Origin: Candidatus Aenigmatarchaeota archaeon
GTDB lineage: Archaea; Aenigmatarchaeota; Aenigmatarchaeia; CG10238-14; SCSR01
Assembly (NCBI GenBank): GCA_014238095.1
Contig: JABABT010000006.1
Location: 1-47,695, forward strand
DNA: 47,695 nucleotides
Reading direction: 5' to 3'
Shown here: in pieces, positions 1 to 47,695 of the stretch
Layout of the letters: each line of letters opens with the position of its first letter
How positions within the stretch are numbered: the stretch's first letter is position 1
The notes under the pieces: model-generated
Databases searched by the model: none
Told to the model about the DNA's origin: nothing
Seen by the model: only the letters and a program-made list of their open reading frames with translations
Translations under genes and position numbers: made by a program

Positions 1-377
1 ACAGCTTTAATCCAAGAAACTTCTTCTGGTTTATTACATTTCTTTAACCATTTGTAAAATTTTCTTATTGAAACTTTAAATAAATATTTAGTCCAATCTT
101 TATAATTAGGATTTTTTTCTATATCTAAAATCATATTTTTAATATCATTCATTTTTGCTTTTTCAAATCCAATTTTTAATTTCCTAGATAATTTTACTAA
201 AATACTCATATATTTTACATTACAACTTAAAGATAATCCTTCTAAAGATAAATTATCAGAATATTCTCTTAGAACTTTTTTATCTCTTTTTGGAATTTTA
301 TTATCTTCTTCTAATATTTGAAATATTCTTTTCAACCTTTTATCAAATCCATATATTTTTATAATATCTTGGTTCAT
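1..377 (-). CDS. Tyrosine recombinase/integrase, N-terminal part (runs off the window edge)
   Basis: Not in the ORF track. ATG at 377 is preceded by SD-like GAGGTGA (386-392). Translation MNQDYIKIYGFDKRLKRIFQILEED...KDWTKYLFKVSIRKFYKWLKKCNKPEEVSWIKA matches the N-terminal core-binding region of archaeal XerC/D-like integrases. The catalytic domain is outside the window. Confidence 0.75.
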   Translation of the reverse strand, partial: MNQDIIKIYGFDKRLKRIFQILEEDNKIPKRDKKVLREYSDNLSLEGLSLSCNVKYMSILVKLSRKLKIGFEKAKMNDIKNMILDIEKNPNYKDWTKYLFKVSIRKFYKWLKKCNKPEEVSWIKA

Positions 378-444
378 ATTACAATTCACCTCTAAATGCT
401 ATTAAACTGTGTAAATTTCTAGGTTGTATGAACAAGAATGAAAC

Positions 445-510
445 CCTTGCCCCGTTCTTCTACATCATATACGGTTTGAAACCAAATCAGTAGAGGCTTT
501 TGAAGCAAGG
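445..510 (-). ncRNA. Candidate K-turn-containing hairpin RNA
   Basis: GC-enriched island. On the minus strand CCUUGCUUC pairs with GGGGCAAGG (9 bp, 2 GU), and an inner CUAC-UGA...AUGAU-GUAG forms a C/D-type kink-turn. Confidence 0.45.
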
Positions 511-590
511 TAATAATTAATAATATTTGATAGTTAAAAAATTAATTAAAAATAAAAAAATAAAAAATTTTTAATGGTTATATTTTAAAA

Positions 591-752
591 TTATCTTTTT
601 TTAGTTGTTTTTTTCTTAGACTTTTTCTTTGTAGTTGCTTTTTTCTTAGCTGGCTTTTTCATACTTGCTTTTTTCTTAGCTGGCTTTTTCATACTTGTCT
701 TTTTTGTTTTTCTAACCATTTTCTTTCCTGTTTTCTTTTTCATTACTGGCAT
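591..752 (-). CDS. 53-aa Lys-rich basic protein (histone H1-tail-like)
   Basis: Not in the ORF track. MPVMKKKTGKKMVRKTKKTSMKKPAKKKASMKKPAKKKATTKKKSKKKTTKKR; ATG at 752, TAA at 591-593. Confidence 0.7.
   Translation of the reverse strand: MPVMKKKTGKKMVRKTKKTSMKKPAKKKASMKKPAKKKATTKKKSKKKTTKKR
635..697. repeat. 30-bp tandem duplication inside the Lys-rich ORF
   Basis: TTGCTTTTTTCTTAGCTGGCTTTTTCATAC occurs at 635-664 and 665-694 and encodes SMKKPAKKKA twice. Confidence 0.9.
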
Positions 753-917
753 ATTTATCTAAAATAAATTGTTTTTGACTTAAAAATAGTTTTCTATTTA
801 TTGATTTGTGTATAAAATATAAAAAAATTAATATTTAATCCAAAAAATTTATTTTATTTTTAATTATTTTTTTAAAATTTTATTATTATTTAAAAAATAT
901 ATTATTTTTATAAAAAA

Positions 918-2195
918 TTAGTAAAGATAACCCCATGTATGTAAACTATCACTATCTTGTACCCATCTTTCACCAATATCGGTTCTATAATACATATTTG
1001 GAATTGTTAAATTATTTACACGATTATAAGTTTGTTTAATAGCATCATTCATTGTTATACCAGATCCAGTAACAATTACAGGATAACCTGATGCACCAGC
1101 TATTACCCAATCATTATTAACTAATTTTACTTCAGCAATATGAACTCCATCTTTATTTTTACCTTTGAATATTATACTTGCACCTTCAGATTGTTTTTTA
1201 AATGTTGTATAATCATCAAATGGAAATGGTGGTGTTGCTATTACAACTCCAATTTGGAAACCTTTTTTTACTTTTATATCAATATTTTTTCCTTTTCCTA
1301 AATCAAGTAAAAATTGTCCCCATTCACTAATAATAGCTTCTGAAAAAATCCATGTCAATGGAAATCCAAATCTTGAAGTCCATTCAAGTGGATAAACTCC
1401 TTTTCCATTAGCAATACAATTTATATCAATATATCCAACATATCCTGATTCTGCAAGTTTATTTTTCATTTTTAATAATGTTAATTCGAACATTTTATTC
1501 CATTGAGTCCAAAACATTGATGTTCCCATTTCACCTGTACTAGGTCCAAGATTTCCTGGAAAAAATTTCTTATGTTCAAAATTTATATTAATTGGATAAA
1601 TAAAATCTTTACCATTAAAAAAAGCTCCTATTCCAACTTCAACACCAGAAACATATTTTTGTACAAGAAATTCTTTTATCTTCTTTTCCCAATTATTTCT
1701 TTTAAAATGTTCTAAAACATTTATTACATCATTTCCATCATTTTCTTGTCCTACAAATGAAAGTTCTTTTTCATTTTGTGCTTTACCACTTGGTTTTATT
1801 ACATATCTATCTGGATGTTCTTTTATAAAATCAATTGCAGAATTAAAATTTGTAAAATTCCAACTAGGTAAAATTATAACACCGGAATTTTTTAACTCTT
1901 TTTGTCCAAAATCTCTATTATCTTCTAATTTATCTGTATAACTTGAACCACCAATAACAATTTTACCTTGAGATCTAAGTTTATCTGCTCTTTTTCCAAA
2001 TCCTATATCTTCAAAAACAATAACATCTGCCCAATCAATATACTCTTTCCAATTTTCTATTTTTTCTACAAATCCATTCCCAATATTTTTAGCATAATTA
2101 TATCCTATAAAAAATTTTATATCATGACCTTCTTTTTTTATATCATTTGCTAGGTCTACTAAACTTCCTTCTAATGTTACGAATAAGAATTTCAA
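918..2195 (-). CDS. Phosphoribosylamine-glycine ligase-like ATP-grasp protein (divergent PurD family)
   Basis: LEDNRDFGQ, VIKPSG, EHKKFFPGNLGPSTGEMG, LEWTSRFG and YYRTDIG are PurD-like motifs. TTG start with GGAG upstream. Confidence 0.75.
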   Translation of the reverse strand: MKFLFVTLEGSLVDLANDIKKEGHDIKFFIGYNYAKNIGNGFVEKIENWKEYIDWADVIVFEDIGFGKRADKLRSQGKIVIGGSSYTDKLEDNRDFGQKELKNSGVIILPSWNFTNFNSAIDFIKEHPDRYVIKPSGKAQNEKELSFVGQENDGNDVINVLEHFKRNNWEKKIKEFLVQKYVSGVEVGIGAFFNGKDFIYPININFEHKKFFPGNLGPSTGEMGTSMFWTQWNKMFELTLLKMKNKLAESGYVGYIDINCIANGKGVYPLEWTSRFGFPLTWIFSEAIISEWGQFLLDLGKGKNIDIKVKKGFQIGVVIATPPFPFDDYTTFKKQSEGASIIFKGKNKDGVHIAEVKLVNNDWVIAGASGYPVIVTGSGITMNDAIKQTYNRVNNLTIPNMYYRTDIGERWVQDSDSLHTWGYLY

Positions 2196-2315
2196 ATTTT
2201 AATCTCCATTATTTATAATTATAATTAGTATAATAATTTATAATGTTTTTTATTTTATTAAAAATAATTTTCAAAAATTTAATAAAGAACAATTGCTTAA
2301 AAGTATTAGATAGAT

Positions 2316-4640
2316 ATGCAAGAACCTAAATTGAAAGAAAATAGATGGAATCATAAACTAGAAAAAGATATATTAGAAAAATGGAATGAAGAATCTAATA
2401 TTTATAAATTTGACGAAAATGCAGATGAAATTTTTATAATGGATACTCCTCCACCATATCCTAGTGGAAGACCTTGGCATATAGGAGCAGCTGCTCATTA
2501 TTCTCAAATAGATATGATAGCAAGATCTCAAAGAATGATGGGTAAAAGTGTTATGTTTCCTATTGGTATTGATAGAAATGGTATAGGAGTAGAAAATTAT
2601 ACTGAAAAGAAATGTGGAGTTAGTATACATACAACTTCACGTGAAAATTTTTTAAAATTATGTAAAGAAACATTCAATGAATTGGAAGATGAAATGATAA
2701 CTATAATGAAACATCTTGGTTTATCTTGTGATTTTAAAAATTATTATAGAACAGATTCAGATGAATATAGAGCTTTAACACAATCTACTTTCATTAATCT
2801 TTGGAAAAATAATTTAATTTACGAAGATACTAGACCTAATAATTTTTGTGTAAAATGTGGAACAACAATAGCAGATGCAGAAGTTTTGTATGATGAAATA
2901 TCAACAGATTTAGTTTATATGAAATTCAAAACAGAAGAAGATGAAAATATAATTGTAGCATCAACTAGACCAGAATTACTTGGAGCATGTCAAATAATTA
3001 TTGTAAATCCAAAAGACAAAAAAAATAGTAAATTTATTGGAAAGAATGTTATAATTCCATTATTTAATAGAAAAGTTAAAGTTATTTCTCATCCACAAGC
3101 TAAAATAGAATTTGGATCTGGTGTAGCAATGATTTGTAGTTATGGAGATTTTTCTGATGTAAGATTATTTCGTGAATTAAAATTAAAAGAAATTGTTATG
3201 ATAGATAAAAGAGGTAAGTTAACAGATAAAGCTTGTAATTATAATGGTCTTTCTGTTAAAATTGCTAGAGAAAAAATAATTGAAGATTTAGAAAAATCAG
3301 AACTTATAATTAAAAAAGAAAAAATAATTCATAGAACACCAATTTGTGAAAGAAGTAAAAATCCTATTGAAATTATTCCAATGAAAGAATATTATTTGAA
3401 ACAATTAAATTCTATTGAAAAAATAAGAGAAGCAACTAATAAATTAAAAATGTATCCTAAAAATTCAAAACAAATTCTTTTAGATTGGATAAATTCAATT
3501 TCTATTGATTGGCCAATATCAAGAAGAAGATTTTATGCAACAGAAATTCCAATTTGGTATTGTAAAAAATGTAATGAACCACATATTCCAAAACCTGGTA
3601 AATATTATAGACCATGGAAAGATAATTCACCTTTTGAAAAATGTAACAAATGTAATTCAAATGAGTTAATTGGAGAAACAAGAACATTTGATACTTGGAT
3701 GGATTCAAGTATTAGTGCATTAGCTATTTCAAAATTAAGAAATAATGAAAAATTATTTGAAAAAACATATCCTACATCTATACGTACACAAGGTAAAGAT
3801 ATTATAAGAACTTGGTTATATTATTCAATGCTTAGATGTGAACAAATAACTAAAAAAATACCATGGGATTCTGCTTGGATAATGGGTTATGTTGTTGATG
3901 AAAAAGGTAAGAAAATGAGTAAAAGTAAAGGAAATGTTGTAGACCCAATACCTATATTAGATAACTATGGATCAGATAATTTTAGATTTTGGAGTGCTGC
4001 TGAAGCAGGTCTTGGTTCTGATTTTAGATTTTCTGAAGATAAATTACGTGGATCAAGTAAATTTATGACAAAATTATGGAATATTGCAAGATTTGTTTCT
4101 TCATTTCCACAACCATCAAAACCAAATTTAACAAATACTGATAAATGGATTTTAAATAGTCTTGAAAAATTAATTTTAGTATCTAAAGAAGCCTATAAAG
4201 AATATAATTTTTTCATACCAGCAAATAAAATTCGTGAATTTGTATGGAATATATTTGCTGATCATTATATTGAAATGATTAAAACACGTGCTTATGGAGA
4301 AGGAAATTTTAATAAAGAAGAAATAGAATCTGCACATTATACTCTTCATGAAGTTTTAAGAAAAATTTTACAATTAATTGCACCAATAACACCTTTTATT
4401 ACAGATTATGTTTATAGAAATCTGTATGAATCTAAAGTTCATAATTCAAAATTTGAAAATATAATTAATATAGAAGATGTTTCTGATATAACAAATAATA
4501 TAATTGAATTTAATTCTAATGTTTGGAATGAAAAAAAATCAAAAGGAATTTCTTTAAGAGATGAAATTAGTTTTCAAATTCCAGAAAATTTAAAAAGCTA
4601 TGAAAAAGATTTAATTATAATGCATAAATTAATTAAGTGA
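2316..4640 (+). CDS. valS: Valyl-tRNA synthetase
   Basis: DTPPPYPSG..HIGA (HIGH variant), DWPISR, FDTWMDS, QGKDIIRTW and KMSKS motifs; archaeal length. Confidence 0.93.
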   Translation: MQEPKLKENRWNHKLEKDILEKWNEESNIYKFDENADEIFIMDTPPPYPSGRPWHIGAAAHYSQIDMIARSQRMMGKSVMFPIGIDRNGIGVENYTEKKCGVSIHTTSRENFLKLCKETFNELEDEMITIMKHLGLSCDFKNYYRTDSDEYRALTQSTFINLWKNNLIYEDTRPNNFCVKCGTTIADAEVLYDEISTDLVYMKFKTEEDENIIVASTRPELLGACQIIIVNPKDKKNSKFIGKNVIIPLFNRKVKVISHPQAKIEFGSGVAMICSYGDFSDVRLFRELKLKEIVMIDKRGKLTDKACNYNGLSVKIAREKIIEDLEKSELIIKKEKIIHRTPICERSKNPIEIIPMKEYYLKQLNSIEKIREATNKLKMYPKNSKQILLDWINSISIDWPISRRRFYATEIPIWYCKKCNEPHIPKPGKYYRPWKDNSPFEKCNKCNSNELIGETRTFDTWMDSSISALAISKLRNNEKLFEKTYPTSIRTQGKDIIRTWLYYSMLRCEQITKKIPWDSAWIMGYVVDEKGKKMSKSKGNVVDPIPILDNYGSDNFRFWSAAEAGLGSDFRFSEDKLRGSSKFMTKLWNIARFVSSFPQPSKPNLTNTDKWILNSLEKLILVSKEAYKEYNFFIPANKIREFVWNIFADHYIEMIKTRAYGEGNFNKEEIESAHYTLHEVLRKILQLIAPITPFITDYVYRNLYESKVHNSKFENIINIEDVSDITNNIIEFNSNVWNEKKSKGISLRDEISFQIPENLKSYEKDLIIMHKLIK

Positions 4641-4644
4641 TATT

Positions 4645-5850
4645 ATGATTACACAAGAAACCTTTACATTAAAAAAAATGATAAAAGAATTAGAATCTAT
4701 AAAAGGTAGACATACAGAATTAGTTTCAGTTTTTGTTTCTGCTGGATCTAATCTTCAAGATTCAATTGATCAGGTAAAAAATGAACAATCAACTGCAAAT
4801 AATATAAAATCTAAAGCTAATAGGAAAAATGTTGTTGATGCATTAGAAAAAATTATACAACATTTAAGAACTTTTAGAAAAACTCCAAAAAATGGTTTAG
4901 TAGTTTTTTCTGGAAATGTTTCTGAAAATGAAGGTAAAACAAATATAAAATTATGGAGTATGGAACCTCCAATAGAATTAAAAAAGAAAGTTTATTGGTG
5001 TGACCAAGTTTTTATTTTAGATCCACTTTATGAAATGGTAAAAGAAAAAGAAATATATGGATTAATTGTTATGGATTCAAAAGAAGCAGATATAGGATTT
5101 TTAACAGGTAAAAGAATAGAGTCTGTATTACATTTTGATTCAGCTGTACCAGGAAAAACAACAAAAGGAGGATATTCACAAATGAGATATCAACATGTAA
5201 GAGAAGCATTGTTAAATGATTTTATGAAGAAAATAGGAGAAAATGCTTCAAAAATTTTTATGAAAGAAAAAAATCTTAAAGGAGTTATTGTTGGTGGTCC
5301 TGGACCAAATAAAGAAATTTTTATGAAAGGAGAACATTTAACAGATATGGTAAAGAGAAAGGTTCTTGGAATAAAAGATGTTAGTTATACAGGTGAATAT
5401 GGTTTAGAAGAATTAGTTAATAGATCAGAAGATTTATTAAAAGAAGCAAGTCTTTTACATGAAAAAGAATTATTAGAAAAATTTTTTGAAAATTTAAGAA
5501 AAGATGGAAATGTTGTTTATGGTCTTGAAAATACAAAAAAAGTTCTTGAAATTGGTGCAGTAGATTCTTTACTTATTTCTGAAAATTTTGAATTATGGCA
5601 TGCAACATTAAGATGTCAAACAGGTCATGATAAAATAACTGATTTAATTGAATTTGATTTAGATAAACAAAAATGTGAAATATGTAACACTAATATGAAT
5701 TTAATAGATAAGAAAGAAGTTGTTGAAATTATTACAGAAAAAACACTTGAATTTGGTGGTGTTGTTGAGCTAATATCAGTAGATACTAGACAAGGAAAAC
5801 AATTTGAAAAGATAGGTGGTGTTGGAGCCTTACTTAGGTATAAAGTTTAA
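4645..5850 (+). CDS. prf1: Peptide chain release factor aRF1 with a non-canonical GGY motif
   Basis: GRHTELVS, NIKS, YWCDQVF (YxCxxxF), three-domain layout, C-terminal GGVGALLRY. The GGQ site reads GGYSQ. Confidence 0.93.
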   Translation: MITQETFTLKKMIKELESIKGRHTELVSVFVSAGSNLQDSIDQVKNEQSTANNIKSKANRKNVVDALEKIIQHLRTFRKTPKNGLVVFSGNVSENEGKTNIKLWSMEPPIELKKKVYWCDQVFILDPLYEMVKEKEIYGLIVMDSKEADIGFLTGKRIESVLHFDSAVPGKTTKGGYSQMRYQHVREALLNDFMKKIGENASKIFMKEKNLKGVIVGGPGPNKEIFMKGEHLTDMVKRKVLGIKDVSYTGEYGLEELVNRSEDLLKEASLLHEKELLEKFFENLRKDGNVVYGLENTKKVLEIGAVDSLLISENFELWHATLRCQTGHDKITDLIEFDLDKQKCEICNTNMNLIDKKEVVEIITEKTLEFGGVVELISVDTRQGKQFEKIGGVGALLRYKV

Positions 5851-5875
5851 ATAAACTATTTTTCAATTTAAATCA

Positions 5876-6958
5876 ATGGCATATGGAAAAGATTTATTAT
5901 TTTTATTATCTGAAGGTATAGGAATAGAAAATTCATTTAATAATGAATTTATTATTTTTGGAGCAATTATTGGATTATTTTTAATATTTAGTTTAAGTTT
6001 TCGTTTTATAAATTTAAAAATTATTCATCGTTTTATAAAATATACAGATACAGATTTAGATGATATTATCTTGAAAGTAATAAAGAAGCCTATATTACTA
6101 CTAATTATTATATTAGGATTTTATTTAGGATTTCAAGAATTGTCCATATTAGAAAAATCATTATTCTATATTAATGGTGTGTTATTTACATTTTCAATAT
6201 TAATAGTTTCTAATATTATAATAAAATTATCAAACTTTTTTATTTCAAGAATAATTATACGTGATGATGTTAAGAAAACACCTAAATTAATTAATAGAAT
6301 TATAAGTTCTATAATTTTACTTTTAGCAGCTTTAATAATATTCAATTATTTAGGTTTTGATGTAACAGTTATATTTGCAGCACTTGGAGTTGGTGGTATT
6401 GCAATAGGTTTTGCATTAAAGGAAACTTTATCAAATTTTTTCTCAGGAGTTAATATTGTTTCTGATAGACAAATAAATGTTGATGATTATGTTGAATTAC
6501 CAGAAAAAAATATACAAGGTTATGTTGAAGATATTGGTTGGAGATCAACTAAAATAAAACCATTTGGTGGAAATACTATAATTATTCCAAATAGTAAATT
6601 AGCAGAAAATATTATAACAAATAAAACATCCAAAAATAAAGAAACAGGAATTATTATTGAATGTGGAGTTTCTTATGAATCTGATTTAGAAAATGTTGAG
6701 AAAATTACTTTAAAAATAGCAAAACAAATCCAAAAAAATACTCAAGGTGCATTAAAAGATTTTAATCCTTTATTTAGATATAAAAAATTTGGAGATTCTA
6801 ATATAGAATTTTATGTAGTACTTAGAGTTGAAAGATTTATTGAAAGATATAATGTAAAACATCAATTCATTAAAAAATTGAAATCAGAATTTGATAAAGA
6901 AGGAATAGAAATTGCATGGCCAATCAGAAAAGTTTATAATGTAAATATAGAAGAATAA
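5876..6958 (+). CDS. mscS: Small-conductance mechanosensitive channel family protein
   Basis: Several TM helices, GVGGIAIGFALKETLSNFFSG, GYVEDIGWRST, IPNS, FGDSNIEF. Confidence 0.9.
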   Translation: MAYGKDLLFLLSEGIGIENSFNNEFIIFGAIIGLFLIFSLSFRFINLKIIHRFIKYTDTDLDDIILKVIKKPILLLIIILGFYLGFQELSILEKSLFYINGVLFTFSILIVSNIIIKLSNFFISRIIIRDDVKKTPKLINRIISSIILLLAALIIFNYLGFDVTVIFAALGVGGIAIGFALKETLSNFFSGVNIVSDRQINVDDYVELPEKNIQGYVEDIGWRSTKIKPFGGNTIIIPNSKLAENIITNKTSKNKETGIIIECGVSYESDLENVEKITLKIAKQIQKNTQGALKDFNPLFRYKKFGDSNIEFYVVLRVERFIERYNVKHQFIKKLKSEFDKEGIEIAWPIRKVYNVNIEE

Positions 6959-7711
6959 TTAAATTAAAAATATTTTTTTTGCATTTTTAGTCAATATTTT
7001 ATCTACTTCTTCTGGTTCCATTTCTTTCTTTTCTGCTATTTTATTTATTGTGACATTTATGTTTTGAGGTACATTTATTTTTCCAGTAAATGGAGAATTA
7101 AATGGAGAATCAGTTTCTGTAACAAGATTTTCTAATGGAAATCTTTCAGCAATTTTTAATAAATTCTTATTTGTTGGTGTTATTGTTGACATTGATATAT
7201 AATATCCAGAGTCTATAATTTCTTTTGCAAGAGTAACATTTCCAGAAAAATGATGAAAAACTACATTATTTAAATCTGTTTTTAAAACAGTTTCAAATGT
7301 ATCCTTTTCTGCTTTTCTTGAGTGTAAAATTACAGGTAAATTCATTTCTTTAGCTAGATTTAAAAAAATTCTAAACCAATTCTTACATCTTTTTTGTGAA
7401 TTTTCTTCTTTAATCCAATGATAATCAAGACCAATTTCACCTATTCCAACAATATCATTTTTATGTTCTCTAATTAAATCCATATGTTTCTCTAATTGTT
7501 CATTTCTCATTCCTTCTACATCTTCTGGATGTATTCCAAGTGTAAGATAAATAAAATTCTTATTATTTTTATGAAGTTCAACAGATTCTTTTAAATCATT
7601 TACAAGACCACATGTAATTACAGCTTCCATTTTCTCTTTTGCATCTTTTATTATTTCATCTAAATTATCTTTCATTGTTGGAAAATTTAAATGAGAATGT
7701 ACATCAATCAT
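6959..7711 (-). CDS. tatD: TatD-family DNase
   Basis: DVHSH, GIHP, GEIGLDY, HSR, ETDSPF. Start moved to ATG 7711 (MIDVHSH). Confidence 0.9.
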   Translation of the reverse strand: MIDVHSHLNFPTMKDNLDEIIKDAKEKMEAVITCGLVNDLKESVELHKNNKNFIYLTLGIHPEDVEGMRNEQLEKHMDLIREHKNDIVGIGEIGLDYHWIKEENSQKRCKNWFRIFLNLAKEMNLPVILHSRKAEKDTFETVLKTDLNNVVFHHFSGNVTLAKEIIDSGYYISMSTITPTNKNLLKIAERFPLENLVTETDSPFNSPFTGKINVPQNINVTINKIAEKKEMEPEEVDKILTKNAKKIFLI

Positions 7712-7747
7712 AATAATACTTATTATTATTGAAACATATAATTTATA

Positions 7748-8446
7748 GTGGCTAAAAATAATAGAAAAAAACAAGCAATTAAGAAATCAAAATCATTAAA
7801 ATCTAAAAATAAGTCAATTAATTATATATGGAAAGGTAATAATATTAATAAAAATTTTAGTAATAAATTTACTAAACATGCTAAAATTTTCCATATAAGA
7901 TATGGTAATTTAGTTCTTGTTATAATTGGAATAATTGCAAGTATATGGTTAATTTATAATCCAGAAATATTAATTTCATTAACTGTTAAAGAAGAATTTG
8001 GTTATTTATCTGCATTTATTTTAGGACTCATTTATCCAACAGGTGTTACAACTGCAGCATCAATAGTAGGATTTTATATAATTGGTAATACATTAAATCC
8101 ATATTTATTAGCAATTGTTGGTTCTATTGGAGCAATTATAACAGATTTTTTAATTTTTCATTTTATTCGTCATAAATTATTAGATTATTTTGATAAATTT
8201 GCTAATAAATTTTCTAAAATAAGCATAAATATTTGGAGATATAAAGTAAATAATCATAAATATTTAAAACATTTAGTACCTTTATTTGCAGGATTTTTAA
8301 TTGCTTCTCCTATTCCAACAGAAATTGCAATAGGTATATTTGCAGCTATAAAATTCAAAATGAAATGGTTTCTTCTTTATGCATTTTTATTCCATGCACT
8401 TAGTATATTTGTTATAGTTCAGTTAGGAGCTTATAATATATTTTAA
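7748..8446 (+). CDS. Membrane protein, possibly DedA/VTT-like
   Basis: Basic N-terminus followed by about 5 hydrophobic segments; GSIGAIITD and ASPIPTE motifs. Confidence 0.5.
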   Translation: MAKNNRKKQAIKKSKSLKSKNKSINYIWKGNNINKNFSNKFTKHAKIFHIRYGNLVLVIIGIIASIWLIYNPEILISLTVKEEFGYLSAFILGLIYPTGVTTAASIVGFYIIGNTLNPYLLAIVGSIGAIITDFLIFHFIRHKLLDYFDKFANKFSKISINIWRYKVNNHKYLKHLVPLFAGFLIASPIPTEIAIGIFAAIKFKMKWFLLYAFLFHALSIFVIVQLGAYNIF

Positions 8447-8817
8447 ATTTTTATTGCGTTTATAATACCACTTTGATTAGGACGTGATGTTACACGAGAA
8501 TTTCCTAATTCTGTTTCTATAATTGCACCTTTTGTTATTATTTTTCTTCTAATATAATGTTGATTTGCTTTATTTTCTATAACATCTATTATTTTAGTTT
8601 TTTTTGTTATTTTTGTTTTTGGATCAGTTAAATTAACAAATTCAGTAGAAAATACACGAACTTTTATATTTCCACCTCTTCTTTTAACAATTTTCCTTTT
8701 ATCTTTTCCTATTTTTGTATCTATTTGTACAGAACCTAATTCAACCTTTCTTTTACCTCTTCTAGAAATTATATTCCCACCAGTTTTTTTTCTTCCAATA
8801 TCTCCATGCCAATACAT
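8443..8817 (-). CDS. rps8e: 30S ribosomal protein eS8
   Basis: RKKTGG, RRGGNIKVR, IITKGAIIETELG, VTSRPNQSGIINA. Confidence 0.95.
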   Translation of the reverse strand: MYWHGDIGRKKTGGNIISRRGKRKVELGSVQIDTKIGKDKRKIVKRRGGNIKVRVFSTEFVNLTDPKTKITKKTKIIDVIENKANQHYIRRKIITKGAIIETELGNSRVTSRPNQSGIINAIKI

Positions 8818-8969
8818 ATTTATCTATTTAAGATAGGAATGTAGAGTTTAAATTATTATTTAATATGTATTTTTATAGAATTTTACAAAAAATAATTAAA
8901 ATTTAGATATAATTTTTAAATAATATTCAACAATATAGTTTAAATAAATAGAAATTAATATTTAATTTA

Positions 8970-9197
8970 ATGTCTGAAAGACCTATTGACGCATTGGATA
9001 AGGCAAAAGGTAAAAAAGTTTTCATCAAATTAAAAACTGGAGAAGAAATTACAGGAATTTTAAAAGCATTAGATCTTCATTTGAATTTGTGGATTGATGA
9101 TGCTGATATAATGAAAAATAATGAAAATAAAATTAAAATGGGAACAATATTAATTCGTGGAGATACTATTGTTTACGCTTCGCCAGTCCAAATTTAA
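8970..9197 (+). CDS. Sm-like archaeal protein (Lsm/SmAP1)
   Basis: RPIDAL, G.LKALDLHLNL (Sm1), IRGDTI (Sm2); conserved position upstream of eL37. Confidence 0.92.
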   Translation: MSERPIDALDKAKGKKVFIKLKTGEEITGILKALDLHLNLWIDDADIMKNNENKIKMGTILIRGDTIVYASPVQI

Positions 9198-9330
9198 GTC
9201 AAATTATTTAATTTAATTGTTTCGCAATTTTAAAAAGCGATTTTAATTAGAGTAATTTATATAAAAATAGAAATTTTCATAAATTCTAAAACTTTAAATT
9301 CTATCTAATCATATTTGAGTAAGTGATATT

Positions 9331-9519
9331 ATGACAAAAGGAACACCTTCAATGGGAAAGAAAAATAAGATTTCACATATTCGTTGTAGAAGATGTGGTC
9401 GTGTTGCTTATAAAACTAATACTAAACAATGTGCAGCATGTGGTTATGGAAAGACAGCTAAATTAAGAAGCTATTCTTGGCAAACACATGATTTAGGTAG
9501 AAATTTTAGAACAAGTTAA
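9331..9519 (+). CDS. rpl37e: 50S ribosomal protein eL37
   Basis: [18 protein letters not shown]...CAACGYG. Confidence 0.96.
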
Positions 9520-9524
9520 TTTAT

Positions 9525-9639
9525 GGGTCCATAGCTCAGCATGGTAGAGCACCTGGCTTTTAGCTTCTAGCGAAAAAGCGCTGATTCCAAGATGATGGAA
9601 GAAACCAGAGAGTCGTGGGTTCGAATCCCACTGGACTCA
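9525..9639 (+). tRNA. tRNA-Lys(UUU) with a 41-nt intron at 37/38 (9563-9603)
   Basis: Acceptor GGGTCCA/TGGACTC, D-arm GCTC/GAGC, anticodon TTT at 9559-9561, T-arm GTGGG-TTCGAAT-CCCAC. BHB-like junction: CUUU/GAAG helix with 3-nt bulges. CCA is not encoded. Confidence 0.92.
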
Positions 9640-9672
9640 TTAAAAGTTTATATTCAACAAAAACAAAATAAG

Positions 9673-9903
9673 ATGATGAATAATAAAATAATTGAAAAAT
9701 ACAAAAAAAATGACTATATTATAAATATGAAATTAGAGGATGAATTAATAAAAAAGAATATTAGTTATGATATACAAACAAATAATGATATTGTCAATAT
9801 AGAATTTTCCAATAGTCAATTTAATAATATTATTGATATTGTTGGTAAAGATAATAAAGATTTATTAATTTTTTCTAAAGATTATAATGAATATAATAAA
9901 TAA
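9673..9903 (+). CDS. Hypothetical protein (76 aa)
   Basis: The track ORF from 9592 overlaps the tRNA. In-frame ATG at 9673 gives MMNNKIIEK...; no family recognised. Confidence 0.45.
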   Translation: MMNNKIIEKYKKNDYIINMKLEDELIKKNISYDIQTNNDIVNIEFSNSQFNNIIDIVGKDNKDLLIFSKDYNEYNK

Positions 9904-9907
9904 AAAT

Positions 9908-11101
9908 TTAATTATATTCTAAAATTTTCTTTTCTTTATCATTGAAAGAAAAATATTTTACAATATTATTTTTTGTTTCTTCATTTTGAGCAATAATTTT
10001 TAAATAAGGAAGAAATTCCCATTTTATTTTTCTTATAGAACAATGTAGTTCTTCTTTCATTTTATTCATAGCTTCTTTTTCAATAAATCTTTTAGATTTA
10101 CTTCTACCTAGAATCATTATATTTTCTGGATATTGGTATTTAGTAAATTTTTTATAAACATTTTCTTTTGAAACTGCAACTCCACCAGTCATAAGATCAA
10201 TGAAATAGGATAATAATTTCCAATTTTGTCTTCTCCAAATTCTACGTTTAAATATATCTGCCCTACTTAACATTTCAAAAGCTTTAGCAATTTCTTCTGA
10301 TTTTTCATATTCTTTAGATATATTATTTTCAATCCACCAAAATATTTCATCTGGAGTTTTATTTACATTACCAATAGAATCTCTTGCCATTCTAATAGAT
10401 TCTGTTTTGAAAATTTCTCTTAATACTTCAAAAATACTTATTTCTCTTTCACGTAAGCCTAAATGTGGAATATGTTTAGAATCTATATTTTTTGCTTTAT
10501 ATAATATTTCTAAATCATTAATTGCAGACCTAAGATCTCCTTTTGATTTTTTTGCAATTTCTCTTATATATTCTTTGTCTATAAAAGCTTTTTCAGCATC
10601 AGTTATAAATTGTAATCTTTTAATAATATCCCAAACATTAAGTTTTTTAAAACCAATCATTTCAACTTTATTTCTTATTGAAACAAGTTTTTTATTATAA
10701 GGATCATTTGCAATTAAAACTATTGGATATTTAGCAGTTTCAATTATATTTATCATTTCTTTAACACCACCTTTATCTTCATAACCAGAAAGACCATCTA
10801 TTTCATCAAACAAGAAAATTTTCCCTTTCTTTTTTAATGAAATTAAAGATACAGAATCACTTATTTTATTTTTTAATTCTTTAGAACTTCTTAAATCAGA
10901 AGCATTAGTTTCTATAATTTCTATATTATTTTGGTTTGAAAATGCATATACTAAAGAAGTTTTACCAATTCCAGGAGGACCATGGAATAAAATTGCTTTA
11001 CCCGGTTTCCAGTTATTAATCCAATTAACAAATGTTTCTAAAGATGTTTTTTGTCCTAAATAATCTTCAAGTTTTTTAGGTCTATATTTTTCATTTAGCA
11101 T
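9908..11101 (-). CDS. rfcL: Replication factor C large subunit
   Basis: EKYRP, GPPGIGKT, NASD, DEIDG, GDLRSAINDL; follows rfcS. Confidence 0.93.
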   Translation of the reverse strand: MLNEKYRPKKLEDYLGQKTSLETFVNWINNWKPGKAILFHGPPGIGKTSLVYAFSNQNNIEIIETNASDLRSSKELKNKISDSVSLISLKKKGKIFLFDEIDGLSGYEDKGGVKEMINIIETAKYPIVLIANDPYNKKLVSIRNKVEMIGFKKLNVWDIIKRLQFITDAEKAFIDKEYIREIAKKSKGDLRSAINDLEILYKAKNIDSKHIPHLGLREREISIFEVLREIFKTESIRMARDSIGNVNKTPDEIFWWIENNISKEYEKSEEIAKAFEMLSRADIFKRRIWRRQNWKLLSYFIDLMTGGVAVSKENVYKKFTKYQYPENIMILGRSKSKRFIEKEAMNKMKEELHCSIRKIKWEFLPYLKIIAQNEETKNNIVKYFSFNDKEKKILEYN

Positions 11102-11105
11102 TTAA

Positions 11106-12062
11106 TTACTCCTTTGAAAAAAGTAAAAATTGTGCAAGTAAAGCTTCAAGTTGTAATAATTCATTTGATCCTTCATTTATTCTAAAATCAAATTCACCAC
11201 ATTTATCTATTAATTTAATTTTTAATTCTTCTGATATATCAAAATTATATATTTGTTTATGGATTTCTGAAATTATATCATTTCCAGAAAGTCCTTGTTT
11301 TAGAATAAGATATTGTAATATTTTTCTAGATTCATCAAAATTTTTTGATAAAGCAAATTTAATCATATCACGAATATCATTTGGTCTTGCTTTACTTGAA
11401 GAATCATAAATAATATTTTCATCTATATTTAAATTTAAAATTGCAGAAGATTGTAATAAATTAGATACTTTTCTTAAATCTCCATTAGTTAACTCGATTA
11501 TTAAATCAATAGCTCCATTAGTCAATTTTAATTTTTCTTTATCACTAATTCTTTTTATATAAGATTTTATATCTTCATCAAAAAGTGATCTAAATCTAAA
11601 TACAGCACATCTACTTTGTATAGGTTCAATTATTTTTGAAGACCAATTACATATTATAATAAATCTTGAAGTTTTTGAATGATTTTCCATCATTCTTCTT
11701 AAAGCTTGTTGAGCATCTTGAGTTAATGCATCAGCTTCATCAAGAATAATTGTTCTAAATGAAAATCCAATAGGCGCACCTGATCTAGCGAATTCTTTTA
11801 CTCTATTTCTAATTACATCAATTCCTCTTTCATCAGAAGCATTTAATTCTAATACATTAGTTTTCCAATTTTTTCCATATAATTCTTTAGCTATTGCTAA
11901 AGCTGTTGTTGTTTTACCTGTTCCAGCTGGACCTGTAAACATCATATGAGGAAAATTTTTATCTTTAATAAAAGCAGAAACTCTTTCAATTACATGTCTT
12001 TGATTTATTACTTCAGATAATTTTTGAGGTCTATATTTTTCCGCCCAAATCTCTAGATTCAT
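11106..12062 (-). CDS. rfcS: Replication factor C small subunit
   Basis: WAEKYRP, GPAGTGKT, ELNASDERG, LDEAD, AQQALRR, SRC. Confidence 0.96.
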   Translation of the reverse strand: MNLEIWAEKYRPQKLSEVINQRHVIERVSAFIKDKNFPHMMFTGPAGTGKTTTALAIAKELYGKNWKTNVLELNASDERGIDVIRNRVKEFARSGAPIGFSFRTIILDEADALTQDAQQALRRMMENHSKTSRFIIICNWSSKIIEPIQSRCAVFRFRSLFDEDIKSYIKRISDKEKLKLTNGAIDLIIELTNGDLRKVSNLLQSSAILNLNIDENIIYDSSSKARPNDIRDMIKFALSKNFDESRKILQYLILKQGLSGNDIISEIHKQIYNFDISEELKIKLIDKCGEFDFRINEGSNELLQLEALLAQFLLFSKE

Positions 12063-12133
12063 AAAATGAAATGGAAGTTTAATTATTAAATGTTATTCTT
12101 ATTTAATAATATTTATAAAATAACATTATGAAT

Positions 12134-12964
12134 TTAATATTCTAAAAATTCTTTTGCTTTATTTATTAAAATATTTAATTCTTTTTCACTAATTCTAGAT
12201 TCTTTTAATATTTTTTTTTGATTTGATTCTATTAATTCTTTAAGAGTATATATACCATAATTAGTTAATAAATCATAATTTTCTTTTTTTAAATCTTTTA
12301 AAATAGTTATTGGATATAATGAATTATTTTTTATTAAAACTTCAATACCATTATGTTTAGGATGTCCCCAACATAAAACACCTATATTTTTACAAGAAGA
12401 ATAATTTAAAGCATGTTTAGAAATTTTTGTATTACATACAATCATTCCTTTATTGAAATTATATTTATTTTTCCCATTTTTATATCCTTCAATTAAATCT
12501 TCAAAAGTAGAATTAATACTTAATAGAACATTAAGTCCAGTAAATGTATGGAATTTATTATGATGTTTAATTTCAACATAAATAACTTCATCTTCTTTTA
12601 ATGCAATAATATCTATTTCATGATTTACACAATTTCCTTTAATTATTTTATTATTTATTGTTTTGTAACCTAAACTTCTGAACAATATAGAAATATATTG
12701 TTCAAAATCTGGATAAGAATTTATTTTACCTAAAGATTCACGTAAATTTATAATATTTTTAAAATATGGTTTATGTTTTTTACCATAATTTAAAATCATT
12801 TGTATTATTTTTTCTGTTGGTATACCATCATATATATTTTTTTCTATTTCAAAAATTATATTTTCTGATTCTTTTCTTGAAAGATTCATTTTTTGACATA
12901 TTTTAAATATTTTTCTATAATTATAAGGTATTAATTTACCATCTGATTTTTTTACATTAATCAT
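12134..12964 (-). CDS. ATP-cone plus Mrr-like PD-(D/E)xK endonuclease domain protein
   Basis: N-terminal VKKSDG..PY ATP-cone; FEQYIS..F..LGY, HEIDIIA, YVEIKHH; C-terminal LYPITIL helical domain. Confidence 0.8.
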   Translation of the reverse strand: MINVKKSDGKLIPYNYRKIFKICQKMNLSRKESENIIFEIEKNIYDGIPTEKIIQMILNYGKKHKPYFKNIINLRESLGKINSYPDFEQYISILFRSLGYKTINNKIIKGNCVNHEIDIIALKEDEVIYVEIKHHNKFHTFTGLNVLLSINSTFEDLIEGYKNGKNKYNFNKGMIVCNTKISKHALNYSSCKNIGVLCWGHPKHNGIEVLIKNNSLYPITILKDLKKENYDLLTNYGIYTLKELIESNQKKILKESRISEKELNILINKAKEFLEY

Positions 12965-13448
12965 TTTTACTATTCTCCAATATTCTTTTTACATCTTCAA
13001 CCTTTTTCCCAAAATATTTTTCAAAATCATTTGTTGTTGATATTATTTTAGTTCTTCCTTCTTTTTCAGAACTTATCAAACCTTTTTTTATTAATTTTTC
13101 AATATAACCATATGCTTTATTTCCTTGGTATTTTACTATTATAGATTGTTTTACAGGCTGATTTGATGCAATTATAGCAAGTGTTCTTAATGACCCTTCA
13201 GATATATCAGAATATGGTGCTAATTTAGATACTTTTTCACTATATTCTGGTTTTAATCTAAATTCATAACCATCTGGTGTTTTAATTAAATCAATACCAT
13301 GAATATTTTTTTCCATATCTTTTTGTAAATCTAATACAATTATTGATACTTGTTTTTCTGTTAACCCAGTTATTTTGGAAAGTTTTTTATTTGTTAGTGC
13401 TTTATCTGATATAAATATTGCAGCTTCAATTAATGCTTTATTTTCCAT
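12957..13448 (-). CDS. scpB: Segregation/condensation protein B (kite)
   Basis: IEAAIF, LRTLAIIA..QPV, tandem winged-helix layout, TTNDFEKYFG. Confidence 0.92.
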   Translation of the reverse strand: MENKALIEAAIFISDKALTNKKLSKITGLTEKQVSIIVLDLQKDMEKNIHGIDLIKTPDGYEFRLKPEYSEKVSKLAPYSDISEGSLRTLAIIASNQPVKQSIIVKYQGNKAYGYIEKLIKKGLISSEKEGRTKIISTTNDFEKYFGKKVEDVKRILENSKND

Positions 13449-13529
13449 TAAATAACTTAGTTTATATAATAAAAATAATTTTTGTTAATAATTTTTAAAA
13501 ATATTTTTGAAAATAATTTAATATTTTAG

Positions 13530-14243
13530 TTATTTTTTCTTTATAAAAATATCTTTAAAAAAATCTTCTTGTTTTGTTGTTATTTTATTTTCTTGTTCTA
13601 AATGAAGAACTGGTAATAAATATTCAATAATTTCTGACCTATTCCATTTATTTACTACATTTCTAAATGTTATTTTATTATCTGGACTTATTGATATTAA
13701 TTTATTAATATTATTCATTATTCTTTGTATTTTATGTTCTATAGATTCTTCATTTGTTTTTATATTTTTAGTAATTTCTTTTCTCCAAAGTCTTTTTTTA
13801 ATTTCACGTTTTTCTTTAACCTTTGTAGCAGATTTTAAAGCAAAAATAAGTTCTTCTAAAGTAACTTGTCTTTTAGGTATTCTTTTAATTGGTTGTCCTA
13901 ATTGTGTAATATTTGAATCTATTCCAAGTTCTTCAAACGGTTTACTTTCTTTTAACATTTTTTCAGTAATACTTTCTTTTTCTTTAAAAAATGATAAATA
14001 ATCTGATTTTATTTTTAATAAAATAGCACAAACAAAAACTATTTTTGCTGGTATTCTAAAATCTAAATTTTTAGCAGATTTAACAAATTTTATGAAACTA
14101 TCAGTTAAATTTACTAAATCAACATTCCAAGGATCTATTCCTTCTAAAGATACTATATAATATATTAAATCTTCCCAACTTTCTTTTTCTAATATTTTTT
14201 TAAATATATTTTCTGATTCATTATTTTTCATTGAAATATTCAT
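13530..14243 (-). CDS. scpA: Segregation/condensation protein A (kleisin)
   Basis: IDPWNVDL, AILLKIKS, RQVTLEELI.AL, C-terminal LHLE...QEDFFKDI. Confidence 0.9.
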   Translation of the reverse strand: MNISMKNNESENIFKKILEKESWEDLIYYIVSLEGIDPWNVDLVNLTDSFIKFVKSAKNLDFRIPAKIVFVCAILLKIKSDYLSFFKEKESITEKMLKESKPFEELGIDSNITQLGQPIKRIPKRQVTLEELIFALKSATKVKEKREIKKRLWRKEITKNIKTNEESIEHKIQRIMNNINKLISISPDNKITFRNVVNKWNRSEIIEYLLPVLHLEQENKITTKQEDFFKDIFIKKK

Positions 14244-14971
14244 ATTTTTCTTCCAACTGAAATTAACCAGTAATTATTTTTTTCAGAAAATGGATTAAGG
14301 TTTTTATCTCCATAAAAACCTATTGTTTTTATTCCAGATATTCTAAATAATAAATCTATTTCATTTGGAGTAAAAAATCTTAATTTAACTGGTTCTTTAT
14401 CTTTTGCAATTATTTTATATCCATTTTTAGTCTTTTTTTTATATACATTTTTTTGTTTTAATATTTTTTCAACTAAATCAAGTTCATTAAATCCTTCTAT
14501 CTGAAAAATTTCTCCATTTCTTTTATTTTTTTCTTTCCATTTACCTTGTATTTCTTCTTTAACTGTATCAGTCCAAACATTCATTGTTTGTAAAATAATC
14601 AAACCATTTTTATTCAAAACATTTTTCATAGATTCAATTGCTTTAATACAATCTTTATTTGTTAACATATAACAAAAAGCAGAATCTAAAGAAACAACAG
14701 CGTCAAATTTTCTATGTAATTTAATATTTTTCATATCCATACATTTAAAATAAAGTTGTGGTGCTTTCATTTTCGCTTTTTTAATCATATCTATACTAAT
14801 ATCTATACCAGAAATATCTAATCCTATTTCAGAAAGTTTTATAACATATCTTCCTGTTCCACAACCTACATCTAATATTGTTTTACATTTATTTTTTGAT
14901 AATAAATTTTGAATCATTTTATATGTTCCATCATCTTGATAATAATTTTCATCATACCATTTTTTTGCCAT
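14240..14971 (-). CDS. Class I SAM-dependent methyltransferase
   Basis: ILDVGCGTG, GIDIS..M, DM, FDAV; ATGA overlap with scpA. Confidence 0.88.
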   Translation of the reverse strand: MAKKWYDENYYQDDGTYKMIQNLLSKNKCKTILDVGCGTGRYVIKLSEIGLDISGIDISIDMIKKAKMKAPQLYFKCMDMKNIKLHRKFDAVVSLDSAFCYMLTNKDCIKAIESMKNVLNKNGLIILQTMNVWTDTVKEEIQGKWKEKNKRNGEIFQIEGFNELDLVEKILKQKNVYKKKTKNGYKIIAKDKEPVKLRFFTPNEIDLLFRISGIKTIGFYGDKNLNPFSEKNNYWLISVGRKI

Positions 14972-14999
14972 TTCTCATTCATAAAGTACATCTTTCATA

Positions 15000-17513
15000 T
15001 TAATTGTCTGGTAATTCTAATCCAAGTACTTTTGTTTCTCCATTTTCCATAGTTACACCATATATTCTATCTCCCATTTTAATTGTTTCATCATTATGTG
15101 TAATCATAATGAATTGAGATTTTTCTGATTCTATTTTTAACATTTTAGCAATTTCTTTAGAATTTTCCTTATCTAAAGCTGCATCTATTTCATCAAAAAC
15201 ATAAAACACAGACGGAGAATATCTTTGAATTGCTAATATAAATGCCATAGCAGTTAGTGTTTTTTCTCCACCAGACATAGAATCAATATTCAATAAAATT
15301 TTACCTCTAGGACTTGCTTTAATTAATAAACCAGATTCTATATCTTCTGAATTCTCTAAAATAATTTCTGATTTTCCTTTTGCCATTTTTGTAAAAATAT
15401 CATTAAATTCTTTTCCAACAATATTTAATGTTTTAGAAAATGTTTCTTTACGTTTTTCTTCAATTTCTTCAATCATTTCAATTACAGATTTTTTTTCTTC
15501 AATTATTTTTTCATATTTTTCTTTATAAGTATCAAATTCTGTTTTTATTTTCTCATAATCATCTATAGATTTCATATTAACTGGTCCAATTAAATTAATT
15601 TCTTTTTCTATTTTATTTATTTGATTTTGTAAAGATGATAATTTATCATTAATATATTCTATGTTTGGTCCATATTTATCAACTTCAGGTTTCAACATAC
15701 CAACTTCTGCTTCTAATCTAGCTTTTTGTACACTAATGTTATTATATTTTATTTCAGTTTGAATTTTTTTATTATGTAATAATCTTCTCTTACTTCTTAA
15801 TTTAATAATTTCTTCTTCAGATATATCATTTTTTGTTTCTAAATTAATAAATTCTTTTTCAGTTTCTGATATTTCGTATTTAGAAAATTTTTCTTCAATA
15901 TCTTTTAAATCTTCAGTTAATTTATTGTTTTCATTTTCTAAATTTATTTTAGAATTTTTATATTTTTCAATTTCTTTATTATTATAATCTTCTGATAATT
16001 TTACATTCATTTTATTTTTAAATCCACCAACCATTGCACCACTTCTTTCAATAAGAGTACCATCTAAAGTAACCATTCTTAATTTTCCTATTCCAATATT
16101 TTTAGCAGTATTTAAATTATTTATAATTACTGTACTTCCAAAAACAAATTTTATTGGTTTTAAATATTTTTCATCAAATTTAATTAAATCAGAAGCAATT
16201 CCATAAACATCTTTATTATTTAAAAAATTATCATATTTTAAGAAATTTGGTTTTATTTTATTTAAAGGTAAAAATGTAGCACGTCCTATTCTTTCCCTTT
16301 TTAAATAATCTATACAAATTTTTGCAACATTCTCATTTTCTACAATTATATCATAAATATGATGACCAGCTGCTATATCAATAGAAGTTTTATATTCATT
16401 TGGAATTTGAATCAAATCAGATATAATTCCATGTACACCATCAATATTCATTTTATTTATTATTTTAACTGCTTTTGGAATGTTTCCAATAAATTCTTCT
16501 TTTTTTGTTTCAATAATATTTAATCTTTCAATCAAATTTTCTAATCTTTCTATTTGAATTTTATTAGAATTTATTTTATCTTTAGTTATCATTATTTTTA
16601 CACGAAGTTCTGAAACTTCTTTTTCTATTTGAAATGTTTTTGAAATATTATGAACTTTATTTGCTATTTTTCTTATACTTTCTTCACGTTCATCAAGTTC
16701 TTTTTCAGTTTCTGATATTTCTTTAGTAACATTTTCATTTTCTTCATTAGCTAAAATAATTTTAGATTTAATTTCTAACATATCTTCTTCAAAATTATCT
16801 AATCTTTTTTTTGCATATGACCCTTTTAATATAGTTAATTTTTTATTAAATTCTCTATATTTTATTGCTGAATTTTTTTCAGATTCTAATTTTTTAAATA
16901 ATTCATATCTTTGAGTTATTATTATTTCTGCTTCTTTTATTTTCTGATCTACAAAATCTAAATCTTTTTTTGCCTGTTCTTTTTTATCATTATATTCTGA
17001 TATACCAGAAATTTCATCAAGAACATATCTTCTTTCTTTTGGATTCATTTCTATTATTGATGTAATATCCCCCTGCATTACTATATTATGTCCATTTGGT
17101 TTGATTTTTACTGATCCAAGTATTTGAAGTATTTTTTCTCGTGTTGTTGTTTTTCCATTTATTTTATAAGTTGATACTCCTTTTTTATTTATTTTTCTCA
17201 TTATTGAAATTTCATTTTCATCAAATGGAAATATTTTATTTTTATTATCTAAAAAAAGTGTAACAGAAGCATATTCATTTTTAATTTTATTATCATTATT
17301 ATGAAAAATTAATTCATGTAATCTATCTGCACGTAAAGATTTTGCTGATTTTTTACCAATAACAAATATTATTGCATCTATAATATTACTTTTACCACTT
17401 CCATTTGGTCCTGCAATTACATTAAATCCAGGAAGTAAAGGTATAGATATTTTTTTATTAAAACTTTTGAACCCCTGAAAGGTTATTTTAACTATTGATG
17501 TTTTTGATTCCAT
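15000..17513 (-). CDS. smc: SMC ATPase with hinge, unusually short (837 aa)
   Basis: GFKSF, Walker [10 protein letters not shown]-loop MQG, hinge GVHG...GRATFLPL...VTLDG...GAMVGG, signature MSGGE, Walker B FDEIDAALD. Confidence 0.95.
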   Translation of the reverse strand: MESKTSIVKITFQGFKSFNKKISIPLLPGFNVIAGPNGSGKSNIIDAIIFVIGKKSAKSLRADRLHELIFHNNDNKIKNEYASVTLFLDNKNKIFPFDENEISIMRKINKKGVSTYKINGKTTTREKILQILGSVKIKPNGHNIVMQGDITSIIEMNPKERRYVLDEISGISEYNDKKEQAKKDLDFVDQKIKEAEIIITQRYELFKKLESEKNSAIKYREFNKKLTILKGSYAKKRLDNFEEDMLEIKSKIILANEENENVTKEISETEKELDEREESIRKIANKVHNISKTFQIEKEVSELRVKIMITKDKINSNKIQIERLENLIERLNIIETKKEEFIGNIPKAVKIINKMNIDGVHGIISDLIQIPNEYKTSIDIAAGHHIYDIIVENENVAKICIDYLKRERIGRATFLPLNKIKPNFLKYDNFLNNKDVYGIASDLIKFDEKYLKPIKFVFGSTVIINNLNTAKNIGIGKLRMVTLDGTLIERSGAMVGGFKNKMNVKLSEDYNNKEIEKYKNSKINLENENNKLTEDLKDIEEKFSKYEISETEKEFINLETKNDISEEEIIKLRSKRRLLHNKKIQTEIKYNNISVQKARLEAEVGMLKPEVDKYGPNIEYINDKLSSLQNQINKIEKEINLIGPVNMKSIDDYEKIKTEFDTYKEKYEKIIEEKKSVIEMIEEIEEKRKETFSKTLNIVGKEFNDIFTKMAKGKSEIILENSEDIESGLLIKASPRGKILLNIDSMSGGEKTLTAMAFILAIQRYSPSVFYVFDEIDAALDKENSKEIAKMLKIESEKSQFIMITHNDETIKMGDRIYGVTMENGETKVLGLELPDN

Positions 17514-17545
17514 ATAATAATTTTATTTTTCCTTTAAGAAATAGT

Positions 17546-17806
17546 TTATATTGTGAAATCTTTCATCATTTTTTTGGGTATTTTAAATACTTTTAAATGT
17601 AATCCAGCATCTATATATGCCCAACATATAAATGCAGCTTCTAATGATTGAAGAAATTTTTGTTTTTTTTGGAAAAAATTACAATCTTCATGATATGATT
17701 TTAAAACAATTACTAAACTTTTTGATTTTTCATCTAAAATTTCTAATTTTTTCATTATATTATTAATTCTTTGAACTTCTTTATCTGATATTTCTTTTAT
17801 ATTCAT
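17546..17806 (-). CDS. DUF357-family protein
   Basis: 86-aa helical protein with a SY..D..FF....A....WAYIDAG pattern. Confidence 0.7.
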   Translation of the reverse strand: MNIKEISDKEVQRINNIMKKLEILDEKSKSLVIVLKSYHEDCNFFQKKQKFLQSLEAAFICWAYIDAGLHLKVFKIPKKMMKDFTI

Positions 17807-17829
17807 AAAAATAATTAGATTATAACTAT

Positions 17830-20800
17830 TTATTCATTTTTTAATATTGGATAATTTATTGTTGAAAATTCCCAAACATCAGAATCCCAGTTAGAATATA
17901 AATTAGTTATGGTTTGTTCAACTTGAAGTTCTGATGTTGTTTTTCCTATTCCACCAACTGATGTGGATTGACTTGATGTTTCAATATCCCAATAAGAATT
18001 ATATGTTTTTGTTCCAAAATCTCCAACTAATCCACCTACATAATTATTACCTGAAACTAAACCTGTTGAATATGAGTTTATTATTGTACCAGAAGCAGCA
18101 AATCCAACTAAACCTCCAACATCATTTGTTCCTGAAATTTGACCTGTTGAATATGAATTTTCTATTGTTCCTTTTCTATTACGACCAGATATTCCACCTA
18201 CTCCATCATTACCTGAAACTGATGCTGAATTTTTGCATTGTTTAATAAAACCCTCATTATATCCTCCTATTCCACCAACATATTCATCTCCTGATAATGT
18301 TCCTAAAACGGAACAATTTTCTATTGTTCCATCATTCCTTCCAACTATCATACCAACACTTCTTCCACCTGAAACATTACCTTCTATATTTAAATTAAAT
18401 ATTTCTGCTCCATCATTTAATATATTAAATAAACCTACATTATCTTCTACTGTGTCTATATTTAAATCTGTTATTGAATATCCATTTCCATTTAATGTTC
18501 CTGTGAATGTTCCTAATGGATTCCAATTAGAATAATATGATAAATTTATATTATTATTTAAAATAAAATAAGAATCTAAATAATTTCTTATTTTATTTAA
18601 CTCATTTGCTGTTTCTATTTGATATGGGTCTAATTTAGTACCATTACCACCAGAAAAATTTCTTCCAATAATTATTGGATAATTTATTGTTGAAAATCCC
18701 CAAATTTCAGAATCCCAATTAGAATATAAATTAGTTGTGGTTTGTTCAACTTGAAGTTCTGATGTTGTTTTTCCTATACCACCAGCTGATGTTGATCGAC
18801 CTGATGTTTCAATATTCCAATAAGAATTTATAATTTGTTCATTATTGTCATTATATCCAACTAATCCTCCAGTATTAGTATTTCCTGTAAGAACTGTAAT
18901 AACTGAAACTATAGAATATGAATTTTCTACTGTTCCACCATTATTACTTCCAACTAATCCACCATTTCCACCTCCACCTCCTGATAAATTCCCTTTTGCA
19001 TATGAGTTTTCTACAATTCCCCCATTAAGTCCAACTAATCCACCAATTAAGTTATGTTTCCCATCAGTATTTGTTATTGAATAAGAATTTTCTATATTCC
19101 CATTGTTATGTCCTACAAATCCACCAACAAAAAAATCTCCTAAAACTATTCCTAATGAATATGAATTTTCTACAAATTGTGAATTATATCCAATTAATCC
19201 TCCAACAGTACTAGTTCCTGATACTGTTCCTTTTAATAATGAATTTTTTATTTCTCCATTATTATTTCCAACTAATCCTCCAACTACTCTATTTCCCATT
19301 ATAGTTCCATTTACATATGAATTATCAATTATTCCTCTATTATTTCCAACTAATCCTCCAATATTATCATTTCCCATTATAGTTCCATTTACATATGAAT
19401 TATCAATTATTCCTTCATTTAAACCAACTAATCCGCCAGCATAATCATTACCATTAATATTTATATTTTCTACACCAACATCATATATATTCCCATAACT
19501 TAAACCAACTAATCCACCAACATAATTTAATGTTCCTAATATTTTCACATTTTCTAATTTAATATTTTTTATTTTAGAATTAGAAGATATAATCCCAAAT
19601 ATACCATAATAATTTGATGTAGATTTATTAATTATTAAATTTGTTATTCTATAACCATTTCCGTTTAATGTTCCTGAAAATGGATTTTCTAAATTTCCAA
19701 TAGGATCCCAGTTTGAATATGAAGATAAATCAATATCATTCATTAAAATATAATTAAAATTCAATTCTTTTCTTACATAATTTAATCCATCTGCATCTGA
19801 TATTTGATAAGGATTATTTATTGTTCCATCTCCACCTTCAAATTCATATATAATTTTCAATTTTGGATAATCTAAATCTGAAAATTCCCATCTAAATGAA
19901 TCCCAATTAGAATAAAGATTAGAGGAATTTTTTAATGATTTGAGTTCTATAGTTTTTTTTGCTGTTGGATCTAAAATTAATGATTGTGTTAATAATTGTG
20001 TATCCCAATAAGAGTCTGTTATATTTCCATTAAAATTAATACCAACTAATTTTGTAAAAATAAATCCTGTAAATATTACTGGTATTTGTGGATAATCTGT
20101 TGTGGAAAATGCCCATATTGAATCATCCCAATTTTGATATAAATTTGAAGATGTTTTTAATACTTGTAATTCTTCTATTGTCTTTCCTATACCATATATT
20201 GATGTTGATTGACCACTTGTTTCTGTGTTCCAATATGAATTTGTTACTGTTACTACTCCTGACCCATAAATATTTTTCCCTCCTATTAATCCACCTACAT
20301 TATTTTCATTAGTTCCTAAAACTTCTCCTATAGAGTAAGAATTTTTTATTGTTACTCCATTACTTATTTGTCCAACCAATCCACCTACATAACTCCTACC
20401 TGAAATTGAACTTATGGAATAGGAATTTGTTATAATTCCTTGACTCATATATCCTAATAATCCTCCTATACTATCATCACCATTTACTGAACCAATTGAT
20501 ACAGAATTTTCTATTTCATTAGATCCAAATGTATAACCAACTAATCCACCTACATTACTTAATCCTGATATTAATGATGAAGAATATGAATTTATTATTT
20601 TTCCATTTTCTCCATTTGATCCAACCAATCCACCTACAAGAGAATTACCTATAACATTAGTTGAACTCCAACAATTTTCTATCTCAGTATAAACACCATT
20701 ACCATTTAACCCAACCAATCCACCTATAACTAGAACTCCATCTATTGTTCCATTTGTAGAATAAGAATTTTGTATTTTACCTAAATTCCATCCTACAAGT

Positions 20801-21963
20801 GTTCCTACATAATAAAAACCCCCAATGTCAAAATCTTCTATTCCAATATTAATTATTAACCCATCATTAATTCCAAATAATCCTACATATGGTGTAGTTC
20901 GTTTATTTATTTTGAGTCCTGTTATTTTATACCCATTTCCATTTAATGTTCCTTTGAATGGATTAATTTCTGATGTTCCTATTGGATTCCAATTAGAATA
21001 TGAAGATAGGTCAATATCATTTTTTAAAACATAATTACCATTTAAATCATTTCTAATATTATAAAATTCTTCTGCTGTTGATATTCCTTCTAGAATAATA
21101 TTATCAGAATTATTTATTATTGAATATGAATTTGTTATTTTACCTATATTTTTCCCAACTAATCCACCAATATCTTTAAATCCTATTACTGAACCTACTA
21201 CATAAGAATTTTCTATATTCCCAGAATTTTGTCCAGTTATTCCTCCACCATTAATAATACCATTAATACTTACATCTTCTAATCCAATATTTTTAATAAT
21301 TCCATCATTCCAACCAAATAATCCAATAGAACTCCCAATATTTATATTATTTATTGTAACATTTATTATTTTATATCCATTTCCATCAAATGTTCCTTTA
21401 AATTTATTTTCTTCTGTACCTATTGGTTCCCAATTATCATAATTTAAATATAAATCATTAAGTAAAGTATAATTACCATTTAAATCATTTCTAATATTAT
21501 CTAAATCTTCAGGTGTTCTAATAAAATATTTCGTAGGTAAAACTAAACCTAAATTATTACCTATATAATCAGATTTTATATTAGTCGTTGTAGATAATAA
21601 ATTTAAATTAAAATTTATTTTCCTTTCATAATCTTTACACGGATAATCAATAATATAATCAAATTTTAATAAAAGATTCCTTTTTATTGTAAATTCTTTT
21701 ATAAAAATTTCATATTCTTTCAAATTCTTTTCAACTTCATAACAATTTTCACTCAATTTAATAACTTCTAAACTATTTTCCTTAATATTATTAAAAATAA
21801 AAATTTCATTTGGAATTATAGTAGAAGATGTATCTAAAGTAGCTGTTTGTATTAATTGACTAACAGCAAAAAATATTGTTACTATAATAAATCCAGATAA
21901 TACAAAAAATTGTGCTTTTTGTTTAGATTTTAACTTTAGTAAATTGTGCATGAGGTATTTCAT
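17830..21963 (-). CDS. Giant pilin-like surface protein with GLUG beta-helix repeats
   Basis: Class III-like signal KQKA/QFFVLSGFIIV; many VGGLVG.N.G.I.NSY repeats; four modules opening with I.TA..L..IR..L...Y.L.NDIDL. Confidence 0.85.
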   Translation of the reverse strand: MKYLMHNLLKLKSKQKAQFFVLSGFIIVTIFFAVSQLIQTATLDTSSTIIPNEIFIFNNIKENSLEVIKLSENCYEVEKNLKEYEIFIKEFTIKRNLLLKFDYIIDYPCKDYERKINFNLNLLSTTTNIKSDYIGNNLGLVLPTKYFIRTPEDLDNIRNDLNGNYTLLNDLYLNYDNWEPIGTEENKFKGTFDGNGYKIINVTINNINIGSSIGLFGWNDGIIKNIGLEDVSINGIINGGGITGQNSGNIENSYVVGSVIGFKDIGGLVGKNIGKITNSYSIINNSDNIILEGISTAEEFYNIRNDLNGNYVLKNDIDLSSYSNWNPIGTSEINPFKGTLNGNGYKITGLKINKRTTPYVGLFGINDGLIINIGIEDFDIGGFYYVGTLVGWNLGKIQNSYSTNGTIDGVLVIGGLVGLNGNGVYTEIENCWSSTNVIGNSLVGGLVGSNGENGKIINSYSSSLISGLSNVGGLVGYTFGSNEIENSVSIGSVNGDDSIGGLLGYMSQGIITNSYSISSISGRSYVGGLVGQISNGVTIKNSYSIGEVLGTNENNVGGLIGGKNIYGSGVVTVTNSYWNTETSGQSTSIYGIGKTIEELQVLKTSSNLYQNWDDSIWAFSTTDYPQIPVIFTGFIFTKLVGINFNGNITDSYWDTQLLTQSLILDPTAKKTIELKSLKNSSNLYSNWDSFRWEFSDLDYPKLKIIYEFEGGDGTINNPYQISDADGLNYVRKELNFNYILMNDIDLSSYSNWDPIGNLENPFSGTLNGNGYRITNLIINKSTSNYYGIFGIISSNSKIKNIKLENVKILGTLNYVGGLVGLSYGNIYDVGVENININGNDYAGGLVGLNEGIIDNSYVNGTIMGNDNIGGLVGNNRGIIDNSYVNGTIMGNRVVGGLVGNNNGEIKNSLLKGTVSGTSTVGGLIGYNSQFVENSYSLGIVLGDFFVGGFVGHNNGNIENSYSITNTDGKHNLIGGLVGLNGGIVENSYAKGNLSGGGGGNGGLVGSNNGGTVENSYSIVSVITVLTGNTNTGGLVGYNDNNEQIINSYWNIETSGRSTSAGGIGKTTSELQVEQTTTNLYSNWDSEIWGFSTINYPIIIGRNFSGGNGTKLDPYQIETANELNKIRNYLDSYFILNNNINLSYYSNWNPLGTFTGTLNGNGYSITDLNIDTVEDNVGLFNILNDGAEIFNLNIEGNVSGGRSVGMIVGRNDGTIENCSVLGTLSGDEYVGGIGGYNEGFIKQCKNSASVSGNDGVGGISGRNRKGTIENSYSTGQISGTNDVGGLVGFAASGTIINSYSTGLVSGNNYVGGLVGDFGTKTYNSYWDIETSSQSTSVGGIGKTTSELQVEQTITNLYSNWDSDVWEFSTINYPILKNE
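17849..18828. repeat. Near-identical 152-bp intragenic repeats (17849-18000 and 18677-18828)
   Basis: Aligned by eye with no gaps and about 11 substitutions. Confidence 0.85.
19261..19414. repeat. 78-bp tandem duplication of one GLUG rung
   Basis: 19291-19336 equals 19369-19414; encodes GIIDNSYVNGTIMGN twice. Confidence 0.85.
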
Positions 21964-22270
21964 TAATTAAAATTATGTTTTCAGTCGTAATAAATCCATT
22001 ATTTATAGCAAATTTAACTATTTTTTTACCAATAATGTTACCTATACTTATCATAGACATAATTTTTAATATTACATCTTCATCAACTAATTTCCCACCA
22101 TAAAAATTTTTACTTATTTTAAAAGATATTTTATCATTTTTTATTGTTTTTCCAAGTAATTCTTCATCACAAAAAGCACCTACTAAATCATGCCTATCTT
22201 GGAAAATATTATACCAAAATTTTTGTTTTTTAGATTTTTTTTGTTGCTGTTTTTGCACCACATGCATCAC
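21923..22270 (-). CDS. DUF424-family protein
   Basis: CDEELLGK, FYGG, N..G...V..A...G.I, IPHAQ. Start uncertain because it overlaps aIF2beta. Confidence 0.8.
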   Translation of the reverse strand: MMHVVQKQQQKKSKKQKFWYNIFQDRHDLVGAFCDEELLGKTIKNDKISFKISKNFYGGKLVDEDVILKIMSMISIGNIIGKKIVKFAINNGFITTENIILINEIPHAQFTKVKI

Positions 22271-22646
22271 ATTTTATAAATAGAATTCTATCTTCCTTAT
22301 CTAAAATTGTATCTGGTTCATTACAAACTTTACAATATACAAAATTTTTTATATAATCTTCAAATTTATTTTGAAGAGTTTCTCTAGAATTTTTCTTTTG
22401 TAATATTAATGTATTACCTTTTATACTTACAGGAACAGCAAATTCTTTTGCAAAATATTTTGATAATTGAGAAGGATTTCTTCTAATTTTAGAACTTATT
22501 TCCAAAAAATTTCTTATTGATGTTTTATTCCCTTCTATTTGTGAATTTATTTGAGGAATTTGAAATCTTTTTTTATTTTCTTTATTTTTTGGAATTTTTT
22601 CCATAGCTTTTTTTAATAATGATTCATAATCAAAATTCATATTCAT
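22230..22646 (-). CDS. eif2b: Translation initiation factor aIF2 beta
   Basis: YESLL, RFQIP, GNKT.I.NF, CKVCNEPDT...CDACGA zinc ribbon. Confidence 0.93.
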   Translation of the reverse strand: MNMNFDYESLLKKAMEKIPKNKENKKRFQIPQINSQIEGNKTSIRNFLEISSKIRRNPSQLSKYFAKEFAVPVSIKGNTLILQKKNSRETLQNKFEDYIKNFVYCKVCNEPDTILDKEDRILFIKCDACGAKTATKKI

Positions 22647-23368
22647 ATCCTCTTTAATCTACCAACTACAGGTTCATAAACTTCACCTAAATTTATTAAA
22701 TTATTTATAGTTTCTTCTGCTATATTTTTATCTAATTTTGAAGCTTCTAATAACTTATTAATTTCTACACCATTTCCAACATCAATTTTTGACATAATTT
22801 CAAGTATAACTGGCTTATAATCAATTTCATCTTCTTTACTTTGTATAATTACATTTATTACTTCCTTTTCAATATTATATTTTTCAAATGCATAATTAAT
22901 TAATTCTTCTTCACTCATTTGATCTTTTAATTTTCTTAATTCATCTGATATTTTTTTCTTTTCAATTATTTTATTTAAAAATTCTAATTTAAACATTATT
23001 TCATAATTAGGGTTATTTAATCTTCTTATAAAATCAGGAATAATATAATTTTCATTATTATAATTTTTTATTTTACCAACAACAAATACTAATTCTCCTA
23101 TATTAACTTTTTCTATTTTATCTAAATCATTTTCAAAAACTCTTACAATAATACATTCAGTACCATCATCAATTATAACATTTCCAAATTTTTTATCTTC
23201 TCTTATATATTTTTCTAAAACAGATCCAATTATTTTTGTTCTTGATATTTTTTCCCCAAATTTTGTAATCAAATAACTAGATTTCATTATTTCTTTATCA
23301 CCAGCAATAAAAACACCATATACTAAATCAGAAATTCTAGAATTTTTTATAATTTCTCTTGATAACAT
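22643..23368 (-). CDS. RPA32-like OB-fold plus winged-helix protein
   Basis: IDDGT..I.VR.F OB fold; C-terminal L...GEVYEP winged helix; directly downstream of mcm. Confidence 0.8.
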   Translation of the reverse strand: MLSREIIKNSRISDLVYGVFIAGDKEIMKSSYLITKFGEKISRTKIIGSVLEKYIREDKKFGNVIIDDGTECIIVRVFENDLDKIEKVNIGELVFVVGKIKNYNNENYIIPDFIRRLNNPNYEIMFKLEFLNKIIEKKKISDELRKLKDQMSEEELINYAFEKYNIEKEVINVIIQSKEDEIDYKPVILEIMSKIDVGNGVEINKLLEASKLDKNIAEETINNLINLGEVYEPVVGRLKRI

Positions 23369-23372
23369 TTAA

Positions 23373-25382
23373 TCACAATTTATTAATATAACCTTGTCTA
23401 GGAGAGAATAAGAAACCTTCGTTTAACATTTTTCTAAGTATATCTTCTGGTTTATCAAGTCCTTCCAATCTAGATTGTTTTAATATTTCATCAACTGGTA
23501 TATCTTTTCCATATTTTTTTTCTAATTCATCAATAACATCATTTAATATTCTTATTTTACTTCTTTGTTTTGCTGTTGTTCTTGCACCTTCTACTCTATC
23601 AATATCTATTTCTCCTGTTTCAGGTTCTAATCCAAACATTCTAAGTGAAGCTTTCATTAAATTTATTACCCTTAATGCATCTTCTTTCCTAACTTGTTGT
23701 TTTAATTGTATTTTTGCTGATGCTTCAGATAATCTTATTAAAGCTTCATATTGTCTTGGTGTTATTGCAATAGGAGAATCTTCACCAGATTTTTCTCTTA
23801 AATTTAAATAAAAATCTCTTATTTCATTAGCAGCTTCTCTAGTCATTTTTGGATTACAATTTTTTTTTGCATATGATATATATTTTTTCATAATATCCGC
23901 ACTAATTATTGGTTTTATTTCATTTTCTGAAAAAAATCTAGAATTCATTATATGATCTGCAATTTTTTTATCTCTATCTAAATTAGGTATATCTCTTAAT
24001 GCAAATTTTAAATCAAATCTAGTTAATAATGTTTCTGGTATATTAATTTGTTCCTTTATTGGTAAATATGGATCAAATCTTCCAAGTTTTGGATTAGCTC
24101 CTGCAAGAACTGCTGTATTAGCTGGTAATGTTGCCACTATACTTGCTTTTGCAATGCTAATTGTTTGTTGTTCCATAGCTTCATGAAGTGCTATTTGATC
24201 TTGTTGATCTATTTTTTCAAATTCATCAATTGCAATCATACTACCATTACACATAACAAGTGCACCTGCTTCAAGTACCCATCCACCTAATAATTCTTCA
24301 TCCTTTGTAACTGTTGCTGTTAATCCAGCTGCAGATACTCCTTTTCCTGAAACATATCTACCTCTTGATACAATATTTGATATAACTTTCATAGTTGCAG
24401 ATTTTGCTGTTGAAGGATCCCCAACTAATAATATATGTATATCTCCTCTAATTCTTGTTCCATCAATTAAGGTTTTTGAAATTCCACTAAAAAATTGTAA
24501 TGATAAAGCTTCTTTCACTTCTTCAAGACCATAAAGAGCTGGAGCTATAGATGAAATTAATTTTTCATATATTTTTGGATCATTTGCAAGTTTTAATATT
24601 TCTTGTTCATTTTCTGGTGTAATTTCCAAATCTTCATAATTATCTTCCGTTGATTCTACATAATTTGCTTCTAAAAAAATATCCATTTGTCTTGAATTTA
24701 GATTTTTTACTTTTCTTGGAAGTTCTTTCAATACTCCAATTACTTTTATTCTATTTCCAGGATCAGTAAGATTTTGAATTTTTGGAGTTGTTAAATCTTC
24801 TTTTAAATAAATTTTAATATTTAATGGTCTTTCTCCTGTTGTTGCTTCATATAATTCTTCTATAACTAACCATCTAGCATCATAAAGTTTTTGATTTAAT
24901 AATTTGAAATTTCTTCTATTATCACAAGAATCACATTCACTAGGATTTGAAATTGTTTTTTCTTTTTGTATTACTCGTATTTTATTTCCACAATTTCCAC
25001 ATTGAAAAATACTTTCTGAAACTTCTGGTCTTATGTCACTAGCTCTCCTTACTTGACCATTTAATACAATTAATTTTCCAATATGTTTTGCCCTTACATT
25101 TCTTATTCTTACTTCTCTTGTTTCTGGAATATTTATAAGTCTTATTCTTATTTTAGATTCTGATAATCCAGTTTCAATTTGTTTTACAGCTTCTTCTGCA
25201 ACTTCAATTGCATCATCTGGATTTTCTAATATATAATCTGCTAATTCAATATCAAATTTATCAATTAATGAAAAATCTAAAAGTATTGATTTTTTACCTT
25301 CATTTATATTAGTTATTAATTCATTTTTATAAAATTCATTTAAAAATTCAGTTAATTTTTCTATTAAATTTATTCTATCCAT
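23373..25382 (-). CDS. mcm: MCM replicative helicase
   Basis: C4 zinc finger, RGDIHILLVGDPSTAKS, LEAGALV, IDEFEK, EAMEQQ, TRFD; no intein. Confidence 0.97.
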   Translation of the reverse strand: MDRINLIEKLTEFLNEFYKNELITNINEGKKSILLDFSLIDKFDIELADYILENPDDAIEVAEEAVKQIETGLSESKIRIRLINIPETREVRIRNVRAKHIGKLIVLNGQVRRASDIRPEVSESIFQCGNCGNKIRVIQKEKTISNPSECDSCDNRRNFKLLNQKLYDARWLVIEELYEATTGERPLNIKIYLKEDLTTPKIQNLTDPGNRIKVIGVLKELPRKVKNLNSRQMDIFLEANYVESTEDNYEDLEITPENEQEILKLANDPKIYEKLISSIAPALYGLEEVKEALSLQFFSGISKTLIDGTRIRGDIHILLVGDPSTAKSATMKVISNIVSRGRYVSGKGVSAAGLTATVTKDEELLGGWVLEAGALVMCNGSMIAIDEFEKIDQQDQIALHEAMEQQTISIAKASIVATLPANTAVLAGANPKLGRFDPYLPIKEQINIPETLLTRFDLKFALRDIPNLDRDKKIADHIMNSRFFSENEIKPIISADIMKKYISYAKKNCNPKMTREAANEIRDFYLNLREKSGEDSPIAITPRQYEALIRLSEASAKIQLKQQVRKEDALRVINLMKASLRMFGLEPETGEIDIDRVEGARTTAKQRSKIRILNDVIDELEKKYGKDIPVDEILKQSRLEGLDKPEDILRKMLNEGFLFSPRQGYINKL

Positions 25383-25391
25383 ATTATCACT

Positions 25392-25477
25392 AATTAAGAA
25401 CTTAATAATTGGGAATCAACATTTATAATTAAAAACCGAATATTGATTGGAATCTTCCCAAAAAATAATTCTTAATT
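25392..25477 (-). other. Long imperfect inverted repeat just upstream of mcm
   Basis: Complementary segments AATTAAGAA/TTCTTAATT, TTGGGAA/TTCCCAA and AATCAACATT/AATATTGATT; the last two partly compete for the same bases. Confidence 0.5.
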
Positions 25478-25528
25478 AATTAGTATATTAAATTTATTAT
25501 TATGATAATTTTGTAAGTATATTTCCTA

Positions 25529-26227
25529 TTATTCTTTTTTATTAACAAATGCTTTTATGGTTTTTAATTTTCTATTAATTTTTTCAACTGCTATATAAAC
25601 ATCTTTTACACTTCTAGCACCTGTAATAACAATTTTTCCACTTCCAAATAATAAAAATGCTACTTTAGGATTAGTCATTCTATGAACAAGTCCAGGGAAT
25701 TGTTCAGGTTCATATTCAGCATTTTCTAAATTGAAAGCTATTACATCAAGATTTAAATTTCTTTCCAATTTAGCTGAAGAAACTATATTTTCAGTTTGAA
25801 ATTTATAATCATTTGAAACTTTAGTTCCTATTTTTCTAATAATTAATGCTACTTTTCTAAATACTTCTTTAACATCTTTTAAACTTCTAGCTCCAGTACA
25901 TACAACCTTTCCAGATCCAAAAATTAAAGCTGCTGCTTTAGGATTAGTCATTCTATGAACAAGTCCAGGGAATTGTTCAGGTTCATATTCCATACCATCA
26001 TTTTTTTTACAAATTTTATTCAAATCTACAACAACATTAAATGCTGCAGAAGCAACTATATTTTCTATTTTTATACCAAATTTATTTTTTGTACTTATTT
26101 CAGGTTTTGATTTTGATGAAGTTTTCGAAAGTTTTGATTTTGATGAAGTTTTCGAAAGTTTTGATTTTGATGAAGTTTTCGAAAGTTTTGATTTTGATGA
26201 AGTTTTAGAAGTTTTTTTTGTTACCAT
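25529..26227 (-). CDS. tbp: TATA-box binding protein with a Lys/Ser-rich N-terminal extension
   Basis: Two repeats of ENIV.SA...YEPEQFPGL...LF/IFGSGK.V.TGA. Confidence 0.97.
   Translation of the reverse strand: MVTKKTSKTSSKSKLSKTSSKSKLSKTSSKSKLSKTSSKSKPEISTKNKFGIKIENIVASAAFNVVVDLNKICKKNDGMEYEPEQFPGLVHRMTNPKAAALIFGSGKVVCTGARSLKDVKEVFRKVALIIRKIGTKVSNDYKFQTENIVSSAKLERNLNLDVIAFNLENAEYEPEQFPGLVHRMTNPKVAFLLFGSGKIVITGARSVKDVYIAVEKINRKLKTIKAFVNKKE
25663..25990. repeat. Exact 55-bp direct repeat between the TBP halves
   Basis: 25663-25717 is identical to 25936-25990. Confidence 0.9.
26104..26206. repeat. 27-bp coding tandem repeat, about 3.8 copies
   Basis: Unit GTTTTGATTTTGATGAAGTTTTCGAAA encodes (KTSSKSKLS)n. 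Confidence 0.95.
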
Positions 26228-26492
26228 TAAAAAGCACTTCTTATTATTGGTATAATGGGTTTATAAAGGTTTTTTTTGATTAGAATTTATCTAAAAAAAT
26301 AATTTTTGTTTAAAAAGTAGATAATTATTTAATTAAGTAATATTTTATTATATTTTTACATTGAAAATTTATTAAAATTTTGATATTCTATATATTTTGT
26401 ATTTCCATATTTTTATATTGTAAATAAATTATTTTTCTTTATTTATTAAAAAATTATAATTTATTATTTAAAGATACAAAATAACTATTTTT

Positions 26493-27182
26493 ATGACATT
26501 TATAACAGGTATTGATGAAGCCGGACGAGGTGCAGTAATTGGCCCTTTAGTAATTGCTGGTGTGACAATAAATAAATCTGATGAAAATAAGTTAAAAGAA
26601 ATTGGATGTAAAGATTCTAAAAAACTTTCTCCTAAAAAAAGAGAAAAAATAGCAAAAAAAATTGAAAAAATAGCACAAAAAATTGTTATATTAAGAATAC
26701 AACCATGTACTATAGATGATTATAGATCAACTGGAATTAATTTAGATAAAATTGAAGCTATGAAGATGGCTCAAATTATTGATATGAGTAATGATGAATA
26801 TAAAACAGTAACATATGTAGACGGATTAACACAAAATCCTAAAAATTTTGAAAAAAAAATAGTCGAATATTTAAATAAAAAAGAATCTGAACTAGTTGTA
26901 CGAAATCATATGGATGAATCAGTATTAGTAGTATCAGCAGCTAGTATAATAGCTAAAACTGAAAGAGATTCTATTATTGAAGATATTAAAAAAAGAGTTG
27001 ATATGGATTTTGGAGTGGGTTATCCACATGATGAAAGAACAATAAAATTTATTGAAAATTGTGTTAAAAAAAATAATATACCTGTATATATTAGAAAATC
27101 TTGGGTTACTACTCAAAATATAATTAATAAAAGCTGGCAGAAAAAAGTAAAAGATTTCTTTATAAAAAACAAATACAAGTAA
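26493..27182 (+). CDS. rnhB: Ribonuclease HII
   Basis: GIDEAGRG, DSKKL, SAASIIAK, GYPHD, RKSW; C-terminal PIP-box-like QKKVKDFF. Confidence 0.95.
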   Translation: MTFITGIDEAGRGAVIGPLVIAGVTINKSDENKLKEIGCKDSKKLSPKKREKIAKKIEKIAQKIVILRIQPCTIDDYRSTGINLDKIEAMKMAQIIDMSNDEYKTVTYVDGLTQNPKNFEKKIVEYLNKKESELVVRNHMDESVLVVSAASIIAKTERDSIIEDIKKRVDMDFGVGYPHDERTIKFIENCVKKNNIPVYIRKSWVTTQNIINKSWQKKVKDFFIKNKYK

Positions 27183-27190
27183 TAATATAT

Positions 27191-27442
27191 ATGAAATTAA
27201 AACCAGAACAAATAATGACTATAATATTCACTTGTTTCGGAATAGTTATGGGATTTCTGTCATTTTTCTTAGGTAAAGGATTATTTTCAAAAATAATTCC
27301 ATTATTGTTATATGCAGTTTCATTATTTATTTTTCATAAAATATATTCAAACAAGAAACAAAAATGGATAATTACTAACAGTATAATTCCATTTATTTTA
27401 ATATGGTTAATTACATGGGTTTTTATTTTTAATACATTATAA
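27191..27442 (+). CDS. Small 3-TM protein, possibly archaeal EMC6-like
   Basis: 83 aa, three hydrophobic helices, C-terminal F...W...W....N pattern. Confidence 0.5.
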   Translation: MKLKPEQIMTIIFTCFGIVMGFLSFFLGKGLFSKIIPLLLYAVSLFIFHKIYSNKKQKWIITNSIIPFILIWLITWVFIFNTL

Positions 27443-27450
27443 GTGATTTT

Positions 27451-28761
27451 ATGCAAAGAACACATTTTACAAATAATTTAGATAATATGATTGGGAAAGA
27501 AGTAATAATTTCTGGTTGGGTACATGATGTAAGGTTTTTAGGTGGAATTAATTTTATGCTTTTACGTGATATTGGAGGAATGGTTCAAATAACAATTTTG
27601 AAAAAAAATACTGATAAAAAAATTATTGATATTGTAGCAAAAACACATCAAGAAGATACTGTTTCAGTAAAAGGAACTGTTGTTGAAAGTAAAATATCAA
27701 AATCTGGTTATGAAATAATTCCAAAAGAAATTGAAATTATTTCAAGAGCTTCAGTACCATTACCATTAGATCCTAGAGAAGTTACTCCAACTAATTTTGA
27801 TACAAGATTGGATAATAGAATTTTAGATTTAAGAAAACCAGAAAATTTAGCAATTTTTAAAATTGAATCAAATTTAATGTTTTTTATACATGAATGGTTA
27901 AGAAATAAAAATTTCATAAATGTAAATACACCATGTTTGATGGGTGGAGCTTCTGAAAGTGGGTCAGAAGTTTTCAAAGTAGAATATTTTGGAGATAAAA
28001 CTTTTTTGAGACAGGATCCACAATTACATAGACAATTAATGATGCAAACAGGATTTGATAAAATTTATGATTTGGGACCAAATTGGAGAGCTGAACCTTC
28101 ATTTACAACAAGACATTTAACAGAATTTAGAAGTGTTGCAGTTGAAATGTCATTTATCAAAGATGAATATGATGTTATGAAAGTTCAAGAAGAACTTTCT
28201 ATTTATATTATTAAAAAAACAGTAGAATATTGTGAAAAAGAACTTGAATTATTAAAAAAAGAAGTAAATATTCCTAAAAAAAGATTTCCTATTTTAAAAT
28301 TTCCAGATATATATAAAATTTTAGAAGAATTTGGTCAAAAAATTACTTTTGGTGAAGATTATGATAGAGAATCAGAAAAATTACTTTCTAATTATATTAA
28401 AGAAAAATATGGACATGAATTTTTCTTTGTTAATAAATTTCCTTATAAAATAAAACCATTTTATGTAATGAAAGATGATGATGTACAATGGGCTAGAAGT
28501 GTTGATATGGTATTTAAAGGATTAGAACAATCATCTGGTGGACAAAGAGAACATAGATATGATAAAATAATTGAACAAATAAAAGAGAAAAAAATGAATC
28601 CAAAACAACTTGAATGGTTTACAAACCCTTTCAAATTTGGATCAGTTCCTCATGGTGGATTTGCTATTGGTATAGAAAGATTTACACAAAAACTTCTTGA
28701 TTTAGATAATGTTAGAGAAACAACTTTATTTCCAAGAGATCCAAAAAGAATAATTCCTTAA
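27451..28761 (+). CDS. aspS: Aspartyl-tRNA synthetase (archaeal type)
   Basis: GWVH OB fold, RLDNRILDLR, RAE....RHLTEF, SGGQREH, PHGGFAIGIER, LFPRDP. Confidence 0.93.
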   Translation: MQRTHFTNNLDNMIGKEVIISGWVHDVRFLGGINFMLLRDIGGMVQITILKKNTDKKIIDIVAKTHQEDTVSVKGTVVESKISKSGYEIIPKEIEIISRASVPLPLDPREVTPTNFDTRLDNRILDLRKPENLAIFKIESNLMFFIHEWLRNKNFINVNTPCLMGGASESGSEVFKVEYFGDKTFLRQDPQLHRQLMMQTGFDKIYDLGPNWRAEPSFTTRHLTEFRSVAVEMSFIKDEYDVMKVQEELSIYIIKKTVEYCEKELELLKKEVNIPKKRFPILKFPDIYKILEEFGQKITFGEDYDRESEKLLSNYIKEKYGHEFFFVNKFPYKIKPFYVMKDDDVQWARSVDMVFKGLEQSSGGQREHRYDKIIEQIKEKKMNPKQLEWFTNPFKFGSVPHGGFAIGIERFTQKLLDLDNVRETTLFPRDPKRIIP

Positions 28762-28985
28762 ATTTTCATTTTACATGCCATTATATGAGAGCATTCTTTA
28801 TTTTTTAATGAAGAAAATTTACAATCACAATCCCATAAATTTTTTATTTTATTAAATATTATTGTATGATTTTCTGTATAACCCTTCACTATAAAATGTC
28901 TTCTTTTATCTGTTTTTAATTCTTCTATTATTTTATTATCTTTAAATAATTTTATTGCTTTTGTTTTTCTATCTATTTTACTCAT
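28758..28985 (-). CDS. SWIM zinc-finger protein
   Basis: WDCDC...CSHIMA; TAATG overlap with the upstream pilin-like gene. Confidence 0.7.
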   Translation of the reverse strand: MSKIDRKTKAIKLFKDNKIIEELKTDKRRHFIVKGYTENHTIIFNKIKNLWDCDCKFSSLKNKECSHIMACKMKI

Positions 28986-29476
28986 TAACATCCCACAATT
29001 TCTAAAATAACATGACTATTATTTTTCTCTGAATTTTTAATACATATATTATTAAAACCTTTATTGAATTTATCATTTCCGGTTATTATTATTTTATCAT
29101 ATTTCAATATCATTTCTAATTTTATTTTTCCATTAAAATTATTTATAATTATTTCTAAATTTCCATTTTTTGTATAATTTATTATTGGATATTTTTCTAA
29201 TTCATATTCAAAATTAATACTATTCAAATTTTCATTTATTATATAATATCCATCATTGGATTTTAATTTTAAAATTTTTAAACTACCAACACCTTCTACT
29301 GATACTTGTTTAATTAAATTATCAAAAAAAAACATATTATTTTTAGCTTCATTTATTATTGTAATTTCCATAGCTTCTTTTAATATTGGTAAACCAAATG
29401 CTAATATAATTCCTAAAATTGTAATAATAAAAACAATTATTATAACAAAACTTATTAAATTTGAAATACCTTTCAT
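28985..29476 (-). CDS. Type IV pilin-like protein
   Basis: MKG/ISNLISFVIIIV class III signal followed by a hydrophobic helix. Confidence 0.8.
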   Translation of the reverse strand: MKGISNLISFVIIIVFIITILGIILAFGLPILKEAMEITIINEAKNNMFFFDNLIKQVSVEGVGSLKILKLKSNDGYYIINENLNSINFEYELEKYPIINYTKNGNLEIIINNFNGKIKLEMILKYDKIIITGNDKFNKGFNNICIKNSEKNNSHVILEIVGC

Positions 29477-29536
29477 ATTTTAATTATATTATATTAAGTT
29501 AAATATATTTTTAAATATAGATTACTATTCTATACT

Positions 29537-30475
29537 ATGAAAATAGAAAAGGTAATAGAAGAATTAAAAAAAATAAAAGCAAAACGTGTTTTTATTCAAT
29601 ATCCTGAAGGTATTAAAAGAAATATTTTAAAATATGCTAAAATCTTACAAGAAAATTCTATAGAACCAGTTATGTGTTTAGAATCAACTTATGGTGCTTG
29701 TGATGTTAGAGAATATGAAGCTAAACTTTTAAAATGTGATGCTTTATTACATGTAGGTCATGAAGATTTTGGTGTTAAAACTGAAATACCTATATTTTAT
29801 GTAGATTGGTTTATTGAAGCAAATCCTTTAATTTGTTTGGAAAAAAATTTTGATAAAATTAAAAAATATCAAAATATAGGATTAGTTACAAGTGTTCAAT
29901 TTATTCATATGATGAAGCCTGTAAGAGAATGGTTAGAAAATCATAATAAGAAAACATTTAGTTATACTCATCAACAATATGAAGGACAAATGCTTGGTTG
30001 TAGAGTTCAAGCTGGTAAAAAAATTGAAGATAATGTTGATTGTTTTCTTTGTATTGGTGCAGGTAAATTTTATGGATTAGGTCTTGCTTTAGAAACAAAT
30101 AAACCTATGTTAAATCTTGACATTGAAATGAATAAAATTCATGATATGAAAGATATTGTTAATAAAATAAATAAAATAACTGCTTGGAATCTTGAAGTTG
30201 TTAAAGATTCTAAAACAATTGGTTTTTTGATAACTTGGAAAAAAGGACAAATGTTTGGATCTCCTTTTATTATAAAAAAGAAACTTGAAGATATGGGTAA
30301 AAATGTTTATGTTTTTGCTATGGATGAAATGACTATTCAAAAATTAGATTTTTTAAAAGTTGATGCACTTGTTTCTTTTGGTTGTCCTAGAATTTCTACA
30401 GATGATTTAGAAAAATATAAAATACCTATAATTAATTTTACAGAATTAATTAAAAACAATATATTTAAAAAATAA
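29537..30475 (+). CDS. dph2: Diphthamide biosynthesis enzyme Dph2
   Basis: QYPEG, YGACD, HVGH, GQMLGC, KKGQ, GCPRI with the three Fe-S cysteines. Confidence 0.92.
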   Translation: MKIEKVIEELKKIKAKRVFIQYPEGIKRNILKYAKILQENSIEPVMCLESTYGACDVREYEAKLLKCDALLHVGHEDFGVKTEIPIFYVDWFIEANPLICLEKNFDKIKKYQNIGLVTSVQFIHMMKPVREWLENHNKKTFSYTHQQYEGQMLGCRVQAGKKIEDNVDCFLCIGAGKFYGLGLALETNKPMLNLDIEMNKIHDMKDIVNKINKITAWNLEVVKDSKTIGFLITWKKGQMFGSPFIIKKKLEDMGKNVYVFAMDEMTIQKLDFLKVDALVSFGCPRISTDDLEKYKIPIINFTELIKNNIFKK

Positions 30476-30532
30476 AACCTAAAAATAAATAAATTTATAA
30501 ACCTTCTATAACTATTAAATTAGTTGAATATA

Positions 30533-30808
30533 ATGGAATTAAAGAAAATTAAAGAAGATAAAAATACATTATTATTAGAAATTGGTAAAGAAACAATGAC
30601 TATTACAAATGCTTTAAGAGAAGAACTTTGGAATGATTCTAATGTTATTGAAGCAGCTCAAATTAGAGAACATCCTTATCTTTCAGAACCTAAAATTTTT
30701 GTAAAAATGACAAAAGATTCTTCAAAATTAGCAATTGAAAAAGCAGCAAAAAGAATTTCAAAAAAATCCAAAGAATTTGAAGATGAATTTAATAAAAGTA
30801 TAAAATAA
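30533..30808 (+). CDS. rpoL: RNA polymerase subunit L (Rpo11)
   Basis: T..NALREEL, A....HP....P pattern, about 91 aa. Start taken at ATG 30533. Confidence 0.85.
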   Translation: MELKKIKEDKNTLLLEIGKETMTITNALREELWNDSNVIEAAQIREHPYLSEPKIFVKMTKDSSKLAIEKAAKRISKKSKEFEDEFNKSIK

Positions 30809-31312
30809 TTAACATAAAGTTATATTAATAAAAGATGTTGTTGAATTTTCATTAACTTTTATAAAACATATAGTATTTAATCCTCTATATATCTCTAAAT
30901 TGTTTTTACCATATATTTTTATATCATCATATTGAATTTTTATTTGAAAATATTTTTCTGATTCTGTACCAATAATATTTTCCTCTAATACACCTTTTTT
31001 AATAGATGAATTTATAGGAAATATATCTGATTCAATTTTAAATTTATATTCAAATGTATTATTAGATTCATATATTCTATAATTTCCACCACTTATTTTT
31101 ATTTTGGTTTTTTTAATACTTCCAGGAGCTTCACTAGCAATTTCACGTATATTATTATTCAAATTAATCATATTATTTTCTCCTTCTTTAATTATTTGAG
31201 ACTCTTGGAAATTTTTTATATTAGGATATCCTAATAGGGTAACTAATCCTATACCAGATAAACTAATCAAAATTATTATTGTAAATGATATCAAATTTGA
31301 AAGTCCTTTCAT
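30809..31312 (-). CDS. Type IV pilin-like protein (paralog of 28985-29476)
   Basis: MKG/LSNLISFTIIIL; shares NM......I...A...GS and G.N.IC patterns with the paralog. Confidence 0.8.
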   Translation of the reverse strand: MKGLSNLISFTIIILISLSGIGLVTLLGYPNIKNFQESQIIKEGENNMINLNNNIREIASEAPGSIKKTKIKISGGNYRIYESNNTFEYKFKIESDIFPINSSIKKGVLEENIIGTESEKYFQIKIQYDDIKIYGKNNLEIYRGLNTICFIKVNENSTTSFINITLC

Positions 31313-31340
31313 AATAATAATTGTTTTATTATTATATAAT

Positions 31341-32015
31341 TTAATTTATTTGAATTATTTCAGAAAATTTATCTCTTATTTCTGTATTATCTGTTATTAT
31401 TCTTAAATCAAAATAAGATAAAAATTTACTATCTTTATTTACTTTAATTGGAATTGTTATATTTTCTATTACATTTCCATTTGGAGTTTCATAATAAATC
31501 CATAAAGTTATATTTTTATTTGAATCAATATTTATTGTAAAATTATCTTTTCTAATTTCATTTGTTATATTATTAAAAATTATTGGTGAATTATAATTTG
31601 TACTTAAATTAAGAATAGCTTTTGGTATTTCTTCATCAAAATAATTGTAAAAAGTAGTTTTTACTAATGTATTTTTAGATATTTCTAATTCTTCATATAA
31701 TAATGTAACAATAATACCATCAACTTTAGTTGCTCTTCCACCTAAACGTTTTTCAATAAATGATATAAAAGAATTAGTTTCATCTGCTATTTTTGATGTA
31801 TTATTTATTGAATTATATGAAGATTTTAAAGCTTCTTGTCTTATATTATTAAAATTAAAAAATTCAGATTCAGATTCAATATATATTTGATTTTCTAAAA
31901 TATTAGTTGAATCAATTGTAGTTCTAATTAATATCATAGAAATTACAATTATAAAAGCACCAATAAGGAATATCTGTCCTTTTCTTCTTGAATTAAATTT
32001 TAATATTTTAATCAT
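31341..32015 (-). CDS. Minor pilin-like protein
   Basis: RRKG/QIFLIGAFIIV class III signal. Confidence 0.75.
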   Translation of the reverse strand: MIKILKFNSRRKGQIFLIGAFIIVISMILIRTTIDSTNILENQIYIESESEFFNFNNIRQEALKSSYNSINNTSKIADETNSFISFIEKRLGGRATKVDGIIVTLLYEELEISKNTLVKTTFYNYFDEEIPKAILNLSTNYNSPIIFNNITNEIRKDNFTINIDSNKNITLWIYYETPNGNVIENITIPIKVNKDSKFLSYFDLRIITDNTEIRDKFSEIIQIN

Positions 32016-32391
32016 TTAATAACACAAATAAAATTATTTCACGATTATTTATATTATTGGGGCTACCTGAAATAAAATAATGAATAGATTTTGTTTCTTT
32101 AGCATTTAATGTGGGAACATTACAATTAATATCACATATTTGAATAAAAATATCAACTATTGGTGGAAAATTAGGTAATATTAAATTTCTAATACTTTCT
32201 GTATCATTTTTTAATGTATAATAATGTAATTGATTTCCATAATCAAGAGTTTTTAAACTTTCTATTCCAATTTTTTCATAATTTCCATCAAATTCTACAA
32301 TTATATTTTGATTAGTATAAAAGAATATGAAAGCAAACATTATTATTATTATACTAATAATAACTTCAAATGTTCTAAATAAACCTTTCAT
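32008..32391 (-). CDS. Minor pilin-like protein
   Basis: MKG/LFRTFEVIISIIII; L..LD....L motif. Confidence 0.75.
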   Translation of the reverse strand: MKGLFRTFEVIISIIIIMFAFIFFYTNQNIIVEFDGNYEKIGIESLKTLDYGNQLHYYTLKNDTESIRNLILPNFPPIVDIFIQICDINCNVPTLNAKETKSIHYFISGSPNNINNREIILFVLLND

Positions 32392-33068
32392 AATTTATCA
32401 ATCTCCACATTAAAATTAATATTACCTAATGATTCAATAATTTTATTTGATTCTATTTTTTTTAAGGATTTTATTTTTGATTGTGATATCATTGTCAATT
32501 TTTCTGTTGGATATTTTGTTATTATATAATTTGAATTATTTGATTGAATTATTTCATAATTAGGTTCATTAATTCCTAATTCAGATGAAAAATAAACAAA
32601 AAATGTTTCTGAATTTTTAATTATCATTGATATATTTGTTTCTTTAATAAAAGATGTTCCTAAACAGTTTTTAGTATTTGAAAGTGTATAATTAAATTCA
32701 TTATTAATTTCATTATATATTCTTATTGTATTTTTTTGTATTTGTTTATTACATTCATTATCCAGTTCTAAATTGAAAGTTATTACTGTATTAGAATTTT
32801 CATTTAATTTTATTATGAAAGGTTTCCTATACAAATTATTTAATAAACCTAAACGTTCTGGTGTAATATTATTGAATGTTTCCCAATTATTTGGAATACC
32901 CATACTTCCAAATAATATATTATGTAAATTTATAGAATTTATTCTTAATTCATTATTTTCTAATAATTCATTTGAGTTATTAAAAAAATCAATTATTGAA
33001 AAAACAATTATAGATAAAAAAACAAAAAAAATCCCAATAGCAATTGATATATCAATTAAAAATGACAT
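32388..33068 (-). CDS. Minor pilin-like or pilus accessory protein
   Basis: N-terminal D..IA..IF helix, G.P.NW....P..LGL motif; translationally coupled on both sides. Confidence 0.65.
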   Translation of the reverse strand: MSFLIDISIAIGIFFVFLSIIVFSIIDFFNNSNELLENNELRINSINLHNILFGSMGIPNNWETFNNITPERLGLLNNLYRKPFIIKLNENSNTVITFNLELDNECNKQIQKNTIRIYNEINNEFNYTLSNTKNCLGTSFIKETNISMIIKNSETFFVYFSSELGINEPNYEIIQSNNSNYIITKYPTEKLTMISQSKIKSLKKIESNKIIESLGNINFNVEIDKL

Positions 33069-33574
33069 TAAAAAATAACTCCCATTTCATTTAATATTTT
33101 TGATTCTTCTAGAATAATTGTATTATTATTTTCATTATATCTAATATATTTTAGTTTTGTATTATGAGGATTAAATGTGTCTCCTTGTATATTTATATCT
33201 ATATTTGGAATATAATATTCAATTGAAATAATTGGATCTTCAACAGTTTCAATAATTATCATGGTTTGTAGATTATTTTTTGATAAACTAATTTTATAAT
33301 TTCTATTACCTATTTTTTCTGGTAAATTAAGTTTGATTTATGATAATTTTATTGAATTATTAGAAAATTTTGAATATTTAGAAAATTCAGCAGAATTATA
33401 TATTAATGTTATTTTTGAAGATATTATATTTGATAATTGTACAAAATCTTTTTTTATCTGATTTTCAGTTATATTTTTTTGTATATTAAAAAATATTAAA
33501 GTTATAGATGATATAACTATAATTGAAACTATTATTGCGGTTATGTAACTGAAAAATAAACTTATTCCTTTCAT
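33068..33574 (-). pseudogene. Pilin-like gene interrupted by one in-frame TAA (33338-33340)
   Basis: The 78-aa and 64-aa track ORFs share a frame and are joined by 25 sense codons: SIKLS*IKLNLPEKIGNRNYKISLSKNNLQTMIII. Confidence 0.75.
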
Positions 33575-33633
33575 ATTTACTAAAACTATTTAATTTAGAT
33601 AATATTTATTTACCAATAAAATTAATATTTATT

Positions 33634-34068
33634 ATGAAATTTAAAGGAATGTCACCTCTGATTGCAGCTATTATGTTGATAGCAATTACTATGAGTATAT
33701 CAATATTTATTTCTTATTGGGCAACAAATTTAACAGAAGAAACAACATCAGAATTAGATAATTTTAGAGAAGATTTAATATCTTCAGAATGTAATTTCGT
33801 TAATTTTAATATAAATTCTTGTTTTTATAGCAATGCTGAAGAGGAAATGAAATTTATAATAGATAATATTGGATCAAATAATATAAAAAATATAACAGTA
33901 TTTATTATTTATCCTGATAGTAGTATTGATATTAAAGTCCCAAATAATAATGATGTTGTTTCTGGTAATTTGAAATCTTTCACAATAGATAATGTAAATT
34001 CTGGATTTACTAATTTAAGAATAAGAACCCATTGTCCAAGAATTTTTGAAGAAACAACTTGTAGATGA
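33634..34068 (+). CDS. Archaeal type IV pilin
   Basis: KG/MSPLIAAIMLIAIT is a canonical pilin/archaellin N-terminus. Confidence 0.88.
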   Translation: MKFKGMSPLIAAIMLIAITMSISIFISYWATNLTEETTSELDNFREDLISSECNFVNFNINSCFYSNAEEEMKFIIDNIGSNNIKNITVFIIYPDSSIDIKVPNNNDVVSGNLKSFTIDNVNSGFTNLRIRTHCPRIFEETTCR

Positions 34069-34072
34069 TAAT

Positions 34073-34531
34073 ATGAATAAAGGTATATCACCTTTAATAG
34101 CAACTATTATTCTTGTTTCTATTGTATTTTCTATTATAGGAATTTCTTTACCATTAATAAATGATTTTATAATAGAAGAAACTACTTCTTTAAATAATTT
34201 TTCTGATAATTCTATAAAATGTTCTTTTGGAAGTATACAAATTAAAAATTTTTCATTTGAAAATTCAAAATTTATAGGTATAATTGAAAATAAAGGAAAT
34301 GTTATTTTAGAAAATATAATATTTAATGTTGTATATGAAGACAAAACAGTTGAAAATATTCATATTTGTTTAAATAATTCTACATTAATTAAATGTTCAG
34401 ATTCAAATTTAAAACTAAATGTATCAGATAAAATTTTATTTAATATTTTATCTAATAAAGATCAATATAATTATATTAAAATTTCTACAAATTGTCCAAA
34501 TGTAAATTATATAATTGAAAATAATTTATAA
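34073..34531 (+). CDS. Archaeal type IV pilin
   Basis: MNKG/ISPLIATIILV; start moved to ATG 34073. Confidence 0.85.
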   Translation: MNKGISPLIATIILVSIVFSIIGISLPLINDFIIEETTSLNNFSDNSIKCSFGSIQIKNFSFENSKFIGIIENKGNVILENIIFNVVYEDKTVENIHICLNNSTLIKCSDSNLKLNVSDKILFNILSNKDQYNYIKISTNCPNVNYIIENNL

Positions 34532-34532
34532 A

Positions 34533-35360
34533 TCATCCAAATATAAGAAATACAATTATACTAATTATTATCATTATTAAACTATGTTTTACTCCAGCTA
34601 TTAATTTCCCTTCAGATATTTTACCTATAACTAATCCAGCAAATAATCCTTGTATTAAAATAAGACCTCTAAAAATATTTTCAAATTCTTCTACTGTTTT
34701 TTCTGTATTTATTTGAATAGTTGAAAATAAATTATCAAAAGATAAATTACTTGTTATATTTGGAATTAAAAAATTTTCAAGACTTAAAATAATACCTAAA
34801 AAGACAAAAAATATTATATAACTTGTAATAATTTGAGAACTTAAAAATAATTTTCTTTCTTCTTTTAATTTATGAATTTCAGTAATAGTATTATTTAATG
34901 CTTCAAATGTTTCTATAATTTTACCTCCATATTTATGACTTTCAATAACTGAAGAAATAATCCTTCCAATAAGTTTTGAATTTGTTGATTTTGAAAAAGT
35001 CATTAAAGCTTTTTCAACTGATATTCCCCATTTTAATTGAGCAGATATTTTTTTTATTGAATATGTTAATACACCATAATCATTTTTTGATAATAATTCA
35101 AATGCTACTGGAATTGTTAATCCTCCACGAACTGTTTCAATAAAATCACGAAGAAAAACTGCAAAAATATCTTCAATTTTTCCAATTTTTCTATTTTCAT
35201 TATATTTTTTTAAAAAATAAGGGAGTATAATTATTAAAATAGTAATTACAATAATAATTATTCTTTGATTTTCTTGAAGGAATAATAATCCTAATACAAG
35301 AACTATAATAGATATTATAATATTTGGTAATAATTTAAAAATATTTTTTTGTATTTTCAT
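34533..35360 (-). CDS. T2SSF-family (TadB/TadC/ArlJ-like) pilus platform protein
   Basis: FLRD...VRGGLT, YG.L, WG, GG.I, QGLFAGL..G...EG....G.KH. Confidence 0.88.
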   Translation of the reverse strand: MKIQKNIFKLLPNIIISIIVLVLGLLFLQENQRIIIIVITILIIILPYFLKKYNENRKIGKIEDIFAVFLRDFIETVRGGLTIPVAFELLSKNDYGVLTYSIKKISAQLKWGISVEKALMTFSKSTNSKLIGRIISSVIESHKYGGKIIETFEALNNTITEIHKLKEERKLFLSSQIITSYIIFFVFLGIILSLENFLIPNITSNLSFDNLFSTIQINTEKTVEEFENIFRGLILIQGLFAGLVIGKISEGKLIAGVKHSLIMIIISIIVFLIFG

Positions 35361-36235
35361 ATATCTAAATTCACCTCTCTAATGAAAAATAAAAAAATTA
35401 AATTAATTAATGGAATAATTCCATATATACTTATTTTTGTAATTGTTATTATATCAAAACCTGCAATATTTGGTTGAATAAAACTCATTATGGCTAATAA
35501 AGATATTAAAAATAATGGTGCAGCTATGAAAATTCCTATATATAATTCTGTATAAGTACTTAATTGTTGTAAAAATTTTTCTCTTTTAATTTTCCAATCA
35601 AATAGTGATTTTTCTGCAGATTTTTTGAAAAATAAATTTAAATTACCACCAGATTCTATTGTTGTTATAAAACCTATTAAAATTTGTTTAAAATCTTTTG
35701 ATGGTATTTTTTTTAAAACTTCTCTAACTGCTGTAAGTTCATCAAGTCCAAAAAATTCAATATTTCTTATAATTTCTCTCATTTTTTTTGAAATTTCTCC
35801 AAAATCATCAAATTTACCAATTAATTTAAAAATTAAATGAGGAGGAATTCCAGATTCTGATATAGCATTCATATAATTTAATGCAAAAGGAAGATTTAAT
35901 TCAATATTTTTCCTTATTTTATTTACTTTTTGTGTAGGATAATATATTAATGAAATAAATGTTGAAGATGAAATTAAAATTGAAATTAAAATAATCATAA
36001 TTGGTAATGGTATTAAAATATTAATATTACTTATAAAGAAAATAATTGATGTTATAATTATTGAAATTATAAATGATATTAAAGATAATAAAAATACACA
36101 ATTAATATAAGATTTAAAATTAATTTTCATATTTGACATTAACAAATCTTTTTTTATAAAATTAAAATTTGAAGAATATTTATAAATTAATTTATCAAAA
36201 ATTAATGTTGCAAAACTCATAATATAATGTTTCAC
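35357..36235 (-). CDS. T2SSF-family (TadB/TadC/ArlJ-like) pilus platform protein
   Basis: LPFALNYM...SESG, GEIS, FGLD..TA, PS, SGGNL. Confidence 0.88.
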   Translation of the reverse strand: MKHYIMSFATLIFDKLIYKYSSNFNFIKKDLLMSNMKINFKSYINCVFLLSLISFIISIIITSIIFFISNINILIPLPIMIILISILISSSTFISLIYYPTQKVNKIRKNIELNLPFALNYMNAISESGIPPHLIFKLIGKFDDFGEISKKMREIIRNIEFFGLDELTAVREVLKKIPSKDFKQILIGFITTIESGGNLNLFFKKSAEKSLFDWKIKREKFLQQLSTYTELYIGIFIAAPLFLISLLAIMSFIQPNIAGFDIITITKISIYGIIPLINLIFLFFIREVNLDI

Positions 36236-36237
36236 AA

Positions 36238-38022
36238 TTATTTCTCCTTGTTTTTCCCTATATTTTCCATTAATTCTACTATAGATTTTTTTCTATAATT
36301 TATTTTATTAGAATATTCTGATTTAATAATATTATTTTCAATATATTTTTTTTCTTTTTTAAAATCTTTTTTTATTTTTTCCATTAATTGATTTTTTTCT
36401 TTTCTATACATATACAAATATTTTGAAACTTCAATATAATCTCTTATGTTATTTATTTTTAACCATTCAATAACCTTTTTTCTATCTTCTAAATCTTTAT
36501 TAATTTCTTTTATGTTAGAACCTATTAATTCAGATATTTTTTTTAGTTTTATACTATCATTAATTTTAACATAAGAATCAATTGCAGAATTCCATTTAAA
36601 AACTGTATTTGTTTTTATTTCTTCTGTTTTTGAATCAATTGAAATTATTTCTGAAATTTCTTTTATTCTTCTAGCTGATTTTCCATGTTCTCTTGCATGA
36701 ATCATTATTGTAATTATATCTAAACTTTCAATAAGTGATGCAGATAAATTTATTGGAGGTGTTGTTAATCTTTTTATTACACCTTCAACACTTCCTGCAT
36801 GGAATGTTGATAAACTTGGATGTCCAGATGACATTCCTTGAAACATTACATATGTTTCATCACCTCTTACTTCTCCAACTATTACATAATTTGGATTTTG
36901 TCTAAAACTTTCTTTTAATAAATCAAAAAGTGTTATTTCTCCATATTTTTTCCCATTAGCAAGTACAGAACCAAAACCATTTCTTGTTAAACCTGCAATC
37001 CAATGTTGATGAGGTATTCTAATTTCTCTTGTATCTTCTATACTAACAATTTTTGATTCTGATGGAATAAAAATAGAAACAGTATTCAACATAGAAGTTT
37101 TACCAGTTGATACACCTCCTACAAAAAGAATACTTAATTCATGTTCTATAATATACCAATAATAAGATAATATTTCAGAATTAATTGTTCCCAATTCAAT
37201 TTGATCTATTGGGGAAAGTGGTTTTTCGCTAAATTTTCTAATCGTAAATGTTGGTCCACGTGTAGCAACATCTGATGCTATTGTAGCAGATACTCTTGAA
37301 CCATCATTTAATGTTCCATCTAAAATAGGTTCTGCATAACTTACATATCTTCCAGTTTTTTCTGAAAGTTTTGTAATAAATTCTATTAAATGATCTTTAT
37401 TATTAAATGATATATTTGTTTTAATTGAACCAAATTTTTTATGAATTATATATATTGGACTATTTATTCCATCACAACTAATATCTTCTATATTAGAATC
37501 TTGCATTAATGGTTCTATTTCATTTAATCCAACAAAATTTCTATAAATATAATATAAAATTTTTTTATATTGATTATCATTAATTTTTATTCCAAATTCT
37601 TTAATTATGTTTGTTATTTCATTCTCAAGATATATTATTATATTATCTAAATTCTTAATTTTATCAATTCCAATATCAATGTTTTCAATTAAAGTTTCAG
37701 AAATTTTTGTTAATGATTCTTTTTCTTTTATTGTAAGTAAAGGTTCCATTAAATTATATTCAACTTCTTTATTTTCTGAATTCCATTTTAAATTTACATA
37801 ACAAAATGGTTCTATTAATGGATATTTTATATTTAATGATTTTATATTTTTAATTTTATCAAAATTTATTATATGTTTATGTTTTTCTATCTTAAATTTA
37901 GGCATTTTACATATTTTTATTTTATCTTCTTTTTTAAAAATATTATTTATTTTATCAAAAAAACTTCTTTTATTTTTTTTTATTTTATTTGATGAATTAT
38001 TAATATTTGTTCCATAAAACAT
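36238..38022 (-). CDS. Type IV pilus assembly ATPase (ArlI/TadA/VirB11 family)
   Basis: IEDISCDG, FTIRKF, GGVSTGKT, SIEDTRE, RQNP.Y..VGEVRG, SGH...TFHA. Confidence 0.95.
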   Translation of the reverse strand: MFYGTNINNSSNKIKKNKRSFFDKINNIFKKEDKIKICKMPKFKIEKHKHIINFDKIKNIKSLNIKYPLIEPFCYVNLKWNSENKEVEYNLMEPLLTIKEKESLTKISETLIENIDIGIDKIKNLDNIIIYLENEITNIIKEFGIKINDNQYKKILYYIYRNFVGLNEIEPLMQDSNIEDISCDGINSPIYIIHKKFGSIKTNISFNNKDHLIEFITKLSEKTGRYVSYAEPILDGTLNDGSRVSATIASDVATRGPTFTIRKFSEKPLSPIDQIELGTINSEILSYYWYIIEHELSILFVGGVSTGKTSMLNTVSIFIPSESKIVSIEDTREIRIPHQHWIAGLTRNGFGSVLANGKKYGEITLFDLLKESFRQNPNYVIVGEVRGDETYVMFQGMSSGHPSLSTFHAGSVEGVIKRLTTPPINLSASLIESLDIITIMIHAREHGKSARRIKEISEIISIDSKTEEIKTNTVFKWNSAIDSYVKINDSIKLKKISELIGSNIKEINKDLEDRKKVIEWLKINNIRDYIEVSKYLYMYRKEKNQLMEKIKKDFKKEKKYIENNIIKSEYSNKINYRKKSIVELMENIGKNKEK

Positions 38023-38044
38023 ATTAATTTATTCCTAACAATAA

Positions 38045-38326
38045 TTAGCGCATATGTTTCTTTCTTACAGAAACTCCTGGTCTTGTAATTCCTCTATGTC
38101 TTGCACATGAAGGACATGCTCTCATTTTTCTACTAAGCATATTAATCATTCTTTTATCTACTTGTTGTAATATTCCAGGATCATTTATTCTAAATCCACG
38201 AACTACTGGAAATGTTTTATATTTAGGGACAGTTTTATGACAGAAATCACATCTTACTGTTGATTCTGATCCACGAGATTTTGTATGGAGATATTTTCTT
38301 GTATATGGTGCTGTACTTATTGGCAT
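38045..38326 (-). CDS. rps26e: 30S ribosomal protein eS26
   Basis: RG....V.CD.C...VP..K and C.SCA.HRGI zinc motifs. Start taken at ATG 38326. Confidence 0.8.
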   Translation of the reverse strand: MPISTAPYTRKYLHTKSRGSESTVRCDFCHKTVPKYKTFPVVRGFRINDPGILQQVDKRMINMLSRKMRACPSCARHRGITRPGVSVRKKHMR

Positions 38327-38405
38327 AAAAATCACATTATTATTGTTGAAATATATTATATTTTGATAGTATAAAGGTTTTTTATATTAATAATATAATT
38401 ATTTT

Positions 38406-38627
38406 TGAAGAGCTGGTTGGGTAGTTTCGCTTTTATATCAAATAAAAGTGAGGAAGTTCCGTCCACTAGACAACAACCATAATGGTCAATGGAGACATTG
38501 ATATCAATAACAGAAACGATACCTTTAATGAGGATGAAACGGATTGATAAGTTGGATGAGGTGCAAGCATAAGCGCTAAGATAAATACTACCTTAAAAAC
38601 ATAAGATGGGCTACAACCAGCACTTCA
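38406..38627 (+). ncRNA. rnpB: RNase P RNA, compact form
   Basis: P1 GCTGGTTG/CAACCAGC, P2 GGTAGT/ACTACC, P3 hairpin, CR-I GAGGAAGTTCC, CR-II ACAGAAA, CR-III TGAAAC, CR-V AAACATAAGATGGGCTAC. Confidence 0.88.
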
Positions 38628-38765
38628 TTAATTATAATTTATTTTATGAAGTTTTGTTTATTTTTTAAAAATTATTCATTATATTTAAAAATTAGTTAAT
38701 TTATTGATTTATTAAACAATTATTTTATGAAAAAACTTTAAATATTTTCATTAGGTATTAAAATA

Positions 38766-38933
38766 ATGCCAAAAGAAGAAAAAAGTTACATGCCGTCTGG
38801 AATTGGTGGATTAATGAGATTTGGTGAAGAAGAAGAACCTTTAGTAAAAATTACACCAAAACATGTTATTTATTTGATAAGTAGTGTTGTTTTTATTGAA
38901 ATTTTAATAAAAGTAATAACAAGATTAATTTAG
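38766..38933 (+). CDS. Preprotein translocase Sec61beta subunit
   Basis: Not in the ORF track. MPKEEKSYMPSGIGGLMRFGEEEEPLVKITPKHVIYLISSVVFIEILIKVITRLI carries GL.RF.EE...K..P plus one TM helix. Confidence 0.88.
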   Translation: MPKEEKSYMPSGIGGLMRFGEEEEPLVKITPKHVIYLISSVVFIEILIKVITRLI

Positions 38934-38966
38934 TTTCTTTTATAAAATAAAATGTAATAATTATAT

Positions 38967-39791
38967 ATGAAAATTTTCTTAGGTACATCAGGTATACCAT
39001 TATCATGTAAAAAACGAAATACAATAGAAGGTATTAAAAGAATAAAAAAAATTGGATTAAATGCAATGGAATTAGCATTTGTTCATAATATTTATGTAAA
39101 AAAAGATTTAGCTGAAGAAATTGGACAAATAGCAAAAGAGAATCAAGTTAGATTATCAATACATGCTCCTTTTTATATTAATTTAGCATCAGAAAAAAAA
39201 CAGGTTATTGGAGCTTCAAGACAAAGAATTTATGATACTGCTGATAGAGCAGAAAGAATGGGTGCAGATACAATTGCAATACATTCTGCTTATTATGGAA
39301 AAAATGATAAAGAAAATGTTTATGAAATTGTTAAAAATCAATTTTTAAAAATTTTAGATAAAATGAAAGAAAATGGAATAAATGTTAATTTAGGTGTTGA
39401 AACAATGGCTAAAGAAAGTCAATTTGGAACTTTAGATGAAGTTATAAAATTACATAAAGAAGTAAAAATGATTACTCCTTATATTGATTGGGCTCATTTA
39501 TTTATAAGAAATAAAGGAAATATTGATTATAATGAAATTTTAACTAAATTAAAAAAAACTAAAATAAAACATATAAATTCTCATTTTGAAGGTGTTAAAA
39601 AAAATAAGAAAGGTTATTGGGTAGATATTCATGATTCAATTAAAAATCCTCCATTTGAACCATTAGTTAAAGAAATTTTGAAGAAAAAAATAGATATAAC
39701 AATAATATCAGAATCACCAATTTTAGAAAAAGACAGTTTGAAAATGAAAAAATATATTGAAAAAAATGGTTATAAATTTAATTATTCATGA
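38967..39791 (+). CDS. Endonuclease IV-like TIM-barrel protein
   Basis: SIHAPFYINL, ETMAK..QFG, IDWAH, H.H, ISESP. Confidence 0.85.
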   Translation: MKIFLGTSGIPLSCKKRNTIEGIKRIKKIGLNAMELAFVHNIYVKKDLAEEIGQIAKENQVRLSIHAPFYINLASEKKQVIGASRQRIYDTADRAERMGADTIAIHSAYYGKNDKENVYEIVKNQFLKILDKMKENGINVNLGVETMAKESQFGTLDEVIKLHKEVKMITPYIDWAHLFIRNKGNIDYNEILTKLKKTKIKHINSHFEGVKKNKKGYWVDIHDSIKNPPFEPLVKEILKKKIDITIISESPILEKDSLKMKKYIEKNGYKFNYS

Positions 39792-40030
39792 ATTTCAATA
39801 ACTTTAATACAATTATTAACAGGACAAACTTCTTCAGCATCTTTAAATTTAGAATATTGATCTTCTGTTAAAATCATTTCAAAAACTTCATGATCTATTT
39901 TTTTACCATTAATTAAATTAGCTTTTCCATCGTCTGAATCTATTTCAAATCCTTCTGGAGTTGATTCTACACATGCTGCTGCACCTATACAAAGTTTTCT
40001 ATCATAAATTACTTTATATTTTTTTACCAT
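39782..40030 (-). CDS. Single-cluster ferredoxin, probably 3Fe-4S
   Basis: CIGAAAC...CPV, with the second Cys replaced by Ala. ATG 40030 overlaps the upstream TAA. Confidence 0.85.
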   Translation of the reverse strand: MVKKYKVIYDRKLCIGAAACVESTPEGFEIDSDDGKANLINGKKIDHEVFEMILTEDQYSKFKDAEEVCPVNNCIKVIEIHE

Positions 40031-40137
40031 TAACAACAACCTTCATAATATCCACATTTACATCTAGAATATTTTTTACTTCCTGCTATATTTAACATAT
40101 CATTATTACATTGTGGACATTTTATTATTTTTTTCAT
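40030..40137 (-). CDS. 35-aa Cys-rich zinc-ribbon microprotein
   Basis: Not in the ORF track. MKKIIKCPQCNNDMLNIAGSKKYSRCKCGYYEGCC; TAATG coupling to the ferredoxin. Confidence 0.7.
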   Translation of the reverse strand: MKKIIKCPQCNNDMLNIAGSKKYSRCKCGYYEGCC

Positions 40138-40366
40138 AATTATATATAATTCAATATTTTCCCAAAATATTATAGAAAAAATAGAAATAAATTTTCCATA
40201 TAAATATATATTTTTTATATTATATAAATTAATATGTTTAATAAATCAATAATAAATATAAATTAGTTTAAAATTTTTATGAAATAAATAATATAAATTA
40301 AAATAAAAAATTAGAAAATAATAGGAAGTGTATAGACAAAAATTATTTAAGAAAAAAATATAAAAT

Positions 40367-40389
40367 TATATTTCATATATTGAAATATA
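40367..40389. promoter_or_regulatory. Possible operator palindrome upstream of sufC
   Basis: TATATTTCA-N5-TGAAATATA about 45 nt before the ATG. The AT-rich context weakens it. Confidence 0.3.
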
Positions 40390-40434
40390 TAACATATTAC
40401 TAATATATTTATTAATAGAAAATCCATTTTTTTA

Positions 40435-41172
40435 ATGTTAGAAATAAAAAATTTATATGTTTCAATAAATGATAAGCCAATTTTGAAAGGAGTTAATTTA
40501 AAGATAGAAAAAGGAGAAATACATGCATTAATGGGTCCAAATGGTAGTGGAAAAAGTACTTTATCTTTTGTTTTAATGGGTCATCCTAAATACAAAATTA
40601 CTAAAGGTGAAATATTTTTTGAAGGTAAAAATATAACTGAAATAAATCCAGATGAAAGAGCAAGATTGGGTATGTTTCTTTGTTTTCAATATCCAACAGA
40701 AATACAAGGAGTAAGTTTATTTAATTTTCTTAAAACATCTTACAATTCAATTAATAATGAAAAAATATCGTCAATGGAATTTAGAGAAATAATGAAAGAT
40801 AAAATGAAACTTCTTGGAGTTGAACAAAAATTTATAGAAAGATATCTAAATGAAGGATTTTCAGGAGGGGAGAAAAAACGTGGAGAAATACTTCAAATGG
40901 CTGTTTTAAATCCAAAAATTTCAATTTTAGATGAAACTGATTCTGGTCTTGATATAGATTCTTTAAAAATAGTTTCAAATGGGATAAATAAAGTATCTAA
41001 TTCTGAAAATAGTATATTACTTATAACACATTATAAAAGAATATTAAAATATATTAAACCAAAATTTGTTCATGTTATGATTGATGGTAAAATTGTTTTA
41101 TCTGGTGATGAAAAATTAGCAGATGAATTAGAAGAAAATGGATATAATTTTTTAAAAGAAAAGGTGAAATAA
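40435..41172 (+). CDS. sufC: Fe-S assembly ATPase SufC
   Basis: [29 protein letters not shown]. Confidence 0.97.
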
Positions 41173-42585
41173 TTGAATAATTGTACAGTTAATATAAATA
41201 ATAATTATGAAGAAAAATATGGATGGAATGTAAAAATTGATTCAATAAATGAAACAAATATAGGTTTATCAGAAAATACAATAAATGAAATATCTAAAAT
41301 TAAAAATGAAAATAAAGAAAATAAATGGATTAATGAATTTAGACTTAAATCTTTAAAACATTTTCAGGAAAGAAAAATGCCTACATGGGGAGGAAATCTT
41401 TCAAATATAAATTTTAATAATATAATTTATTATAAGAAATTTGTTGATAAGAAAGATAATTGGAATAAATTACCAATTAAAATAAAAGAAACTTTTGATA
41501 AATTAGGAATACCAGAAGCAGAAAAAAATATTTTAGCAGGAACTAGTGCACAATTTGATTCTGAAATTGTTTATCATAAAATAAGAGAAGATTTAAAAAA
41601 ACAAGGAGTAATTTTCGTTGATCCAGATGAAGGATTACAAAAATATCCTCATATATTTAAAAAATATTTTGGTACAGTAGTTCCTTATAGTGACAATAAA
41701 TTTGCTGCATTAAATTCAGCTGTTTTTAGTGGTGGAAGTTTTATTTATATACCAAAAAATGTTGAAGTTAAAATGCCTTTACAAGCATATTTTAGAATTA
41801 ATTCTGAAAATATAGGACAATTTGAAAGAACATTAATTATAGCAGACGAAGGAAGTAAAGTACATTATATAGAAGGATGTACAGCATCAGTTTATTCTAA
41901 AGATTCATTACATTCTGCTATTGTGGAAATTATAGCATTACCTAACTCACATGTAAGATATACAACATTACAAAATTGGTCAAAAAATGTTTATAATCTT
42001 GTAACAAAACGTGCAGTTGCTTATGAAAATGCTATAGTTGAATGGGTTGATGCAAATATTGGAAGTAGTTTAACAATGAAATATCCTTCTGTTATTATGA
42101 AAGGAGAAGGTGCAAAAGCTGATATACTTTCTGTTGCTTTTGCAGGTAAAAATCAACATCAAGATACTGGAGCAAAAGTGATACATTTAGCTTCAAATAC
42201 TACTTCTAAAATAACAGCTAAATCTGTAAGTAAAGATGGTGGAAAAACAACTTATCGTGGAAAATTATATGTTCCTAAAAAATCTGATAATGTGAAATCA
42301 AGTGTAAGATGTGATGCATTATTATTAGATGAAATATCAAAAACAGATACATATCCTTACAATAATATAGAAAATAATAATGCGGTAATAACACATGAAG
42401 CTACTGTTGGAAAAATTGGTGAAGAAGAATTATTTTATCTTAGGTCTAGAGGATTAACAGAAGAAATGGCCTTAAATATGATAGTAACAGGGTTTTTTGA
42501 TGTATTTGCAAAAGAAATTCCATTAGAATATGCTATTGAATTTAATAGACTTATTCAATTAGAAATGATAGGGGCAGTTGGATAA
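41173..42585 (+). CDS. sufB: Fe-S assembly scaffold SufB
   Basis: FSGGSF, LQAYFRIN, GQFERTLI, YIEGCTA, HEAT; TTG start after AGGTGA. Confidence 0.97.
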   Translation: MNNCTVNINNNYEEKYGWNVKIDSINETNIGLSENTINEISKIKNENKENKWINEFRLKSLKHFQERKMPTWGGNLSNINFNNIIYYKKFVDKKDNWNKLPIKIKETFDKLGIPEAEKNILAGTSAQFDSEIVYHKIREDLKKQGVIFVDPDEGLQKYPHIFKKYFGTVVPYSDNKFAALNSAVFSGGSFIYIPKNVEVKMPLQAYFRINSENIGQFERTLIIADEGSKVHYIEGCTASVYSKDSLHSAIVEIIALPNSHVRYTTLQNWSKNVYNLVTKRAVAYENAIVEWVDANIGSSLTMKYPSVIMKGEGAKADILSVAFAGKNQHQDTGAKVIHLASNTTSKITAKSVSKDGGKTTYRGKLYVPKKSDNVKSSVRCDALLLDEISKTDTYPYNNIENNNAVITHEATVGKIGEEELFYLRSRGLTEEMALNMIVTGFFDVFAKEIPLEYAIEFNRLIQLEMIGAVG

Positions 42586-43787
42586 TGAAATTAAATATTT
42601 TCAAAGAAGAATCAAAAGAAAAATTTGATAAAATGGAAGCTGAAGTATCAGAAATTTTCAAATATGAAACATTTTTTAATAGATTTGAAAAAGAAAATTA
42701 TAAAGAAAATATTTCAGATAATTTTGAATATAATATAATAGAAAAATCTGATGGAATATCAATAAAATCAATTAATAATTATAAATTAGATAATATATTA
42801 AAAAATTTTGATATAGAAGATAAATTTGTTCAAATGAATAATGCATTTTTTACTTCAGGTTCTGTTATTGAAGTTCCAGATAATTTTAAAGATGGTAAAT
42901 TAAAAATAAAATCAGAAATTTCTAAAAATATTTTTTCTAAAACAATAATTTTAGTTGGAGAATCAAGTAATTTAAAAATAATTAAAGAATCTTATTCAAA
43001 AAATGAAAATTCTAATTTAATAAATGAAGATTTTCTTATTTTATCAAAACCATCATCAAATATCATTTTTTCTGAAATACAATATTATAATAAAGATTCA
43101 ATTTATATTTCAAATAAAATATCAAAATGTGAAGAAAATAGTAAAATTGTATGGAATATTGGATTATTTGGATGTAAAATGAATAGAAATAGAACATATA
43201 ATTTTATGAAAAAAAATAATTCTACAATAAATGATTTTCAATTAGTATTTGGTAATAATAATCAAAAATTTGATATGTTTTCTAATTTAATTCATATTGG
43301 AAAATCAACAAATGGAAAATCTTTAACAAGAGGAGTATTAAAAGATAATTCCAAATCAATTTTTAAAGGAATGATAGAAATAAAAGAAAATGCTAAAAAT
43401 TCTAATTCTTATTTATCATCTGATGGTATGTTAATTAATGAAAATTCTAAAATTAGTGCTATACCTGGACTTAAAATTTATACAAATGATGTTAAAGCAA
43501 CACATTCAACATCTGTATCGCCTATAGATAAAGAAAAGATATTTTATTTTTTATCTAGAGGAATTAAAAAAGATGAAGCAGTAAAAACAATTATTTTAGG
43601 TTATTTTGATTCTTTAATTAAAAATATATCTTCTAAAGAAATTAGATCTAAAATGAAATATTTAATTGAATATAAATGGAATGGAAAATATGTAAAATCA
43701 TTTGATAAAAAAGTATTAGAAGAATTTATAACTGAAGATTCTATTAAAAGTGGAAATATATTTGAAGGACATTACAAATATAGGTGA
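42585..43787 (+). CDS. sufD: Fe-S assembly protein SufD
   Basis: Beta-helix, PGL.I..NDVKATH, FY..SRGI; position in the operon. Confidence 0.9.
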   Translation: MKLNIFKEESKEKFDKMEAEVSEIFKYETFFNRFEKENYKENISDNFEYNIIEKSDGISIKSINNYKLDNILKNFDIEDKFVQMNNAFFTSGSVIEVPDNFKDGKLKIKSEISKNIFSKTIILVGESSNLKIIKESYSKNENSNLINEDFLILSKPSSNIIFSEIQYYNKDSIYISNKISKCEENSKIVWNIGLFGCKMNRNRTYNFMKKNNSTINDFQLVFGNNNQKFDMFSNLIHIGKSTNGKSLTRGVLKDNSKSIFKGMIEIKENAKNSNSYLSSDGMLINENSKISAIPGLKIYTNDVKATHSTSVSPIDKEKIFYFLSRGIKKDEAVKTIILGYFDSLIKNISSKEIRSKMKYLIEYKWNGKYVKSFDKKVLEEFITEDSIKSGNIFEGHYKYR

Positions 43788-43791
43788 TTAT

Positions 43792-44979
43792 TTGTCATTA
43801 AATGTATCAAAAATAAAAAAAGATTTTCCAATATTAAAAAGAAAAATTAATGGTAATAAATTTATTTATTTAGATTCTGCTTCAACTTCTCAAAAACCAA
43901 TTCAAGTTATTAATTCTATTAAAAATTTTTATGAAAAAAATAATTCAAATGTACATAGATCAATATACAAAACATCTGAAGAGTCAACTAAAATGTTTGA
44001 ATTAACTAGATTTAAAATAAAAAAATTTCTAGATGCAGAAGATTATGAAATAATATTTACTAAAAATTGTACAGAAGCAATTAATTTAGTAGTAAATGGT
44101 TGGGTTAAAAAAAATATTCCAAAAGGTAAAATTTTATCTAGTGTAATGGAACATCATTCAAATATAGTACCATGGTTTTCTTTAAAAAATCCTATAAAAT
44201 TTTTAGATGTAAATAATTATGGTGAATTAAATTTTAATATAGATAATAATATAAAAATGGTTTCATTAACACATGTTTCAAATGTTTTAGGGACAATAAA
44301 TAATGTAAAAGAAATATCTGAAAAATGTTATGAAAATGGATCTTATTTTATGTTAGATGGTGCTCAATCTACACCACATATGAAAATAAGTTTAAAGAAA
44401 ATAAATTGTGATTTTTTTACATTTTCAGGACATAAAATGTTATCTCCTACAGGTGTGGGTGTTTTAGCTGTTAAAAAAGAACTTACAGAAAAAATGAATC
44501 CAATTTTATTTGGTAGTGATATGATAAAAGAAGTTAATTTAGAAAATTTTACTGTTGCAGATTCTCCATATAAATTTGAAGCTGGAACTCCAAATATAGA
44601 AAGTGTTATAGGACTTTCTTCTGCTATAGACTATTTAGAAAAAATTGGAATGAGAAATATAGAAAAACATACTAAAAAAATCACAAAATATGCTTTTGAA
44701 CAATTACAAAAAATAAAAAATATAAAAATTTATGGTCCTAAAAAAAGAATTGGATTAATTTCATTCAATTTGAAAAATATACATTCTCATGATGTAGCAA
44801 GTATAATAAATGAATATGGTATTGCTATAAGATCTGGTCATCATTGTGCACAACCACTTATGAAAAGATTTAATGTATCATCTATGTCACGTGCTAGTTT
44901 TTATTTGTATAATGATGAATATGATGTTGATTCACTTATTAATAGTTTAAATAAAGTGTATGGAGTTTTTAAATTATGA
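43792..44979 (+). CDS. sufS: Cysteine desulfurase SufS
   Basis: YLDSASTSQKP, EHHSN, SGHKM, EAGTP, RSGHHCAQP. Start moved to TTG 43792 after GGTGA. Confidence 0.95.
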   Translation: MSLNVSKIKKDFPILKRKINGNKFIYLDSASTSQKPIQVINSIKNFYEKNNSNVHRSIYKTSEESTKMFELTRFKIKKFLDAEDYEIIFTKNCTEAINLVVNGWVKKNIPKGKILSSVMEHHSNIVPWFSLKNPIKFLDVNNYGELNFNIDNNIKMVSLTHVSNVLGTINNVKEISEKCYENGSYFMLDGAQSTPHMKISLKKINCDFFTFSGHKMLSPTGVGVLAVKKELTEKMNPILFGSDMIKEVNLENFTVADSPYKFEAGTPNIESVIGLSSAIDYLEKIGMRNIEKHTKKITKYAFEQLQKIKNIKIYGPKKRIGLISFNLKNIHSHDVASIINEYGIAIRSGHHCAQPLMKRFNVSSMSRASFYLYNDEYDVDSLINSLNKVYGVFKL

Positions 44980-45350
44980 GTCTTGATATGTATGCAGAAG
45001 AAATACTTGATCATTATAGAAATCCTAAAAATTTTGGTGAAATGAAAAATCCTGATTATGAATATGAAGAATTAAATCCAATTTGTGGAGATAAATATAA
45101 ATTTCAGATTAAAGTTGAAAATAATATAATTAAAAGTGTAAAATTTAATGGAGATGGTTGTGCTATAAGTATGGCATCCTGTTCAATATTATCAGAATTT
45201 ATTAAAGAAATGGAATTATCTAAAATAAAAAAAATTCAAATAGATGAACTTTTAAAATTATTAAAAATTAATGTAAGTTTAGCTAGAATGAAATGTGTAA
45301 CATTATCTTTAAATATAATAAAAAAATTAAATATCAATAATGATTTGTGA
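44976..45350 (+). CDS. sufU: SufU/IscU-family protein
   Basis: ILDHY.NP.N.G, NP.CGD, GCAIS.AS, R.KC. Confidence 0.92.
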   Translation: MSLDMYAEEILDHYRNPKNFGEMKNPDYEYEELNPICGDKYKFQIKVENNIIKSVKFNGDGCAISMASCSILSEFIKEMELSKIKKIQIDELLKLLKINVSLARMKCVTLSLNIIKKLNINNDL

Positions 45351-45752
45351 TTTCCAACCATCTTCATATTTTTTTACAGAAAACCTATGAAAAGTAATTG
45401 CTTTTACATCAACTATAAGATTATGTTTTTTCATATCTAATTCTTCTCCTAAAGCTAAACAATGAAGTTCATTTTTATTTTCATCAATTTTAATAGAAAA
45501 TTTACTAAATAATATATTTTCAGAATCTTTATAAAAAATAATTTCTTGTAAAAAATTAAAGAGTAAATTATCAATATTATCTGATTTTATAATTATTTCT
45601 TTTTTTATTTTTTGTTTAATAGTATTTAATTTTTCAACCATAGTATTAACAACAGCAAATGCAGATGATTCAAACATTTCTTCTAATGTTTTACCATAAG
45701 CTTCAAATGCTATATCAGCAATTGCAACATCTTCAAAAAATTTATATGACAT
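45327..45752 (-). CDS. Archease (RtcB cofactor)
   Basis: AD...EAYG.TLEE.F, VKAITFH, C-terminal DI. Confidence 0.9.
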   Translation of the reverse strand: MSYKFFEDVAIADIAFEAYGKTLEEMFESSAFAVVNTMVEKLNTIKQKIKKEIIIKSDNIDNLLFNFLQEIIFYKDSENILFSKFSIKIDENKNELHCLALGEELDMKKHNLIVDVKAITFHRFSVKKYEDGWKSQIIIDI

Positions 45753-45753
45753 A

Positions 45754-46647
45754 TTAATAAGTTATATTACAATTATTTAATTGTTTAATAATATCATATT
45801 TTAATTTATTTATTTTTTCTCCAATAAAAATTAATTCAGTTTTTCTAAATTCATCTGTTTTTGTAAATTCATATCTTTTGTTTACATAATTAATGAAATA
45901 AGAACTATTTTTGAATTTAACATATCCTTTTAAACGATATATTTCTTTAGGTAATTTAATAATAAATTCTGTAAAATATGATCTATTAAATGTTCTTTCA
46001 GATTCATATTTTATAGTTTCTATAAATTTAGGTTCATGAATAGTATTTTTCTTTTCAATATTTCTTTCAAAACCAATTAAAAATAAATCTGTTGGATTAA
46101 CATTAGAATATGTTGTTTTTATTATTTTTGCTTTTGGATTCATTTTTGAAATAATTTCAGTAATTTTAGGAATATCTTCAATAGTTACAATATCTAATTT
46201 ATTTAATATCATTATATCAGCACCTGTTATTTGTAGTTGTCCTGTATGGCCTATTTTTGGATATTTTATAAAAGCTTCCGCATCAATTATAGTAATTACA
46301 GAATCAAGATATACATCTTTAATATCATCAATATTAGTTATCATAGAATCTGGTTCTGCAATTCCAGTAGTTTCAACAATAATCATTTCTGGTTTTACTT
46401 TTTCTAATATTTCATATATAGCGGCTTCAAATTCCCCATTTAAAGAACAACAAACACAACCATTTAATAATTCTTTTATTTCTATATTATTTCCTTTAAT
46501 TAAATTTGAATCAAATCCTATTTCTCCAAATTCATTCATTAATATAGCTACTTTACCGTTTATCTTACCAATAATATTTTTTAATAAAGTAGTTTTACCA
46601 GAACCAAGATATCCTGTAATAATTTCTACTGGAACCCCTTTTTTCAT
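45754..46647 (-). CDS. COG0523/CobW-family metallochaperone GTPase
   Basis: GYLGSGKT, NEFGE, GCVCC, ETTG, NKLD, RLKG. Confidence 0.92.
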   Translation of the reverse strand: MKKGVPVEIITGYLGSGKTTLLKNIIGKINGKVAILMNEFGEIGFDSNLIKGNNIEIKELLNGCVCCSLNGEFEAAIYEILEKVKPEMIIVETTGIAEPDSMITNIDDIKDVYLDSVITIIDAEAFIKYPKIGHTGQLQITGADIMILNKLDIVTIEDIPKITEIISKMNPKAKIIKTTYSNVNPTDLFLIGFERNIEKKNTIHEPKFIETIKYESERTFNRSYFTEFIIKLPKEIYRLKGYVKFKNSSYFINYVNKRYEFTKTDEFRKTELIFIGEKINKLKYDIIKQLNNCNITY

Positions 46648-46688
46648 TATAATATATTATTTATTTAAGTAAAAGTATTTATTATTTA

Positions 46689-47159
46689 ATGATTTTACAA
46701 AAGATTTTAAATTTTTGGGATAAATATGAACATCTAAATTTAAAAATAGCTCTAACTTTAATGGGATTACAAATAGTTCATTTATTTTGGCTTACAACAG
46801 ATGTTGTTATTCCAAGAATATTTGAAACTAATGCTTTATTTCCAGAATTTTTAATACCAGTTTTAATTTTTGTTGATTTTATTGAGATACCTGCTTTAAT
46901 TACTGGTGGAACATTTTATATTATAAGTACGCTAAGAAATAAATCTAATAGACCAAAAAACATTTTACTTTTTATTGCTTTAATAATACAAATAATTCAT
47001 ATATTTTGGATTACTGATGAATTTGTTGTAAAAGCACTTACAGGAACAACATTATTAATGTTCCCTTTATATTTTGCATGGATTGCAATATTAATTGATT
47101 ATTTAGAATTACCAGTTATTTTTGATTTATTAAATAGAACTATTAAAAAGAAATTATAA
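46689..47159 (+). CDS. Hypothetical membrane protein with an internal duplication
   Basis: Two halves: Q..HLFWLT.D.V...DFIEIP and Q..HIFWIT.E.V...DYLELP. Confidence 0.65.
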   Translation: MILQKILNFWDKYEHLNLKIALTLMGLQIVHLFWLTTDVVIPRIFETNALFPEFLIPVLIFVDFIEIPALITGGTFYIISTLRNKSNRPKNILLFIALIIQIIHIFWITDEFVVKALTGTTLLMFPLYFAWIAILIDYLELPVIFDLLNRTIKKKL

Positions 47160-47235
47160 TTATTATTGTATTTAATTTATAATTAAAATATAAATTAAAT
47201 GATAATTTATAATTTTATTCTTTAATTCATATAAT

Positions 47236-47454
47236 TCAATATTTTCTAAATATTCTTTTTCTAGGTGCTGATTTTCGAAGATTTATTAATGTAATAATAA
47301 AATTAATGACAATAAAGAAACCACCAATATAAAGAATTATTTTTTTCTCATTTGAAATATCAAAATCAAAAATAATTGGAGGTAAAAAATAACCAATAAT
47401 TAATAAAATTATTCCTATAATAGTTAAAAATATTATTGGAGGCATGAAAAACAT
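47236..47454 (-). CDS. Small 2-TM hypothetical protein
   Basis: Two hydrophobic segments and a basic tail. Confidence 0.5.
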   Translation of the reverse strand: MFFMPPIIFLTIIGIILLIIGYFLPPIIFDFDISNEKKIILYIGGFFIVINFIITLINLRKSAPRKRIFRKY

Positions 47455-47503
47455 ATAATTAATTATATTATTATAATATTTATGTTTATATAATATATAT
47501 TTT

Positions 47504-47695
47504 TTATTTAAATATTATATTAATTAATTTACTTTTCTTTATTTTTTTACTTAAAATTTTTAGTATAATTTTATCTTTTTCATCAAAGAATTTAATAATT
47601 TTTAATATTTTGAAATAAATAAATATTCCAATTAATCCAAAAATGAAACTAATTATTGTTCTAAATACTGATTGTGGAATAATATATTCTATAAT
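47504..47695 (-). CDS. C-terminal end of a membrane protein, possibly a flippase
   Basis: Open frame from the window edge: IIEYIIPQSVFRTIISFIFGLIGIFIYFKILKIIKFFDEKDKIILKIL...FK*. Confidence 0.4.
   Translation of the reverse strand: MIEYIIPQSVFRTIISFIFGLIGIFIYFKILKIIKFFDEKDKIILKILSKKIKKSKLINIIFK

What the first reader, a model, noticed from the sequence alone, without database searches (positions are those of the whole stretch)
5167..5181. aRF1 has GGY in place of the catalytic GGQ
Seen: GGA GGA TAT TCA CAA encodes PGKTTK-GGYSQ-MRY, while NIKS and YxCxxxF stop-recognition motifs are intact. TAT is two changes from a Gln codon, so a single base-call error is unlikely. Known: the GGQ glutamine is near-invariant in class I release factors and positions water for peptidyl-tRNA hydrolysis. 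GG-x-SQ or GGSQ loops are typical of VLRF1/Vms1-like rescue factors. Inference: this lineage may terminate translation with a shifted catalytic Gln or a different chemistry, and may not need GGQ methylation.
Basis: partly seen in the sequence, partly recalled or inferred. Interest (0 to 1): 0.8.

Follow-up and report, generated by a model that had tools for sequence, protein, structure and literature searches.

The report
Release factor without its universal glutamine
The only translation-termination factor of this tiny archaeon carries Gly-Gly-Tyr where nearly all known life has Gly-Gly-Gln, and so do many of its relatives, which have also lost the enzyme that normally methylates that glutamine.

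Summary
Window 4645-5850 (+) encodes a full three-domain aRF1 with NIKS and YxCxxxF intact and GGYSQ at 5167-5181. Y177 aligns without gaps to the Gln of GGQ in solved aRF1 and eRF1 structures.

It is not an error or a decaying copy.
- It is the only eRF1-family gene in a 516-kb, 93%-complete genome.
- All 119 readable loops among the 120 nearest database relatives lack the Gln (GG-M/Y/F/W).
- In the same phylum (relatives are named Aenigmatarchaeota) I read the loop in 112 genomes: 66 are GG[W/M/F/Y], mostly followed by S-Q, and 46 are GGQ.
- The glutamine methyltransferase Mtq2/HemK2 passes its cut-off in 37 of 46 GGQ genomes, against 1 marginal hit in 66 non-Gln genomes.
- A second phylum repeats the pattern: in an Iainarchaeota order, 5 GGWSQ genomes have Mtq2 in 0 of 5, and 12 GGQ genomes have it in 9 of 12.
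- GG-x-S-Q is the loop known from VLRF1-type rescue hydrolases, and paralogs in this phylum carry GGF/YSQ.

Most likely this is a working release factor. It probably relies on the Gly-Gly turn and backbone amide, a bulky hydrophobic packing residue, and usually a helper Gln two residues downstream. The mechanism is inferred. I found no paper describing this.

The parts
4645..5850 (+). aRF1 gene (401 aa plus stop), the only eRF1-superfamily gene in the genome
   Evidence: ORF. TIGR03676 aRF1_eRF1 scores 432.4 bits against a cut-off of 234.7. Pfam eRF1_1/2/3 all hit. Only one hit in the own genome.
4801..4812 (+). NIKS stop-codon recognition motif (residues 53-56)
   Evidence: Read directly. Present in most of the 120 relatives.
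4993..5013 (+). YxCxxxF motif (YWCDQVF, residues 117-123)
   Evidence: Y117, C119 and F123 are invariant in alignment A1.
5056..5445 (+). M domain (eRF1_2, residues 138-267), which carries the catalytic loop
   Evidence: PF03464 scores 123.5 bits. Genome hit at C7:5056-5445.
5167..5172 (+). Gly175-Gly176, the retained half of the GGQ motif
   Evidence: GG is present in 182 of 182 non-Gln loops and 99 of 99 GGQ loops. Invariant in A1.
5173..5175 (+). TAT = Tyr177, in the place of the universal Gln
   Evidence: Sister genomes of the genus carry TAC or TAT, and the next relative G024 carries TGG (Trp).
5176..5181 (+). Ser178-Gln179. Ser is the +1 residue of the aRF1 intein site in relatives. Gln179 is the candidate shifted or helper glutamine.
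   Evidence: S178 is present in 182 of 182 loops and Q179 in 168 of 182. Intein junctions read GGx|C...HN|S. The AF2 model starts helix 177-206 here.
5455..5847 (+). C domain (eRF1_3, residues 271-401) with an inserted Cys/His mini-domain at about residues 317-359
   Evidence: PF03465 scores 83.8 bits. Several relatives match only residues 1-316 and 358-401.

Best explanation
This is the organism's working class-I release factor, an orthologue of aRF1. Its canonical catalytic loop GGQ-S-A/S-x-R-F has been replaced by GG-(W/M/F/Y)-S-Q-x-R-Y.

Shown:
- The gene is intact, single-copy and under the same constraint around the loop as GGQ-type aRF1 (K171, G175, G176, S178 and R181 are invariant).
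- Position 177 is restricted to four bulky hydrophobic residues.
- The state is shared by many species-level genomes of this phylum and arose separately in a second phylum.
- The Gln-N5 methyltransferase Mtq2 is missing wherever the Gln is missing.

Inferred mechanism:
- Stop codons are read as usual by the unchanged N domain.
- The Gly-Gly turn still delivers the loop into the peptidyl-transferase centre.
- Hydrolysis is promoted by the backbone amide of residue 177 and by the ribosome itself.
- The large hydrophobic side chain takes over the packing role that (methyl-)Gln normally has.
- Gln179, on the first turn of the following helix, usually supplies a side-chain amide near the site, as in the GGxSQ loops of VLRF1-type hydrolases, but it can be dispensed with.
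- With no Gln to methylate, Mtq2 became useless and was lost. Alternatively its loss came first and favoured a loop that does not depend on methylation.
For: - Identity and uniqueness. TIGR03676 scores 432 bits. The Pfam three-domain architecture is complete. The protein matches solved aRF1 4af1 at E 6.9e-75. The AF2 model has mean pLDDT 86 and TM 0.80 to 4af1 and 0.74 to ribosome-bound accommodated eRF1 5lzu. The own genome has one eRF1-family hit only, no pelota and no PF00472 RF. Frames of at least 200 codons end in TAA 235, TGA 56 and TAG 23 times, so all three stops are in use.
- Lineage. None of the 119 readable nearest relatives has Gln. In the phylum I read 66 non-Gln and 46 GGQ genomes, 112 in all.
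- Constraint. In 182 distinct non-Gln loops residue 177 is M 97, W 47, Y 20, F 17 and E 1. GG, S178, R181 and K171 are present in 182 of 182.
- Coupling. Q179 occurs in 168 of 182 non-Gln loops against 19 of 99 GGQ loops. Y182 occurs in 155 of 182 against 15 of 99.
- Mtq2 (TIGR00537 over cut-off) is found in 37 of 46 GGQ genomes against 1 of 66 non-Gln genomes; that one hit is 87.5 bits on a 384-aa ORF with partial coverage. The prediction made from Mtq2 presence was borne out: G291 and G292 proved to be GGQ.
- Independent repeat in an Iainarchaeota order. Five GGWSQ genomes have Mtq2 in 0 of 5, and 12 GGQ genomes have it in 9 of 12.
- Literature. The Gln backbone amide catalyses hydrolysis (PMC6742477, passage). 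The Gln side chain has a packing role (PMC5799190, passage). The title of Seit-Nebi 2000, seen in a reference list, says mutating the Gln of human eRF1 does not abolish activity. GGxSQ occurs in aVLRF-1 and acVLRF-1 (PMC6514570).
- VLRF1-like paralogs in this phylum carry GGFSQ in 10, GGYSQ in 7, GGSSQ in 2, GGSSA in 1 and GGQSA in 1 of the 21 readable among 22.
Against: - No biochemical data exist for any of these proteins, and all genomes are metagenome-assembled.
- Nine of the 46 GGQ genomes in the phylum and 3 of the 12 in the Iainarchaeota order also lack an Mtq2 hit. The correlation is therefore one-sided and partly confounded by incompleteness.
- Related genomes are not independent. On the tree only 2 independent contrasts were available. 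Both went the expected way, but that has no statistical power.
- Fourteen of 182 non-Gln loops have no Gln at 179 either (GGWSA, GGMSA, GGMSS). A helper role for Q179 therefore cannot be general.
- Q at +2 also occurs beside GGQ in 19 of 99 loops, so it is not unique to the variant.
- The loop state of the VLRF1-like paralog does not track the aRF1 state. Family f33 has GGQ aRF1 together with a GGFSQ paralog, and f31 has GGQSA in both.
- I could not model the loop inside a ribosome.
Confidence: 0.6

Rival explanations
1. Strict shifted catalytic glutamine. Gln179 is the essential functional equivalent of the GGQ Gln, the loop re-registers in the peptidyl-transferase centre exactly as in GGxSQ VLRF1 hydrolases, and residue 177 is only a spacer or anchor.
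For: Trp at 177 and Gln at 179 arose together in two phyla. The Iainarchaeota GGQ relatives carry S-A, S-S or S-K after GGQ, and none has S-Q. Q179 is present in 168 of 182 non-Gln loops. GGxSQ is described for aVLRF-1 and acVLRF-1 and seen here in paralogs. Non-Gln aRF1s score 55-72 bits on the acVLRF1 model, while no GGQ-type aRF1 of the phylum reached E 1e-14.
Against: Fourteen of 182 loops are GGWSA, GGMSA or GGMSS with no Gln in the loop. These arose several times: Q179 changes 9 times on the tree. In the genomes searched (G014, G023) they are the only full aRF1 match. Residue 177 is limited to W, M, F and Y, which is more constraint than a spacer needs. In the AF2 model Q179 sits on the first helical turn, not at the loop tip.
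Confidence: 0.2
2. Relaxed constraint only. In these slow-growing, genome-reduced symbionts the Gln side chain simply stopped mattering after Mtq2 was lost, and the replacements are near-neutral.
For: The genomes are tiny (0.4-1.3 Mb). In vitro the Gln side chain is reported to be non-essential. Some GGQ genomes lack Mtq2.
Against: Only four hydrophobic residues occupy position 177 in 181 of 182 loops. The same W + S-Q solution appears in two phyla, and residues 179 and 182 change in a coupled way. Neutral drift would give a wider spread of residues.
Confidence: 0.12
3. The protein no longer hydrolyses peptidyl-tRNA. It acts like Pelota, Balon or a stop-codon-binding adaptor, and another factor releases the peptide: a host release factor, Pth2 after ribosome splitting, or an unknown protein.
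For: The canonical catalytic residue is missing. Pth2 is present. DPANN archaea live attached to hosts (my own knowledge, not from a call).
Against: The Gly-Gly pair and the flanking loop are invariant. By contrast, inactive relatives such as Dom34 and most baeRF-1 families show poor conservation of this loop (PMC6514570). NIKS and YxCxxxF are intact. Pelota (78.7 vs 177.65 bits) and Rv2629/Balon (32.7 vs 320 bits) both fall below their cut-offs. The fold matches aRF1/eRF1 far better than Balon (TM 0.80 against about 0.50). No alternative RF was found in the genome.
Confidence: 0.05
4. Sequencing or assembly artefact, or a decaying pseudogene beside a canonical copy.
For: None found. The window is a metagenome-type assembly and the genome is 93% complete.
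Against: The frame is open over its full length. The same residue is found in both other genomes of the genus, with TAC or TAT codons. None of 119 readable relatives from many sources has Gln. A contig from another run covers the codon without difference. No second copy exists.
Confidence: 0.01

Closest known systems
Canonical archaeal aRF1 / eukaryotic eRF1 (for example PDB 4af1; Haloferax volcanii aRF1, whose GGQ Gln is methylated by Mtq2, PMC6144793)
   Same: It is an orthologue by HMM (TIGR03676, 432 bits), by tree position and by fold (TM 0.80). It has the same three domains, NIKS, YxCxxxF, the Gly-Gly pair, S178, R181 and the long helix after the loop.
   Different: The Gln of GGQ is Tyr here, and W, M or F in relatives. 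Position +2 is Gln instead of Ala or Ser. The RF that follows is mostly RY. The Mtq2 methyltransferase, said to be present in all archaea (PMC6144793, passage), is absent.
VLRF1-clade peptidyl-tRNA hydrolases with a GGxSQ loop (aVLRF-1 and acVLRF-1, PF18859; Burroughs and Aravind 2019)
   Same: The loop pattern is the same: GG-x-S-Q followed by xRF/Y. The roughly 240-aa VLRF1-like paralogs found in this phylum carry GGYSQ or GGFSQ.
   Different: Those are rescue-type proteins without the full aRF1 architecture. The paralogs here have 229-248 residues, no NIKS domain hit, and score 73-86 bits on PF18859. The window's protein has all three aRF1 domains and scores only 32 bits on PF18859 and 26 vs 125 on NF041024.
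Laboratory Gln mutants of class-I release factors (bacterial RF1/RF2; human eRF1 Gln185)
   Same: They show that release can proceed without the Gln side chain. Catalysis is ascribed to the backbone amide, and the side chain has a packing role (passages in PMC6742477 and PMC5799190; title of Seit-Nebi 2000 in a reference list).
   Different: Those are engineered, impaired variants. This is a natural, fixed state of a sole release factor in whole lineages, with coupled changes at +2 and +5 and loss of the methyltransferase. I could not read the primary mutant papers.
Pelota/Dom34 and Balon/Rv2629 (eRF1-fold factors without GGQ)
   Same: They share the eRF1 fold and lack the catalytic Gln.
   Different: They lack NIKS and the conserved Gly-Gly loop. 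The window's protein is below their cut-offs (78.7 vs 177.65 and 32.7 vs 320) and matches them structurally at TM about 0.5 or less.

Membership tests
aRF1/eRF1 class-I release factor (TIGR03676) | Equivalog HMM above the curated cut-off over the full length | tested here: met
   432.4 bits against 234.7, residues 6-401.
aRF1/eRF1 class-I release factor (TIGR03676) | Three domains eRF1_1, eRF1_2 and eRF1_3, and an aRF1 fold | tested here: met
   Pfam scores 46.7, 123.5 and 83.8 bits. AF2 model has pLDDT 86. Foldseek gives 4af1 TM 0.80 and 5lzu TM 0.74.
aRF1/eRF1 class-I release factor (TIGR03676) | Stop-codon recognition motifs NIKS and YxCxxxF | tested here: met
   NIKS at 53-56 and YWCDQVF at 117-123.
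aRF1/eRF1 class-I release factor (TIGR03676) | GGQ tripeptide at the tip of the M domain | tested here: not met
   The loop reads GGY. Y177 aligns to the Gln of 4af1 and human eRF1. I therefore file it as an orthologous variant, not a canonical member.
aRF1/eRF1 class-I release factor (TIGR03676) | Stop-codon-dependent peptidyl-tRNA hydrolysis | not testable with these tools
   Only indirect support: it is the sole RF in the genome, and all three stops end long frames.
aRF1/eRF1 class-I release factor (TIGR03676) | Gln N5-methylation by Mtq2(-Trm112) | tested here: not met
   There is no Gln at the site. The best TIGR00537 hit scores 28 bits against 87, and there is no PF03966 hit.
VLRF1 clade (acVLRF1 PF18859 / NF041024; aVLRF-1) | GGxSQ catalytic loop | tested here: met
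   GGYSQ. The motif definition comes from PMC6514570.
VLRF1 clade (acVLRF1 PF18859 / NF041024; aVLRF-1) | Family HMM as best match, and an architecture without the full aRF1 N and C domains | tested here: not met
   PF18859 scores 32.3 bits against 123.5 for eRF1_2. NF041024 scores 26.1 against a cut-off of 125. All three aRF1 domains are present.
Pelota/Dom34 (TIGR00111) | Equivalog HMM above cut-off; N domain without NIKS | tested here: not met
   78.7 bits against 177.65, and only residues 128-401 match. NIKS is present.
Balon / Rv2629 hibernation factors (NF052289) | Family HMM above cut-off; lacks both NIKS and GGQ (criterion used in PMC13324472) | tested here: not met
   32.7 bits against 320. 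NIKS is present. Foldseek TM is about 0.50 at 16-17% identity. Criterion passage read.

The most novel reading that the evidence does not exclude
The 'universally conserved' GGQ glutamine is not chemically required for translation termination in vivo. A methylation-independent catalytic loop, GG-(aromatic/Met)-S-Q, has replaced GGQ in the sole canonical release factor of two separate DPANN lineages. Within Aenigmatarchaeota the state has switched several times on the gene tree, and each time the dedicated methyltransferase Mtq2 is gone. On this reading the Gln is conserved elsewhere because it belongs to a Gln-plus-methylation tuning system, and these archaea are natural knock-outs in which that system can be taken apart. 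A bolder and weaker add-on concerns the mobile intein that sits exactly between residues 177 and 178 in many relatives. It may have helped spread or select the altered codons, either by co-conversion during homing or by host escape from the homing endonuclease.
Probability: 0.5. Interest if true: 0.9.

Novelty: new variant of a known kind. Interest (0 to 1): 0.85.

Why it matters
GGQ is the textbook example of a motif shared by all class-I release factors of all three domains of life. Papers read here call it universally conserved and state that Mtq2 is found in all archaea (PMC6144793).

What the Gln side chain and its methylation actually do has been argued for more than twenty years, mostly from engineered mutants. 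The candidate roles are water coordination, packing and nucleophile selection.

Whole lineages that terminate translation without that Gln and without the methyltransferase are a ready-made natural experiment. Loop swaps between GGQ-SA and GGW-SQ factors, with and without Mtq2, would test directly what the residue is for.

There is also a practical point. Annotation rules and paralog classifiers that use 'lacks GGQ' to call a protein inactive, Pelota-like or Balon-like would misjudge these true release factors. One such criterion was read.

Tried and rejected
- **Read support.** Only Logan contigs were available. X2 covers the codon with no difference. X1, listed as holding all sampled words, gave no piece across the codon. 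No RNA holder is listed.
- **23S rRNA co-variation.** I compared the peptidyl-transferase-centre strands of 23S rRNA in 19 non-Gln genomes of our order, 7 GGQ genomes of f21, 1 GGW and 5 GGQ Iainarchaeota. No column tracked the loop state in both phyla. The sample is small, and the nucleotide numbering I used is recalled, not computed.
- **DNA flanks of the loop.** Flanks in W-type and Q-type genes of both phyla show no shared transferred segment. I therefore have no evidence for intein-mediated co-conversion or horizontal transfer of the loop.
- **Intein escape.** Inteins sit beside Q, W, M and F alike, so the altered site gives no lasting immunity.
- **Paralog loop versus aRF1 loop.** There is no consistent link.
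- **Independent contrasts between Gln state and Mtq2.** Only 2 pairs were available, too few for a test.
- **One clade for all non-Gln aRF1s of the phylum.** The AU test rejects it (p 0.008), but I named the group after seeing the tree.
- **Primary papers on Gln mutants.** Shaw and Green 2007 and Seit-Nebi 2001 are not held. What I say about them rests on other papers' passages and on a reference-list title.
- **Earlier notes of this scan.** Eight notes describe aRF1 inteins, and none describes loss of the Gln.
- **Literature searches.** 'Aenigmarchaeota'+'GGQ', 'aRF1'+'GGQ'+'DPANN', 'GGQ'+'DPANN' and 'Aenigmatarchaeota'+'release factor' found no description of this variant. Supplements were not consulted.
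Full report
**What is in the window.** Bases 5167-5181 read gga gga tat tca caa. They lie in the frame of a 401-codon ORF, 4645..5850 on the + strand, and give G175 G176 Y177 S178 Q179. The protein is a full-length aRF1.
- TIGR03676 scores 432.4 bits against a cut-off of 234.7, over residues 6-401.
- Pfam finds eRF1 domains 1, 2 and 3.
- NIKS (residues 53-56) and YWCDQVF (residues 117-123) are present.
- phmmer against all PDB chains gives archaeal aRF1 4af1_A at E 6.9e-75 and human eRF1 at about 3e-58. In both printed alignments Y177 stands on the Gln of GGQ, with no gap in the loop.
- An AlphaFold2 model built on 53 homologues has mean pLDDT 86. Its best structural matches are 4af1 (TM 0.80) and accommodated, ribosome-bound eRF1 5lzu (TM 0.74). 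Balon and Pelota match at TM 0.5 or less.
- In the model the loop runs to residue 176 and a long helix starts at 177, so Q179 is on its first turn.

**Not an artefact, not a spare copy.** The window belongs to a genome of 516,096 bases in 39 contigs, estimated 92.9% complete, with 24.3% G+C.
- Searching that genome with the protein, with PF03464 and with the pelota model finds this gene only. There is no second aRF1 and no pelota.
- There is no bacterial-type RF domain.
- Pth2 is present, as in the archaeal control genomes of that search.
- Long frames end in all three stop codons: TAA 235, TGA 56 and TAG 23 among 314 frames of at least 200 codons.
- The valyl-tRNA synthetase gene just upstream ends in TGA four bases before the aRF1 start.
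- A 568-base contig from another public run covers the codon with no difference, though that run may be the source sample.

**The change is lineage-wide.** Among the 120 best hits in the 5.8-billion-protein collection my pattern read 119 loops, and none is GGQ. The counts are GGMSQ 75, GGYSQ 17, GGFSQ 15, GGWSQ 6, GGMSA 4 and GGMSS 2. The one unread hit carries an intein. Where sources name these proteins, they call them Candidatus Aenigmatarchaeota.

Among the best 150 representatives of 50%-identity clusters I could read 132 loops. The nearest are GG(F/W/M) and the more distant are GGQ: 23 non-Gln and 109 GGQ.

**Distribution inside the phylum.** The genome collection holds 371 species-level genomes of the phylum, in one class and families f1-f40. 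Of these, 337 matched a 101-residue piece spanning the loop. I read the loop itself in 112 of them.
- Sixty-six are non-Gln. These are all 34 read in the window's own order (f1-f7: M, W, Y, F), plus f18, f27, f34-f37, f39 and most of f38 (all W).
- Forty-six are GGQ. These are f8-f17, f19-f26, f28, f29, f31-f33 and f40, plus four genera of f38.
- In the 85 full-length genes used for the first tree the codons at this position are TGG 36, CAG 20, ATG 16, CAA 9, TAC 2, TAT 1 and TTT 1.
- The window's genus has Tyr. Its sister G024 has Trp (support 99).

**The loop is still under selection.** In 182 distinct intein-free non-Gln sequences K171, G175, G176, S178 and R181 are invariant, exactly as in 99 GGQ sequences.
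- Residue 177 is M 97, W 47, Y 20, F 17 and E 1.
- Two nearby positions change with it. Residue 179 is Gln in 168 of 182 non-Gln loops but in only 19 of 99 GGQ loops, which are mostly Ala or Ser.
- Residue 182 is Tyr in 155 of 182 non-Gln loops against 15 of 99 GGQ loops.
- Fourteen non-Gln loops have Ala or Ser at 179, and so have no Gln in the loop at all.

**The methyltransferase goes with the glutamine.** In the own genome the best hit of the archaeal HemK2/Mtq2 model scores 28 bits against a cut-off of 87, and Trm112 is not found.

Over the whole phylum 127 of 371 genomes have a hit above cut-off. By family, hits at E 1e-15 or better are:
- Non-Gln families: f1 4 of 69 (all below cut-off), f4 2 of 23, f5 0 of 19, f2 0 of 3, f27 3 of 8 (all near E 1e-17, below cut-off).
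- GGQ families: f21 40 of 44, f12 7 of 7, f9 4 of 4, f8 12 of 21.

In genomes whose loop I read, Mtq2 is over cut-off in 37 of 46 GGQ genomes. The misses are G061, G068, G082, G163, G212, G226, G248, G359 and G302. It is over cut-off in 1 of 66 non-Gln genomes: G039, 87.5 bits on a 384-residue frame with partial coverage, probably another methyltransferase.

Within the mixed family f38 the only genomes with a full-length Mtq2 over cut-off were G291, G292, G297 and G298. G297 and G298 were already known to be GGQ. I predicted that G291 and G292 would be GGQ too, and they are, each with an intein after the Gln.

**A second, independent case.** One outlying representative, P0192 (GGWSQ), comes from a MAG labelled Candidatus Iainarchaeum. 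In its order there are 18 genomes, 17 of them with an aRF1 match.
- Five are GGWSQ, all with TGG, and none of the five has Mtq2.
- Twelve are GGQ, followed by S-A, S-S or S-K, and nine of the twelve have Mtq2.
- The flanks of the W-type genes are of the Iainarchaeota kind (VPSKHTKGG ... ERLI). P0192 also sits outside the Aenigmatarchaeota clade on the tree.

The same pair of changes, Gln to Trp and Ala/Ser to Gln two residues on, thus arose separately, again with loss of Mtq2.

**How often inside the phylum.** All trees were built with the loop columns removed.
- With 111 rows, Gln against non-Gln needs at least 2 changes among the phylum's loci and 7 with the outlying representatives.
- A focused tree of 63 rows, adding three intein-spliced f38 genes, puts two GGQ groups inside a Trp clade. 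It also puts the window's order plus f27 nearer to the GGQ families, giving at least 4 changes.
- Holding all non-Gln rows together costs 57.5 log-likelihood units (AU p 0.008). I named that group after seeing the tree.

I cannot tell parallel gains from reversals or gene transfer. DNA flanks show no transferred segment.

[quoted passage not shown] They mention Aenigmarchaeota only when spelling out 'DPANN'.

A few genomes of this phylum encode proteins of about 240 to 330 residues that match acVLRF1 (PF18859, 73-86 bits for the two scanned).
- Among 22 database relatives of one such paralog (21 loops read) the loops are GGFSQ 10, GGYSQ 7, GGSSQ 2, GGSSA 1 and GGQSA 1.
- In genomes, f31 paralogs have GGQSA, f33 have GGFSQ and f29 have GGSSS.

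Both loop types therefore occur within one superfamily, and even within one cell (f33). The paralog's state does not follow the aRF1's state. The window's own genome has no such paralog.

**Mechanism.** What follows is inference. Papers read in passages say three things.
- The backbone amide of the Gln catalyses hydrolysis (PMC6742477).
- A cited title states that mutating the Gln of human eRF1 does not abolish activity (reference list of PMC1976462).

On that basis I think the factor works as a normal aRF1. Residue 177 keeps the backbone function and fills the pocket with a large hydrophobic side chain. Gln179 usually adds an amide nearby but is dispensable. Mtq2 has no substrate and is lost.

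The strict version, with Gln179 as the essential catalytic residue, is supported by the twofold coupled origin. It is weakened by the 14 loops without Gln179. An inactive-factor reading is unlikely, given the invariant Gly-Gly loop and the absence of any other release factor.

**Novelty.** Four full-text searches found no description of this variant. A 2018 paper states that GGQ is universally conserved and that Mtq2 orthologues occur in all archaea (PMC6144793). Earlier notes of this scan record only the inteins at this site. I rate it a new variant of a known kind. It is highly interesting to the termination field, with the caveat that everything rests on metagenome-assembled genomes and no assay.

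Noticed in passing
Relatives' aRF1 genes, for example L036, L037, L134-L136; site equivalent to window 5175/5176: Many relatives carry an intein of about 412-504 residues, some with an endonuclease-sized insert, exactly between residue 177 and Ser178. The junctions read GGx|C...HN|S. Inteins occur beside Q, W, M and F alike. The window's own gene has none.
   Followed up: partly
G000 contig C37:69365-72606 (L163), outside the window: The genome's 23S rRNA is complete (2404 bits). In domain V it has an 87-base insertion relative to the Rfam archaeal model, after about model position 2572.
   Followed up: partly
L163 about 4150-4330, and 23S loci L164-L211: Near the peptidyl-transferase centre, the 23S rRNAs that my patterns could read deviate from the Rfam archaeal consensus. 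Both GGQ and non-Gln lineages of this phylum read GGGGAUAAUGG where the consensus has GGGAUAACaG. They read UCGCUGUCGG (UCGUUGUCGG in two) where it has UCGAUGUCgG. This is not linked to the Gln state. I recall these as the A2451/C2452 and A2503 strands, but that numbering is from memory.
   Followed up: partly
23S loci of relatives G006, G025, G027, G120, G011, G156, G038: Matches to a 281-base stretch of 23S domain V are split by hundreds of bases in several relatives, which suggests rRNA introns or insertions at conserved sites.
   Followed up: no
window 5593-5721 (residues about 317-359 of aRF1): The C domain holds a mini-domain with a Cys-x4-His ... Cys-x2-Cys pattern. Several relatives lack it: they match only residues 1-316 and 358-401. 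C344 is invariant, and C324 and C347 nearly so, in alignment A1.
   Followed up: no
whole genome G000: No pelota/Dom34 gene was found, although relatives in family f4 have one of about 344 residues. No Trm112 was found.
   Followed up: partly
window 2316-4640 and 4645: The valyl-tRNA synthetase gene ends in TGA four bases before the aRF1 start codon, which suggests the two are transcribed together.
   Followed up: no
P0266 (JGI metagenome protein, 427 aa): A distant aRF1-like representative has GGESQ, with Glu at the Gln position. It groups with GGQ proteins P0204 and P0246. Its origin and meaning are unknown.
   Followed up: no
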